Virus record (IMG/VR): IMGVR_UViG_3300013121_000024
Coordinates: 32,001-96,000 of that record
Origin: a virus
Taxonomy: Duplodnaviria; Caudoviricetes
Length of the DNA: 64,000 bases
Direction: 5' to 3' (one strand)
The position numbers and the translations under genes are program-made. How positions within the stretch are numbered: position 1 is the first letter of the stretch; each line of letters opens with the position of its first letter. Of this stretch, positions 1 through 64,000 are shown in pieces. Under the pieces are notes generated by a model. That model ran no database searches, had not been told where the DNA came from, and saw only the letters and a program-made list of their open reading frames with translations.

Positions 1-183
1 TATTTCTTTTGCTTCAACGAGTCCTTTGGAGGCCAATTTCTTGAAAAACCCCTGGTCGGTCCTTTTTTCAAAGGAGTTGTAATTAACCCTTGTATGCCCG
101 GACCTGTTATGGTAATTATATGTTTTGCTGTTAAAGTGCAACTTAATTGCTACATATTCTCTATAGGCTTCAAACGGTGTCAT
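1..183 (-). CDS. gp59: T4-like helicase loader gp59, N-terminal part (runs off window start)
   Basis: Minus-strand ATG at 183 reads MTPFEAYREYVAIKLHFNSKTYNY...FEKRTD..FFKKL, the gp59 N-terminal pattern; directly downstream of gp33 as in T4-like phages. Confidence 0.8.
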   Translation of the reverse strand, partial: MTPFEAYREYVAIKLHFNSKTYNYHNRSGHTRVNYNSFEKRTDQGFFKKLASKGLVEAKEI

Positions 184-197
184 GATATAACCTGGTG

Positions 198-485
198 TTA
201 ATCTAAAGTTATTGGTAACCTCGCAGTAACAGGAATAAATTTCAATGACTCGGCTTCCTCTGTTATTTTTTCCATAGCTTTTGGACTTTTCATTATCATG
301 CTGGCCACCGATTCAATCTCTATTCCTTTGGTCGTAGAATAATGAATTGCCGAATCAATGATGCTTACGTTGTTAATTTCCGAAAAGGACATAATATCCT
401 TTATTGCCGAACCGGCGTCACTGTGTAATATGTTTGATAATTCATCTTCTCTAATTTTTGTCATAATTGAGTTCCATTCTGTCAT
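198..485 (-). CDS. gp33: T4-like late transcription coactivator gp33
   Basis: SIIDSAIHYS...IEIESVASMI..S....EKITEEAESLKFI...RLP pattern; adjacent to gp59. Confidence 0.8.
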   Translation of the reverse strand: MTEWNSIMTKIREDELSNILHSDAGSAIKDIMSFSEINNVSIIDSAIHYSTTKGIEIESVASMIMKSPKAMEKITEEAESLKFIPVTARLPITLD

Positions 486-867
486 ATTCTTTTTGAATTA
501 TTTTCAAGGTGTGTTCTCGGTCTACAACAAAGAATTCGATTTTCAAAGGTTCAAATTCCTTTATAGCATCAAAAACCACATCTCGGTCAAGATGCCCACA
601 TGTGTATACATCTAATTGTAATAATTTTGGTGTGTCTTCATCCCAAAAATGGGCGGCTGCATGCGACGTTTCCAGTACACAGATTGAGGTAAAGCCTCGG
701 TTGCCAACCATATTACAATAAGCTGTATATGGTCCCATCATAACCTTCATCTTGAGTTTGTCCACCAAAATTTTCATCCAGTTATTCAGGTATTCCGTAT
801 CGTGTGGTTCCGGTGCCTTCATAACTTCAGCCCGGATGATAATGTGTTTGTGTTCCAGAATGCTCAC
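451..867 (-). CDS. speD: S-adenosylmethionine decarboxylase proenzyme
   Basis: GFTSICVLETSHAAAHFWDE...LQLDVYTCG, AdoMetDC autocleavage and pyruvoyl motif. Confidence 0.85.
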   Translation of the reverse strand: MSILEHKHIIIRAEVMKAPEPHDTEYLNNWMKILVDKLKMKVMMGPYTAYCNMVGNRGFTSICVLETSHAAAHFWDEDTPKLLQLDVYTCGHLDRDVVFDAIKEFEPLKIEFFVVDREHTLKIIQKEYDRMELNYDKN

Positions 868-940
868 ATCAGTAATTCCTTATGAAATAGCCTCGTTTAT
901 TTTCTTTGTTGAAATTCCACAGGTTCCGTCTTAATGACGG

Positions 941-1396
941 TCATCGTTTTTGCAACTTCTGAAACTCAAATTCCGCCCAGAGCGCTTTACGGGTAGAGTC
1001 CGAAAGGCTTAATATAGCAGTTTTCGGGTCCACGTCAAGTAACATAGCAACATAATTGGCCCTTGTTATTGGGTGGTCAATCTTGGAGTTGATGAAAAAG
1101 TCTCGTATTGTTTCGCCCTTTGTTACCGGATATCTATTGACAGGTCCGGCCACGGTTTTTTCCACATTCTTGGTTTCAGTGACGGAAACTGGTGCTTCTG
1201 TACTGGTAATAGGAACTTCCTTTTTCCAATCAAGAGATATTATAATTATTAGAAACACTAATATACCAGATATTCCGCCTATTTTTCCCATTCTTTTCAA
1301 TCGACCCTTTGGATCAAAAGGATTGCTGGCCGCGGAAGATACTTTTGGCGTTTTGGTTGTTGGTTTTTTGGGTTTTGTGGTTTTAGTACGTTCCAT
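941..1396 (-). CDS. Hypothetical single-pass membrane protein
   Basis: Hydrophobic stretch GISGILVFLIIIISL. Confidence 0.5.
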   Translation of the reverse strand: MERTKTTKPKKPTTKTPKVSSAASNPFDPKGRLKRMGKIGGISGILVFLIIIISLDWKKEVPITSTEAPVSVTETKNVEKTVAGPVNRYPVTKGETIRDFFINSKIDHPITRANYVAMLLDVDPKTAILSLSDSTRKALWAEFEFQKLQKR

Positions 1397-1423
1397 TTAA
1401 ATTTTTTTCCTCTATATAAACGC

Positions 1424-1790
1424 AAAAAGGAGGGTTTTCTGTTGCCAGGTAAACCCTCCAAACCCCGTTCGATCAGGCAGCTAGTGCCATATCTCCCATG
1501 TGCCAGTTATCATTGGCATCTATGATGTGCGCCTTTAACGACGGTCGCCTTACGGATAACTCCACGTTTTCTTTTGTTTACTGTCGATCCTATTTCGCCC
1601 CCATCAGGGATACATTAATGACAAATTTTCACCTGCTTTGTCTTTCAACCACCCACAGGCACCTTTATCGCAGACTTGGGCAATATTTCTATTGCTGGGA
1701 TGAACACGGCATAATTAATGTATCCTTGGTGAAGGCGCCGGGTATCGCACCCGGGTCCAGCAAAACTACTTGAACACGCTTCAACGTTAT
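1424..1790 (-). ncRNA. ssrA: Two-piece (circularly permuted) tmRNA
   Basis: Acceptor piece with T-arm and CGCCTTC-A-CCA ends at 1727; coding piece starts GGGGGCGAAATAGGATCGAC at 1602; G3:U70 pair; tag ORF 1517-1473 = ANDNWHMGDMALAA*; terminal hairpin plus U-run 1459-1424. The 5' end of the acceptor piece is approximate. Confidence 0.92.
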
Positions 1791-1809
1791 CAGTCTCTTA
1801 TTTAGTATT

Positions 1810-2097
1810 TTACTCCTCGCCACCATCTTCCGGTAACATACCAAGAGCATGTTTATAGACTTCCAAGATGGAATCGAATTCTACAACTTCAATATGTGAT
1901 TTTTTTCGTATCTTAATTAGTTCTTTCATGGCTTTGGTGTTGAATCCGGCACTTTTAGCTTCAGAAAATTTATCCCGAATGTCACTAGATATTCCGGCTT
2001 TGTCCTCCATCAACCTCTCAATTTGTTCAATATATTGCCTAAGTTGATTTTGTGTTGATTTTTGCAATGCGACGATTTCGGTGGCTTCTGTTGTCAT
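1810..2097 (-). CDS. gapR: GapR/DUF2312 family DNA-binding protein
   Basis: QLRQYIEQIERL.EDK..IS.DIRDKF.EAKS.GF.TK.MKELIKIRK. Confidence 0.85.
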   Translation of the reverse strand: MTTEATEIVALQKSTQNQLRQYIEQIERLMEDKAGISSDIRDKFSEAKSAGFNTKAMKELIKIRKKSHIEVVEFDSILEVYKHALGMLPEDGGEE

Positions 2098-2139
2098 GAT
2101 ATATTAGTCTCCTTTTCTTTCTGTTAATCTTATTAAATG

Positions 2140-2146
2140 ATAAATA
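2140..2146 (+). promoter_or_regulatory. T4-type late promoter (ATAAATA)
   Basis: About 45 bp upstream of the plus-strand virion-protein/lysin genes. Confidence 0.5.
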
Positions 2147-2191
2147 ATAGCACGGTACACAATTAATGGCAAGAGGTAAAAATATACACAC

Positions 2192-2752
2192 ATGATCACG
2201 TTTAAGGAATTTTTAGTAGAAGCCCAAAAAGGAAATTCTGATTATTATTACCATGCAACACTGGGAGAAAATATGCCAAGTATAACGAAACATGGATTGG
2301 TTGGAAGTGGTAATACACTTAACAAAAATAAATGGAATTATGGTTTTTCCAAACCCAATGTTGTATACCTAACAGACAATCCAAATCTCAATAAAATATA
2401 TTATAGTGAAATAGGAATTTGGTCAGGGAATCCTTCAAAGGCATCGCGATCTCCTCATAGTATTAGGGTATTACGTATACATAAATCTAAATTAGATCCT
2501 AAATTGTTGAAATCAGATAGAAATATGAGCGGAGAGAAAGGTTATTATGAGTATCACGATAATATACCCCCTGAACACATTGATTTTGGAAATTCTAGAA
2601 CGTTTGGTGGGCATTTTGACAGGGGCACAGATAAATGGAACAAAGTTATGGCAAAATCGATCGCCGGTGGTTGTTTACCCGTATTACCCAAGAAACCCTA
2701 CAGGGAACATAAAAAAAAGCAAAAGGAAGCAAAAGGAATAACCAATGACTAA
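2192..2752 (+). CDS. Putative internal virion protein with ADP-ribosyltransferase-like fold
   Basis: N-terminal MITFKEFLVE resembles T4 internal-protein capsid-targeting leaders; YHAT...SITKHGL...VYLT...YEY...IPP resembles the Tpt1/KptA ART-fold pattern. Confidence 0.55.
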   Translation: MITFKEFLVEAQKGNSDYYYHATLGENMPSITKHGLVGSGNTLNKNKWNYGFSKPNVVYLTDNPNLNKIYYSEIGIWSGNPSKASRSPHSIRVLRIHKSKLDPKLLKSDRNMSGEKGYYEYHDNIPPEHIDFGNSRTFGGHFDRGTDKWNKVMAKSIAGGCLPVLPKKPYREHKKKQKEAKGITND

Positions 2753-3371
2753 AATATTTCCAAAAGTACTAGATATTTCACACTATGACAGTATCAGTTC
2801 ATTCCAAAAGATGTATGATTTTGGCGTTAGAGGACTTATTCACAAGGCCACACAAGGAACTGGATACTTAGACGATAAGTACGTAAAAAGACGCAGACAA
2901 GCCCTGGATGCTGGATTCCTTTGGGGAGCCTACCATTTTGGCACCAAGAATGACATAGAAGGTCAGGTAAACCACTTTCTAGAATATGCTCAACCGGATG
3001 ATAATACACTTGTGGCACTTGACTATGAACCTTATAGAACCTCACAGATGACATTAGAAGGTGCAAGGAAATTCTTGCAGTTAATAGAGAAACGACTAGG
3101 AAGAAAAGCCGTATTATATTCAGGTTCACTAATAAAGGAAGTGCAATCAACACCGGATGAATATTTTGGTGGCCATAAATTGTGGTTGGCCCAATATGGT
3201 TCCAAGGCTGTTCTTCCTCCTAGTTGGAAGAACAAAGGCTATTTTCTTTGGCAGTTCTCTGGTGATGGAATAAACACAAGAGGATATGAGGTTCCAGGAA
3301 TATCCGATGATTTGGACTTAAATCATTATGACGGCACAGATGAAGAATTGGCAGAGGAGTGGGCTAAATGA
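2745..3371 (+). CDS. GH25 muramidase (endolysin)
   Basis: LDISHY, HKATQG, GAYHF, LDYE, LWLAQY, WQFS, DLDLN motifs. Confidence 0.9.
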   Translation: MTKIFPKVLDISHYDSISSFQKMYDFGVRGLIHKATQGTGYLDDKYVKRRRQALDAGFLWGAYHFGTKNDIEGQVNHFLEYAQPDDNTLVALDYEPYRTSQMTLEGARKFLQLIEKRLGRKAVLYSGSLIKEVQSTPDEYFGGHKLWLAQYGSKAVLPPSWKNKGYFLWQFSGDGINTRGYEVPGISDDLDLNHYDGTDEELAEEWAK

Positions 3372-3601
3372 AAGTGCGTTTAAGAGTGGATTCTGCCGTT
3401 GCACAAGATTCCGACGCGGTTATCAAAGCTATGGTTACATACGGAAAAATCAGTGAAACGGATGCTAAAAAAATCATAAATGCCACACTAAGAGTGGGTT
3501 TCTCTAAGTGGTACGAAGCACCCATACCAGAAACCTACTTTAGTATGGTCAAAGATTATGTTTATGGAAAGGGATTTCACCTTGAAAAAGAAGATGTCTA
3601 G
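3368..3601 (+). CDS. Hypothetical protein
   Basis: ORF overlapping the lysin stop. Confidence 0.45.
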   Translation: MKVRLRVDSAVAQDSDAVIKAMVTYGKISETDAKKIINATLRVGFSKWYEAPIPETYFSMVKDYVYGKGFHLEKEDV

Positions 3602-3816
3602 AAAAACCTACTGTTTTTAACTAAAACCATCATCTCTTTAAAGTTCATTTCCACGATCTCATGAGTCTGCCATCGCTGACGGAATGGAAATGTGTGAAGT
3701 TCCTCACCATCGATATCGATGCACACCGACACTACCTCACCTGTACCAGGAATTCTAGCCACCAAGAATTTATCGTAAATCTGCATTTTTAATACCCATC
3801 AAATAGATATAATACC

Positions 3817-4170
3817 TTAGTTGCCGCCAATTAAATCAGTCATTCCTGCTAACACATTTTCTGCACACCTGATTTCATTCTGGAAATACATGTATACCCA
3901 GTCGTGGTCCATATAACACTGCCCTTTGCACCTGATGTGCGTTCTCCTTAGAGCATAACTAGTCGGTTCAACCATATAAACCAGTGTGGACTTATTGCGC
4001 AGAAACAGCGCGGCCTCCAATTCCCTTTGATCTTGGGTGGTAGCACATACAATAATATCATCATCACCCACAATATCAACCAGGCGTGTCGTCCTTCCGG
4101 TACCACGGGAAATTTTATCGTAAAACTCAATGGCCATCTTGGCCATTGAGTCAAATCCATACTTATTCAT
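3817..4170 (-). CDS. Hypothetical protein with degenerate P-loop-like RGTGRTT
   Basis: ORF in the minus-strand gene run. Confidence 0.45.
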   Translation of the reverse strand: MNKYGFDSMAKMAIEFYDKISRGTGRTTRLVDIVGDDDIIVCATTQDQRELEAALFLRNKSTLVYMVEPTSYALRRTHIRCKGQCYMDHDWVYMYFQNEIRCAENVLAGMTDLIGGN

Positions 4171-4920
4171 TTTGGATCACCCATTAATCATTGAAGATTG
4201 TGAGCTTATACTTAGAGGTTTTAGGAGAAACTTTTATCGTCTCCTTGGTAGGCAATAGGTTCCACCAACGAATATCACCTTCCGGGTCCTTCTCGGTGTG
4301 GCTCACATACCACCACGTGGTCTCCCGCGTGGCCGGATTGAATAGGATCAACCCAACGTCCTCGGCGTCATTATACAGTTTGACAAACCCATCGATCTGG
4401 TGGATACTACCACCAGGCTCTAGTATAAGGTCTGACATCTCCGAGATGCCGGTCGCAGTGCTGGAACTACCACGTTGGCCCCACTTAATACGTGATGCAT
4501 ACCGTGAAGGAGCATAATTACAGTGGGGGAACGTCTTTTGGTTCGTCTTGGTCATATTTTCAACCATGTGTCCTGTTTCATTCATTAAGGATTATAATAA
4601 TAGAACCAGTCCTCCGAGGCAACCTATAAAATCCTTAAAGGATTCAATCCTTTACTCTTTTGGCTCATAGTAGCTACCACTTTGTCCGCACCTCTCATGA
4701 CCAGATCCAATATAAATATAATTTGACCAAAAAGTTCCATACCTCTCACTAGAACATTTTCTTGTCCTGACAGGAATGCTATTTCCTGTTACCAGATCAT
4801 TTGGTAGTGGTCTACAACAAATTTGATCTTCAGATTTTTTTGTTTTACTATTATATTGTCCAACGACAACATACCACCGACAATTGACACAATATTTTTC
4901 GGTTGATTTGGTTGGAATTG

Positions 4921-5778
4921 TCATTTCGCTATTGGAGCCGAAATCATTGGCCATGGATTATATTCCCTTAATTCAAAATCTTTATAACGGAAGTCATCAA
5001 TATGTGTAATGTCCGGATTTAATTTCATTTTAGGAAGAGCACGTGGTTCTCTTCCTAATATTTCGTTCACTTGTTCGACATGATTTTTGTAAATATGTAA
5101 ATCGCCGAATGTGTGTATAAAGTCTCCAGGCTTCAATCCTGTCACCTGGGATACCATCATAATCAGTAAAGCATAGGATGCAATATTAAAAGGAACACCA
5201 AGGAATGCATCTGCGGATCTTTGATATAACTGGCAATCCAGATATTTACCATCCCTAACATTGAATTGGAATAGACAGTGACAGGGAGCCAAAGCCATTT
5301 GGTCTACCTCGGCCGGATTCCAGGCCGTCACGACCAATCGACGGCTATTAGGATCGGTTTTTATTTGATTAATTACCTTATTGATCTGATCAATGGACTC
5401 TTTACGGTATAAGTCTTCTCTGGTACCAAATTGTGGATAAAATGCAGACCATGATCGCCACTGTTTACCATAAACAGGACCCAAATTACCATCCTCATTG
5501 GCCCATTCATTCCAAATAGTAACACCATTATCGGTAAGGTACTTTATATTTGTATTGCCTTGAAGAAACCACAATAACTCATGAATAATAGACTTTAGAT
5601 GCACCTTTTTGGTCGTAAGTAGTGGAAACCCGTCTTGTAAATTATATCTGTTTTGGTAGCCAAAAATACTATAAGTACCAGTTCCAGTTCTGTCCGTTTT
5701 TTCGGTTCCACGCGACATTATATTAAATAACATATTTTTGTATTGTTTCATTGTTAATGGTGACCTAAAATGTTTCAA
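4921..5778 (-). CDS. thyA: Thymidylate synthase ThyA (likely start MKQY)
   Basis: [50 protein letters not shown]. Confidence 0.97.
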
Positions 5779-6444
5779 ATTTATGAGGGTTACAATTGAA
5801 TTTATTTACCTTCCATAGAGGATTATTTTCTCTCCATTTAGACAGTGTTACCTGTCCTATCATCATACATTGTTGTGGTGTCACGTTGTCTGACTGAGAT
5901 TCATAAGAAAATTCAACCTTTTTACATTCTCCTTCATTGAATACCAGGCATACCGTGGCGACCAATTTTAAAAACATGTTGCACAATCCTTTTCTGTTTA
6001 ACTTTTCTGTTTAACTTTTCTGTTTAAATTCGAATATATCCCTTATAGAACGTAGTATCATGTCATTTAATGTTGGATTTGATTTTGAATTTAGTAACCT
6101 CATCGTTTGTAATACATCTATATGTAGTTGAGAAATTACATTATTGTCCATTTTTGTGTTAAAACAGTCCCATATTTTTACGTCATAGTCCAAACTAAAT
6201 AAAATATCAGATTGTTTACTGAGTTGTCCGACATCATCTTTTACCATATTTGACCAAATTATTATATATCTGTGTTATTTCACGTGAGATTTCATTGTGT
6301 GCTGGCCTTATATGTAAGTCAATTTCTCGTAACTGATCATGAATATCAAATAAGTATAATGTTTTACTATCAATCTGCTTTGAAACATGTTTACTCATTT
6401 TGAAATTTACCAATTCCAAAATAGTCTTACATCTGGAAGATTTC

Positions 6445-7116
6445 TTATAGGTATTTGGTAATATTCCAAGCATCATTGCACTCCACAGCATCAAATTCCA
6501 TTACAACATCGAAGTCCGGACACATTCTAAACATTTGGGGAACCAAGTTGCCTCTAGAATTAATCATAGTCTCCAGTTCATGGAAGTCAAGTGTGAAATC
6601 CTCTAACCTTTTTAGACTGTCCAATACAACTTCCACACAGGAAAGTTTATTGCTATCTATTAGGTCAAATAAATCGTCATATGGTCGGCCTGGAAATTCC
6701 AACAATTGATCTATAATTTCCGTCCAGTCCTTGTTTGTTACTTTTTTGGGCGTCAATAAACATACCTTGGAAGCACCGGCAAAAACTTGATCGAATGTAG
6801 AATAATGAACGCCGGTAGCCGTTGCTTCAACGAATTTAAATTTGTTGTAATCGTCCGGTGACGTAAATTTATCACAATTCATCAAGACATGTGTATAATC
6901 TCCCCATTTTCCTGTTAAAAATATAGTCATCAATGAAATAAGGAAGGAGCTTAAACGTTGTCTCTCTGTTACCAAAATTATATAATATCCGGATGATAAA
7001 TGTTTGATCAATGTTTCTTTTTGTTCAACCGAAAATGTCGTATCATTATACGGCAACTTAATTTTTGGAACAAGTTGTGTTATTTTATGGTACAGAGAGT
7101 ACAACCATTCAAACAT
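6445..7116 (-). CDS. Permuted papain-like (YiiX/YebB-type NlpC/P60) protein
   Basis: YTHV...VEAT..GV...GRPYD......SCVEVV order (His before Cys). Confidence 0.6.
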   Translation of the reverse strand: MFEWLYSLYHKITQLVPKIKLPYNDTTFSVEQKETLIKHLSSGYYIILVTERQRLSSFLISLMTIFLTGKWGDYTHVLMNCDKFTSPDDYNKFKFVEATATGVHYSTFDQVFAGASKVCLLTPKKVTNKDWTEIIDQLLEFPGRPYDDLFDLIDSNKLSCVEVVLDSLKRLEDFTLDFHELETMINSRGNLVPQMFRMCPDFDVVMEFDAVECNDAWNITKYL

Positions 7117-7119
7117 TGT

Positions 7120-7650
7120 TTACACTATCCGAAAAGCTATGGCACCGGACACGGACCGGGCCCTCTCTCTTACTCGGCCACCATCGTTGCCAGATTTTAC
7201 GATCCATTGTCCATTGGAAGCTCTACCGGTAATTACTCCAACATGGTGTGGCCAAACAACAATAGCTCCCACATGAGGCCCGTGTGTTTTGCTTCCTCTA
7301 TTCTTCCAGTTACGGGCAAGGTTGTATTCGGGTCCGCCGCCATATAGTTGACGCATGTACCAACCACACCATTTGCCTGGTCTTGAATTATTCCCGTTGG
7401 CTACTATGGAAACTCTCGATCCATTGTATTCTCCATAATACCTTCTAGCTTCGGCCGATGTTAATGTTAAAAACATATAACCAACGGAAATCAAGACAGA
7501 TAAAATTATTGTACGTGTATTAAGCAATATTATTTCCTTTCTATAGTTTCTAGTTCTTACAATGATATTTAGTCGTCGTCTCCTACTAGATATATAATCC
7601 AGATAACAGTAAGTGTGCAGGCAAAAATAATGAATGCCAGGTGTACCCAC
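7120..7650 (-). CDS. Secreted CHAP-like protein (true start probably downstream of 7650)
   Basis: Signal peptide ending AEA; WCGWYM...GAIVVWPHHVG...SGN. Confidence 0.55.
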   Translation of the reverse strand: MGTPGIHYFCLHTYCYLDYISSRRRRLNIIVRTRNYRKEIILLNTRTIILSVLISVGYMFLTLTSAEARRYYGEYNGSRVSIVANGNNSRPGKWCGWYMRQLYGGGPEYNLARNWKNRGSKTHGPHVGAIVVWPHHVGVITGRASNGQWIVKSGNDGGRVRERARSVSGAIAFRIV

Positions 7651-7671
7651 AAAAATGTGAATGTGGATGTA

Positions 7672-8004
7672 TTAAACATGTGTTATTGCCGCATCTTTAT
7701 TTTGTGTTCTCCAGTCCGGCCAATTTCTATGTTCATTAATAGATTGTTTTGACTCAATTGCCATAGCAATTTCTTCTGGTGTATATCCTAAACGCCACGC
7801 ACCATCAAGTGCCAGCAATATGATATCAACCCACTCTTCCAGTGTTTCGTGCTCATTCTTTGCGGTTAAAACTTCATTCAGTTCTTTACTAATGTGGTCG
7901 ATAATTCCGACCTTCCTATCTCCAGGACCAAATGTAGACCTTGAAAACGCTCTTTGTCTGTATAAGTGTGCGACAAGATCATAATTATTGAATTTGTTGT
8001 TCAT
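7672..8004 (-). CDS. DUF550 / MazG-like dNTP pyrophosphohydrolase
   Basis: TFGPG...IIDHISKEL.EV...EEWVDIILLALDGAWR...RNWPDWR. Confidence 0.75.
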   Translation of the reverse strand: MNNKFNNYDLVAHLYRQRAFSRSTFGPGDRKVGIIDHISKELNEVLTAKNEHETLEEWVDIILLALDGAWRLGYTPEEIAMAIESKQSINEHRNWPDWRTQNKDAAITHV

Positions 8005-8335
8005 ATTTTTCCTTTCTTTTAATTTCCATTGGTCTAGGTATACTCACCACACACCACACAACTCTTTATATAACTCATTGTATACCGACCAATATGGATC
8101 GTTGCTTACCACACTGTCAATGGGATGTAGTGTATTATTTTTGAGAAAATAATAGTCGTTTACACTTATTTGTTTTTTTAATTCTGATTGTATTAGAACA
8201 AAAATACTAGATTCAAGGGGCTCGGCCACCGTTGAGGTTTTTGGTTCTGTCATTTGATTATGCCTTAATCTGGAACTTAAAAAAAGAGGAAGGAATGAGC
8301 ATTCCTTCCTCTTGTGTGTTATTTTATTTGGTATT

Positions 8336-9298
8336 TTAGGCCGCCATGGCGTATTCCAGTGCCTTCTCCAGTGCTACAATCTTACGGCCGCGATTGACAC
8401 CAAACCAAGCACTATTGAGTCGGGTATCGGCAGAACGACCTAGCTTATGATCAATGGCATAGGTAACAGCATTCACAGGCTGCCACCAGGTGCCTCGTCC
8501 TTTATCAGCACCAGGCTGGGTTTCCATGATATCGAAAGCGGTCTGAGCCCGGCGAGACATTTCTTCACCATCCTCACCCTTTGTGCCGAGAACATCCTTG
8601 AAATAGTCAACCAACTGGCTTTTCTTGTATCGGTGTTTGGCCAAAACCTCGGCCATCTCCTTGAATTTGGCCATCTGGGCCCGATTGATATTGAGGGCCT
8701 TTTTCACCTCTTCCTGGTTGAATTTGGCGCGATGGTCGAGCCGGAGTTCATGCTTGCTCTTTTTACTCAGAGCAAGGTCGAGTGTGTTGTTACACACAAC
8801 CCGGATACCAGTGTGCTTTGCCACCAAACTTCGGCCATAGATGTGGGGAGACACAAGAAGCATGTATCCTCGCACTGGGTCATCCTTGAACACCTCGAAC
8901 GCCTCCGATGTTTTGGCGAGGGCCCAGAAAATACGACCTTCCTGCAAGGAGCCCATGGTATCCATCTCCATGTCACCAACATCGGTCCATTCGTGGAAAA
9001 ATTCGGCCGCCTCGATATTAGGCACAGGCTCCCAGTCATTCGAGATTACGGTGAGGACCTTAGAGTCCTCGGCCCGAATGAGCGCCTGTCTGTCCGCTTC
9101 GATAAGTTTGTCCTTGTAAATGCCGTATAACGGCACCTTTACCAGTGAAAAATTGTTTCCGGAAACTTCCAGCATCTCTAAAGGAGACATGCCTGGATCA
9201 ACCGGTTCTCCTAGTCCGTGCCAAGGCACGTCGGCCTCTGTACGTTTTGTGTATGCCATACGTGCCTTACCGTCTACGATCTCAAGATTGTGTGACAT
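8336..9298 (-). CDS. DUF932 (phage/plasmid TIGR03299-like) protein
   Basis: MSHNLE...PWHGLG...GSLQEGR...IRVVCNNTL...GTWW..VNAVT..IDH...SAWFG. Confidence 0.85.
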   Translation of the reverse strand: MSHNLEIVDGKARMAYTKRTEADVPWHGLGEPVDPGMSPLEMLEVSGNNFSLVKVPLYGIYKDKLIEADRQALIRAEDSKVLTVISNDWEPVPNIEAAEFFHEWTDVGDMEMDTMGSLQEGRIFWALAKTSEAFEVFKDDPVRGYMLLVSPHIYGRSLVAKHTGIRVVCNNTLDLALSKKSKHELRLDHRAKFNQEEVKKALNINRAQMAKFKEMAEVLAKHRYKKSQLVDYFKDVLGTKGEDGEEMSRRAQTAFDIMETQPGADKGRGTWWQPVNAVTYAIDHKLGRSADTRLNSAWFGVNRGRKIVALEKALEYAMAA

Positions 9299-9475
9299 GA
9301 TATGGGTGTCCTTTGGGTTGTATTGTTGTCAATGATCAGTAATTGTCATTTTCAGGGGGGTACTTTTTACATAATTGGCCACCAACCACACCTACCAGTG
9401 CGATTACAAGACCAATTAATATAAAAATTATAGCAGGAGACATAACTGTTTTCTTTCAGTTCTTAACTTAAGTTG

Positions 9476-9530
9476 AATAATAGAGGTTCCATCACGGATG
9501 GCAACCTCTATTATTCTTCAAGGATAACAA
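9476..9530 (-). promoter_or_regulatory. Sigma70-like early promoter within a palindrome, copy 1 of a 55-bp repeat
   Basis: TTGCCA-N16-TATTAT on minus strand; identical to 10030-10084. Confidence 0.6.
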
Positions 9531-10029
9531 CGTGTTAAGCCGCCTCGGAAACTTCCGTGTCGTTCTGGTCCAATATTACATAGTGTTCAGCCAGCTTACG
9601 GAACTGGGGTACATGGGAATTGAGATGGTTTGCGATCAGTCGAAAGCAATCCTCCAGGACAGCGGACCTTAATACAGTCCGTTCTACAGTTATATTAGGG
9701 GTTTCTTCTTTGTATACAACCCTATACATTCCCATGTTGTGGTGTCCTTTTTTGTTTGCTTGTGTTATCTGTCACATTAACTTATTTAGTACCAATTTTA
9801 TTCACCAAACAGTTCATTCCATTCTTCAGGTGTGATGCCTGTCATGATGAATTCACGGTCTTCTGGTGAAAGATTGGGCATTGCGTTTTGAATTAGCTCA
9901 CCAGCCCGCCAGGAATCAAGCTGTTCCTGCGTGACATCAATTTCCAATTGATGCATTTTACCAGTAAACGGCGATTTACGAACAATCTTCATCGTTTTGG
10001 TTCTTTCTTTCGCTTCATAATTTATGTAT

Positions 10030-10084
10030 AATAATAGAGGTTCCATCACGGATGGCAACCTCTATTATTCTTCAAGGATAACAA
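10030..10084 (-). promoter_or_regulatory. Sigma70-like early promoter within a palindrome, copy 2
   Basis: Exact repeat of 9476-9530. Confidence 0.6.
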
Positions 10085-10121
10085 TAAGTTATAAGAATTA
10101 CAACGGGGTGCAGCCAGGGTA

Positions 10122-11507
10122 TTATGTCTGTGTTACACTTGTCTTTATTATGTCGTGCACAACCGAATGAACGACCGCATGAACGGCCGCCAGGATGGCC
10201 GGGCCAACGGCCGAGCCAACGGCCGAGTAAACAGCCGAGTCAACGGCCGAGTAAACGGCTGAGCTAACGGCTAAGTTAACGGCCGAGTCAACGGTCGAGT
10301 GAACGTATAAGAAAACGACTGAATTTTTATAATTTTTATTCACCTAGTTCTCCTGGGTCAACGACTGAGTTAACGGCTGAGTTAATGGCCGAGCCAACGG
10401 CTGAATTGAGGGCCCGGTAAACGGATGAGAAAACGGCCGAGTAAACGTCCCAGTAAACGGCCGAGTCAACGGCCGAGGCAACGGCCGAGTGAACGGTCCA
10501 GTAAACGGCCGAATCAACGACTGAATTTTTGTAATTATTATTCACTTAGGTCTCCTGAGTAAACGACGGATTCAACGGCCAAGTAAACGGCCGAGTCAAC
10601 GGCTGAATTGAGGGCCCGGTAAACGGATGAGAAAACGGCCGAGTCAACGGCTGGGTCAACGGCTGAGTGAATGACAGAGTTAACGGTTGAGGTAACGGCT
10701 AAGAGAACGGCTAAGCCAACGGTTGAATTTTGATAAATGTCATCCATTCATGTCCACCGAGTCAATATCCCAGTAAACGGCCGAGCTAACGGCCGAATCA
10801 ACGACTGAATTTTTGTAATTATTATCCACTTAGGTCTCCTGAGTCAACGACTGAGCTAACGGCCGAGCTAACGGCCGAGCCAACGGCCGAGTGAACGGTC
10901 CAGTAAACGGCCGAGTAAACGGTTGAGGCCACGGCCGGGTCAACAGCCCAGTAAACGGCCGAGTCAACGGCCGAGTAAACGGTCAACTCAACGGCCGAGT
11001 CAACGGCCGAGCCAACAGCCGAGCCAACGGTTGAATTTTTGTAATTATTATCCACTTAGGTCTCCTGAGTAAACGACAGATTCAACGGCCAAGTAAACGG
11101 CCGAGCTAACGGCCGAGCCAACGGCCGAGCCAACGGCCGAGTGAACGTCACAGTAAACGGCTGAGCCAACGGCCGAGTGAACGGCTGAACAAACGGCCGA
11201 GCCAACGGCTGAGTAAACGGCCGAGCCAACGGCCGAGTTAACGTCTGAATTTTTATAATTTTTATCCACTTAGTTCTCCTGAGTAAACGACAGATTCAAC
11301 GGCCAAGTCAACGGCCGAGGCAACGGCCGAGTTAACGGCCGAGTCAATGACCGAGGCAACGGCCAAGTAAACGGCCGAGTCAACGGCCGAGTAAACGGCC
11401 GAGTCAACGGCCGAGTAAACGGTCCAGTCAACGGCCGAGGAAACGGCCGAGTAAACGGCCGAGTGAACGGCTGAGTCAACGGCCGAATTTCTGTAATTGT
11501 TATCCAC
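10122..11507 (-). repeat. Tandem array 1 of xSAV-repeat small genes (7 units, one truncated at ~10740-10829)
   Basis: ORFs 11262-11507, 11048-11269, 10822-11055, 10538-10747, 10336-10545, 10122-10343; each starts M(D/N)xxY(K/Q/R)NS; built of 12-nt NNCTCGGCCGTT repeats; 8-nt stop/start overlaps, most with GGAG in the upstream unit's tail. Confidence 0.9.
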
Positions 11508-11815
11508 TTAGGTCTCCTGGAGTGTCACGTCGTTGATAACGATTGTTCCACCACTAGACACTCATATGACTGATAATCATATCAATCCAAATTAAAAGTG
11601 CCGGGAACCAACATATAAGACAGGTTTGGTTCAAGATTTCCGTAATTTTCCCAAATACGAAGATGGTGCATAAAAAAGTTCTCATTATAAGTTGCAGTCA
11701 GATACTCTCCTCCGGACTCGACTTCTGTTTGGAAGTATACAGTGTACATGATATCTCTCCATGGAGTTCAACTAGGATTTAACTTCTAAAACCTTACAAT
11801 ATACGATATTCAATG

Positions 11816-12313
11816 TCAACTAGAGTTTTTTTCAAGGATTTCAGTCTTCTGCCGTTTCATCCGGCGGCCGCGATGCCGGCTCTCACTCTCAATGGTTACC
11901 TTCTGGGTATACTTAAAGTAAAGTCCTACTTCCATACCGTAGGCCTCAATTTCAGCGGGAGAAAACCAATAATGATCTGATAAATCTTTTCTCATAACCA
12001 CAGGTGTGTTATACATTGTATTCTGGTTTTTTGCGAATTGTTTTATGTGGACTAGTTCATGGGCTAATGTTGATAATAAATCACTACGACGCATATTAGC
12101 CCGCAACTCAATGGTAAATTTTCTAGGATGTACCTCTTTATCATCATCTGAAACTGCACTACCCCTCACATCCAGCTTTTGTCTGTTAAATATTTTGATA
12201 TCCAATTTATCAATTATTCTTTTTGATAAAAGAAAAGGTAACCAGAAATTAACCGCATCCCTTATTTCTTTCTTCTCCACGTATTTTGGTTTTCCGTAAA
12301 TAGTTAGTCTCAC
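11816..12313 (-). CDS. Zn metallopeptidase-like (HExxH) protein
   Basis: TLAHELVHIKQF...P.EIEAYG. Confidence 0.7.
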   Translation of the reverse strand: MRLTIYGKPKYVEKKEIRDAVNFWLPFLLSKRIIDKLDIKIFNRQKLDVRGSAVSDDDKEVHPRKFTIELRANMRRSDLLSTLAHELVHIKQFAKNQNTMYNTPVVMRKDLSDHYWFSPAEIEAYGMEVGLYFKYTQKVTIESESRHRGRRMKRQKTEILEKNSS

Positions 12314-12956
12314 TTAACATAAACTCCTGTAATTGTGGTAAAAATTCTGTTCTATCTTTCTCCCAAACTAGTGGTTTGACCATTTTATCCAGGTCAACCG
12401 ACATAATGATTACAAGTTTTTCCGCTTTCAATCCAAAAAGCTCCTGTAGCATTAACGAATAAAGTGTTACTTGCAGCCAATAGGCCAAAATGTCTTCTGG
12501 TGCTTTTGGCCAATTACTACCTTTAAAATCGACTATTGAAGTCTTGTTCTTCCAATCGGCAATCAAATCACTTTTGCCGGCAACATGAAGTCTTTTTGAG
12601 TATAGTGTTTGTTCAATTCCATATATATTAGATACATTTTCATCTAACAATTTGCGTATAGTACGAAAAGAGTATTTCGTATACATCGGTGTGTGATCGG
12701 GTAAATTTCCATAACGGAGATAGTGTTCACATGCATTATGCAATAACTCACCCCTGGCAGAACCTTTATTCTTTTCCTCGATCGCTTTCTCTGTACCCAC
12801 TCTTTCTTTCCAGGCTTCCAGTGTTGGATTAGGAAGCCCGGAAAGTAGTGTGGTTACCGAAGGAACCCACTGACCATCAGGCAGTTGGTACAACCGGCCC
12901 TCGGTTCCTTCCAATTTTGGTAATTTCACTTCTGGTAATAATTTATATTCAAACAC
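12249..12956 (-). CDS. PD-(D/E)XK exonuclease
   Basis: PSVTTLL...RGELLH...E..LYS...AGKSDLI...IVDFK...YWLQ..Y. Confidence 0.85.
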   Translation of the reverse strand: MFEYKLLPEVKLPKLEGTEGRLYQLPDGQWVPSVTTLLSGLPNPTLEAWKERVGTEKAIEEKNKGSARGELLHNACEHYLRYGNLPDHTPMYTKYSFRTIRKLLDENVSNIYGIEQTLYSKRLHVAGKSDLIADWKNKTSIVDFKGSNWPKAPEDILAYWLQVTLYSLMLQELFGLKAEKLVIIMSVDLDKMVKPLVWEKDRTEFLPQLQEFMLSETNYLRKTKIRGEERNKGCG

Positions 12957-12976
12957 ATCGCAACCTTACTATTTTC

Positions 12977-13834
12977 TCACACCGCGTGAATTTCTCCTTG
13001 TTCTTCCAAACGGTGTCTAGCAAGAATGTATTGTTTAAGGAAAGGCCCGCGAACTATATCTTCGGCCGTCATCTCAATAAATGAGAATTCTTCCATCTCC
13101 CGTACAATTTTACTAAAGTCAGATATTCCCGTTTTCTCGGAGTATTTTTTACTCTCGGTATCGAGGTCTGTTTGGTGAATATCACCGGCAATGAACAACC
13201 TAACATTTTGACCTAGACGTGTGATTGTTGTGTGTAATTCGCGGTCAGTGAAATTTTGGGCCTCATCAATCAAAATCACCGCGTTGTTCCAGGTCAATCC
13301 TCTATTATAACTTGTGGTGGAGAACTTAATTTTACCTTGACGTTTCAGTGTTTCATATGCACCAGACACGTTATAAAACTCTTGTACCATATCTGGGTAA
13401 ATCAATTCAAATACTTTATCCTTATCTCCTCCAAGAGCAGCACCAGGAAGGAATCCTTGATTTCGAGATGGAACGGCACTACGAACTATGATAAGTTGTT
13501 CATACAAACCGTCTTCTATGCTTTTCAAGGCCAGATATAAACCTAAAAAGGTCTTTCCTGTTCCTGGCATACCATGACAGAATATATTCTTTCCTTTACC
13601 ATATTCAACAAACACACGTCGTTGATTAATGGTTTTAGGTGTAATTGGTTTCACTACAAATGGTTCTGTCTCCGGGTATACTGTTGCACGCGCTAGTTTT
13701 CTTTTTGTTTTTGACACTGGTCGATATCTCCCTGGATTTTTATGTTGTTTGTTGTTTTGTTTATTGCCTATATGTGCTCCTCTCCTGTTATTTTCTGTAC
13801 AGTAAATATCATCTGGTGTTAATACCATCACCAC
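12977..13834 (-). CDS. phoH: PhoH-like protein
   Basis: GMPGTGKTF, GFLPG, RGLTW, IDEAQN, TRLG, GDIHQTD, DIVR. Confidence 0.95.
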   Translation of the reverse strand: MVMVLTPDDIYCTENNRRGAHIGNKQNNKQHKNPGRYRPVSKTKRKLARATVYPETEPFVVKPITPKTINQRRVFVEYGKGKNIFCHGMPGTGKTFLGLYLALKSIEDGLYEQLIIVRSAVPSRNQGFLPGAALGGDKDKVFELIYPDMVQEFYNVSGAYETLKRQGKIKFSTTSYNRGLTWNNAVILIDEAQNFTDRELHTTITRLGQNVRLFIAGDIHQTDLDTESKKYSEKTGISDFSKIVREMEEFSFIEMTAEDIVRGPFLKQYILARHRLEEQGEIHAV

Positions 13835-14042
13835 CGGTTCTTTTCTTAATATCCTTTAAGAGTGAATTAAATTCATTATCGGTTTTAGTTCTACCTGCGG
13901 TTACTGGATCAATGATATTCAAGGTTGTGAATACCTGACGCAAAAAAGGACGCTCACGCAAGTAAGCGTCCTTTTTTGAAATCGTCATAAACTCGGAATG
14001 GATTTCTCCATTCCGAGTGTCTTCAAATTGGTATGTGGGCAT
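13809..14042 (-). CDS. FmdB-like small protein
   Basis: MPTYQF...GE..SEFMTIS pattern; usual neighbour of phoH in T4-like phages. Confidence 0.55.
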   Translation of the reverse strand: MPTYQFEDTRNGEIHSEFMTISKKDAYLRERPFLRQVFTTLNIIDPVTAGRTKTDNEFNSLLKDIKKRTGGDGINTR

Positions 14043-14207
14043 TAATCATCCATTTCAGTTAAAGTATCGATGTCTTTTGACCTAAGTGCACTTTTCATTT
14101 TCTTTTGGTCTCGCCTGGAACGTTCCTTACCCTTGTGTTTACGATCCTCTTGACCACGATCATAATCGTCATAGTACCACTTATGGTTTTTGCTCTTTGA
14201 CACAGTA

Positions 14208-14771
14208 TTATCCTCTTTTGCCTTTCTTGGTGTTAACGGTTTTCTTAGTTTTAGTAGTTTTTCCGGTTTTAGAAGACTTGCTATTTTTTGCCACGATCTT
14301 TGGAACAGATTTTGGCTGTTCCTTTGTGGTGGATTCTTCCTTTTTTTCTCCCTCGGGAAAGTTTAAATCAAAGGTATCTTTCACCAACTCCTTTGTAACA
14401 GTTTTATACACACATGTCAAGTCGTGATTTTTCGTTGCGTCCATTACAATTGCGTCACGTTTATCCAACGACTCCAGCAACTGGATCCAAAGTCTTTGTA
14501 CAGTTTCTTCACCGAGCCTGTTCTCTTTACTATCCATGAACAGGTACAACCTTCTGTGTTCCATGTACAGTTGTCCATGTAAATCCAATTGATCACTTGG
14601 TTTATATGGTGTGGGCCCTGGTGGAAGTTTCCATTTGACAGTGTGATCAAAATTTAAAGCCAATATAGAAATCAGGACGTTTGATTCATTCTTTTTTAGA
14701 ATGTCCATTTTTTCCTGTTTTGTATACGCATTCTCCACTTTATCCAAAATTTCTGAAATGCCTAATTTCAT
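14208..14771 (-). CDS. Conserved T4-like hypothetical protein
   Basis: ISEILDKV...WKLPPGPTPYKP...RRLYLF...IQLLESL. Confidence 0.65.
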   Translation of the reverse strand: MKLGISEILDKVENAYTKQEKMDILKKNESNVLISILALNFDHTVKWKLPPGPTPYKPSDQLDLHGQLYMEHRRLYLFMDSKENRLGEETVQRLWIQLLESLDKRDAIVMDATKNHDLTCVYKTVTKELVKDTFDLNFPEGEKKEESTTKEQPKSVPKIVAKNSKSSKTGKTTKTKKTVNTKKGKRG

Positions 14772-14950
14772 ATTTTTATTCCTTTTTTATATTTTCATCT
14801 TCTCTGAGTAAGGAAGTTACCATTGCTCTGGTTACTTCTATACACCATGTTTTTGCATCTTGTGCTAGCCAACCCCAATGATTCCAATCCAGTCTTTCAT
14901 TGCCGTATTTGATATCAAAAAGGGTTCTAGCCATTCGTTCAATATTCTCC

Positions 14951-15826
14951 TCAGAACTCAGCAATTCCTTGCATGAGGTTGACAAGTTGGTTTTTTTGGA
15001 AGTATCGGTAAATGGAAACATTTTTTTCCTTTTCATATTCATTAAGAAATTTTTTACGTATACCAGAGGATATTTCTTCTGGTATATAATCCAAATCTAT
15101 TAATTGGCGATTCCGAGCGAACCCCCTATCTGCCCACGAGGGCAATTTGGAACTTAAACCAGTCATTATGGTATTTAAACGTTTTTTAGATACGGCCGAC
15201 TGTCTATTGCCCAAGGCCAGACAGTCGTCAGGACTTAAGCAATTGGGAATACCATCACTGTGGTCTCCAAATATAACATGTTCGATAAGTGTTTTATTAG
15301 GATTATCGGTCACCAAATGTTTTTGGTGCCATGGTGAGTATTGGTGAATGTTTGACCATTTTTGCAATTGTAACAAATCTTTATCGGAAGAAATAATGGT
15401 AATCTCCTCATTTGTGCCACCATATATCCTACACACGGTAGCTATAATGTCATCGGCCTCAGCACCCTCATACTCCATTATGGTGTATGGCATTGATTCC
15501 TGAAACTCATTCTTAATTGTATTTATACATTCATAGACAGTCTTCCAGTCTAGTATTGATTGGTCTCGATCTTTTTTCCTTCCTGCCTTATAAAAGGGGA
15601 ACTTCTTTTTTCTCCAATAATTCTTACCATCAAAACAAAGAATCACATCTTTACGAAATTTTGGATTAAACATCTTTTTATATTTGCGAATCGAAGATAA
15701 TACCATGTGACGTACTAGGTCTGGTTTTATTTCTATACCGTCTTTGCCGTATGGACCCTTGTATTTTTGGGATTCCATAATCACACTGGAAATAATTAAT
15801 TGGTGTGTATCGAATAATAATTTCAT
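14951..15826 (-). CDS. rnh: T4-like RNase H / 5'-3' exonuclease
   Basis: YWRK..FPFYKAGR, EADDII, SSDKDLLQLQ, GDHSDGIPN, RN..LIDL. Confidence 0.93.
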   Translation of the reverse strand: MKLLFDTHQLIISSVIMESQKYKGPYGKDGIEIKPDLVRHMVLSSIRKYKKMFNPKFRKDVILCFDGKNYWRKKKFPFYKAGRKKDRDQSILDWKTVYECINTIKNEFQESMPYTIMEYEGAEADDIIATVCRIYGGTNEEITIISSDKDLLQLQKWSNIHQYSPWHQKHLVTDNPNKTLIEHVIFGDHSDGIPNCLSPDDCLALGNRQSAVSKKRLNTIMTGLSSKLPSWADRGFARNRQLIDLDYIPEEISSGIRKKFLNEYEKEKNVSIYRYFQKNQLVNLMQGIAEF

Positions 15827-15827
15827 A

Positions 15828-16133
15828 TTATACCATTATCAGTTCATTGTTTCTATCTGTAAAAAGGTCCTCTGTTACTTTATGTAATGGATGATACCTA
15901 TTTGTGTTCTTGGACATTAAACTCTCTATAGAATATACAACCATGGCAATATCTTTGTCCGATTTAAATGTGTCCACATTAATACCGATTTTCGACATTG
16001 ATTCAAGTAAATAAGAAAGTGCCCCACTAACCACAGTGTCGGAAGTTTCTTCCGATACATTGTGGTTGTGAGGCCTGTTAATTCTATTTGTTTGTTTGCC
16101 CCTGTTTATTGGAATTACGTTATTATTGGGCAT
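15828..16133 (-). CDS. Hypothetical protein
   Basis: ORF between rnh and the next gene. Confidence 0.5.
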   Translation of the reverse strand: MPNNNVIPINRGKQTNRINRPHNHNVSEETSDTVVSGALSYLLESMSKIGINVDTFKSDKDIAMVVYSIESLMSKNTNRYHPLHKVTEDLFTDRNNELIMV

Positions 16134-16136
16134 TTT

Positions 16137-17273
16137 TTATTTTGTTACCTTTAGAATAATAGTGTTCTTGTTCATCCGGCCATTTACCACAACCGGTTTG
16201 GTACGCAAGGATTGCCAAATTTTATTTTCCTCACGCTTTCCAGACTTCACCATTGCACCGAGGACCAGGTGAGGTTTGCGGAGACGCTTACAAACAGACT
16301 CCTTACCAAACCCGATGACGGTGGTACCCTTTACACTCAGTCCACCAGACACCTCAGCCTGTAGCTTAGTCAGTTTCTTATAACGAGTGTTATACAACCA
16401 AACTACGGTTGCACCAACAATCTTCTCCGGACTGACCGAGGTAATTTTGAGGTCGCGGTTTGCGACCTCAAACTGTACCTTTTTGGTAAGTTGACCGGCC
16501 GACTTCACTTTGACCTTCCGGGGCTTCCGGGGCTTCTTTGGAATGCTCTCGGACGAGCCTCCAAGTGTCTCCAGGTGCTTCACCAGACGGTCAACATAAG
16601 TCACGTAAGCCTTGCGTTCCTTGGGTCGGACTCGCGTGTATCCCTCATTGGAGGTCAGGACCTCCTTATGAAGTTGCTTATAATACTCCACGGCGGCCGC
16701 AACGTCGGCTTTGGTGACACCAGAACTCAACTTATAGTCTTCCACTACCGGTCCGGTCTTGTATTTGGAACCGTAAAACTGGTCCAAATACTCATCCAAG
16801 TCGGCAATCACCAGGTTTTCACGGTGCGTGACCCCCTGAAGCTTGGTTACCTTGGCCTTGACGACAAGTGCCGGAACAACCAAGTCCGCCAGCTTGGATT
16901 TAAACGACTTGACAAGTGTGGTGGGCAACTTGATTCCGTTGGTCAGCATTCGGGCAACCGAACACACAAACATCGGAACCTTGTCCTTCTGGAACAGTTG
17001 GACCTGCTCCTTTGTGTAACCAGTTTGCGTCATGTACTGGACTACCCACTTCACCCCATCCTTGGGTTCATAGAAGTGAGAATACCAGTTGAGAGCCTTG
17101 ACAACAGAGACAGGATCCGAACCATGGACCCAATCCTTTGAAGGCTCCGAACCATACACCTTGAGATCAGGGTTGGTTCTAGATACTGCCATCGCTTTTA
17201 TCTTCATAGTTTTTAGATGGTAGTCGGTCCATATCTCAGTGTCAACCTCTAAATTTATCAAGGAATTCAACAC
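16137..17273 (-). CDS. Conserved T4-like hypothetical protein
   Basis: C-terminal SVSPEKIVGA..VWLYNTRYKKL...KGTT.IGF...KRLRKP...NGRMN..TIILKV. Confidence 0.65.
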   Translation of the reverse strand: MLNSLINLEVDTEIWTDYHLKTMKIKAMAVSRTNPDLKVYGSEPSKDWVHGSDPVSVVKALNWYSHFYEPKDGVKWVVQYMTQTGYTKEQVQLFQKDKVPMFVCSVARMLTNGIKLPTTLVKSFKSKLADLVVPALVVKAKVTKLQGVTHRENLVIADLDEYLDQFYGSKYKTGPVVEDYKLSSGVTKADVAAAVEYYKQLHKEVLTSNEGYTRVRPKERKAYVTYVDRLVKHLETLGGSSESIPKKPRKPRKVKVKSAGQLTKKVQFEVANRDLKITSVSPEKIVGATVVWLYNTRYKKLTKLQAEVSGGLSVKGTTVIGFGKESVCKRLRKPHLVLGAMVKSGKREENKIWQSLRTKPVVVNGRMNKNTIILKVTK

Positions 17274-17280
17274 ACTATCC

Positions 17281-18306
17281 CTAGATCACAGTATACTCAA
17301 ACATTCCTCCATCGGAACCTTCGGGTATTGATCTATCGGAAACAGTTTCTTTTAGATGTTTTAACAGGTGCATCCACTTTATTTTTTGTGTATTCCAATC
17401 GTGTGTCAAATCGGCATATGTTTTTGTTGTTTGTACAGCACCTAATACTTTATTTTCCTTGATTAAAGGAATAATCATATCCATATTATGATATAGTATT
17501 TCTGCATGTTTTGAAAGATCCTCATGAAGGTCATACATTTGTGTTAAACCACCAGAAGTTTCTGGTAACGCGGCATAATTTGAATGAACACAAAGATTTC
17601 CCGCTGACATTGCCTCAATAAGAGAAAGACATGAGGTTTCTGCCCAAATTGAAGGATATGCAAATATGTGTGATTTTTTAAGTTCTTCACGAATATTATC
17701 ATTGGTTGTATGTCCATGATAATTCATATTTTCCGATCTCTTAATTTCATCAAAAAGATTCATGTATTGTTCATCCCTTTGATGCCACCCGTATATTCCA
17801 AAGGAAGAGTAGACGTCGAGTTTAATTTCTGGATATTTTTCTGTTAGTTTTTTTACCACTGGAATAAGTATGTTTAATCCTCGGTGCGGTGTTGTGTGGT
17901 AAATTAGTTTAATAGGATCACCGGGTTTAAACTTAAATTTGTCTTCAACTTTAACATCTATGGGATAAATTCCATTCGAAATTACGGCAGTTTTTGACCA
18001 CGGAATACCAAAGGTTTGTACATATGCATCTCGTTGCCAGTGCGACACAAATACAATCTTGTGAAATTTGGCCCAGCCACCATCGGAAAGATGTGCTGAT
18101 TCCGTATCATTGGGAAGATCATGCACCCAATAAACACGAATCTTATCGGGTTCCAGTGGTTTCCTTAATCTCGAAACAACAATATGTAAATCCGATAAAA
18201 TCTCTGGAGGCAAGGAATTTATCAACCTTTCGGTCATTAATTCACTTCCACCGGCCGAGTTAGCATTTAATTCATTGCGTTCAATTACGCCATTAATAAT
18301 ATCCAT
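17281..18306 (-). CDS. GT-B (GT4-like) glycosyltransferase
   Basis: GGSE, WVHD, FVSHWQ, TPHRGL, YPSIWAETSCLSLIEAMSAG. Confidence 0.85.
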   Translation of the reverse strand: MDIINGVIERNELNANSAGGSELMTERLINSLPPEILSDLHIVVSRLRKPLEPDKIRVYWVHDLPNDTESAHLSDGGWAKFHKIVFVSHWQRDAYVQTFGIPWSKTAVISNGIYPIDVKVEDKFKFKPGDPIKLIYHTTPHRGLNILIPVVKKLTEKYPEIKLDVYSSFGIYGWHQRDEQYMNLFDEIKRSENMNYHGHTTNDNIREELKKSHIFAYPSIWAETSCLSLIEAMSAGNLCVHSNYAALPETSGGLTQMYDLHEDLSKHAEILYHNMDMIIPLIKENKVLGAVQTTKTYADLTHDWNTQKIKWMHLLKHLKETVSDRSIPEGSDGGMFEYTVI

Positions 18307-18307
18307 A

Positions 18308-18568
18308 TTATTTACTCACCACCTTATACGATTCCACCGAGTCATTTTTGAAACTTCTCCAAGCATTTTTCTCCAAGTCCCAAACCTGTGTTACATGAGG
18401 AGATGTTCGCCGTGGAGTGCTGTCTTTAGTATTAGTTACTGGAGGCAAATGAGATTTCATTAATGTGCAATGCATCACTCTCATTTCACCATTTTGTTTT
18501 CTGAATTCTACTTCCACGATATTTTCAGAAAGCAATTCTTTCAATTCTAATTGATATTTTGTATACAT
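18308..18568 (-). CDS. DUF2693/WYL-like SH3-fold protein
   Basis: V.FRKQNGEMRVM.CTL...VWDLEKNAWRSF. Confidence 0.75.
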   Translation of the reverse strand: MYTKYQLELKELLSENIVEVEFRKQNGEMRVMHCTLMKSHLPPVTNTKDSTPRRTSPHVTQVWDLEKNAWRSFKNDSVESYKVVSK

Positions 18569-18583
18569 AATCTAGTATCCTTG

Positions 18584-18883
18584 TTAAGAGGCCAATGATA
18601 ATTTGGCGGATGGTAGAATTTCTTTATTGATATAGAGTAACAATTCCTCATATCCACCAAAATATTTAGATTCTTTTTCTATGATAGGTAACATTTTTAT
18701 GTTTGGATGTTTTGTGAGAACGTCATTTCTGGGAATGTCCTTGTCAATAATTAATTCCTTAAAGGAGATTTTGTATCTTTGTAAGAGGGCCTTGGATTGG
18801 TCGCATCGGATACAGCCTGGACGAGATATAACATTAAACATTCTTTTTTTTCTCCTTTTTTTTGAACGATTCCCAGTGTTCAC
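18584..18883 (-). CDS. Glutaredoxin (likely start MFNV)
   Basis: SRPGCIRC...LP.I....YFGGYEEL. Confidence 0.8.
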   Translation of the reverse strand: MNTGNRSKKRRKKRMFNVISRPGCIRCDQSKALLQRYKISFKELIIDKDIPRNDVLTKHPNIKMLPIIEKESKYFGGYEELLLYINKEILPSAKLSLAS

Positions 18884-19133
18884 ACAACCAACCTGGTTTT
18901 ACAACAAGGTAGCCATTTTTACCCTTATTGTCAAGTGCCTTTTCTCCCTGTGAATTTACCAATAGACGACAAATACTCAATGGGTTGTAATAAAAAAAAC
19001 AGTTACCACAACACGATTCATTGGCTGTGGTAACTGCATTATTTATGATATCTTGAACCTGTAGTACTGTATTGGAACTGTGCATGTATGTTTATTGTTG
19101 TTTTCCTTTCAACACCTGTAAATATATTTTTTT

Positions 19134-19826
19134 TCAGTCAACGTAGGTGTGTTTGTACACCAAAAAGTCATTATCTGGAATTGCGCGAATGCCGTCCACG
19201 ACGGCGGACAAACAACCATTACAAGGATAATATCCATATGATGCATATTTCAAAAGTCGTCTCAAAATGGCAACTCCATATTTCACCTTATGCAATACTA
19301 ACCTTTTTTTGGCAATATCATGGAGAGTGAATTCTCCTGTGACAATGTGGCCTGTATATGGATCTAATGCAATTTGTGAAATGGTGAAATCGAAATCATC
19401 AAATAATTCTGTTATACTGTTATAATAATTAATGGATATTAACTGAATTTCGAATTTTTGTAGGTTTTCGGTCTTAGTAAAAGTTGAAGCATGTGGTTTT
19501 ACACTATTTTCTTCCCAGTTATTATATAGAAGAAGTTCACGCATTTCATTAAATGTCTTTTCATCAGAAAAAAATAAATCAATATCACCATTCTTTAAAG
19601 GTGAATTTTCCACAATTCTTCTCCAGAATCCACCAGCAAAATAAATAGTACCTTCTGAAGCTTTTATGGTGTTTCTAATCTCGTCAATAAATCCGTTGGT
19701 TGATCCGTCTTTGAACTTTAATCGCAAATTCGATAAAGTGTTCCAGTACTTTTCATTGTCAGAATTCTTTACTAGAAATCTTTTAAGGAATTCATCAAAA
19801 TTAAATGTAACAATATTCACCGACAT
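19134..19826 (-). CDS. Pol-beta-superfamily nucleotidyltransferase-like protein
   Basis: AGGFWR...GDIDLFF...FDFTISQ. Confidence 0.6.
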   Translation of the reverse strand: MSVNIVTFNFDEFLKRFLVKNSDNEKYWNTLSNLRLKFKDGSTNGFIDEIRNTIKASEGTIYFAGGFWRRIVENSPLKNGDIDLFFSDEKTFNEMRELLLYNNWEENSVKPHASTFTKTENLQKFEIQLISINYYNSITELFDDFDFTISQIALDPYTGHIVTGEFTLHDIAKKRLVLHKVKYGVAILRRLLKYASYGYYPCNGCLSAVVDGIRAIPDNDFLVYKHTYVD

Positions 19827-20249
19827 TATTTATTCCTTTTCATGTAATTGCGTAAAGATTGATGTATGTCTCCATTGGTCAAGATTCCACGTTTTTTATA
19901 ACCACGAGGATCAAATAGGTCTAATGCACGATATACAGCTTTTATAGGAGTTAAAGTTTCATTACCCTCTTCAGAGAGTATTCTGCCTATCATTTCCATA
20001 ATTTCTTTTTGCAAGTCCGTCATAATATACCTCATACTAATTCATCAGGATCCAATCCATAACGAGAACACAATTGAGTTGAAAATGTGCTACCCAAGGC
20101 AAAAACATCCATCACATGCACCCAGCGAGGATGTTTTTGCCTTTTGTTTTTGCGAGGAGACCTACAATTGGTCACGGCCCTCTTTAGAAGAACGTCATCT
20201 GCTATTGAATTAACAGTTAATTCATCTGGTATAATTCTAAATACCGAAA

Positions 20250-20846
20250 TCATTTCAGACTCCATTTTTCAAACACCTCTTCCACACTAATCGGTTTATA
20301 ACCGATTCTTTCTACAGAAAGGTTGATATACCTGGGGTCTCCAACATCTTTCTCGTGTATATGACCATGCAAATTCACAGAATTTTTTCGAAATTGGAAT
20401 TCGAATTCGTGTAGTGGATAGTGCGACAAAATGAACCTGGTTTCCTTTCCCAGAAATTCTTCCATGTACCTTGTGGAATACACGGCTTTAAAATATTTTC
20501 TGTATACTTTTACATCTAGTGTATCATGATTACCAAGCAACAAAGTTTTGTGACCATTCAGTCTCGGCATTACCGCATGTAATACACCTTGCTTGAAACA
20601 TACATCACCAAGATGATACACCTTGTCCATGGGAGATACAACCGAATTCCAGTTGGAGATCATAGTTTCATCCATATCTTCCACAGAGGAAAATCCAGGA
20701 CGCACAAGTGTGCCGTCCTGTTGTTTAAAATTTAGGATGTTCGCATAGCCAAAATGTGTATCACTCACAAAAAATGTTTTTTGTGTCATAAAATAATTCC
20801 CATTACCTTTGCAAGATCCTCGTCCACAAATGGTGAGATACGACAC
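20250..20846 (-). CDS. Calcineurin-like metallophosphoesterase (likely start MTQK)
   Basis: SDTHFG, HLGDV, GNHD, LSHYP, HGHIH. Confidence 0.9.
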   Translation of the reverse strand: MSYLTICGRGSCKGNGNYFMTQKTFFVSDTHFGYANILNFKQQDGTLVRPGFSSVEDMDETMISNWNSVVSPMDKVYHLGDVCFKQGVLHAVMPRLNGHKTLLLGNHDTLDVKVYRKYFKAVYSTRYMEEFLGKETRFILSHYPLHEFEFQFRKNSVNLHGHIHEKDVGDPRYINLSVERIGYKPISVEEVFEKWSLK

Positions 20847-21018
20847 TTTTTCATTATTAGTGCGGGAAATCTTTCCCCTTTAGTATAGGCAAATTGGGGG
20901 TTTTTATCTAATAGACAATCGGCCTCCATTTCAGTTTCAAAATAACCCACCGTTTCTTTAAACGTGATATTGCGCAGTGGGTTACCTTCTAGTGTAACTT
21001 TCCATAACATGTACATGT

Positions 21019-21870
21019 TCATACCTCAAATCTCTTTAGTTCGAACCTGGAATATATTGGTTCCATAGGATATCCTAATGGGTTACTAAGACATCTGGTA
21101 TTACCAATAATGACGTCCATTGGACTGTGTGTATGTCCCGAGATCCAATGTGTAATATTGTTCTTTTCAACCAACCAATTTACATAATCTGTATAATAAG
21201 CCGCATCCAATATACTTGGACCGTAACTGTTATTAAGTGCAAATTGTGTAATTGGATGATGTGTAATTACCACCATTTTACCAGTTTCGCCAGTTACCAT
21301 CTTGATATAATTCCAAGAAAACCTGTGCTCACCTACTGTAAAAAGTGGTGTAATACACGCCTGGGCATGTGCCAACCTATGGTTGTGCCTTTCTGTGTAT
21401 GTAAGCTCAATTGGATCCTTTAGTAATATCAGATTATAATCCATCATGCTACGTTCTGCATGGTACATTGCCAGTGGATTTTCATTATTAAAGGAAGTCC
21501 AAAGTGTGGATCCAACAAATGTAATATCACCGATTTTTACGGTATCATTATCTAATATTACCCAATTATCAGCATATTGGTTGACAAACCCGCGCATAAT
21601 TTCTTTTGTTTGTCCGAATAAACCGTGATAATGCTCATGGTTTCCCATAACAAACAATACCTTGTTATATCCTTTTGTGGACTCGATAAACTTTTTGGTC
21701 CTGGCCTGTACCTTTCTGCTAGATGCATCGGTCTTATTCTGTGTAAGACGATGTGGCAGGGTAATATCACCTGCAAGAACCAAAACATCACCAGAACCAA
21801 TACCACCTTTTATCCTGGGCGTTCCGAATTCTAGATGCAGGTCACTGCAATATGTTACATTAAGAGTCAT
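21019..21870 (-). CDS. Calcineurin-like metallophosphoesterase
   Basis: SDLHLE, LAGDI, GNHEHY, THHP, GHTH, NPLGY. Confidence 0.9.
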   Translation of the reverse strand: MTLNVTYCSDLHLEFGTPRIKGGIGSGDVLVLAGDITLPHRLTQNKTDASSRKVQARTKKFIESTKGYNKVLFVMGNHEHYHGLFGQTKEIMRGFVNQYADNWVILDNDTVKIGDITFVGSTLWTSFNNENPLAMYHAERSMMDYNLILLKDPIELTYTERHNHRLAHAQACITPLFTVGEHRFSWNYIKMVTGETGKMVVITHHPITQFALNNSYGPSILDAAYYTDYVNWLVEKNNITHWISGHTHSPMDVIIGNTRCLSNPLGYPMEPIYSRFELKRFEV

Positions 21871-22046
21871 AATTTGAGTACGGTAAACGAACCGTCCTTC
21901 CTGTCAATCGATCAATAGTTGTACGTCAATTTTACTACTACCTTCAGTTACAGAACACTTCTTGCATTCCTTCACATCTGGTGAATATACAGTTTTACAA
22001 ATAGGACATTGCCAACCAGATGGAGATTGGTCCTTTTTTTCTTCCA

Positions 22047-23084
22047 TTAAAAAACTCCTAGTTTATTTTTGGTTGCCGATATATCATCTCGATTAAAAAT
22101 TTTTCCAAGTGAATAATTAGTTTTTTTATCCAATGGAGGAAGATTATTATCCTCGACAACTTTATTGGCTTCATCAAAGGTCAAATTTCGAAAATCTACC
22201 ACATCAAAACATCTTCCTGGACGAATGATAGCATCATCAAATTTGGAAAGTTGTGTGATATTTGTGGTAAAAATGATCTTTTTGTTCGGCGCCTTAATCA
22301 AACCGTCGGATGCGTTAAGAAGTTTACTCATCACCCTGTTGCTATCATTTTCCCGTGATTTTAGGAAATCGTCCGCATCTTCGATAACAAGCAATGATGA
22401 ATTGTTACTAAACATCCAATTTATGAAAAAAGAATCCTTGAGGATCATACTTTCATCAAATGTAATTGTGGTCTTTAACCTACGTGTGTAAATAAGGTGT
22501 TTGATGAAACTGGTCTTTCCTCCCCCAGGAGGACCCATGAGAATAAGAACATTAGACTCTGAAGCCAGGTATCGATCAATAAAATTTTCAATTCCCCCTT
22601 TTATGTACGGATGATGACTATCATATACCTTTTTAACGGAGTTCAATTCCATGGGATATTCTGAACCACCATAAGAATTCGTGTTATACACCCATGTAAT
22701 GAGTGCATCACGTACCATTCCACCCTGATCTAGTTTTTTTACAATGTGTTCGATTATCTCTTTAGAACCATTCATCTCAATGGTTATCAGATCATTGTCG
22801 TCAATATACACATGAATAAAAACTACAGGGTTGTACATGATGGTGTGATTTGCTGAGAACGCTTCCAGGGTTTTTCCATATGGTTCACAGGAATTCAAAA
22901 ATTCAATTACATCATCCGACCGTGAATTCTTCAATTCTATACGCCTGAAAAAGAGATTTCCCTGATATCCGGCAATAAATTCTGCCTTTCTAATCCACAC
23001 AAAATCCTGGTCACGTTCTACGTTTATCCGTGCTCCTACACCCATAAACGGTTTTGGAATTGAAAATTTATTATTTTGCCACAT
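22047..23084 (-). CDS. AAA+ ATPase
   Basis: GPPGGGKT, LVIEDAD, LLNASDG, FTTN, RPGR. Confidence 0.85.
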   Translation of the reverse strand: MWQNNKFSIPKPFMGVGARINVERDQDFVWIRKAEFIAGYQGNLFFRRIELKNSRSDDVIEFLNSCEPYGKTLEAFSANHTIMYNPVVFIHVYIDDNDLITIEMNGSKEIIEHIVKKLDQGGMVRDALITWVYNTNSYGGSEYPMELNSVKKVYDSHHPYIKGGIENFIDRYLASESNVLILMGPPGGGKTSFIKHLIYTRRLKTTITFDESMILKDSFFINWMFSNNSSLLVIEDADDFLKSRENDSNRVMSKLLNASDGLIKAPNKKIIFTTNITQLSKFDDAIIRPGRCFDVVDFRNLTFDEANKVVEDNNLPPLDKKTNYSLGKIFNRDDISATKNKLGVF

Positions 23085-23116
23085 GATGAAAAAGTCCCTT
23101 AAATCAATTTGTTTGA

Positions 23117-23947
23117 TCAGACCAATTTATTCAGTGCCACTGGTCCATAATAAGTAACATACTTCAAATCCAATTCTTTAATATTCCGTTCAACGGCACG
23201 TTTTTTGGTTCCTCCGACATATTCAACCATAAGAACAAGTTTATTTTCTTTCGTAAAACGATTTAGGTTTTCGATGGCATATTGTGAGTCTTCCTTAGAC
23301 ACCTTTGTGCCATCATTCTCATAAAAGGTGTTTTCTTTTCCGATACCATCAACTGCCGCAAGGTATTCTGGAATTTCAGCCATCTCCTCGGCATTTTGAG
23401 GAATTACCAAGAAATTGGGGTTTTTGTTTTTTACATATTCACTAACACTTATGATATATTTGGACATTAGAAATTTCAGTTCTTCACTACCACCTAGGTC
23501 CTGGTAAGCATCCACTTTATCAATATAAATGCCATCAAATCCGGCGGATAATACCCTGTCCAATATAGCCTTTGTTATATCTTGCCAGTCTGGGTGCCAC
23601 CAATCCTTGATGGTATAATTACCAGGCCAATCTGGATTAGATTTTCCAAGCCACTTAGGTTGGTTCTTTTTCCAATTATTATTCCAATACCATCGATAGT
23701 CCTCGGCTTCTCCAAGAGAAATATATGCAATAATTAATTTCCTCTTACCAGAAGGACTTTCCTTCATATGATCCACATCGGACTTAGAAAAAGGCTCCCC
23801 ATTACTGTCATCCGTGTCGGTAACTATTAAATCATACTCGGAATTATAGATTTTTTCTACTACAGGTCCGTTAATATAGTAACCCCACGAATTCACCTGT
23901 GGTCGTTTGGAATTAAACCTTAATATATTCAAAATTTTATTAAACAT
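23117..23947 (-). CDS. GH114/PelA-like endo-alpha-1,4-galactosaminidase family protein
   Basis: AYISLGEAEDYRWYW, NPDWPGNY, GFDGIYIDKVDAY, IPQNA, GKE. Confidence 0.8.
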   Translation of the reverse strand: MFNKILNILRFNSKRPQVNSWGYYINGPVVEKIYNSEYDLIVTDTDDSNGEPFSKSDVDHMKESPSGKRKLIIAYISLGEAEDYRWYWNNNWKKNQPKWLGKSNPDWPGNYTIKDWWHPDWQDITKAILDRVLSAGFDGIYIDKVDAYQDLGGSEELKFLMSKYIISVSEYVKNKNPNFLVIPQNAEEMAEIPEYLAAVDGIGKENTFYENDGTKVSKEDSQYAIENLNRFTKENKLVLMVEYVGGTKKRAVERNIKELDLKYVTYYGPVALNKLV

Positions 23948-24418
23948 GTGGAGTCCCTTTTTCTTGTTGTTATATGGACACTATATAGTTACTTTTTAGA
24001 CTTTAATTTCCTGGCTTTTCTCTTTGAACTTCCAACTTTCCGGCGACCTTTGCGGGGACGATTTTTACGTTCATGCATTCTTGTCACTCCTTCTTTTTAT
24101 AATTCTTCTCTGACTTCTTTTTTCAGGGCCAGTTTAACACGATGCCGAGCCGCTGTTTTCCCGTGGTTAAAGTTGCTTTTTCCAGAATTATGCTTGCTAT
24201 AGCGACCCTGACAACACGGGCATCGCCGCAATATTTTGAATTCACCATGCAGAGGTTTCATATTTCTATTTCCTAGCATTAAATAACAACTGATTTAATA
24301 CTAACCATATCATGGTCTGTTGGTATAGGCAAACCACCAAAAATGGCAACGGATACAACGGCATGCAATTTCTCCCTATGATATTATCATGGTATTATTT
24401 AGGAGAAATTGATGTTCC

Positions 24419-25033
24419 TCACGTATTGAGTATCGGATTTAGATCACAAGGTGTGTAAAATGGGCCTTTGAGTATTTTTCCATCTTCCCTATAGATAGGC
24501 CGGCCATCTTCGCCCAGTTTGGACATATTTGACCTGTGCACTTCTGCGAAACATTTTTCAAGATCAATCCGTTCTTGATTTGTGTAAATAAAGCATTTAC
24601 GAATCATTGTTTCTAAAGGAAGGCGTAATGCAACTGGATCTTGTATTCCATTTATTTGTTGGTCCTGTATTTCTTTATGTAAATTTTCATTACAATTAAG
24701 GAGGTCGGTAAAAAATCCAACATCACTAAAATATATCATATTGTGTGTGAAGCTATTAGGCAATACTCTTAAAGGTATACCAAAAGCAATTCCAAATCCA
24801 TAAAGAACGTATAGTAAATCACAAATTTCTTTTACCAATTCAGGCCGGCCTTCATTTAATCCAGCTTTAATTACTTCCAATAGTTCTTCATTAATAAGCC
24901 GGACTCTTAATCCCATCAATTCAGGATTATTTAAGTCCGGCCTGTCAAAATCACCAATATCTGAATTAAATACTTTTTGGAATTCCATGACGGAATTCCA
25001 AAATATATTATTCGGCAATTCAAGATTTTTCAT
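24419..25033 (-). CDS. MazG-like/PRA-PH NTP pyrophosphohydrolase
   Basis: LINEELLE, KEICDLLYVLYG, EVHRSNMSK, REDGKILKGP. Confidence 0.85.
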   Translation of the reverse strand: MKNLELPNNIFWNSVMEFQKVFNSDIGDFDRPDLNNPELMGLRVRLINEELLEVIKAGLNEGRPELVKEICDLLYVLYGFGIAFGIPLRVLPNSFTHNMIYFSDVGFFTDLLNCNENLHKEIQDQQINGIQDPVALRLPLETMIRKCFIYTNQERIDLEKCFAEVHRSNMSKLGEDGRPIYREDGKILKGPFYTPCDLNPILNT

Positions 25034-25186
25034 TAATTAATATGTACCTCTCAAATTTTTGAAGGTGAACAGACGACAACATATTACACTACTAGCCGCA
25101 GCCAATCCAATCACGGATGCTATAACTGGCACCAGTGCAATGATCATAATGACAATCTGTTGCATGTGATTATCCTTTTTTTAGAA

Positions 25187-25261
25187 TGGAGCTCTAGTCC
25201 GGTTACGATCCGGAGTCTCCTCCTTACCAAGGAGGTATCTTAGCCATTGGACCACAAGAGC
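25187..25261 (-). tRNA. tRNA-Thr(GGU)
   Basis: Cloverleaf, loop TTGGTAA, encoded CCA; atypical T-loop. Confidence 0.8.
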
Positions 25262-25263
25262 AA

Positions 25264-25337
25264 TGGAACGGAATCCGGGTACTGCCCCCGAGCTTGAAGT
25301 GTGGCACACTCCCGTACTGCTATTATACTAATTCCGC
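25264..25337 (-). tRNA. tRNA-Gly(GCC)
   Basis: GCGGAAT acceptor, loop GTGCCAC, U73, CCA. Confidence 0.75.
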
Positions 25338-25338
25338 A

Positions 25339-25415
25339 TGGAGATTCCAGCAGGATTTGAACCCGCAACCCTCTGGTTCGAAGCCAGATACTCTATCCGG
25401 TTGAGCTATGGAACC
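25339..25415 (-). tRNA. tRNA-Arg(UCG)
   Basis: Loop CTTCGAA, CCA. Confidence 0.9.
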
Positions 25416-25468
25416 ATGTTAGTTATTTATATAATGTGCCAGTGAGTACCAGCACTATATATTCCTAA

Positions 25469-25544
25469 TGGCGGCGCTAGGGGGACTCGAACCCCCATGA
25501 TCCCTTACGGTATCATGTTTAGGAGACATGGCCGATATAGCGCT
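25469..25544 (-). tRNA. D-armless tRNA-like RNA, CCU anticodon, long variable arm
   Basis: AGCGCTA/TAGCGCC-G-CCA acceptor, canonical T-arm, CATGT-CTCCTAA-ACATG; only 7 nt where the D-arm should be. Confidence 0.65.
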
Positions 25545-25561
25545 ATAACTAAAAATCAATA

Positions 25562-25639
25562 TGGCGCTCCTGACAGGACTCGAACCTGTATCTATCCATT
25601 ATGCACCAGTCGCTTAGAAGGCGCGGCCAATACAGGAGC
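25562..25639 (-). tRNA. D-armless tRNA-like RNA, UCU anticodon
   Basis: GCTCCTG/CAGGAGC-G-CCA, T-arm GGTTCGAGTCC, loop CTTCTAA, no D-arm, long variable region. Confidence 0.65.
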
Positions 25640-25643
25640 AAAT

Positions 25644-25735
25644 TGGTAGGCGTCCAGGGATTTGAACCCTGCCGTGAACGGTAATCTGCCGCTAAAGAGT
25701 TTATAAATCTCTCCTGCGCACCAGCGCCGACGCCC
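25644..25735 (-). tRNA. Atypical tRNA with UAU anticodon and long variable arm
   Basis: GGGCGTC/GACGCCT-A-CCA, loop TTTATAA, short D-arm. Confidence 0.65.
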
Positions 25736-25744
25736 ATGTTCTAT

Positions 25745-26203
25745 TTATTTAGACTCATTCTTTAACAAAGAGTCTGTGTAATTGTGTAATTCATCTTGCA
25801 ACTCACCGGAAAGAATATCAAAATCACGTTCAGAAAGAGCCTTCATATCCCCAATGGTAGCTTCGAGCGTGGTAATATAATCCTCTTGCGACGATGTTTT
25901 AGTCTTTAGTATATCTATAACATTTTCAAGTATAGAAAGAGCATTTAGTGCACCCCTGGCATTGAATAGGTCATACGCACTGGCTTGCCGTGAAACAGAT
26001 TCACGTTTTGCTTCATCGATGGTTAATTTACCCTCAGCCTCTAACCTTTTAAACGCAGAACTGAAAGGCCGAGATACCGGCATCATTAAAACTAACAAGG
26101 CGCGGATACCATCCATGCCGTACGGCATAGCCGTCTCTGCGTTGGTTGAGGTGTTGGTTTCAGTGTCCAAGTTTTCTGCGTTCATAATAAACTCTCCATG
26201 CAT
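25745..26203 (-). CDS. Hypothetical protein
   Basis: ORF with GGAG upstream of MNAE. Confidence 0.5.
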   Translation of the reverse strand: MHGEFIMNAENLDTETNTSTNAETAMPYGMDGIRALLVLMMPVSRPFSSAFKRLEAEGKLTIDEAKRESVSRQASAYDLFNARGALNALSILENVIDILKTKTSSQEDYITTLEATIGDMKALSERDFDILSGELQDELHNYTDSLLKNESK

Positions 26204-26303
26204 TAGGACTAAATTATAGTATTTTCATTCACTTAGTTTTTTTACTGTAATATATTTGTGCTACCCTGTCAACCAGTAATTTTCGTCAAGTCTTTCAATG
26301 AGA

Positions 26304-26394
26304 TGGCGGAGGGCATCGTTCCCGCCACGAAGGCCAAATTAGAAGGCCCGCAACGCTTTCCAGGCGTGCCCGGGTCTCACCCGGTTTACCCTCC
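26304..26394 (-). tRNA. tRNA-Ser(GGA)
   Basis: Loop CTGGAAA, long V-arm, G73-CCA; atypical T-loop. Confidence 0.75.
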
Positions 26395-26405
26395 ACAAAC
26401 AAGAA

Positions 26406-26496
26406 TGGAGGAAAAGTGGTGGTCTCGATCCCCAGTCCCGCAAAGGACCCAATCGCTTTCGAGGCGATGCCGGCGCGCCTGTCCGGTTACTTTTCC
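26406..26496 (-). tRNA. tRNA-Ser(CGA)
   Basis: Loop CTCGAAA, long V-arm, CCA. Confidence 0.8.
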
Positions 26497-26921
26497 ATTA
26501 TTTTTTGTTCAGGATGTTCAGGAATTCCAATTTTCATCCTGAACAAAATCTTTAAAGGTGGAATTCTTCATTGATGGAGTTCGCATACTCCACCAATCTC
26601 TTCCATCTTGATTAAGGAAATATTCAAAATTGGCTTCCGGATTCATAGAATTTTCAATTTGACGACACGTATATAAAAACATCTGTTGTAGTTCTATTAA
26701 TTGAACACAAACATCCTTATATTTATCATCTAAGGAACGCTCTATTCTTAGAGTTTCTTTGACCATTTCTTAATTCCTTACATTTAGAAAAATATCTCGT
26801 ATAAAATTAGTCCTATCCCCACACAAAAACACAGTCCAAGAATACCCATTAATACAAGAAATACCATATCAATATACAGCATCGGCGTCACCAACATAAT
26901 TTAGTCTACTATTTCTAAAAT

Positions 26922-26999
26922 TGGTACCTACAATGGGATTTGAACCCATACTATTTCCCCCCTCAAAGGAACGTCTCCTACCAGTTGGACTATGTAGGC
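26922..26999 (-). tRNA. tRNA-Leu(GAG), short variable loop
   Basis: Loop TTGAGGG, A73-CCA. Confidence 0.8.
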
Positions 27000-27007
27000 A
27001 TTTATTT

Positions 27008-27085
27008 TGGTGTCCGGAGAGGGATTCGAACCCTCAGATTCTCTTGCTTCTGAGGCAAGCGACTTTGCCGTTTGTCCACCCGGAC
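27008..27085 (-). tRNA. tRNA-Leu(CAG), short variable loop
   Basis: Loop CTCAGAA, A73-CCA. Confidence 0.85.
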
Positions 27086-27099
27086 TCTTTTTTTCTCAA

Positions 27100-27175
27100 T
27101 GGAGGGATCGGTGGGAATCAAACCCACATAAAACAGTTTTGCAGACTGCGCTATAATCACTCTAGCCACGATCCC
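27100..27175 (-). tRNA. tRNA-Cys(GCA)
   Basis: Loop CTGCAAA, U73-CCA. Confidence 0.85.
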
Positions 27176-27182
27176 GTTAATT

Positions 27183-27257
27183 TGGTCTAAACCGCGCGAG
27201 TCGAACGCGCACCTCTCACGCCCCAAACGTGATGGACTACCATTATCCCACGTTTAG
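27183..27257 (-). tRNA. tRNA-Pro(UGG)
   Basis: Loop TTTGGGG, CCA. Confidence 0.85.
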
Positions 27258-27286
27258 AATAGTCTTTATTTTTTCTCCTTCTAAGA

Positions 27287-27363
27287 TGGTCCGCGGCGCC
27301 GGATTCGAACCGACGATCTCCTGTTCCCGAAACAGGCGGATTACCTGCCTTTCCTAGCCGCGG
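27287..27363 (-). tRNA. tRNA-Pro(CGG)
   Basis: Loop TTCGGGA, CCA. Confidence 0.85.
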
Positions 27364-27595
27364 CTATATTATGAAGCTTGCCAATGATGGCCAATTTCTG
27401 CCACCAATTGAGCTTATGGTTCTTTTTAATATACAACTTCATTTGTTTGATGGTATATTTAGCATCAAACAAATTTGTGGAAAGAAATATTCTACGTTGT
27501 TTTTCTTTTTTTAGTTCAGCCTGTAATTTTGCATTTTCTTCCTGTAAAGAAATAAAAAGTTGTCTGAGACTTCCTCTCATGTTTACCTTCTGAAT

Positions 27596-27683
27596 TGGAG
27601 GATCCGGTCGGACTCGAACCGACGGTGAGCTTTCGCTACCAGATTAAGAGTCTGGTGCCCTCGCCACTAGGCTAGACGGATCC
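27596..27683 (-). tRNA. tRNA-Lys(CUU) with long variable arm
   Basis: Loop CTCTTAA followed by an AGCGAAAGCT hairpin, CCA. Confidence 0.8.
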
Positions 27684-27692
27684 GTTTTTTAA

Positions 27693-27995
27693 CTATTTAG
27701 AACGTTTAAACTCCTCATACAAGCAATCTGCCTGATAAAGTGTTGCCAATAGATTAAGCCGATCAACGGGGTTCATAGAATGAACCTTCCATTGAGGAGG
27801 CCTTACACCATCATGAGACAAACGTTCTATTTCCATTGCTACCGGCATAGAAGTATCTTCACCACCGAGGTCATGGTCAAAGGAAATAATAGAAACCATG
27901 CCCGTTTTCAACACCAAAAGTGCATCATGGGAAGTTTTGGCCCAATGCCAAGAACCATCCGGTGGAGTCCTAATATCATCTATCCATAACTTCAT
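27693..27995 (-). CDS. Cyclic-phosphate-processing receiver-domain protein
   Basis: MKLWIDDIR.PP...ISFDHDLG...VHSMNPV. Confidence 0.8.
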   Translation of the reverse strand: MKLWIDDIRTPPDGSWHWAKTSHDALLVLKTGMVSIISFDHDLGGEDTSMPVAMEIERLSHDGVRPPQWKVHSMNPVDRLNLLATLYQADCLYEEFKRSK

Positions 27996-28024
27996 TGCAC
28001 ATCTCTATCTTCATCATATTGTTA

Positions 28025-28053
28025 ACTATACCAGCATAAGGTTGGTATGTCAA
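28025..28053 (-). promoter_or_regulatory. Sigma70-like early promoter
   Basis: TTGACA-N17-TATAGT. Confidence 0.7.
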
Positions 28054-28273
28054 TAACAAAAATCATAGAAATATCAATTTGTTAAGTACTATATTGTTTC
28101 CACATTGGATATATCACATCCGTGGCGCCTTACACCAAATAACTTATCCAGGAAGTATCCTATTGGACCCACCCGTTTAGCACACAACGGACACTGATCA
28201 GGAACGACTACGGGAGCCCGCAGGTGCAGGCACCCGATATCAGTAACCACCCTTCGTTTGATAAACCACATGA

Positions 28274-28744
28274 CTAGGCAGCCAACAGGTGGTCAGCGGC
28301 ATGTGTAGCAGCCCAAGCAGCCGGTTTTATCTCCGGACTAATGTCACATGTACCTTTGATATAACCGATGGCCTGTTGTACAACCTCGTTAGAGGCATAC
28401 CGCGGATTCGGATTGATATCCAGGTGCAGTTGGACTTCCCGATTAATTAGAACGTCATAGAGTGATAGATACATTTCCGACACTTTGTAACATTCTTGCA
28501 TCAATCGGTAATTCGGCTTTGGTTTACGGCCTGTAGCATAATCCTTTTCGGTTGTGATTTCATGAAAAATCTTACAACCATTCTTACCATTTATATGCAC
28601 AACGACAACGAGGCAATAATCGGCTACCCATTCACCATACTTCTTATATCTTTGGCTATCACAACCAATGTAAACCTTGGATTCCGGGCTTTGCTTATCG
28701 ATAAAAGATTTCACTTCTTCTAAGTCTAATTTTTTCCGTGCCAT
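28274..28744 (-). CDS. RNase H-like YkuK (DUF458) protein
   Basis: VYIGCDSQ...RLMQE...HLDIN...SN......GY...IKP.AWAATHAAD. Confidence 0.85.
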   Translation of the reverse strand: MARKKLDLEEVKSFIDKQSPESKVYIGCDSQRYKKYGEWVADYCLVVVVHINGKNGCKIFHEITTEKDYATGRKPKPNYRLMQECYKVSEMYLSLYDVLINREVQLHLDINPNPRYASNEVVQQAIGYIKGTCDISPEIKPAAWAATHAADHLLAA

Positions 28745-28778
28745 ATCAATTCACCCTGTTTTTTGCCTTTCTTTAGTG

Positions 28779-29609
28779 CTAGTTTGATTTTGGATCCCTA
28801 TCAGCGGTTCTGATAGTCCAAAAATCATTACATAACTCTGGATTATTTATGTGTTTATACTGCATATAATAGTATCCTTTATCACCACTCTCAAGTCCCC
28901 AAGAATTACGTACAATAAAGACTTTCTTAGTATCATCATATCCGACTAATAATACAGCATGACCACCCAAGGACTCATCATTATTCACATTTGGATAAGG
29001 CACATAACCACCATTAGAATCGGCCTCATAGAAAGAACTATATACGCTAAAACCAAATACTACCAGGTGGCCAGCGGCAAGGCAAGATTTAATATCTTCA
29101 AGCCTTTCATTGTGGATACGATAATAATCAGCAATTCTGTTGCGCAAGGCCACGTTGTATAGAGCACGCGGAGGCTGTTCGAATATCTTTTCTTCCTGGA
29201 ATGGCCATGAATCTTCAGATACATAACCATCATTAGAAAGAGTCTTAATCACATCACGGATTTCAGCTCCATTATCGAATTCCACACTATTCTCTATAAC
29301 TCGGGTATTATAATACATGAATAATCTTGAAGGTGCCATGTCAGGCATCTTGTGTATTCTACGCCCAAATTGTAATAAAGGACTTATAGCCTGTGCCGTA
29401 CAAGAGGAAGTTTCACCTTGATCGAAAATGATAGGCATATTCTTACCACGGTGATCGACTATTTTTGGTAGTGTTCTTTTTCTGTCTGCTGCTAATTTGT
29501 GTTCATGATATTTACGATCGCGAAAATCTGGACGGTCTCTTAACCAACCAAAATTGGTTGGTTTGTGTATGGTTTTTCCCATATTGTTATCTCCTGAATG
29601 TATATTCAA
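28779..29609 (-). CDS. C1 (papain) family cysteine peptidase
   Basis: DQG.TSSCTA, SRLFMYYN, GGHAVLLVGYDD, RNSWG...GDKGY. Confidence 0.9.
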   Translation of the reverse strand: MNIHSGDNNMGKTIHKPTNFGWLRDRPDFRDRKYHEHKLAADRKRTLPKIVDHRGKNMPIIFDQGETSSCTAQAISPLLQFGRRIHKMPDMAPSRLFMYYNTRVIENSVEFDNGAEIRDVIKTLSNDGYVSEDSWPFQEEKIFEQPPRALYNVALRNRIADYYRIHNERLEDIKSCLAAGHLVVFGFSVYSSFYEADSNGGYVPYPNVNNDESLGGHAVLLVGYDDTKKVFIVRNSWGLESGDKGYYYMQYKHINNPELCNDFWTIRTADRDPKSN

Positions 29610-29744
29610 TTACAGGAGTTATTTATTATGAATCACATCTTATTCGATTTAAATTTTAATACCCGATTGAACGATCTAGTTGACAACCAAATAAATGTTT
29701 GAGTAAAGGCTTACACCCACCGGTGATATATCTTTGGCGATAGT

Positions 29745-30870
29745 CCAGTAAACGACCGAGTAAACGGCCGAATATTCGAAATTGTTATCCACTATACCTC
29801 ATTATCTAACAGCCCAGGAAACGGTCGAGTAAACGGCTGAGCCAACGGCTGAGCCAACGGCCGAGTAAACGGCCGAGCTAACGGCCGAGTAAACAGTCGA
29901 ACGAACGACCGAGCCAACGTCCCAGTCAACGGCCGAGCTAACGGCCGAGTTAACGGCTGCGTAAACGGCCGAGGAAACGTCTGAACAAACGGCCGAATAT
30001 TTGAAATTGTTATCCACTATACCTCATGATCTAACAGTCGAGTTAACGGCTGAGTTAATGGCCGAGCCAACGGCTGAATTGAGGGCCCGGTAAACGGATG
30101 AGAAAACGGCCGAGTCAACGGCCGAGCGAACGGCCAAGCTAACGGCCGAGTCAACGGCCGAGTAAACGGCCGAGCGAACGGTCCAGTAAACGGCCGAGTC
30201 AACGGCCGAGTCAAGGGCCGAGTAAACGGCCGAGTCAACGGCCGAGTCAAGGGCCGAGCCAACGGCCGAGTAAACGGCTGAGCTAACGGCCGAGTCAACG
30301 GCCGAATATTTGAAATTGTTATCCACTTATACCTCATGATCTAACGGCCGAGTCAACGGCCGAGCGAACGGCCAAGCTAACGGCCGAGTCAACGGCCGAG
30401 CGAACGGCCAAGCTAACGGCCGAGTCAACGGCCGAGTAAACGGCTGAGCTAACGGCCGAGTCAACGGCCGAGTAAACGGCTGAGCTAACGGCCGAGTCAA
30501 CGGCCGAGTAAACGGCTGAGCTAACGGCTAAGTTAACGGCCGAATATTCGAAATTGTTATCCACTTATACCTCATGATCTAACGGCCGAGATAACGGCCG
30601 AACGAACGGTTAAGGCAACAGCCGAGCCGACGGAGGCACCGGCGGCCGAGCGAACGACCGAGCCAACGACCGAGGCAACGGCCGAGTCAACGGCTGAGTA
30701 AACGGCTGAGCTAACGGCCGAGTCAACGGTAGAGTAAACAGCCGAGTAAACAGCCGAGTCAACGGCCGAGTAAACGGCTGAGCTAACGGCTAAGTTAACG
30801 GCCGAATATTCGAAATTGTTATCCACTTATACCTCATGATCTAACAGTCGAGGAAACGGTCGAGGCCTCA
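29745..30870 (-). repeat. Tandem array 2 of xSAV-repeat small genes (4 full units plus degenerate end units)
   Basis: ORFs 30572-30826, 30334-30564, 30024-30326, 29802-30017, each MDNNF(E/K)YSAV...; near-identical linker GTTAGATCATGAGGTATAAGTGGATAACAATTTC between units. Confidence 0.9.
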
Positions 30871-30919
30871 CACTTCAGTGGAACTCAGTAGTTCTCCCAG
30901 TAAATGGTCTGAATATTTT

Positions 30920-31675
30920 TTATAAGTTGGCAGCCTGTACATGCATCCAATCAAAATCTCTAGTTCTTCCGAGAGACGTCCAACCCTCAGATTCCCACAA
31001 TTCCCACCATTTGTTATATTCCGGTTGAGCAAATCTGGCTTTACGGTGATCCAATCTCATTTCATTATGCTCGGCATCCCAATCGATTGCTATTCCCCAT
31101 GAGTGCATGCTGTATGAGTTACCACCTCTCATCTTTCGAACATTTAAGCTACCAGACCAAAGATCGAGACCAAGTCGCCTAATTTCATCGATGCCATAGT
31201 GTTTAAGGACCGCCTTGAGTACTCTATTTGCACTAGGAGCGACTTTCTTGTGTAAAGAGAACCGCTCTACTAATATTTTTGGAGACCAAGAAATCTTACA
31301 CTGATAAGGCAACTCTAACATAACCTGGTTCTCACCCACATCACCATAAAATTCATAAACATCTTTTTGGAAAGGCCATTGGTTATCTGTTGTGTTATTT
31401 ACTTCTGAACTTTTACCGGAGTCTCTTACTTGTTGATTTTGGAATTCTTCAAGTGCCTTATAATAAACTGGGCCCATAAACCCATCTATGCGGCCACTAT
31501 AAAAACTGGACATCATGACCTGTTGGACACCGACTGATAGTCGTGCATTGTTCCAGCCATCGGTATCAACGCCTCGTGATTCTAGTAAATCTTTGGCGGC
31601 CTCTCGTGTCTTAGGACCCCATTTGCCATCCGGAACCTGTCCCAGAAACTCCTGTACCTGTCTACTAGCAATCAC
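30920..31675 (-). CDS. M15-family peptidoglycan peptidase with peptidoglycan-binding domain
   Basis: DGKWGPKT/DGFMGP repeats, R...SMHSWGIAID...DWMHVQ; GTG start at 31675 after AAGGA (the longer ORF overlaps tRNA genes). Confidence 0.85.
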   Translation of the reverse strand: MIASRQVQEFLGQVPDGKWGPKTREAAKDLLESRGVDTDGWNNARLSVGVQQVMMSSFYSGRIDGFMGPVYYKALEEFQNQQVRDSGKSSEVNNTTDNQWPFQKDVYEFYGDVGENQVMLELPYQCKISWSPKILVERFSLHKKVAPSANRVLKAVLKHYGIDEIRRLGLDLWSGSLNVRKMRGGNSYSMHSWGIAIDWDAEHNEMRLDHRKARFAQPEYNKWWELWESEGWTSLGRTRDFDWMHVQAANL

Positions 31676-31704
31676 CGTGATATCCTTTTTGTTTTTATTG
31701 AAAT

Positions 31705-31780
31705 TGGTGGAGCCTAAGGGGATCGAACCCTTCCCTCCGCATTGCAAGTGCGGCGCGCCGCCCACGGCCACTGAGACCCC
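31705..31780 (-). tRNA. tRNA-Ala(UGC)
   Basis: Loop CTTGCAA, G3:U70, CCA. Confidence 0.85.
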
Positions 31781-31786
31781 ATTAAA

Positions 31787-31936
31787 TGGTATGCGAAACA
31801 GGATTTGATACCTGTAATGTCCATCGTCCATTGCATTTATACTATCCTAAAGTTATCCTAGGTTCTCAGGATACTTAATACAACGCCAACAAACCTCCCG
31901 GCTAACCCGGGCGAGTCTACATTCCTCCATTCGCAT
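31787..31936 (-). ncRNA. 150-nt tRNA-like RNA with the anticodon arm replaced by a large insert
   Basis: ATGCGAA/TTCGCAT-A-CCA acceptor, D-arm, T-arm-like ACAGGTATCAAATCCTGT, about 90-100 nt between D and T arms. Confidence 0.6.
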
Positions 31937-31942
31937 GTAAAA

Positions 31943-32075
31943 TGTTGAGATAAACCAGTCAAGATTTGAACTTGTCCTCCTCCTTTATGTTTATGGGAGG
32001 TGTGCTATCCAAATTACACCATATTGGACCAGAATTTACAACACCGACCAGGGCATTGTTTTACTGTTCTCTCAC
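31943..32075 (-). ncRNA. tRNA-body RNA without CCA, closed by a terminal stem
   Basis: D-arm GGTGTAATTTGGATAGCAC, CTCC/GGAG arm, T-arm CAAGTTCAAATCTTG; 5' TGAGA-GAACAGTAA pairs with 3' TCTCA. Confidence 0.45.
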
Positions 32076-32156
32076 AACTCTGTTTCCGTTCTCTGGTCAT
32101 ACTAGGAAACTGGTTGAGTAACTAATATCTCTTTTTTTCGAGGAAAGGACCAAAGT

Positions 32157-32232
32157 TGGTGCTCCCGGTAGGATTTGAACCCACAACCTATCCGTTATGA
32201 GCGAACGGCTCTAACCATTGAGCTACAGGAGC
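32157..32232 (-). tRNA. tRNA-Met/Ile2(CAU)
   Basis: Loop CTCATAA, CCA. Confidence 0.85.
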
Positions 32233-32239
32233 ATGTTCT

Positions 32240-32527
32240 TTACATAACCTCTCCATAAGGAGTCTTCGGAGGACCAGAGCGACCTGGATCTGTGAAGTTC
32301 CAACTGGACTTGTCGTTATTCGCCTTTCTCATAGACGCGGCCTTTCTTGGACCCTTTTTAGCGGCCTCCGCGGAGGAAGAATGAGTAGAAATCTTTATCC
32401 ACGGATCTAGACCAGCTTTAGCGTGCGGCTCACTATATTCTTCATAGTGGTATACAGTTTCTTGTCTAACGCGGCCGCGAGGTTTGACCGGTTTAGTTTT
32501 TTCCAATAATTCGGAAAATTTCTTCAT
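32240..32527 (-). CDS. Small basic late protein, possible internal head protein
   Basis: Starts MKKFSELLE; TATAAATA at 32563-32570 upstream. Confidence 0.55.
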   Translation of the reverse strand: MKKFSELLEKTKPVKPRGRVRQETVYHYEEYSEPHAKAGLDPWIKISTHSSSAEAAKKGPRKAASMRKANNDKSSWNFTDPGRSGPPKTPYGEVM

Positions 32528-32625
32528 GTGTGATCCTTTGAATTGTGTTTTTTTGTGTATATTATTTATAAATAAACAAACTTCAATTCGCAAGCAACCA
32601 ACTATTACAAATTCTCCAAATATGC

Positions 32626-32699
32626 TGGTTCTCCCAGCCGGATTCGAGCCGACTCCTCTACCATGTCGCGGTAGTGCACTACCATTATGCAATGGGAGA
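32626..32699 (-). tRNA. tRNA-Val(GAC)
   Basis: CTACC-GCGACAT-GGTAG, CCA. Confidence 0.75.
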
Positions 32700-32797
32700 A
32701 TAAAGGTATAAAGGTATAAAAGTAACTTGGCGGGTACTCTTTTTCCGGCTGTTGAGGCCTTTTGCGCAATTTCCCTCTTATCAATCTGCCAAGTTAT

Positions 32798-32873
32798 TGG
32801 TACCCGATCAAGGTTATGCTCCCTGCCATGTCTCGGTGTAAACGAGGTGCCGTCACTAGCTGGCTCATCGGGC
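32798..32873 (-). tRNA. tRNA-Val(UAC)
   Basis: Loop TTTACAC, CCA; atypical T-loop. Confidence 0.75.
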
Positions 32874-32879
32874 ATTAAA

Positions 32880-32953
32880 TGGTGCTTCTAGGAGGTAACG
32901 ATCCTCCGTCTTCCGGTTATCGGCCGGGTGCTCTACCATTGAGCTATAGAAGC
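32880..32953 (-). tRNA. tRNA-Ile(GAU)
   Basis: Loop CCGATAA, CCA. Confidence 0.8.
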
Positions 32954-32961
32954 ATTAATTG

Positions 32962-33270
32962 TTATTCTCCACTTCCGGTATTAAAGGCATTCATAAACGG
33001 AAGGCCGGCATTGGCACCATACTTCCTGAGTACCCAAATAGCATTGGGGTCACACACGCCTTCCTTATAAGTACAACCGGCAACATGATAACCAGTCTTT
33101 TCGTTGTCAGTCTTGGTCAATGCACCAGAAATTTGGTATCCATTAGGACCATACATCCGGGCATATTGGTTACCATTATCGCCCATTTCCAAGGTGTCGC
33201 GCACGTCCCCAGCAAAACTTGGAGTAGACACACAAAGGGCGGCCGACAAACTCAACATCTTCATATTCAT
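32962..33270 (-). CDS. Secreted hypothetical protein
   Basis: Signal peptide MKMLSLSAALCVSTPSFA. Confidence 0.5.
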   Translation of the reverse strand: MNMKMLSLSAALCVSTPSFAGDVRDTLEMGDNGNQYARMYGPNGYQISGALTKTDNEKTGYHVAGCTYKEGVCDPNAIWVLRKYGANAGLPFMNAFNTGSGE

Positions 33271-33664
33271 GATTTTTCATCCTTTCATTTTTAAGGCTGT
33301 TCAGGTAGATATTAAGGCATTAAATTCCATGTTGAAAGAAACTTGTATCCAACATCACAGGATACATAATCCGATCCTTGCATTCCTTGTTCAGAATAAC
33401 TTACATCCGATGTATCAAATCCAAGTTTCGTCAATTGCTCACACAACTCTTTTTCAAAAAGGCCATCTGTATAAATCAGACCATTTTCCTGATTAATCCA
33501 GGTACTCTTATCGAAGTAAACCCGCAATTCACCAAACTTGCTGTTTAACGGATCAACAGCAAGTCTAATGCAGTGAACAGGCTTCCGGACTCTTGTCCAA
33601 AAACCATCACCAGCGGTATTACACCAAAAATCAACTTTCATTGTTCCGTTTTTCCTCATTATAA

Positions 33665-33742
33665 TGGCAGGAATAACCGGACTCGAACCGGCATTTTTCA
33701 GATTGAAAGTCTGATGTCCTATTCCAATTAGACGATATTCCC
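33665..33742 (-). tRNA. tRNA-Glu(UUC)
   Basis: Loop CTTTCAA, CCA. Confidence 0.9.
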
Positions 33743-34016
33743 TTAAGACAGTATATTATTTATACCATGTGGATGTTTATAAGGCAACACGAAATTATGT
33801 AACAATTACATACGGTCCTTAAACCTAGCATGCTTTATCCATTCCTTGCTAGGCATATATTCATCCAGTTTGTTCTCCAACATGGTCAGGGCGCTCATTG
33901 TAAGTCCTGATCTAATGAGGTCTCTAACTTCTATAAGGTCCCTCAACACCTTAAGGTTTATGGGACCAACGGTAGGATCAACACCCGTGTATTTCATTTT
34001 ATCAAGTTCCAAAGAG

Positions 34017-34093
34017 TGGTGCTTCTGGAAGGACTCGAACCCTCAGCTTCCAAATTCGTAATCTGGTACTCTATCCTGTTGAGTTACAGAAGC
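34017..34093 (-). tRNA. tRNA-Arg(ACG)
   Basis: Loop TTACGAA, CCA. Confidence 0.85.
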
Positions 34094-34095
34094 TA

Positions 34096-34170
34096 TGGCA
34101 ATCTTGAGCGGATTCGAACCGCCGTTTCGGCCTTGAGAGGGCCGCGTCCTGGCCACTAGACGACAAGATC
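34096..34170 (-). tRNA. tRNA-Glu(CUC)
   Basis: Loop CTCTCAA, CCA. Confidence 0.9.
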
Positions 34171-34184
34171 AATGCCAGTTTTTC

Positions 34185-34562
34185 TTAGTCCCTAACCTGT
34201 CTCCAGCCCTCTGGAGTATGCTCTCTCTGTCGTCTCACTTCATACAATCCGACACTGAACATAATAGGTTTATGGGTATCATACGACCTCAGGTGGTCCA
34301 GTGTAGTAGGCCTATTAACCTTCAACCACGAATTCAAAGGATCATCACCTGTGAACATTTGCACGTTTGGTGTGTCATCCTCCTCATATTCTGGACGGTC
34401 CAATACCATCACGTGGTTATGGCCCGTTTCACTATGGGTGACAACAATTTGTCCATGTTCAGGTAAAACTTCCTTCATACCAGAAGGAATAGAGTCAACC
34501 TTGATGAACAAAACATCACCCTGGGCCGATACCTTATTAAATGTCACGTAGTTCTTTTTCAT
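34185..34562 (-). CDS. Conserved His-rich partner of DUF6745 proteins
   Basis: QGDVL...HSETGHNH...H.....H..I....G.YEVRRQRE. Confidence 0.6.
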   Translation of the reverse strand: MKKNYVTFNKVSAQGDVLFIKVDSIPSGMKEVLPEHGQIVVTHSETGHNHVMVLDRPEYEEDDTPNVQMFTGDDPLNSWLKVNRPTTLDHLRSYDTHKPIMFSVGLYEVRRQREHTPEGWRQVRD

Positions 34563-35737
34563 GTTCTTACCTCCGGTACAATAAAATCTTTAGTATTCAG
34601 TCCCCAGGTCCAAGCCTGGGCCTCAAGTGCAGTATTAACCTCTTTGGGCACAGGAAGCGCAAATTCTCTATTTGTACCACAAAGTACCTTCAAGAACCTT
34701 TCTTTTCCTGCATCCGGTAGCGTGACTTCCAACAGTTCGCCCACCATTGGATCTGGATGCTTATTTATGCAAACCGCATTCAGTTGTTCCAGGATTTTAT
34801 TCCAACCCAGAATTTCACAGCCGGCCCGGCGTTGTTCGATATTCGATGTGAGCAGAACGTCCTGTGGATTTATGGATGACTTATTCATAATCCAATTTTT
34901 AGGAACACTCACACCGTGCCAGAAGTACAGCTTAAAGGTGTCACCATAATCGATTGCCGGACCAGTTTCACTATGTAATCTACCCTGGTCATCTTTCTTG
35001 ATGCCATGTGGTCTTTCACATACCATGATAAAATTCTTGTTCGGCCAATAGTAACCGGCCGACCTGCAAATTTCACCCTCAGCTTTGATATATCTCCACA
35101 CCTTTGGATTTTCAGACTGATCGATGCCAAGCATCAAACAGGTTTCCACGAAAGCTGGCCAATTAATCCAGAACTGACCACCACGCCATGTATGCCACCA
35201 AATAACACTTTTCTTGGCAGACTTAAATCCGTTTGTCAAATTCTTTTTGATGTCATTTTTATTTTTATTCGACTTGCCGGCCGGAAGTTGAGACTTGACA
35301 TTCTCCAACACAGTACGAACAATTGTGGAGACGATTTCACCTTCCGCCTCTCGGGAAATTCTGGTGTCATTCTTGGATGTGATAAAATCTTTAATTACCG
35401 TTTCCGAAAAGTTCCTTGTAACATCCTCCAGCACTTCCAACAGTTCTGTAGAAGTTTCCTTATAGCCAAGCGAATGAAAGACATCGATAAGGGTGCTAGA
35501 AATCGGTGCTGCAAGTGCACCTACAATTGGACTATTCACCCAGACAATAGGAACTGTCGCATTCAAATTAATATCGGTGTACAATTCACGAAAAGCCTTT
35601 TCGGCCCTATTTCGATCGGCCGGTTCACATCGAAGACCATCCTCAATGGCCTTTTTTACAATGTCCGGGAACTTGGCCTTTAGGTCTTCTGGAATATAAC
35701 TAATCTTCTTTGACATTACTTTCACCTTTTTTATCAT
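34559..35737 (-). CDS. DUF6745-domain protein
   Basis: PADR..AE..F..LY...IVWVNSP; GYYWP......CERP...DDQGRLH...GPAI.Y.D...Y.WHGV.VP; N.EQRR; LKV.CGT.REF..PVP...A.AWTWGL. Confidence 0.7.
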   Translation of the reverse strand: MIKKVKVMSKKISYIPEDLKAKFPDIVKKAIEDGLRCEPADRNRAEKAFRELYTDINLNATVPIVWVNSPIVGALAAPISSTLIDVFHSLGYKETSTELLEVLEDVTRNFSETVIKDFITSKNDTRISREAEGEIVSTIVRTVLENVKSQLPAGKSNKNKNDIKKNLTNGFKSAKKSVIWWHTWRGGQFWINWPAFVETCLMLGIDQSENPKVWRYIKAEGEICRSAGYYWPNKNFIMVCERPHGIKKDDQGRLHSETGPAIDYGDTFKLYFWHGVSVPKNWIMNKSSINPQDVLLTSNIEQRRAGCEILGWNKILEQLNAVCINKHPDPMVGELLEVTLPDAGKERFLKVLCGTNREFALPVPKEVNTALEAQAWTWGLNTKDFIVPEVRT

Positions 35738-35755
35738 GGTTATAAACTGTAGTGA

Positions 35756-35839
35756 TGGAGAACCGGTGAGGTTACGCTCCCCTTGCGGCGGGATTAAAAG
35801 CCCCGTGTCGGCACTAGCCTGACTGTACGCTACCGGTCC
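35756..35839 (-). tRNA. tRNA-Lys(UUU), atypical D and T loops
   Basis: Loop CTTTTAA, GGACCGG/CCGGTTC acceptor, CCA. Confidence 0.65.
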
Positions 35840-36130
35840 TTACTTGTCAACTTCTTTTTTTATTTGATGTTACAAACTCCAAACAACTTTTCAAATATTT
35901 CCTTAGGTCCATAGGTACTCCATCGTACTCCTTTATAGTCCCAAATTCCACAATGTACACCGTCGGCCTCAAATCCCCAGCTATATTTTACCTTCGATGG
36001 GTCATCATCAATGTTAGGTTCAAAACCAAGCACATTATTGATATCAGTCACGGTGAGAGCGCCGTTAAGTGTTCCCATACGAAAACTTCCGCATCTATCA
36101 ACGGGTTTAATATCCATGTTTTTCTCCATG

Positions 36131-36206
36131 ATGGTACCGTGGCCTGGTATCGATCCGGGTTCCTTTGTTCCACAGACAAATGCTTTACCTTTAAGCTACG
36201 CACGGC
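36131..36206 (-). tRNA. tRNA-His(GUG) with A73
   Basis: Loop CTGTGGA; 3' CACGGT-A-CCA. Confidence 0.8.
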
Positions 36207-36557
36207 ATAATATATTATTTATGGTGTGGATTCCAATATAATTGAACCAAAGAATGGCTTATAATTTGAAAGGATCCAAGCTAGACTTCTACTCCTCTCA
36301 TCAGAATTAATTGCCGGCATATACCACAAAAAATCAGGAGGACTCTTAAGCGATGAATTGGAAGAAAGAACCAAACCTCGAAAATGAGGCACAGGTACCT
36401 TAACCTCTTGTATAAGGACGATTTCCTTTGAGTTACGATCCTCCATCATTCTGGGCTGATCAAGAAACCACTTTTCATTGTCCTTATAAGAGGTGCTTGT
36501 CTTCTCAACAATTTTCGACGTCACTTCCATATCATTCTTCCTTTAATTTTAGTTTAA

Positions 36558-36647
36558 TGGCTCCTTGGGCAGGACTCGAACCTGCATAGCTTTTTAGGGC
36601 ATACGTCGCGTTAACAGCGCGGTCTCTTACCATTAGAGTACCAAGGA
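36558..36647 (-). tRNA. tRNA-Asn(GUU) with extended variable region
   Basis: Loop CTGTTAA, G73-CCA, ~18-nt variable segment. Confidence 0.8.
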
Positions 36648-36651
36648 ATAT

Positions 36652-36734
36652 TGGTGCCTAGAGAGGGACTCGAACCCCCGGTGTTTGAATTCCTCCTTAC
36701 AAGAGAGGTGCCGTCGCCGCTGGGCCACCTAGGC
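36652..36734 (-). tRNA. tRNA-Thr(UGU)
   Basis: Loop CTTGTAA, CCA. Confidence 0.85.
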
Positions 36735-36813
36735 ATGATAATAGTATACAACACCGTTTCTCTACCGTCTTTTACAGAACCATCCGGGCCCTGATCGTAT
36801 ACTATTAGAAAAT

Positions 36814-36889
36814 TGGCGATGCTGAAGGGGATCGAACCCTCCGATATCGATTAGACAGACCGACGTGTTCACCAGTTCACCACAGCACC
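36814..36889 (-). tRNA. tRNA-Asp(GUC)
   Basis: Loop CTGTCTA, G73-CCA. Confidence 0.85.
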
Positions 36890-37426
36890 ATTTTTTAGTT
36901 ATATATTTAGCAAAAAGAATTTCTCACCATCATATTCCACATCGACATAATCAACCTTGATGTTTTCGGCCGTAGCCTCCCAGTCGATCTCAATAAATCC
37001 TGGAATATCTTTGGGAATGTATCCAATATCAATTAACATATCTTTGACATAATCAACCCACTTCGCCTCGGGAATGATTGACACACCATACTCCCAATCC
37101 GAAGAATATTTTTCGCACGTATTCACAAATTCCTGCAACTTATCGATATCAAGCTGAAGGTGGTCCAGACTATCCCCCGTCATGTCTTCCAGTTCATCCT
37201 TAAGATGACCTAGATAGCCAACCACATCACGACTATCGATGATATCAGAATGATCAAATGGATTATTCATTTTCCATCATCTCCAAGCTTCAGTTGGCCT
37301 CAGTTGAGTCTTAATCATATTAACATTACCATCAGACAAGTCAACCAGTAAAATTCTCTAGTAATTATAAGAGGTTGACTTGTGTGGTGGTAAAACATGC
37401 CAGGATTCAGTTGACAACCCGACATG

Positions 37427-37790
37427 GTAACGCCTATTTGTTATTGTCGTTCAGGCCCATACATACTACTTTATCATAAGTTTATCATACAAACAGTCTA
37501 TACAATTAGATATTTATTTTAGCTGGCTACGTCATTTTTTTAGTAACCTCCGTCAAGTGCATTGGCAACTTTCGCCAGCCACCTGATCGGCAGCGTGCTT
37601 GCCAGCTTAAAAGACACACGGAAAAGCTGACGAGCATTCCAGCGTTACCTCCTTCTTCATTGTAGCGCATTGCGTAACGCCTATTTGTTATTGTCGTTCA
37701 GGCCCATACATACTACTTTATCATAAGTTTATCATACAAACAGTCTATACAATTAGATATTTATTTTAGCTGGCTACGTCATTTTTTTAG
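37427..37790. repeat. 117-bp perfect direct repeat (37427-37543 and 37674-37790) in non-coding DNA
   Basis: Two identical copies separated by 130 bp. Confidence 0.9.
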
Positions 37791-38405
37791 ACCCTCCTGA
37801 TCTATTAATCGATTACATAGGTTATACACTCAACGTTATTCTTGGAATTATACCAAGAATTCTCTACCATACAGAGAATAAAAAATGGTCTTTGCCTCAT
37901 CTAAATCCTTGGACGAAAGAATCCTTTCGTCCAAAAGGAGTTGAAACATCAACCCACGATCAACCATCCTATTGTAGGAAGGTTCGTATACCGAAACATA
38001 CGGAGTTTCCTTTGTTTCCCCAACACCATAAGTCTTGGGGAAACTCTTTTTTAACCGTGTGTTTTTAGAGGACATCGTGTGTCACGCCATTTGTTCATTC
38101 ATCATATTTAGATAATATATGATTCTGTGATCAGGTCAACCATGAAAATCTTTAATAATTTCAACTAGTTAACGATTAATCGCTTTCCGTCACATAGACA
38201 TACTCATCCTCTATTGTCATTAGAGCAGATAACAGAGGATTTGGATACGTACTAATATAACTCTCGGCTGATTCTCTAGAATAGCATACCTTCATAATAA
38301 CTTTACCAGGAGGCCATGCTATCCATGATGGAATCATTACCTTAAAAATAATGATTTTAGATTCAGAAGTCTCTTTATTCTTTTTCATATCCCATCAACC
38401 CCATC

Positions 38406-38459
38406 TGGTGGCCCATAAACCTGCCCGGAACGCTCTTCCTGCACTGTTTATGGGCCACC
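38406..38459 (-). terminator. Strong hairpin downstream of the DUF2828 gene
   Basis: GGTGGCCCATAAAC...GTTTATGGGCCACC inverted repeat; no clear U-run. Confidence 0.45.
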
Positions 38460-38471
38460 GCACATCCTTTT

Positions 38472-39938
38472 TTAAACTGTAAGACCTTCAACATCGTAAC
38501 GCGGAACGTTAAGTGTTGCTAACATTACAGATTCCGGTGTGTAATTCTCAAGATCGGACTTCAAGATGGACTTGAAGATGGACGGTGAGAATCCAGATAT
38601 GATTGCAGTACCGGATTCATGCATCGACACAGGGTTGTTATCGGCCCGGCCGTTGAGGTACCAGAATACGACCTTCGGTAAGGTATATCCAGCTCTTTCA
38701 AACTTGGCCTTGGCCACGTCAAAGTTGGTGACCCTCTCCCTCTTATAACCAGAAGATCCAACGTTAACACAGGAATCAAATTCCATGTCCGAAAGTATCA
38801 ACAGGATCTTTGGCATATCCTCATTGGAGACGTTGTTACGCTTTGCCAAAGACAAGATTTCGTCAAAAGCGGACTGGATATTGGTATTCATACCCCAATC
38901 TGCCCTACACATTTGTAGGTACTTGTTGACGATATTACCGGACAAGAATTGAATTCTTGGTTTATCCGAGAAAGACATGAACGCACCAGCAAACGGACCG
39001 GTTTGCTTATCAGCACAATATAGACCAATAGACGTAGAGATGTCCAAAGGTACAATATTAGACTTGACGTGGTCGCGCTGGCCATAATAAGACCAACTTG
39101 TCATAGAACCTGACACATCAACTACCGGTAGAATTTTATCATCACCTAGGAAGTTTGGTAATGCATCCCACTGCGCTGTTGCCACCTCACGGTCACCCTC
39201 ACGGATAGACTTTATAACATCGTATGGATAAACAGCACCAGCATTGATCTTGCGCTCGGTTGTACCATCATCCTTCACCTTTACCAGTCCGGCCTTGTAC
39301 AGTCCATACTCCGATGGAGCATGACGACCAAAAGCCTTCTGATATCTGGCCGAGGCCAGAGACGGAACATGGTCGAACACAATTTCGGTCCACTTATTAG
39401 CACACATATTGGACTCGACCACCTTAGTCAGATTGACCAAAGTCTTACGATAGGCCTTTGGAGATAAACCTAAGTAACGACGGAGCTCCACGGCCATGGC
39501 ACCCTTTCTCGGCATCCACTTCGCCGTCAAACCATTACCAGCTTGTAAAGCCCCGGCGATAAGTTTGAAAGCCTCTGACTTCACACGATCAGACTCGAAC
39601 ACCAACAGGTCATCCCAACGACCTAATTCTGGAATCTTCGGAAGCATACGAATTAACGAAGATTCGTAATGGGTCTCGAAGTGCTTTAAAAGGTTACGGA
39701 AAGTCTGTCGTTCACCTGCACCTCCGCGAACATCTCGTGTCCACAGAGCAATACGGAATGCCAACTTTGGGTCATGGTTATATGCTAGGTCGAATTCACG
39801 GCCAAGTGAAACACCACGATTACCGGCAGCACCAAAAAAGTCAAGGCATGGGTTACCAGTGGTTACAAGTGTGTCAGCACCATTGAAAGTCTTGCCAAAC
39901 TTGGATTCGGAACGAACTGCATTCATAAATGTGGACAT
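38472..39938 (-). CDS. DUF2828 family TROVE/Ro60-like helical domain plus vWA protein
   Basis: T.NGA...TTG..CLDFF, RDVRGG.GER, GRWDDL, AKWMPR, YRK.L, VPS.AS..Y.KAF.RH, YPYDV; vWA DVSGSM, WGMNTN, SDMEFD, VVFW, SGFSP. Confidence 0.85.
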   Translation of the reverse strand: MSTFMNAVRSESKFGKTFNGADTLVTTGNPCLDFFGAAGNRGVSLGREFDLAYNHDPKLAFRIALWTRDVRGGAGERQTFRNLLKHFETHYESSLIRMLPKIPELGRWDDLLVFESDRVKSEAFKLIAGALQAGNGLTAKWMPRKGAMAVELRRYLGLSPKAYRKTLVNLTKVVESNMCANKWTEIVFDHVPSLASARYQKAFGRHAPSEYGLYKAGLVKVKDDGTTERKINAGAVYPYDVIKSIREGDREVATAQWDALPNFLGDDKILPVVDVSGSMTSWSYYGQRDHVKSNIVPLDISTSIGLYCADKQTGPFAGAFMSFSDKPRIQFLSGNIVNKYLQMCRADWGMNTNIQSAFDEILSLAKRNNVSNEDMPKILLILSDMEFDSCVNVGSSGYKRERVTNFDVAKAKFERAGYTLPKVVFWYLNGRADNNPVSMHESGTAIISGFSPSIFKSILKSDLENYTPESVMLATLNVPRYDVEGLTV

Positions 39939-39959
39939 AATTATTCCTTTCAATTTTTC

Positions 39960-40992
39960 GGGTTTATTTTTATTTCTCCGGCCTTCCCGGAAACCCCCAT
40001 TGGAGGAGGGTTTTGGAATCGAACCAAATATTTTTTGCTGCTGTATTAAACCCAGAGCAATAATAATCTATTAAACTGTATCATATTTTCTTTGCTTTCC
40101 GTTGCTCTGCTACTGAGCTAACCCCACATCATAACTCCACGAAACTAGTTCCCTACCACTCGGGCACGGAATACATGTAATCCCTTCTATTCATGGGTTG
40201 TGGTATCGCTCCATGTCGTGGAGTTATGGTGTGGGGTCTTGGAGTTGCACCAAGGACCGTCGGATTGTTAATTGTTTTATTGCGGTAATGATACACATTA
40301 ATATAATTAATATACGGTACCGGTAAAAACCACCGGTACCGTTAACCTACCGGGATCGCTTTTTCGACTTTGGTTTGCTTTACAATGCAAGTGTCTATTT
40401 GTTTGCTGAAACGATCCCTGTTCTTGTATTCATTTATTATGATTCAGTCTACCATTTTTTTAAAGTAGACGCAGACTCAACCCGCCGCAACTAATCACTT
40501 ACCAGGTGACCTTGCCGACGGCACCGCCATACTACTCTATGTGGATTGGTAATCCACAGTTTTATACGGAATGACTTTTTTGTTGACTAACCTTTAGTCT
40601 ATTTTCCAGATTATGGATGGAAAAGTTGGATTCGAACCAACATTACACAATTATGTGTTTTTTTTTGCTGAAATCATTCCAAAAATAATGGTGGGTGGTG
40701 GACGGAATCGAACCTCTTGCCCTAAGGACCGCGTTTACAGCGCGGCGACGCCACCAGGCTGTCCTTATTAGCACCACCCTAACTCGAATTACTATTTATA
40801 CTATTCATTTTTTCAGGATGTGTCTTTTTGCTATTACATATACAAACATATAAGCAGTTTAAGTTGCTGAAAACATCCTATTTTCTATAATACTGGTTGT
40901 GTGTTTTTGATCCGGAATCGAACCGGTTCTTTCGTTTGATATACGAATGCCCTACCATTGAGCTATCTTTATTTTATTGCTGAACACAACCA
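39960..40992 (-). ncRNA. Array of six stem-closed CAGCAA-motif RNAs (Y RNA/YrlA-like candidates)
   Basis: Units 40894-40992, 40815-40879, 40568-40680, 40352-40418, 40077-40295, 39960-40053, each with complementary termini followed by a C(A/C)GCA motif. Confidence 0.75.
40689..40779 (-). tRNA. tRNA-Tyr(GUA), extended D region
   Basis: Loop CTGTAAA, V-arm, A73-CCA. Confidence 0.75.
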
Positions 40993-41345
40993 CATTCGGA
41001 GGGGCGATCCTTTCAGATACTTTAGGACAAATTGCTTTGTCCTTTATCCTTACGACCCCAAACTTTATTAAAGAAGTTCATTTCCTTAATATACGTTACC
41101 AATATGTATTATTCAAGTGGCACAAACATTATTAATATCTGGACCACCTTTTTCTCTATTAAAAGAGAAAGGAAATTTGCCAATCTAGCCCCTTAGGACC
41201 CCACCAGGGATGCGTCAAACAACCGGTTCTACCGGACCGAGGTGGATTTTTATCGCCGTCGATTGGAAGACGGCTTACACAATAACTTCAAGAAATATTA
41301 ATGTTACCAAATTCTAGACACTCAATATTTCATTTCAGTTTCTTC

Positions 41346-41374
41346 AATATATACCAGCCTGTTGTCTATGTCAA
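41346..41374 (-). promoter_or_regulatory. Sigma70-like promoter heading the ncRNA/DUF2828 unit
   Basis: TTGACA-N17-TATATT. Confidence 0.7.
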
Positions 41375-41409
41375 CCACTCTTTTTTCTCTTTGGTTTCAA
41401 GTGGTTAGA

Positions 41410-41487
41410 TGGTGCTTGACCCTGGAATTGAACCCGGACCTTCTGTTCTTCAGACAGACGTGCTGGGACCACCCACACCCGTCAAGC
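41410..41487 (-). tRNA. tRNA-Phe(GAA)
   Basis: Loop CTGAAGA, CCA. Confidence 0.8.
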
Positions 41488-41493
41488 ATTATT

Positions 41494-41569
41494 TGGTACC
41501 TACGGTCGGACTCGAACCGACACTGTGAGGATTTTAAGTCCCCTGACTCTACCTTTGGCCTACGTAGGC
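41494..41569 (-). tRNA. tRNA-Leu(UAA), short variable loop
   Basis: Loop CTTAAAA, A73-CCA. Confidence 0.85.
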
Positions 41570-41571
41570 AT

Positions 41572-41648
41572 TGGTACTCGCGGTCGGACTCGAACCGACA
41601 CTGTACAGGGTTTGAATCTGTTGCCTCCTACCTTTGGGCTACACGAGC
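41572..41648 (-). tRNA. tRNA-Leu(CAA), short variable loop
   Basis: Loop TTCAAAC, A73-CCA. Confidence 0.8.
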
Positions 41649-41674
41649 ATATATTAGAAAATGGATGGGGAAAG

Positions 41675-41749
41675 TGGATGGAGAGGAAAGATTCGAACTT
41701 TCATCTTCCTGATTCAAAGTCAGGCTTCCTACCATTAGAAGACTCTCCA
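41675..41749 (-). tRNA. tRNA-Gln(UUG)
   Basis: Loop CTTTGAA, CCA. Confidence 0.85.
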
Positions 41750-42228
41750 ATATTTCTTTCTTCCCAATGTAAAATTCTGTGACAGTTTGAACACAAAACA
41801 ATACACTTTTCTATTTCTTTCAAAATAGTATTTCGCCAATGTAAAATTCTGTGACAGTTTGAACACAAAACAATACACTTTTCTATTTCTTTCAAAATAG
41901 TATTTCGCGAGACCCCCTTATTTAGGGCACTGCCAATATCAAAGTCTTTAGAGCTTGAATCTGCATGATGAAAATCGATTGTAGCTATATGGTTTTGTCC
42001 ACATTTAACACAGGTTAAAGTAGACTTATATTCATTTAACCATTCTTGATTTCTTTTTCGTTTTGTTTTATTTCTTTCAAAGTAGTAATCTTTATTTAAT
42101 CGATAGTGTTGCTTACTATCTTGTTTTGTACAATTTTTACACGTCTTCGATTTTTTACCTAATTTCTTATTTCGAAAATTAAATTCACATTCATTCTTTT
42201 CTTGATTACATCTAATGCATATTGACAT
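41701..42228 (-). mobile_element. Free-standing HNH homing endonuclease within the tRNA cluster
   Basis: CxxC...CxxC N-terminus, CVKCG...IDFHH...KCIVLCSNCHR..H; lies between two tRNA-Gln genes. Confidence 0.75.
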
Positions 42229-42296
42229 ATACAGACTCCGAATAATTGGATATCTGTATATTTATCAGCTTTGAACTCTTAATAAGATTCAGATCC

Positions 42297-42372
42297 TGGA
42301 TCCAGGAGTTGGAATCGAACCAACATTCTCATGCTTCAGAGGCACGCTTCCTACCAATTAGAAGACCCTGGA
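42297..42372 (-). tRNA. tRNA-Gln(CUG)
   Basis: Loop CTCTGAA, CCA. Confidence 0.85.
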
Positions 42373-42604
42373 GAAAAATAGTATTTATACTTTCTTGATT
42401 TCAGCCCGAAGAAAAAGATAGTCCTCGTTCTCACAATTAAGGAAAACGGCACTAGCCTCAGGATCCATCTTTACATAAACATAATCTTCACTAATGTCAG
42501 TGATTACTCCTCGAAACCCCGTAGTATACTGAATGTTGCAATAGTTCACAATTTCAATTCGATCACCAGGATTAAAATCATTAATAGACGTCATGTGTTG
42601 TCCT

Positions 42605-43156
42605 TCATCTCTTATCTTGTTGCCAAATGAAAATAACCGTAGCACCAACCACGAGTCCTTCTACCGTTTTGGTAAAAACCTTATACGAGCCGTCACCAAA
42701 CCCAGTAGAGGAAGAAACTCCAAAATCACCGATGATACCACCGGTAAAATAATCTTCATCTCCTTTCGCGGTCTCATTGTGTGTTGCATTACATACTGTG
42801 AAGTAAAAACCTTTATGGTTATCATATTCGAATTCTTCTGGCAAGACTGGATACTTGGAATCATCAAAAAATCCGAATTGACCAGAGTCAACTCCTAAAG
42901 ATTCCTCAATTTGTTTCCAACCTTCCTTTTGCAATTCATAAGGATAGTCCTCGGTTGCAGCCAAGGCCTCATGCATCACCGTAAGGGATAAGACCCTCTT
43001 GCCCCACCAAGTTTTGTCCGTATCGTAAAAGGCCTTCCATGTGCCCCTTCGCACATTAGGAATTACCTCTGCGCCGGTCGTATCTCTTTTATAACACGGA
43101 TCGGTGGCCCGAAGTAACCCGGACTCCACAACGAATTCACCAATATCTCTGATCAT
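42605..43156 (-). CDS. DUF4241-like hypothetical protein
   Basis: SG.L..TDPCY...GVDSGQFGFFD...GFGDGSY. Confidence 0.55.
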   Translation of the reverse strand: MIRDIGEFVVESGLLRATDPCYKRDTTGAEVIPNVRRGTWKAFYDTDKTWWGKRVLSLTVMHEALAATEDYPYELQKEGWKQIEESLGVDSGQFGFFDDSKYPVLPEEFEYDNHKGFYFTVCNATHNETAKGDEDYFTGGIIGDFGVSSSTGFGDGSYKVFTKTVEGLVVGATVIFIWQQDKR

Positions 43157-43174
43157 AATAAATTCCTTTTATAC

Positions 43175-43249
43175 TGGTGGACAAGCGGGGAATCGAACCC
43201 CGACCTTCGGAATGCCATTCCGAAATGCTCCCGTTATCACCACAAGCCC
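43175..43249 (-). tRNA. tRNA-Ala(GGC)
   Basis: Loop ATGGCAT, G3:U70, CCA. Confidence 0.8.
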
Positions 43250-43791
43250 AGGGAACGTCAACGCTTGGCGGCTTTCTTCATAAGCTCCATAGAATTCAGT
43301 GCCGAGGCCACATTATGGATAGACATCTTGTATAGGCGGCCATCGGCCAACTTCCTAACCAGGATAGGAATTTTACGGGCCTTCATCTTATAGCCGTAAA
43401 TCTCGAATTCCTCGCCAAGATAATTGAGCTTAGTTCCACGTTTCGGCAAAATGCCACTCATTTGCTGCATCTTGTCATAATCAACGCACACCTGGTCGAT
43501 AACCTTACCAGTCTTATCGACATTGGTCGGAACCAATTCGATACGTACCGTACAACGTTCGGTATCAAATCGAGCCCGGTACGTTGCCGAAAGTCCATAC
43601 GACTTCAACAAGCCGGCCAGATTTTTCTCCACGTCCGACATCACGGACTTAACAGTACCGCGATCAAACTTATTCACAGCCGTCATGTGTGTTTTCCTTG
43701 TCATCATGTTCTATCTGTTTTTCAGTTTCTTCAATATAAGCCCGATCGATGCGCCTGTCAAGCCTTTAAAAACTCAATATTTTCAATTAGA

Positions 43792-43880
43792 TGGCGGAAG
43801 GCGGACTATTCGAAAGCCAATCCGGTTAAGGACCCACACGCTTAGCAGGCGGTGACGACAACCCTGCCGTTTCACCTTCC
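43792..43880 (-). tRNA. tRNA-Ser(GCU)
   Basis: Loop CTGCTAA, V-arm, G73-CCA. Confidence 0.85.
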
Positions 43881-44267
43881 ATCTAACACCATAAAATCAT
43901 AGTGGAGTAATCTGAATTCTCCATACACGGACCTTACAATCTTCTCTACTCTCAATATCACTACAAAGATTTCCAGGAGACATTAGGTCCTTTACTTCCC
44001 TATAAGATTCCAGTATAGTTGCTTTGGTCATCTTATTTTCCAGTAAGTAGGATTGATCCTCCTTTACTACAACAAACCTATCTCCAAAAGATTTACTTGA
44101 AGCCACAAGTATATAGCCAGCTTGGTTTTTTATCCTCATGTTACATTGTTACACCTCCATGTCTCGATGTATGTTTGTAGAATTGTGTAGAGTTATTTAT
44201 ATTGCATCGCAACATAAAAGTCAACCACCAAAATTAACATGCGGTAACAATAGGTTGTAAATAAGAA

Positions 44268-44665
44268 GGACCGGATCGTTATATCCAAAGCGATCCGGTC
44301 CCGGGTGTCACGAATTGCAAGTAGTCTCGGCGTTTAATGACAATAATCAAGCTGATAGTAAACGTTTTTCCACTAAACTATGCCTGCATAACGGTAAAGT
44401 ATTTTGGAGCAGGCAATTGGATTCGAACCAATGTATTTTTCTATTAGTCATCGTCACTTAGATAGACCACACGTGACGAATACTAAGCTTAGGGTGAATA
44501 GACTAAATTTAATGTGAGAATAATTCCAGGGGAATTTCTGTCTACCATTCCAGCACTCCCCTACCAATACTACCGACAATACCAGTGGTATTGGTAGGGG
44601 AGGTAGGATTTGAACCTACACACTCTCGATTTTAGTTTTACACTAAGTCTAAGCTTGTACCCTTT
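44268..44665 (-). ncRNA. ~400-nt structured RNA with two circularly permuted tRNA-like domains
   Basis: T-arm > acceptor 3' strand + CCA > loop > acceptor 5' strand > D-arm at 44619-44538 and 44432-44364; terminal hairpin 44301-44268. Confidence 0.65.
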
Positions 44666-44673
44666 TTAAACTT

Positions 44674-45408
44674 TTATGTGAACAGATAATTGAACACCAA
44701 CTCACCAACATTTGGTGATTTAACCTCATCGACACCATTGGCAGCTTCTCTGGCCTCTTTTATGGCATTAAGGAGTTTTTCCACTTTATCCAATAATTTG
44801 GTTTTTTCAGTTTTAGCTATAGCACCAGAAGTCTTTGTCGAGTGCCAATAACCAACAATTTCATCTTCGGTAATTAACTGGGTCTGGGCTGGATGTTCCG
44901 GTGTAGAAGGATACAAAACAATTGGTTTCTGTATCTTCTTTGTTCTGTGTGTCTGACTGGTATCGGACACGAACAGTCCAGAATTTGCATCTGTCTTCCA
45001 GACATCATTTCCATCAAGAACAGGAAGGTTTCCGATAAACGTCCTCATATCCGTGAGAGATTTCTCCAAGAATAAAAGGTAGCTCACTGGAACCTGCGAC
45101 AAAATGAGAAAACCATCAACAACCACATCGGACTTGGCCTCACAATTTGTCCAATCCTTACGCGCGGTCACTGCCATAAGCTCTGTAAGGTTCTTGGAGA
45201 CAGTTTTTATGATATCTGGAACTGTATACTGCACTCTCTTGGTTTCCGGAGGAAACGTCTCACCTTCTTCATTGATACGGTTGTAAACTCTTGTAACACC
45301 AGAAAATAAATCCGGCTTCTGAATGATTTTATTCATTTCTGTTAACTGGCCGTAAACTCTGGATTTAACACCCTTTTCAATAGCAATAATTTGGTTTAAT
45401 TTTGACAT
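44674..45408 (-). CDS. Conserved phage coiled-coil protein of unknown function (KLNQIIA.EKG.KS family)
   Basis: MSKLNQIIAIEKGVKSR...KDWTNC.AK.DVVVDG...VPVSYLLFLEK.L...LPVLD...RTKK...HPAQ...SGA...AIK.ARE.AN. Confidence 0.7.
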   Translation of the reverse strand: MSKLNQIIAIEKGVKSRVYGQLTEMNKIIQKPDLFSGVTRVYNRINEEGETFPPETKRVQYTVPDIIKTVSKNLTELMAVTARKDWTNCEAKSDVVVDGFLILSQVPVSYLLFLEKSLTDMRTFIGNLPVLDGNDVWKTDANSGLFVSDTSQTHRTKKIQKPIVLYPSTPEHPAQTQLITEDEIVGYWHSTKTSGAIAKTEKTKLLDKVEKLLNAIKEAREAANGVDEVKSPNVGELVFNYLFT

Positions 45409-45421
45409 TTTTTAATTCTCC

Positions 45422-45670
45422 TCACTCACATATTGTAATAGTTGTAAAAAGTTGATACATTTCTGGATCCCAAAAGTCCAGAGCCTCTTGTGGATAAATT
45501 TGTACGGATCCTGGTTCATAAGCACTTTCCACAGCTATGCCATAGGGAGTAAGTGTAGTGGAATAAAACCCACACACAGTTCCTCTCCAAGAAGAACCTC
45601 TCTTTTTCTGAACACAATCTCCCAATTTATACAGCCAACCATTTGAACGTGTTAATACTGAATCAGTCAC
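45422..45670 (-). CDS. R67-DHFR-like SH3 small protein
   Basis: GD.V.KK.GSSW.G.VCGFYST.LTP.G.AVES...PGSVQIYP..AL resembles type II (R67) dihydrofolate reductase. Confidence 0.65.
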   Translation of the reverse strand: MTDSVLTRSNGWLYKLGDCVQKKRGSSWRGTVCGFYSTTLTPYGIAVESAYEPGSVQIYPQEALDFWDPEMYQLFTTITICE

Positions 45671-45811
45671 AACATCATCTCCAAACTTGTCTAACTTATT
45701 AACATATGCACATCATGTCACACTATACCTGCCGTGTCAACCAACAAACTTACATTTTGCATAATTATTAGATAGGTTTCTTTTCATTATCGGTAATATT
45801 TTTTAGTGTAT

Positions 45812-47383
45812 TTATTTTACCATCATATTATCACCAACCACCAGAACGTCTAGTGCACTCGAATCAAAAAGTGTCTTGGCATCTTCAGGACTTGCTGCTA
45901 TAGGCTTACCATCCACATTTAAACTGGTATTTAACACCATAGGTATACCAGTTTTTTCACTAAACTTTGTAATGAGGTCACGGTATATAGCCGTTTCTGG
46001 GCCATCGCCTACTGTTTGGTGCCGACATGTTCCGTCCAAGTGTGTGACTGCCGGAAAGTCCGAGCACTTAAATTTAGCAACATAAAGCATATACGGAGAC
46101 TCGTGGGGAAAATCAAAGTACTTGTCCGAATGTTCTTTCAACACAGAGGCGCCAAATGGACGGTAGGGTTCTCTCCTTTTAACCTTGGAATTGATAATGT
46201 CCTTTCCATTGACGATAGAAGGATCCATGAGTATGGACCTGTTACCAAGAGCACGTGGACCCAGTTCTCCGTGTCCCTGGTACCAACCTACAATTTTACC
46301 TTGTGCCAGGTACTCAGCCGTCTTTTCAATAGTTCTTTTGTATGGACTATATTCTGGAGCAACATCCGATTGCCAATATGGAAATCCAGGCTTATAGAAT
46401 TTGGGTTGTTTAAAAATACGCCGCAATAATTCTACACAGCCAAGTGAAATTCCATCATCTGGACAGTGTGGTGGAATTATAACGTTGGGTATTTTCTTTC
46501 TTATAACTGAATTTAAACAGGTATTTTGTGCTACTCCACCAGAATAAGAACAGACACTATTTACATTATTCATGTGCTTTTCAAAAAATCTAGGGAGTGT
46601 TTCTTCACCAAACAGGTGCAATAACTGTGACATATTAGCCGCTTTTTGAAAATTCTCCATGGGAGACGCCGATTTATTAAACGGATAACTATATTCCACA
46701 TGATGTCTCTGTATTAAATCACCGAATTCCAACATCTGATTAAATCCGTATAATCCAAGCATGCTTCTCAAATTTTCCAAAACATGTGGAGGAATATTGT
46801 GAAGGGCTTGTAAAGCCATCATCTTACCGGAGAAATCCAGTGCCATACCTTTCATTCCCGAAAGTTCGGCCCAGTTTTCTAGTGCTTTAGGAATACTTCC
46901 TGTGTGTAAACTTAAGAATTCAATAAGTTCGTCATCTTTAAACACGGAAGTATGTCGCACATGATCCCCCTCACCATCTACAACAAAACTATATTTAACA
47001 CTCTCAGGATCAACCATCGGCCATAGGGATAATGTATGTGCATAATGATGATCTATTACATAAACAGGACCGTGGAATCCAGACCAAAATGGATTCTTAT
47101 ACTTGTCAATCTCTTGCCATAATACATCTGGTCTATCAAATCCAACAACCTGATGTCTGTCATTGGAAGGATTGATGCATATAGCATCAATATCGCTATC
47201 TTGTATTCCAAATACTTTACGCGCATGAATGATAATATCAGGAACATCATTGTCGGTATTAGTACCATCATATAGAAAATGTTTGACTTGGAGATTTCTC
47301 TCCAATTTCATATACTTAATTTCTTTACCATTAGTATAAGTAACATTAGCATCATGACCATTACGTATGCCAAGAAATCTCAT
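45812..47383 (-). CDS. NodU/CmcH-type carbamoyltransferase
   Basis: GHDA, LER, HHYAH, DGEGD, GKMMAL, SGGVAQN, DDGISLG, ELGPRALGNRSIL, KRREPYRPF, H.DGTCR.QT, LNTSLN. Confidence 0.9.
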   Translation of the reverse strand: MRFLGIRNGHDANVTYTNGKEIKYMKLERNLQVKHFLYDGTNTDNDVPDIIIHARKVFGIQDSDIDAICINPSNDRHQVVGFDRPDVLWQEIDKYKNPFWSGFHGPVYVIDHHYAHTLSLWPMVDPESVKYSFVVDGEGDHVRHTSVFKDDELIEFLSLHTGSIPKALENWAELSGMKGMALDFSGKMMALQALHNIPPHVLENLRSMLGLYGFNQMLEFGDLIQRHHVEYSYPFNKSASPMENFQKAANMSQLLHLFGEETLPRFFEKHMNNVNSVCSYSGGVAQNTCLNSVIRKKIPNVIIPPHCPDDGISLGCVELLRRIFKQPKFYKPGFPYWQSDVAPEYSPYKRTIEKTAEYLAQGKIVGWYQGHGELGPRALGNRSILMDPSIVNGKDIINSKVKRREPYRPFGASVLKEHSDKYFDFPHESPYMLYVAKFKCSDFPAVTHLDGTCRHQTVGDGPETAIYRDLITKFSEKTGIPMVLNTSLNVDGKPIAASPEDAKTLFDSSALDVLVVGDNMMVK

Positions 47384-47400
47384 TTAATAAATCCTCATTT

Positions 47401-47820
47401 TCAACTTATTCTATTTATATTTATTCCCTTTAGGTGTTTTTTGGCAATCCTGGTCATAAACCAATCATTGTAATAATCATCGCGTGGAATAGCATGGTTA
47501 ACCAATTGCTCATATGTCTCCCAATAATTCATCTCAGACTTTGTTTTACACAAATAAAGAATTTCACGTCTAAAATTAATTTCACCGAGCACTCTTACAT
47601 CCTCGGCTAATACTTTATTGCTACCAAAATACGACTTCCAATCATCGCTGGCAACCAGCACTTTAATTTTTTTCTTATTCTTTTGTCGAGTTTTCTTGTA
47701 ACTAAATTTTTTCTGACCAATATATTTCATACCATTTGATAAGTTAGTAATAACATACACGAATCCTAAATTATCGGCAATCATATCTTTGGTAAACTCT
47801 TTTCCATTATATAACCACAT
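47401..47820 (-). CDS. GIY-YIG (Seg-like) endonuclease
   Basis: GFVYVITN..NGMKYIGQK...Y.GS...FRREIL...E...YYN. Confidence 0.75.
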   Translation of the reverse strand: MWLYNGKEFTKDMIADNLGFVYVITNLSNGMKYIGQKKFSYKKTRQKNKKKIKVLVASDDWKSYFGSNKVLAEDVRVLGEINFRREILYLCKTKSEMNYWETYEQLVNHAIPRDDYYNDWFMTRIAKKHLKGININRIS

Positions 47821-47837
47821 TATGACTTATTTCTCCG

Positions 47838-47845
47838 TATAAATA
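47838..47845 (+). promoter_or_regulatory. T4 late promoter TATAAATA
   Basis: Exact consensus 40 bp upstream of the 47886 ORF. Confidence 0.65.
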
Positions 47846-47885
47846 CACGGAGTATTTAGCAAGAATTACTGGAGAAGACAGTCGG

Positions 47886-48701
47886 ATGAAATGGCAACCA
47901 CGGCCAGAAGAAGGTATAGCCGGAAAAATAAAAAACAAGATGATAACACCACTTGTGAAAAATAATCTTCCAGATAGAGCCAGACGATTGATCGTGGCTA
48001 TTGGTGCGGCCGGCCGCAGCTTAGATTCAAAAAGGCCAAACAACAAAGGCATGAGAAATGTGGCCATACAATACCTTAAAAATAAGGGGCGTTTGGTATC
48101 TGAGGATTCAAAAGTAGTCAAGTCCGTAAATATGAAAAGACAACTCAGAATGGGCCGGAAGGTAGAACATGAACACACCAAGGGCCTACCACCAAAAGAG
48201 GCCAATCTGGTGGCCGATAAGATAGCTCATGACCATGTGTCGGAGTTTCCCGACTACTATACCCGACTGAAAACCATGGAAAAGAAGGCCAAAAAAGACT
48301 GGAATATCAAAGAAAATCTACACACGGCCATAGGAAAAGCAGAAACTATTAGTAGACTAGCCAAAAGAGCAACCAAAGCCTACTATTTTGCCAGTCCTAA
48401 GAATTCGGTAGGTAAAACGGTTGGTTATGCCCTTGGTGCATATGGAGCTATTGGAGCTGGTTTTCTTATGCATCCGGCAGTGGGGGCCGGTTTGGCCGCG
48501 GCCTCAGAATTAGGAGGACTTGTAAATGCGGCCAGAGTGGTAAAAAACGATTTATCACACATAACAAAAATGACATTACAATCTGGAAAAAGGAACAATA
48601 AAAATTCGTATTTGCATTCCAGTAGTTCCGACCGAATCAAAAAACTTTTGGATTATGTCCGTGACAAAGTAAAGAATAAGTTACCGAGAAACCCGGTTTA
48701 A
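47886..48701 (+). CDS. Late basic protein with DUF5661-like domain
   Basis: LRMGRKVEHEHT...KIAHDHVSEFPDYYTRLK.ME; late promoter upstream. Confidence 0.6.
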   Translation: MKWQPRPEEGIAGKIKNKMITPLVKNNLPDRARRLIVAIGAAGRSLDSKRPNNKGMRNVAIQYLKNKGRLVSEDSKVVKSVNMKRQLRMGRKVEHEHTKGLPPKEANLVADKIAHDHVSEFPDYYTRLKTMEKKAKKDWNIKENLHTAIGKAETISRLAKRATKAYYFASPKNSVGKTVGYALGAYGAIGAGFLMHPAVGAGLAAASELGGLVNAARVVKNDLSHITKMTLQSGKRNNKNSYLHSSSSDRIKKLLDYVRDKVKNKLPRNPV

Positions 48702-49280
48702 TCATCGTATTCTTTATACCGTTCCTTTATAAATGCGTCATAGACAGGATCCACTCCAGTACATTCTTCCAACACATCACAATCATGATCCTCAAAAGCA
48801 TCCACGATATCAGTATAAATTGCCATCCTTGCTTTGGGGCATTTCACATGTTTATACAAGGAATCAATTATACTGTCCATTAGTCTTCCACCACTATTCC
48901 AACCCATATTTTAATCCTTTATCTCACGTCCAAAAATCCTAAGGTGTTGTTCTTTTAAACTGTCTCGTAACAGATTATTGTTTCTTATTTGGGCCTCTGT
49001 ATTCCTTATGGCACCTTCAGATATTGCTTCCTGTACTTTCGGACTATCCACATCGATGATTCCAACAAAACCCATATTACTATTATCAAACAATTTTGAA
49101 TCAAAATCCTTGAATTTAAGTTCTGTATCATTTTCATAGCGCTTGGCCATAGAAGATATGGAGTTTTTTACATTATCAACATAATTCATCCGGTATTTGG
49201 CATCCCAGGCACGGGAATATTTGGATAATAGGGTTATCATCCGATCGTGTTTAGGCATCAACTCTAATAATAAATCCATG

Positions 49281-49853
49281 TTATTGTCCTTTTTTCATAT
49301 ATTTCTTATAGGCCTCAATCCAATTTTCGGAAATAGCCTTCTGTGCTTCCTCCAGTGTAATTTCACCCTTGCAAACCAAAGAATGTAGTCTGTTTTCAAG
49401 TCCATCTTTTTTCCTGGCATGCCAATCAGGAAGTTTATATGACTGGGGCCATAGATTCTTTATACTGTTCGATCCGCCTAATTGTAGTGATATTAAATGA
49501 TCTATCTCATAAGAGCCAAATTCACCCTTTATGTTATAAGAATCGAATACTTGTTTTTTAGTGGAATTGGATACATTTCTCACAGAGGCCGAATATCCAC
49601 TAGTACAAATATTTTCCTTGGTCGATTCTATCATTATATCGCCTGGTGTAAAATTCCTATTTGGAAGATAAGGATATGACAACAAATTTACAGTATCAGT
49701 AATTTTAGATTGTGGCAGACTTAATGGACCGCCTACATTTTGATCCGTATCATCAGAAGGCACGATAAAATACAACAAAGAAAATACTATGAAAAATGTT
49801 AACAAGAAAATACTTACTTTATCTCTTTTTTCTTGAATGTTGTTTGGATGCAT
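49281..49853 (-). CDS. Membrane-anchored HNH-like protein
   Basis: N-terminal TM segment; TPG...IC..GY...VR...YEIDHLISLQLGGSN..KNLWPQ...KD.LEN.LH.LVC. Confidence 0.65.
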   Translation of the reverse strand: MHPNNIQEKRDKVSIFLLTFFIVFSLLYFIVPSDDTDQNVGGPLSLPQSKITDTVNLLSYPYLPNRNFTPGDIMIESTKENICTSGYSASVRNVSNSTKKQVFDSYNIKGEFGSYEIDHLISLQLGGSNSIKNLWPQSYKLPDWHARKKDGLENRLHSLVCKGEITLEEAQKAISENWIEAYKKYMKKGQ

Positions 49854-50740
49854 TTTTGGTTTTCCTCTTCACAGCCTGTTTCATTGTATTAGATTTGGGT
49901 TTTTTGGTTATTTTTGTTTTTGTTTTTCTAGGTTTTTTGGTTGGTCTGTCAGGAACAGTAGAATCCAATTTTGTTGTGGACCTCGGTTCCTGTTCTTTCG
50001 GTGGTAATATAATTGGCGGCAAATCTGGATTTTGCACAGGAACAACTACTGTATTTTTTCCTATGCCCAAATATTGTTGACCAGTTCTGGCGGACAATAT
50101 TTTGGCCTCCATTTCTACACTATCAATCATGTCCTGTATTTTGGAGTGTAAATCCAATTCAACATGTGAAGGACGAGACTTAATTTTTTCATACATTGCA
50201 GTGATAGGATCCCGTCCATTCACATTCTTCAATTGTGTTCGTATAGGGTGCTTTTCTTCTAGTTTATTTGGCATTCATCACCTTAAAATATATTCTGGAG
50301 ACTCCTTGACCTCCAATATAATACCATTCATTAAATAGACAATGGTAATATTTTCCTTTCCTTCAATGGTGCTAGTGTGTGCACCCACTATAGCCGACCT
50401 TCTAAATCTACCTTGTACAGGATCCTCCTTTAGAAGTGTTAATATTATGATATCATCCGGTTGCTTTTTCTTTCCAAGCACTTCATCTTCAATATTTGCA
50501 ACAGTAACCATCTTTCATTTACTCCTTTTTTTGTTAAGATTTAGTTTCATCGTACAGTGAACATTGTAAGGACCTCATCTTCCAAGTGGGAAGATGTGTC
50601 TCCTCCCACTTTTTGATTAGGTTTGGTATTTCAATAAAGCACTCCTCCAAGTTAGAGGCGCTTTCATTTTTCAGTGGGAAATCCCTACAATCCATAGGAT
50701 TTGTGGCCAAACATGCATTAATTATAAAGAATAACATGAT

Positions 50741-53368
50741 TTATACCTCACAATTTCCACTACCACATGCCAGAATTTGGGTGCCTTCGGTTTCGTCTAC
50801 AGTTTCTTGCAAGGAATCCCAATCAATATGAGTAGGCATCTTTTCCAACATCTCCTCATATTTTTCCTTAGTTACGGTCTCATAAGGAGCCTGTCTATAT
50901 GAGCCGCCATCATAAGGAAGGAAGGAGATACCGCTAATGGAATCAAAATTTCTCCATACCCAGGCACCAACATCGAACCATTCATCTTCTCTAATGTTTA
51001 CTGTAACACTCGGTTTATGTTCACACCAGTATTTCTGGTATACCAACCAAAGTTTTAGGTGATCGATAGCGGATATTGACTCTCGTGTTATCGCACCATC
51101 AGGGGCCTTCTTAGGAAATGAGAATACCGTTGTGAAATCAGGGTTAGTCACATCTGGTTCAAATGGAATTCCAGCCTCTTTAAGGAACTGTGTAAGTGGA
51201 TCCTTATTGTCACTTCTTACCCTTCGTATATAATAGTTGTCATGTCTAGGATGGATACCAGAGGCACTATCAACTAATTGTGACACGGTACCAGAGGGTT
51301 TTACAGCCGTAACAGCGACCGATGGCTCTATACCAATATCCTTGGCCAACTGATTATTGGTATCAATGGCAATTTGTTTTAACTCGGCCAAGAATGGTCC
51401 TAAGTTATTATCCTTATAGTTGTTAAGGATATGATGGTCGTAAATACCGGTGAGTGATACGCCTAACAATCTTTCTTCTTCCACATTTTTCTTCCAGATT
51501 TTTCTCAAATAGGGGAAATGTGTGAATGTGGATTGCAATGTACCTAGAACCGTGGCCAGACGGACCTTCCTCTTAAGGTCGTCTCCTGTATCTCTGGCTC
51601 GAACCACCACCTCAGATAAGTTACACATTTGATTGGGCCGGAGAATAATTTCGGAGCAGTTTCCGGTTTGACAATGGTCCAATTCAAAACTATGATCCTC
51701 GTGATTTACTGTAATATCCCACACCGGTTCGGTTCTATTTGTTTCCAATATGTCCTTAATCTTCCAGTGGGAAGATTGTATGTTTGTATGTTTGTGTGTA
51801 AGATTTTTATTTATATTTAACCTGGTTTGTTTATCGTTTCTCGATAATTTGAAAATATTTGAAAAGTGTTTTTTAGATTCAATATCTTTGACATGAATGG
51901 AATAGGACTGCCTAACATTTTTCACGGTTTTGCCTTTAATGATAATATCGGCCTCTGATATTTTTCTAATTTTTTTACTTACCTTTATGCCATAACAACC
52001 AAGTAAAGAGGCCAAATCATCGACCAATTTTTCATGTACCGACACAAAATCTATTCCTCCTCCGGTATTTACATGTCCATCTGAGGATATCAATCCGTCC
52101 ACTAGACCCTTTCTAAATTCTTCACTGGCTTCTTTCCATACAGAAAGAGGAAGTCCATTTGATTTATGTGATACTCCGTGTTCTTCAAACAGTTTATTAA
52201 GTGTCTCTCCGCTTAAGTTTACTTCGGGTGCACCATTTGTTTTTGCATTTATCCATCCATCACAAAGATTCCATCCAATCATGAACCCATCATCGTATGA
52301 ACCTAATGTACCGAATGGTAACACATCCTTCTTATGGTTTGAAGGAATATAATCACCCGGCTTCAATTCCGTGGTCTGTAACCTTAATTCTTTTCCTGAA
52401 CGTACAACAGGCCATTTGTGTTGGGCCGTGGCAAAATATGAAATGTTTCCCGGTAAAACTATTTCATAAAGTTTAGCCGAAGGTGACGAAAGAAAACACT
52501 TAGCCGGAGCCACAGATTTATCCAGAGTATTCACGAAAAAATCACGGCCTTCTAATTCCTCTATACTAAAAATTCCTTCTGTGGTAAATACTTTTGTTCC
52601 TTTCGCCAAAGACGGGTTGGTACCCCATTCATGGTCTGGATTACGGCGGCCATTGGCTTTAATTATATTCTTACTGGCCGCCCTGTTGAAAATACCACGT
52701 TCTCCGGATTTGGACTCATATAGCGCAAGCCATTCTTGCAAGAAAATGCCTATATCCGGTCTTTCTGTGTATACGGCACTGTTATTAGATAGGGCCCTCT
52801 GCACATTAGCTTCCCACCAGGCACCACTTTTAGCATGTCTCATCCTGTCATCAGAAAGGTTGGAGAGGGATATCATCGCCGACCGCCGGACGCCTCCTAC
52901 CACTACCACCTCACCTATCTTACACATAATATCATGGCATTCCAAGGAAGTTAATTTCCTTCCTTTGGCGTTACGGAACACATTACAGACAAATCTGAAT
53001 AAATCTTCCAATGGTCCAGGACCGGAGGCTCGACCTCCAAAAGTCTTAAGTGGAGATCCAGCCGGCCTTACCTGTGATGTATCCCATTTTGGAATCTCCC
53101 CTGAATACAATAGTGCTATAAGTTGCCGCAGGGCCTTGGCCCATCCTTCCTTGGAATCCTTGACAACAATGGTGGTATCGGAATCAAACATCTTTTCTGG
53201 AACTTCTGGTAATTGATTTACATATTGACGTTCCACAGAAAATCCAACACCTGATCCACAATTATGTACTACTGAGCCATTTTCAAGAACAAAATTATGA
53301 TTATCAGGAATAGTAATATCCCAATAATTTCTATCATCACTGATAATCTCTTTTCTAACTATTTTCAT
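50741..53368 (-). CDS. nrdJ: Class II ribonucleotide reductase, C-terminal fragment with split-intein C part and a cis intein
   Basis: GSGVGFS, GGVRRSA, GTNP/CSEI, CNLSE, VKPSGTVSQL, YIRRVR, C-terminal CGSGNC. Confidence 0.93.
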   Translation of the reverse strand: MKIVRKEIISDDRNYWDITIPDNHNFVLENGSVVHNCGSGVGFSVERQYVNQLPEVPEKMFDSDTTIVVKDSKEGWAKALRQLIALLYSGEIPKWDTSQVRPAGSPLKTFGGRASGPGPLEDLFRFVCNVFRNAKGRKLTSLECHDIMCKIGEVVVVGGVRRSAMISLSNLSDDRMRHAKSGAWWEANVQRALSNNSAVYTERPDIGIFLQEWLALYESKSGERGIFNRAASKNIIKANGRRNPDHEWGTNPSLAKGTKVFTTEGIFSIEELEGRDFFVNTLDKSVAPAKCFLSSPSAKLYEIVLPGNISYFATAQHKWPVVRSGKELRLQTTELKPGDYIPSNHKKDVLPFGTLGSYDDGFMIGWNLCDGWINAKTNGAPEVNLSGETLNKLFEEHGVSHKSNGLPLSVWKEASEEFRKGLVDGLISSDGHVNTGGGIDFVSVHEKLVDDLASLLGCYGIKVSKKIRKISEADIIIKGKTVKNVRQSYSIHVKDIESKKHFSNIFKLSRNDKQTRLNINKNLTHKHTNIQSSHWKIKDILETNRTEPVWDITVNHEDHSFELDHCQTGNCSEIILRPNQMCNLSEVVVRARDTGDDLKRKVRLATVLGTLQSTFTHFPYLRKIWKKNVEEERLLGVSLTGIYDHHILNNYKDNNLGPFLAELKQIAIDTNNQLAKDIGIEPSVAVTAVKPSGTVSQLVDSASGIHPRHDNYYIRRVRSDNKDPLTQFLKEAGIPFEPDVTNPDFTTVFSFPKKAPDGAITRESISAIDHLKLWLVYQKYWCEHKPSVTVNIREDEWFDVGAWVWRNFDSISGISFLPYDGGSYRQAPYETVTKEKYEEMLEKMPTHIDWDSLQETVDETEGTQILACGSGNCEV
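51659..52612 (-). mobile_element. 318-aa cis intein with LAGLIDADG endonuclease at GTNP|CSE
   Basis: Starts SLAKGTKV, block B ATAQHKW, FMIGWNLCDG and LVDGLISSDG motifs, VWDITV...TGN|C. Confidence 0.9.
53261..53368 (-). mobile_element. Split intein C-fragment (36 aa)
   Basis: MKIV...YWDIT...HNFVL.NG.VVHN|CGSGVGF. Confidence 0.92.
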
Positions 53369-53993
53369 TTTTACGTTTCCTAATACTTTCTTTTATTTTA
53401 TTGATTGACTCTTGACTATGTTTTTTGCCATAAAATGGATTTAGTGCGCCAGACATTATACCTTTTGATCGACCTTTGGTCCACCCTGCTGGTTCAGTTC
53501 CTGGTATAAATCTTTTATCAATCTCACCATTATTATACCAAACTAATCCTTTTCCTGGTGATGGAACATTACATTTAAGACGACCTTTGGTCCACCCTGC
53601 TGGTTCAGTTCCTGGTATAAATCTTTTATCTCTTATTCCATTGTTAAAATATTTTTGTCCTTTTTGAGTAAATGTATCAGAATACTGAGGAATACCATTA
53701 ATATACTTTAATTGATTTGGCAATGCATTAACAGAATTATAATATCCATAACTATGAACAGCATTATGTTCATTGATTATTTCAAATTCTTTTAAATGTA
53801 AATTCTCTACAGAAACAGTTTCGAACCATAATATTTGACGTTCGAAATTTTCAAGACCATATTTTTTTATAGCATTTTTAAAATATTTGCCAGAACCAAT
53901 ATAACCGTCGTCAACTTTACCTACATGACTGCCAATATATTTTTTTCCATTTATTAAATTTTTCCAAAGATAAATAAATCCAATATAAACCAT
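53355..53993 (-). mobile_element. Free-standing GIY-YIG homing endonuclease with NUMOD3-like tail
   Basis: GFIYLWKN..NGKKYIG...Y.GSG...KYG.ENF; NPFYGKKHS; 50-bp internal repeat at 53470-53519 and 53581-53630. Confidence 0.9.
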
Positions 53994-54038
53994 ATAAATA
54001 CTCCTGTTCCGTAAACATGTGGCACAGGAGTATTTATA
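53993..54038 (-). promoter_or_regulatory. Late promoter plus RBS-sequestering hairpin for the GIY-YIG gene
   Basis: TATAAATA-CTCCTG...CAGGAG-TATTTAT-ATG. Confidence 0.8.
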
Positions 54039-54040
54039 AT

Positions 54041-54673
54041 TTATCTCATTTCATGATAATTTTGTATGTTATCGTCTTCGGTTAAATCTTTCGCCTCAAC
54101 CCATCCACGATTAGTAGTAAAAAACTTATGATCTGAAGTACATTTAATAATAGACCCATCTTCAAATTCTAACTCAATTTTTTCTTTATTTGATGAAGGT
54201 GTTTCAACAATTCTACTTGGTTTGATATATTCATAAAGATTTTTTTCAATGTTAAATGACAATACTTCATCATTGAAAGTAAGTTCTGATATAGGTTTCA
54301 AACCTTGCTTAGTTTCCACCAAAGTTTCTGGTGCAAAACACATTAAAAGATGCATGGCCTCATCAAAGGCTTTCGGATCATCCACCACGGTGAAAGTGCA
54401 GTTGTACAAGGCGCTATTGTCTCGGACGGCAGCTTTACCGGAGACCATCATAGCACGCATGGAAGGCATTATCTCTAAGTTTAAAATTGCATCCTGCAAT
54501 TCACTCATTAGTGAGTCGGGTATTGTATACCCATGTTTTTCTTTTACGGATTCAGATACAAAATTCAAGTATCTATTAACTGTTTCTGGCCAGTGTTCAC
54601 GCCGTTTCTTATCCGGAAGAAATCTTGCATATTTGGATTTATGTATATACTGTTGATAGGAATCCATTGTCAT
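54041..54673 (-). CDS. nrdJ: Class II ribonucleotide reductase, N-terminal fragment (111 aa) plus split intein N part (99 aa, 54340-54044)
   Basis: YQQYIHKSKYAR, ETV.RY, MPSMRA, YNC; then CFAPETLV...CTSDHKFFT..RGWVEAKDL. Confidence 0.93.
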   Translation of the reverse strand: MTMDSYQQYIHKSKYARFLPDKKRREHWPETVNRYLNFVSESVKEKHGYTIPDSLMSELQDAILNLEIMPSMRAMMVSGKAAVRDNSALYNCTFTVVDDPKAFDEAMHLLMCFAPETLVETKQGLKPISELTFNDEVLSFNIEKNLYEYIKPSRIVETPSSNKEKIELEFEDGSIIKCTSDHKFFTTNRGWVEAKDLTEDDNIQNYHEMR

Positions 54674-54682
54674 CCGTGTCGT

Positions 54683-55273
54683 TTACTCCAATTCATCTTT
54701 ACTATTCCAAAATTCTCGGTTTTTGAGGTGGTCGAGTATGGTGGTCAACCCTGTGAACGGCCCTATTTCATTATAATGTATATAATGTTGATTAAGCATA
54801 TCACGGATCTTATTATCAATCTCTTTAGCTTCACCCTCCGACTCATTCCTGCCTAATTTATCGTATTGTACATTCCTTGTCAATAGGTAAGATAGGTTCT
54901 CAAATTGACACCATGTGGCAAAGAAAAAGTCTTTCATTTTCTCCAGATAATCGGTATTGTGTTTTATTTTTACACCAGGCCTCGATTGGTGCCAGTCAAC
55001 ATAAACCGTAGACAACATCAAAGGAGAGTCGGTTATTATATAGTCAACCTGTCCTAGTAATCGGTGTTGTCTACGGCATTGTTCCGCAAAAATGTGTAAT
55101 TGATTTTCCAGTAATACGTGACTGCCCTCATAGGTAACATCCTTTGCATATTCTGTAACTAATTCCACGGACTTTCCCCAGAGCTTAAGGTTATATAGTA
55201 ATCCTGAAGCAATGGTACTTTTGCCTATTCCAGGCCCTCCAAATAAATTAATCACTGTAGTCATATTACACAT
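54683..55273 (-). CDS. NadR/AAA_28-like P-loop kinase
   Basis: INLFGGPGIGKST, ELVTEYAKD, ITDSPL, GRNE. Confidence 0.75.
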   Translation of the reverse strand: MCNMTTVINLFGGPGIGKSTIASGLLYNLKLWGKSVELVTEYAKDVTYEGSHVLLENQLHIFAEQCRRQHRLLGQVDYIITDSPLMLSTVYVDWHQSRPGVKIKHNTDYLEKMKDFFFATWCQFENLSYLLTRNVQYDKLGRNESEGEAKEIDNKIRDMLNQHYIHYNEIGPFTGLTTILDHLKNREFWNSKDELE

Positions 55274-55315
55274 CCTTTATTATTATGGTATATCAGGTAT
55301 ATCAGTGGTCTATTA

Positions 55316-55882
55316 TTATCTCATCCTAACTCTTATGGGAATTTTACGTTTGTACGAATCCTCGAACTCCTTTTCACTGGAAATTCTGACAGGAGGTGAT
55401 TCATCGGAGTGTGTCTCAATAACCAGTTCCGGATCAGCCAGCATTTTCTTCCATACTTTCTTCATTCCAGGTGAATGATTATGTCCAACAATATTGAGGC
55501 CAGGAATACTTTTGATAATATGTTTATATGCAACGTGAGCGTGCAATCGATCCGGATTTTTCACATCAGTGGCAGTTTGTCTTTCATGGAATACATTACC
55601 TTCCCTTTCTCCATAAACGATAAAGCTCCTTTTTCCCTTCTTCTCACCCGAAAAGTACGATTGATTGAGTCGAATATTTTTGCCGGTCTTCAGATCTATA
55701 GTATGGTGAAAAATAGAATGTCCGTCCACGGTTCCGAGTGGATTTTTCTTGTACTTCCAGTATTTTTTGTTGGAAGTTTCGTCATTCTTTAGTAACTCTC
55801 CGATATCATGAAACGCTTCATCCGATGGCGGTATATCATTGGTACCGGGCGATTCCTTAAGAAATTGCTTGAATGTCTTCAT
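55316..55882 (-). CDS. Putative internal head protein
   Basis: MKTFKQFLKE capsid-targeting-like leader. Confidence 0.55.
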   Translation of the reverse strand: MKTFKQFLKESPGTNDIPPSDEAFHDIGELLKNDETSNKKYWKYKKNPLGTVDGHSIFHHTIDLKTGKNIRLNQSYFSGEKKGKRSFIVYGEREGNVFHERQTATDVKNPDRLHAHVAYKHIIKSIPGLNIVGHNHSPGMKKVWKKMLADPELVIETHSDESPPVRISSEKEFEDSYKRKIPIRVRMR

Positions 55883-56931
55883 GTGGACGGTCTCCTTCGT
55901 GTATGTGAACTCACCAGCTTTCCATCCCTGATATACTTTCTCACCTTCACCGGTTTCGTTATAGCTGGTACCGCATTTCCCAATTTGAATTGTCTCAACC
56001 TACGCAAGAACTTTTTTTGATTCTTGTGTGTAAGGTACTTACCAAACTGATTTACCTGCATCCAACGGTTTCTATTCGAAGAGGAATCATTGTGAAACAT
56101 ATGAATGGACAACTTGCGTAAGTCTGAGATGGATTTGATTTGTCCTAACATACCAATACTGTCAACCATCCGAAGTATCTCATTCGAGTGTGAATTGACC
56201 TCGGTCGGTAAGTTAAAATAATTCTTGCTTTTATTCTTGTTTAATTCATCTGATTTAAGAATAGCCTGTCGTTCCTTATCATACTGTTTGATAAGTGCTT
56301 TTTTACCGGCTTTTTCCAAGAATTTCTTTTTGTCCATAAAGTGGTTGAACTCATGTATAAAAGCCTGCTTTATTGTTGACGTCTTAAGGTTTCCGATGTC
56401 AAGTTCACTGAACATTACATCACGGATATCAATATTTACAGGATAATCTTTGCCAATCATGGCCAGTATTTTCGATGCTCTGACTTGCGCGCCATATTTT
56501 TTGTCAATGAACCGTCGTCTCTCATCGGCATCTTTATCATTTGTGGATAATCCAAGTATGATATAGTGCCTGGATTCTAATTTATTTTCTGGATTATAAT
56601 ATGAATTATAACTGCTTATCCATATTGGACCAAAGGAAATGAACAATTTTAAACTGTCTTTATACCCTGTTATATTGAGTAGGTTTTTATACTTGGTACC
56701 GGCCAGTATTTTATCCAGGGGAACCATATAACCATATGGAACCCTATAAGAGTCGTCTCCTATTATATTCCACTCGGGTGCATCATCAGGAACTTTCCCC
56801 AATTTCCCCGATTCAATGTCTTTTATAGCCTTTATGGACTGTTTATATTTCATCTCCAACCAATCAACGACCATATCCCAAATAATGCCTGATTCCTCGT
56901 GTGATTGCCATTTTTCTGTTAGGTAATTCAT
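55879..56931 (-). CDS. Hypothetical protein with HExxH motif, possible virion protein
   Basis: AFIHEFNHFMD...YFNLPTEVNSH. Confidence 0.5.
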   Translation of the reverse strand: MNYLTEKWQSHEESGIIWDMVVDWLEMKYKQSIKAIKDIESGKLGKVPDDAPEWNIIGDDSYRVPYGYMVPLDKILAGTKYKNLLNITGYKDSLKLFISFGPIWISSYNSYYNPENKLESRHYIILGLSTNDKDADERRRFIDKKYGAQVRASKILAMIGKDYPVNIDIRDVMFSELDIGNLKTSTIKQAFIHEFNHFMDKKKFLEKAGKKALIKQYDKERQAILKSDELNKNKSKNYFNLPTEVNSHSNEILRMVDSIGMLGQIKSISDLRKLSIHMFHNDSSSNRNRWMQVNQFGKYLTHKNQKKFLRRLRQFKLGNAVPAITKPVKVRKYIRDGKLVSSHTRRRPST

Positions 56932-57263
56932 TTATTTTTTAATATCATCTTTTTCTTTCTGTGCCAGTGTGTCTGGTGAAACAGATGGCTTTTCCTTGGG
57001 TTTTGTCTTGCTGATAGGATCCAATTCGGCTCTTACTTGAACACACATTTCCTCCAAGTCTATACCGTCTTCAAAGGTGATATAGGCACGCAATTGATTG
57101 GCCGGTTTATCGATAAGTATTTTTACTCTTGGTTTGTGTGGCTCATACTTTGGACTGTGTTTTATCACGTCGTTGAATATTTTTCCAAATACGTCGGGGA
57201 AATTCAATACTACTCTAGTCATATCTAGTTTTTCTCCTTTTCTGTGTAATCGTGTCCTACTAT

Positions 57264-58364
57264 TTAGACCTTAGACCAACTTGACAGTCTCAACTCACCG
57301 GATAATCCAGAATATGTATTTTCAACCAATATATTTTGTAACATAGGCACCAATCTGTCAAGTGGAATGTCCTTGTTTCGCATAACAAAAGCGTTTACAT
57401 CCTTCTCGGTAATATCATCCGGCCATATGGAAACCTTAAATCCTTGTCTCAGTGCCTTTTGTATTTTCTGCACTGTCTCTTTTTTTCTTGGTTCATTATC
57501 CATGAAAATAACCGTATTTTCTTTTTTACCCCCAAGCCGATGTAATTCTGATACTATATCACCACCGGCCGAGGCCATACTGTTTGGAATAAACATGCTA
57601 TCTATAGGACCTTCCAGTACATAATGTATACGATTTAAATCAACAGAATCCATTCCAAAAAGTCTCGGAACACTAGTATCCAATAGTATTGTTATATACC
57701 TTATATTTGAATTGGAGATATTTCCTGTAGTATCTATTATTCTACCTTGATAACCGAATACCTCACCACTTTTCGTAAAGAATGGTATCACCAAACGAGA
57801 CTCGTCCACACCACATGTATTGAATTTTCCAGGTATTATAGAATTGGTCCATTCCATGAAATTAGGAACAAAATATAGTTTATGATGATATGTGGTAGGT
57901 ATCCTCCTGTAATCCACATATTTCTTTGCTGGATGCATATGTTGTAGTTGTGATACTTTTTTTAATCCAGAAAAAATCTTGTTGACTGGATATATTTGTT
58001 TGGATATAGGTGCTGACTCTTCCAATTCCTTTCGTTCTTCACGTGTACATGTTTCTACATATTTTTCTTTAAGGAACTCAGAATAAAGATTGGGATCTTG
58101 TTCTTTGAGAAATTTAAGGAAAGGAGGAGTTATTCCACAATTATGACAATGGTAGATAAATTTACCACCTTTCTCATATACATATCCCCTTGCCTTTCGT
58201 GGATTTTTTTCGGAGTCTCCACAAACAGGACAGGAAAAATTGTATAGTTTGTATGATTTTTTTCGGTAATTCTTATATTTGCTACAAAGGAGTGGAATGT
58301 ATTTTTTTTCTAACCATGCTGTATCATTGAATGTCACAATATATCCTCCAATATCCTCCACCAA
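57264..58364 (-). CDS. gp61: T4-like DNA primase
   Basis: CPVCGDS....KARG...CHNCG, RLVIPF, YQGR, LEGPIDSMF, DNEPR, KDVN. Confidence 0.95.
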   Translation of the reverse strand: MVEDIGGYIVTFNDTAWLEKKYIPLLCSKYKNYRKKSYKLYNFSCPVCGDSEKNPRKARGYVYEKGGKFIYHCHNCGITPPFLKFLKEQDPNLYSEFLKEKYVETCTREERKELEESAPISKQIYPVNKIFSGLKKVSQLQHMHPAKKYVDYRRIPTTYHHKLYFVPNFMEWTNSIIPGKFNTCGVDESRLVIPFFTKSGEVFGYQGRIIDTTGNISNSNIRYITILLDTSVPRLFGMDSVDLNRIHYVLEGPIDSMFIPNSMASAGGDIVSELHRLGGKKENTVIFMDNEPRKKETVQKIQKALRQGFKVSIWPDDITEKDVNAFVMRNKDIPLDRLVPMLQNILVENTYSGLSGELRLSSWSKV

Positions 58365-58426
58365 TTACTCTAAAACGACACCGTTATTATACAGCTTTCC
58401 AAAATGTTGGCAAGGGGTAAAATTGT

Positions 58427-58945
58427 TCAATTAACGCAAAAATTGATGACAGGAAACTTATAGTTTATCCTGTTGAAATATGTCAGTGTATTGGATATAA
58501 TGTTTATTGACGCTACTGTTATTATTTTGTAACCACACCCCTTGGAAATAAAGGATGGTATATCATGAAAATGTGCATTCTTTTCTGGAAATTTGGTTTT
58601 TATGGTATCTAATTTATAACTTGACAACCTATATGATGTGCCTAGATTATCCACTATTTTGGAAGAGATTTCTGAGGAGATTTTGGCTAGGCTGGTAAGA
58701 CAAAAATGTACCACTATGTTTTCATCTGTGCCAAAGTTATATACCATACTTTCATCAAATGGAATTTTTTTTGTGGTTTTTCCATTTTTATCTGTAATTA
58801 TGATATGGTCTATCCTAACAATTAGTGGTGTGGATGTATAGGGTACCAGACAATACAACAGGTACATGCTTGACAACAGAACTATAAATGCATTTAAATA
58901 GATGAAATATCCAAACTTTTTTGAAGGTTTTCTAATTATTTCCAT
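58427..58945 (-). CDS. Membrane-anchored hypothetical protein
   Basis: N-terminal TM segment. Confidence 0.5.
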   Translation of the reverse strand: MEIIRKPSKKFGYFIYLNAFIVLLSSMYLLYCLVPYTSTPLIVRIDHIIITDKNGKTTKKIPFDESMVYNFGTDENIVVHFCLTSLAKISSEISSKIVDNLGTSYRLSSYKLDTIKTKFPEKNAHFHDIPSFISKGCGYKIITVASINIISNTLTYFNRINYKFPVINFCVN

Positions 58946-58949
58946 ACTA

Positions 58950-59339
58950 TTAATGTCCTTTTGTCACCCAAGACAAAATAAATGTTCCAAATACGGTAAG
59001 CATAAAAGTGAATACTGCATAAATGAACTTTTTGATTGGTTCAAATTCTTCTTTGGAAACTAATTTTCCTTCTCTCTCCAGTATTTCATCTCTTATCTCT
59101 CGCAATTGGACTTTTCTATCTGCGGATTCTTCTCTAACGGTTGTTTCAAGCTTATTCAATTCCACCTCAACAAATTTTGCAAGATTCACCATTCTTTCAT
59201 CTAAACGGACAAGCAATGTACAATCGTTGGCCAATTTTAGTTGAGGTTTATGTTGTTGATCGTCGTTTTCGAAAGATGTTGTTTTGTGTTCTGTAACACT
59301 ATTTATCAACATTGTCATTTTATCTGTGGTTTTTTCCAC
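58950..59339 (-). CDS. Coiled-coil protein with C-terminal TM helix (holin-like?)
   Basis: LVRLDERM...FIYAVFTFMLTVFGTFILSWV. Confidence 0.45.
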   Translation of the reverse strand: MEKTTDKMTMLINSVTEHKTTSFENDDQQHKPQLKLANDCTLLVRLDERMVNLAKFVEVELNKLETTVREESADRKVQLREIRDEILEREGKLVSKEEFEPIKKFIYAVFTFMLTVFGTFILSWVTKGH

Positions 59340-59496
59340 CGGTTTGCAAAATCCAATAATTTTCTACGAAACGTTTTATGTGTTAATAGTGGTGAAAATC
59401 CAGAAAGATGTGCACCAATATCTCCAGATGAAGTCGGTGTTCCCAGTGAATTTACGGCACCAACACTAACGGTTTCTTTGATCGTAGATTTTGTTT

Positions 59497-59925
59497 TCAT
59501 ATTTTTCGGAGCGCCTCGGTTATTTTACTATCTGAAATGATATCATCTGTATCCAATTTATATTTACCAAAATATACCACTTTAGGAAGAACACTCAGTA
59601 ACACCAAAAATGGTTTTAACTGTTCTTTGTATATGTTCAATTTTAAGAATAACATACGTCCGGCCGAATTGACACCAAAAACATTGTAGAGTATGATTAT
59701 ATGATTGAGTATTAATCGTTCCTTTAATTCACCTGTTGTCTTATATCTGGTAAATAGTTTCTTCAAGTACTTGAATCTTTTCACATCACTAAGGAATTCT
59801 TTCGTGTCACCGTGCACATTGTTGTAGGCCTTGGCCGCGAAAAAAAGGAAGTTATTATCATTCAGTGTCTCAATCTCGACTCCATTATCCAGATTTTTCA
59901 TTATATTAGAAACTCTCCAGTGCAA
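59497..59925 (-). CDS. Conserved T4-like hypothetical protein
   Basis: NFLFFAAKAY.N...EF..D.KRFKYLKKL..RY...GELKERLILNHII.LYNVFG. Confidence 0.75.
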   Translation of the reverse strand: MHWRVSNIMKNLDNGVEIETLNDNNFLFFAAKAYNNVHGDTKEFLSDVKRFKYLKKLFTRYKTTGELKERLILNHIIILYNVFGVNSAGRMLFLKLNIYKEQLKPFLVLLSVLPKVVYFGKYKLDTDDIISDSKITEALRKI

Positions 59926-60208
59926 CCCTTTTTAACAAATTTGTGTCCACTGCGATGTATAGGTAATTTCCATCGGAAAACATTTTTCCCTTAATCACGG
60001 TAGGGGTATTATTAGCCGGCTCATTTTGTATTGTTGTGGACAGTGTATTTATCACCAAATCTAGACTTGAATTGGAGAATAAATTCTCCACCGATATCTG
60101 TTGTGTGATTGAATTGCCAGAAGTATTGGTTTCCACAATAAAAACAGAATCCAGAGGCAATGAATTTGCCTCTGGAAGCTCTGTTATGTGTTTGGCTTCA
60201 TTTGCCAT
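59906..60208 (-). CDS. Small structural-type protein
   Basis: KHITELP...D.NYLYIAV....KRVAL. Confidence 0.5.
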   Translation of the reverse strand: MANEAKHITELPEANSLPLDSVFIVETNTSGNSITQQISVENLFSNSSLDLVINTLSTTIQNEPANNTPTVIKGKMFSDGNYLYIAVDTNLLKRVALESF

Positions 60209-60252
60209 ATGTCAGGTCTCCAGTATTTTTTTCATATACAAAAAAGATTATT

Positions 60253-61314
60253 TTAAAGTGAGCTTTGCGGCAACTTGGTGTCATCTGTAACAGATGCATC
60301 CCCTGAAATGGAACCCATGGCTACCAATGTTTCATAGGTTACTCGTCCAGCTCGTCCACCTGTTCCCTCACGTCTTAAAACCCATCCAGCATGTGTGACC
60401 TTGGAGGCTTCATTTAACCGTGGACCTCGTGTAATAGTAGCAGTTGCTCCACTTCCACTAGCACCAAATGTGGCTGTTGGTGTGGATGTGAATCCATAAC
60501 CACTAGCTGTTACGTTGGCTGCTCCTGTTGTATATCCAAATGCGAAGTTTGCTGTTGCGCCTGTTCCAGATCCACCTGTAAGTGCAACGTTGGCTAGTGT
60601 TGGTAGTGTGGAAAATACACCACCTGAATCAACGGCTAAGGTTTTAATACCAGTTGTAACGTCTACGGTAAGTCCTGCTCCTGAACCTGTGTTATTGACT
60701 GTTGCAACATTCGCCAGGTCAGGATCCGCGGTATAATCACCACCTGTCGTAAGAGCTAGGCTGGCCACGTTATCATCGGATGCTCCAGTGGTAACAGTGA
60801 ATGTTGCTTGTGTTCCTGTTCCGGTTGTCATTCCAACAACATCACCATTGGCATATCCACCACCAGCTTCGTTGACCGCAACGGTAACAATTTGTGTATG
60901 TGTCACCGATAAACTAGCAGCATTTACAGCCACACCATTAGAAAATGACAGTACATCGTCAATTAGGTAACCATCTCCCTTGAGGTCGATGGTCGCTGTT
61001 ATTAGTTTTCCTGTTGCCGTTCCGGTGAATCCTGTACCACTGCCACCTGAAACACCTATGGCAAGGGTTGTATAGCCTATGCCGGCGTTAGTGATGTTGA
61101 AACTTGTAACACCTTCAGTTGATCCTGTGTAAGGATACTTAACTTCATCTGCACTAGCTCCAAACATTCCTGTTTTTTGTCCGGTTACAAAAGAATTAGA
61201 TGTTACGTTGTTGAATAGATTATCACGGTTTGCGGTGTTTGCTGTTTTGTTGACCAACGATCCGCCCCAAATAGGTGAATTATTGGCCTGATCTGCTGAT
61301 CCCCATTGTGCCAT
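60253..61314 (-). CDS. Gly/Thr-rich virion structural protein
   Basis: MAQWG..D N-terminus, HAGWV....GTGGRAGRV.YETLVAM C-terminus, GSGY-type beta repeats. Confidence 0.7.
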   Translation of the reverse strand: MAQWGSADQANNSPIWGGSLVNKTANTANRDNLFNNVTSNSFVTGQKTGMFGASADEVKYPYTGSTEGVTSFNITNAGIGYTTLAIGVSGGSGTGFTGTATGKLITATIDLKGDGYLIDDVLSFSNGVAVNAASLSVTHTQIVTVAVNEAGGGYANGDVVGMTTGTGTQATFTVTTGASDDNVASLALTTGGDYTADPDLANVATVNNTGSGAGLTVDVTTGIKTLAVDSGGVFSTLPTLANVALTGGSGTGATANFAFGYTTGAANVTASGYGFTSTPTATFGASGSGATATITRGPRLNEASKVTHAGWVLRREGTGGRAGRVTYETLVAMGSISGDASVTDDTKLPQSSL

Positions 61315-61328
61315 ATTTTTTACTCTCC

Positions 61329-63302
61329 TTATTTCTTATTTTTAGATGGTATATAGCCCAAAATTCCATACAACTTACTTTCAGTCATGGACACCTTTGG
61401 TAGAGTTATACCTCTTTTTGGTTTTCCTTCTGGAATTTTCTTGCCGGACTCTACATGATCTAAAGACTTTTGACTGAATTTTTGATTCCTCAAGAATTCT
61501 TGTGCCTTTTGTCTATCAGATGGATTATATTTTGTTCTCAGGGCGGATATAACTGGCTTGGGCAACCTTAATAGATCATCCAACGGTGTCCTCTCGGAAT
61601 CACCGGAAGTGACCTTTTTAGGAACTTCCTTCTCTTTCGGAGGATTCTTCTTTTCTGCCTTTTTAGCATTCGAAGCGGCCGCAATGGCCTTAATCAGCTC
61701 GGCGCGTTCTTTCTTGTTCTTGGTGCCGGCCAATTTTTTCTTAAGGCCTGATAAACTGGCCTCGTTCAATTCACTAGAAATTCTGTCGGCCGCCGTATTT
61801 TCCATTAATACACCAGCACTCTTTTTTACTCCATCGGCCCATGGGTCTTTAATGGCCGGTTTATTTTCCGATACCACTTTCCTCACGGCGGCCAATAGAC
61901 TCTCAGAAAACTGACCTTTAAGTCTGTGGTCTATCATTTTAGGCAATTCTCCTTTTCCTCTATTTAGTGTTCTGATCAATCCTTCTGTTAATTCACTAGA
62001 ATTCAGTGATTCTTTTATCCTTCTTTTATGATAAGGAGCTGGAGAAGTATCACGGGCCCGCCTGTTTTTATTTGCTTCTCCTTGAATTAATGTTTTGATT
62101 TTTTCCATAGTACCAATAGCATCTCTTTTTAGTCCTGTTCGGATATCATCAAATGCTGGACCTGCCCATGGTCCTTCACGTCGTTTAATGGCATCCACAA
62201 TTGGTGTTAGTATTGCATCACGGTCGCCTTTCAAGCCAGTACCAACATCGTCAGCGGCTTTGGATAACCATGTACGACTTCTCCTCTTAATGGAGTCCTT
62301 TACGGGATTAACCACGTTCTTCAAGTCTTTCTTGAGACCATAGGATATATCATCGACTACTGAATTTTCGGTCAATCCACCCAAGCCCTTTTTCTCAAGA
62401 TAAGCGGCGAATTTCGGATCCTTTTTCCTTATATTAAGGTAACGCTTATTACTCCAGTCCGTATTATCTATGGCAGCGAAAGCGGCTGCCATGGCCGGGC
62501 TAGGGGGCCTGAGTTTTGGGTGCTTAGGTTCAGGACCTCTCTTTTTGAGGGCGTCTAATTGGGCTTTCTTTTTTGAATCATCCGGGTCTAATTCTAAATC
62601 ACCAATCTTGTTTTCGGTTACGTGTGATTCGCCTAATGTGTACCAAGATTTCGAGTCTATTTCTTTATTGCCCAAATAGTGTTTTCCGCCTTTGGTACGT
62701 ACATTGACACCTAGTGAATTCAATCGGGATTTAGTGGTAGTAGTTGGCCAACCGGCCATGGAAATAGACACTTTACCTTTAACATTCTTTGCAATAAGGT
62801 TTCCATGAAGTCTCATTTCTGTTCCGTGTGGAGTAACCACAACATGTGTATTCTTGTTTTTGTATGGCCGGTGGTTCATAAAACTATGAGCGGCCGCAGA
62901 GGAGATTTTTCTCTCCTCATTAAGATCGATTACTTCTTCCGAGAGAGATTCTTGTACGGCCCCGAATGCTTTGCCATTAGCTTCTTCCTCGGCCTTTTTG
63001 GCCGCGGCCTTCTCGATCCTTTTTTTGTTGGCGGCAAGTCTGGCTGGTGTTTGAAACTGTATCCTATTTGTCACCTTAATTTCTTCTTTTCTACGGTCTG
63101 GATCATTAGGATCAAATACAATTTTTTTACTTTTGCCTGTAACCTTATCCTCTTGTAATGAGGATTCATTGATTTCCTGTACTAATAAAGTTTCCGGAGT
63201 TTCCAAAATCGTTGGAATTTTCCGTTTACTAGGCATCCGCAGTTCTTTACCTGAAAGGACTTCCAGTGCAGTATGTTCTAATGATCGGTACTTCTTTGTC
63301 AT
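61329..63302 (-). CDS. Large charged late protein with many (L/I/V/M/F)xE sites, putative processed prohead protein
   Basis: VQE, INE, LQE, LSE, LNE, LGE, VTE, LTE, IKE, FSE, VSE, LME, MTE separating basic modules. Confidence 0.5.
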   Translation of the reverse strand: MTKKYRSLEHTALEVLSGKELRMPSKRKIPTILETPETLLVQEINESSLQEDKVTGKSKKIVFDPNDPDRRKEEIKVTNRIQFQTPARLAANKKRIEKAAAKKAEEEANGKAFGAVQESLSEEVIDLNEERKISSAAAHSFMNHRPYKNKNTHVVVTPHGTEMRLHGNLIAKNVKGKVSISMAGWPTTTTKSRLNSLGVNVRTKGGKHYLGNKEIDSKSWYTLGESHVTENKIGDLELDPDDSKKKAQLDALKKRGPEPKHPKLRPPSPAMAAAFAAIDNTDWSNKRYLNIRKKDPKFAAYLEKKGLGGLTENSVVDDISYGLKKDLKNVVNPVKDSIKRRSRTWLSKAADDVGTGLKGDRDAILTPIVDAIKRREGPWAGPAFDDIRTGLKRDAIGTMEKIKTLIQGEANKNRRARDTSPAPYHKRRIKESLNSSELTEGLIRTLNRGKGELPKMIDHRLKGQFSESLLAAVRKVVSENKPAIKDPWADGVKKSAGVLMENTAADRISSELNEASLSGLKKKLAGTKNKKERAELIKAIAAASNAKKAEKKNPPKEKEVPKKVTSGDSERTPLDDLLRLPKPVISALRTKYNPSDRQKAQEFLRNQKFSQKSLDHVESGKKIPEGKPKRGITLPKVSMTESKLYGILGYIPSKNKK

Positions 63303-63319
63303 TTTTGTTCCAGTCGTTA

Positions 63320-64000
63320 TTATACAGTTGTGGTCGATGATCGTGTTACTATACCAGAGACAGTGGGTTTAGTATTAGCCGATGGAAGTGGAGGAATTTT
63401 GGCATCTTTAGCCTTTAAGGTAGTAGTGCCGACAGGTTTTTGTCGGCTTTTACTTATCTTAGAGGTTTTACTGACCACCCCACCATCTTTTTCTCCACCA
63501 GTTTTTCCGGCCGCCTTATCTACAAATGTGGCCGATTCCTTAAAAAATCTACCTTTCAATATTCCTTTCAATCTATTTAGTATTCCAGTTTTTTCTGTTG
63601 CTACTTTTGCAACATATTTAGAAGCCGGAGGTTCAGTTTGTACTTTGGGCAATTCTACATTTGCGATATTTATGGTTTTCAACGGCCTGAGTGGATATGA
63701 CTTGATTTCAGCCTCATTTCTTACCACCGGCTCTATCACTCCAGCATCCAATTGTGTACGAACGTCATCTAATTGCATTTTAGAAATCATTTCTAGGTCG
63801 TACAGATTGTTGTATTGTTTCATCTGTTTGGCAATCTGGACCTTACGTATAATCTCTTTGAATTCTTTCTCCTTAGCAGCTTCTCCGGATGCTTCGCGGC
63901 GAGCTTCCGCCCTCTGTTGGGCCTTCAATTTTGACAGTTCCTTTAACTTTGGACTTACCTCAGCTTGTACCTCGGCCGTGGCAACCTCTGCGGCCTTCTG
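63320..64000 (-). CDS. Lys-rich protein, C-terminal part (start outside window)
   Basis: Frame stays open to the window end. Confidence 0.5.
   Translation of the reverse strand, partial: QKAAEVATAEVQAEVSPKLKELSKLKAQQRAEARREASGEAAKEKEFKEIIRKVQIAKQMKQYNNLYDLEMISKMQLDDVRTQLDAGVIEPVVRNEAEIKSYPLRPLKTINIANVELPKVQTEPPASKYVAKVATEKTGILNRLKGILKGRFFKESATFVDKAAGKTGGEKDGGVVSKTSKISKSRQKPVGTTTLKAKDAKIPPLPSANTKPTVSGIVTRSSTTTV

Follow-up and report, generated by a model that had tools for sequence, protein, structure and literature searches.

The window analysed here, a stretch of 64,000 nt corresponding to bases 32001-96000 of a 150-kb IMG/VR virus record with an estimated completeness of 83%, carries two arrays of short tandem reading frames built from a 12-nt repeat, which raises the question of whether these frames are translated genes and, if so, with what their products would work. 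The genes of the window mark a cyanophage-like myovirus (Kyanoviridae Gp96, a class II ribonucleotide reductase with an intein, a carbamoyltransferase and a DUF2828 gene), and a DNA search of INPHARED returned no close relatives of this phage. The reductase, a B12-dependent class II enzyme, lies at 50741-53368 and is split by an intein with a LAGLIDADG domain. Searching IMG/VR with the genes flanking the arrays yielded relatives of at most 36% identity, none of which had the arrays, and the DNA pattern of the array junctions was not found in IMG/VR. A tblastn search gave no match to a mini-protein, probably owing to low-complexity masking, and only two distant matches to the DUF6745 protein of this phage (P0001, described below). 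Our literature search found no paper on DUF6745, on the xSAV repeat or on detached mini-gene arrays, and a search with the repeat strings returned irrelevant matches only.

Two arrays of tandem mini-genes

Array 1 (10122-11507, minus strand) is filled by seven head-to-tail mini-ORFs, six of 69-81 aa and a truncated one of 29 aa, while array 2 (29676-30826, minus strand) has five, and no other such array occurs within the 150-kb record (Table 1). The initial annotation had described array 1 as seven head-to-tail genes with a conserved head, tails that carry the ribosome-binding site (RBS) and bodies of 12-nt units, and this was confirmed from the ORFs, TRF and unit counts. TRF detected a 12-nt period and a higher-order period of ~202 nt in array 1, and the 164 near-consensus units of both arrays gave the consensus NNC TCG GCC GTT, that is, a variable residue x followed by Ser, Ala and Val. 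The heads of array 1 read M(D/N)(N/K/D)(N/I)Y(K/R/Q)NS. Four of its tails end in SG(D/E)LS(G/E) and a fifth in PGELGE before the stop codon, and in all five a GGAG motif precedes the following GTG by 6 nt, while the stop codon shares nucleotides with that start (GTGGATAA or GTGAATAA). Array 2 has a related head, MDNNF(K/E)YS, but unlike junctions, in which a SAVRS tail and a TGA stop are followed by GAGG 5 nt before GTG. Across both arrays, 11 of the 12 mini-genes start with GTG, and 11 of the 12 have GGAG or GAGG 5-6 nt upstream of the start.

Table 1 Mini-genes of the two arrays and the DUF6745 locus of the same phage (positions in the window).
Feature	Position	Strand	Description
Decayed leader unit	11508..11550	-	Head-like GTGGTGGAACAATCG, then tail-like CCAGGAGACCTAA, the RBS source of mini-gene 1
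Mini-gene 1, array 1	11262..11507	-	81 aa; GTG start; head MDNNYRNS; 16 xSAV-type units; tail SGELSG
Mini-gene 2, array 1	11048..11269	-	73 aa; GTG start overlapping the upstream stop
Mini-gene 3, array 1	10822..11055	-	77 aa
Truncated mini-gene, array 1	10740..10829	-	29 aa; head normal, body shortened
Mini-gene 5, array 1	10538..10747	-	69 aa; ATG start; diverged junction; head MDDIYQNS
Mini-gene 6, array 1	10336..10545	-	69 aa; block FSSVYRALNSAVGSAINS, also present in array 2
Last mini-gene, array 1	10122..10343	-	73 aa; tail divergent
Mini-gene, array 2	30572-30826	-	84 aa
Mini-gene, array 2	30334-30564	-	76 aa
Mini-gene, array 2	30024-30326	-	100 aa
Mini-gene, array 2	29802-30017	-	71 aa
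Mini-gene, array 2	29676-29792	-	38 aa, degenerate
DUF6745 gene (P0001)	34559..35737	-	N-domain and PF20530 domain (2.7e-29)
His-rich partner gene	34185..34562	-	125 aa; HSETGHNH; start overlaps the DUF6745 stop

The other frames of the repeats are open too, so open frames by themselves were no proof of translation. Among the ten fixed positions of the unit, variation was greatest at two third codon positions that are synonymous in the xSAV frame (48 and 27 changes), whereas the second base of the Val codon was T in 163 of the 164 units. Amino-acid changes at the Val codon numbered ten, nine of them to I or L and one to A, and at the CpG of TCG the synonymous G>A change was found 42 times against 14 occurrences of the C>T change that replaces S by L. 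This substitution pattern indicates protein-level constraint in the xSAV frame. At the junction at 10747 the start had changed from GTG to ATG and the stop from TAA to TGA, so that both signals survive ~8 substitutions. Motifs resembling Shine-Dalgarno (SD) sequences precede 47% of the long ORFs of the window, against a background of 16%. Codon usage in the arrays is atypical for this genome, where TCG elsewhere makes up 11% of Ser codons and GAC/TAC 29%. The earlier proposal that preservation of the RBS, start and stop speaks for translated genes and against a neutral minisatellite was borne out by the two junction designs, the compensating changes and the substitutions that follow the frame, and we consider with good confidence that these features point to real genes. 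Reading of each array as one long gene by frameshifting was rejected: a stop in the upstream frame stands at each junction, in array 2 a TAA follows the TGA in-frame, and each junction offers a well-spaced SD and start for the next frame.

Several other features were noted around the arrays. Upstream of array 2, a decayed extra unit at 30860-30930 consists of a head-like sequence and a YW-type repeat remnant, and overlaps the 3' end of an M15-peptidase / PG-binding gene (30920-31831). A ~60-nt hairpin-forming element with a AATAGAGGTT...AACCTCTATT stem occurs twice, at 9473-9538 and at 10024-10060, one copy lying directly downstream of array 1; both copies yield one spurious peptide, NNRGSITDGNLYYSSRIT, and the element may be a terminator or an intergenic repeat. 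The array 1 junctions (10332-11073, minus strand) also contain a sigma-70-like TTGACT/TTTACT-N18-AATAAT pattern with 9-10 of 12 positions matching, from which transcripts would begin inside the head, and we set these promoter-like hexamers aside as probably a chance by-product of the coding sequence GTT GAC TCA ... GAT AAT AAT.

Relation of the repeat to the DUF6745 family

No Pfam or PHROG family reached threshold on any mini-protein, the PF20530 domain being absent from them, and a protein search limited to similar lengths returned no match. Against longer proteins, however, the 81-aa mini-protein gave 80 matches with E-values down to 3e-32, almost all of them PF20530 (DUF6745) proteins, which aligned over the repeat at 51-79% identity. 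Nearly all 80 share one architecture, in which an N-domain of ~80 aa is followed by an (xSAV)n tract of variable length and then by the DUF6745 domain. These alignments argue, with high confidence, that the mini-gene repeat and the central tract of DUF6745 proteins are homologous. The fused genes lie in early or recombination regions of phage and prophage contigs, with an exonuclease or ERF gene as neighbour and a small gene after them. Their products (e.g., P0028, P0031 and L009:194-1315) have the xSAV peptide, at 66-77% identity over the repeat, and the 12-nt unit design seen in the window, with only the first two bases of the x codon varying. In the window, by contrast, the repeat stands outside the protein, spread over 12 individual genes (29-100 aa) that have a new type of head and tail, 6-8 aa long, and its units are more diverged than the near-perfect tracts of the fused genes. 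In P0069 and P0097, ~208-aa proteins of an unrelated family (PF24703), the C-terminal part likewise consists of an xSA(V/A) repeat; from its distribution across sequences, the repeat helix looks like a mobile module common to several phage protein families.

The phage has a DUF6745 gene of its own, P0001, which lies 3.7 kb and 23 kb from the two arrays. Its central tract (approximately residues 87-180) is non-repetitive, retains a hydrophobic period of 4 (LLEV LEDV TRNF SETV IKDF) and was modelled as a helical bundle. Since its nearest relative, P0028 (48% identical overall), has ~23 xSAV units exactly at the position of this segment, which is of the same length, the in-built repeat of P0001 appears to have decayed. 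For the fold of P0001, Foldseek found no PDB match at E ≤ 0.001, the PDB sequence search was empty, and the best VIA wide hit (Z 6.3) covered residues 69-157 only, with nothing above the level of a generic helical bundle. The His-rich partner gene, a conserved companion in the family, shares 42% identity with the gene that directly follows DUF6745 in locus L034, an adjacency that applies to the scaffold gene and not to the arrays. The initial annotation was right to see a library of variants in array 1, but it had missed the link to the DUF6745 tract as well as the phage's own DUF6745 gene and partner.

A profile scan of IMG/VR returned 80 loci, in which xSAV-bearing frames were counted where complete within the locus (n = 39). 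Thirty-five of these were long fused DUF6745 genes with a median of 414 aa, and the other four were mini-ORFs, all in locus L111; a profile with the L111 mini-proteins was needed to find further stand-alone forms (5.8-billion-protein set). Detached mini-gene arrays were thereby seen in four independent metagenomic loci. In L111, ~12 mini-genes, with heads MNNII(N/S/Y)S and joined by ATGA overlaps, flank a DUF6745 gene whose tract has decayed, and L120 has, in order, a repeat-less DUF6745 gene of 291 aa, a 74-aa mini-gene and the partner. The contigs L118 and L119 are short, and no DUF6745 gene lies within the stretch they cover; they have 11 and five tandem mini-genes, respectively, and several tails in L119 read SGTLD, close to SGDLSG in the window. 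All four resemble the window in having tandem, same-strand, translationally coupled ORFs of 50-100 aa made of x(S/W/L)AV units, and the heads are related (MNNIINS in L111, MDNNYKNS in the window), but they differ from it in their codons, ATG starts and ATGA overlaps. Moreover, the mini-genes adjoin the DUF6745 gene in L111 and L120, whereas the window has arrays set apart from that gene, two junction designs and GTG starts. That the tract has been detached and multiplied as genes in the window and four further loci suggests that the repeat helix is a self-standing functional module working with the scaffold. About half of the contigs with xSAV tracts (IMG/VR loci L038-L117) begin or end within the tract, so xSAV repeats routinely break short-read assemblies and the assembled copy numbers, those of the window included, need caution.

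Diversification of the repeat units

Each fused homologue uses a single set of Ser, Ala and Val codons along its tract, and the set differs from gene to gene: L033 has TCA GCA GTC with NRT, repeated 50 times, L034 has TCG GCG GTG, and L035 has TCA GCC GTG. This difference between genes indicates that the peptide, and not a DNA word, is conserved across lineages. In the fused tracts of L033, L034, L035 and L009, as well as in that of mycobacteriophage Tweety (L037:5645-6769), only one codon varies, and only at its first two bases (N-R-C, N-R-T or N-R-G), while all other bases are kept over up to 50 units, synonymous sites included. We know of no mutational mechanism that accounts for so restricted a pattern. 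Judging from these comparisons, the units within a gene are homogenised with diversity retained at x, and the units of the window are older and more diverged than the fused tracts. TAL-effector-type repeats are likewise near-identical at the DNA level except at the hypervariable residue position, a likeness that fits concerted evolution combined with selection for a diverse residue at one site; their units have 34 residues, against four in the window, and the likeness is one of design only, without relation in sequence or structure.

Exact blocks of 30-76 nt, non-consensus units included, are common to arrays 1 and 2, which lie 20 kb apart, and the lengths of the mini-genes differ by multiples of 12 nt. 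Together these shared blocks and length steps fit slippage and recombination, in agreement with the earlier view of a library of length and sequence variants diversified by both processes. The CGGCCG palindrome is present in 107 copies in the window, where 3.9 would be expected, and some 80 of these copies lie inside the two arrays; a DNA-level role had been suggested for it. That role did not hold up: homologues encode the same peptide without the palindrome (TCA GCA GTC, TCG GCG GTG, TCG GCA GTY), and we rejected the palindrome as a functional feature on the grounds that it is not conserved in them.

Predicted helices, docking and competing explanations

AF2 modelled the 81-aa mini-protein as one helix (residues 2-78, pLDDT 87). 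The mini-proteins are acidic, with a pI of 4.1-4.7 in 11 of the 12, and the string of x residues is unique to each. A complex model of P0001 with the mini-protein reached an ipSAE of 0.64 (0.56, 0.64 and 0.81 in three runs), compared with 0.01 for the best control; of 80 solved complexes 58 attained this mark, as did 2 of 110 mismatched pairs, a calibration that applies only roughly here, since the models used our own alignments. In these models the helix sits between residues 23-35 (the N-domain helix of P0001) and residues 185-217 (the first helices of the DUF6745 domain). The partner pLDDT in the docking runs was at least 64 and the contact agreement at least 7%, a value low enough to leave the pose and register undefined, which fits a repeat able to slide in register. 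The P0001 alignment includes fused homologues, and this may bias the model toward placing the helix there. On these terms the modelling supports binding of the mini-protein to P0001.

Taking these lines together, we lean slightly towards an explanation in which the arrays are libraries of translated, free-standing repeat helices that became detached from the (xSAV)n tract of DUF6745 proteins and dock in trans on P0001. Each mini-gene would be translated from its own Shine-Dalgarno sequence and start, with translational coupling to its neighbour, and would yield one acidic alpha-helix of ~110 A, differing from the others in its length and string of x residues. With the repeat tract of P0001 itself decayed, the mini-proteins would dock in the groove formed by residues 23-35 and 185-217, so that one scaffold and its His-rich partner could be armed with any of about ten alternative helices. 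Slippage in 12-nt steps, together with recombination inside each array and from one to the other, would generate new variants. That the mini-proteins act through the DUF6745 scaffold we propose with moderate confidence on the basis of the models; counting against the explanation as a whole are the separation of the arrays from the DUF6745 gene, the atypical codon usage and the GTG starts of 11 of the 12 mini-genes.

The repeat helix may further act as the evolvable part and determine specificity or geometry towards a host target, for which a defence system is plausible; the analogy here is with gp54 of mycobacteriophage Tweety (EF536069, gene 54), the closest system that has been studied, in which changes in repeat number tune counter-defence against Phrann gp29/gp30 (PMC9262239). 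The sequence of Tweety gp54 contains 48 units of (G/W/Q)(S/Y)AA, encoded by GGG/TGG/CAG, AGC/TAC, GCC and GCA, and thus resembles the window in its 12-nt in-frame repeat, few variable bases and invariant Ala codons, with x-S/Y-A-A in place of x-S-A-V. In contrast to the mini-proteins, which have only a head and tail of 6-8 aa, it is one polypeptide chain whose N- and C-terminal domains are unique, and no detached mini-genes have been described for it. It had no Pfam match, and profile comparison with DUF6745 gave only a 13-column alignment; as it is not a DUF6745 protein, the analogy is loose, one of design and not of descent. An anti-defence function, already raised by the initial annotation, gained this analogy, and with low to moderate confidence we suggest that the system might serve counter-defence.

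If the arrays were a neutral or decaying minisatellite, the untranslated debris of a former DUF6745 tract with fortuitous ORFs, one would understand the several open frames, the atypical codons and the truncated and decayed copies in and at the edges of the arrays, and high-order tandem duplication alone can copy an RBS and start; we regard this as improbable, however, in view of the frame-specific substitutions, the retention of start and stop through compensating changes in two junction designs, and the recurrence of a related head and tandem coupling in unrelated contigs with other codons and ATG starts. Very improbable, in our estimation, is a role as silent donor cassettes that recombine into the DUF6745 gene, as in antigenic variation. 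The exact blocks of 30-76 nt in both arrays do show that exchange happens, but the central tract of P0001 has no copy of any 12-nt unit to recombine with, and cassettes would have no need of an RBS, start and stop of their own. Finally, the variable NN could have been written by adenine-specific, DGR-like reverse-transcriptase mutagenesis of an (AAC TCG GCC GTT)n template, which would suit the NNC form of the variable codon and the absence of adenine from the constant bases of the window consensus. This we find scarcely credible: the 150-kb record (83% complete) has no RVT_1 match and, beyond its two arrays, no separate template copy; adenines are invariant at constant positions of homologues (TCA GCA GTC, 50 times, in L033; TCA in L035), and 34 TCA units occur in the window arrays; and Tweety gp54 varies among GGG, TGG and CAG.

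Other explanations accept translation and dispense with the scaffold. The mini-proteins could act alone, either as decoys that mimic the repeat helix for a host sensor or as self-assembling acidic helices, and here the distance of the arrays from the DUF6745 gene, the low pI of 11 of the 12 products and the presence of an xSA(V/A) helix on unrelated domains (Tweety gp54; PF24703 proteins P0069 and P0097), maybe as an autonomous module, are all in favour. We nonetheless judge independent action rather unlikely, as mini-genes adjoin a DUF6745 gene with a decayed or absent tract in two of the four other loci (L111 and L120) and the docking model passes its controls. Membrane-active amphipathic peptides of the holin, bacteriocin or pardaxin type are brought to mind by the amphipathic period of 4 and by sub-threshold Pfam matches to Pardaxin (20.2 bits, cut-off 25) and Gly-zipper, but those matches are all under the curated cut-offs and on low-complexity sequence, the peptides are acidic and not cationic and have no signal or transmembrane segment, and the same tract is internal to cytoplasmic-looking two-domain proteins, which makes such a function highly implausible.

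Docking of the detached helices on P0001 thus remains the reading we prefer. Beyond it, the DUF6745 scaffold and its partner might form a split combinatorial system that takes any helix from a genome-encoded, fast-evolving library, a tentative idea that we hold possible but on balance doubtful. If it were true, one phage would field about ten variants of the complex at once, for instance against several variants of a host defence, and would renew its library by 12-nt slippage and inter-array recombination. The DUF6745 tract of tetrapeptides recurs in about 80 IMG/VR viral contigs, and if docking holds, the arrays would represent a new viral route to protein diversity, in which a library of exchangeable subunit genes takes the place of mutating one gene.
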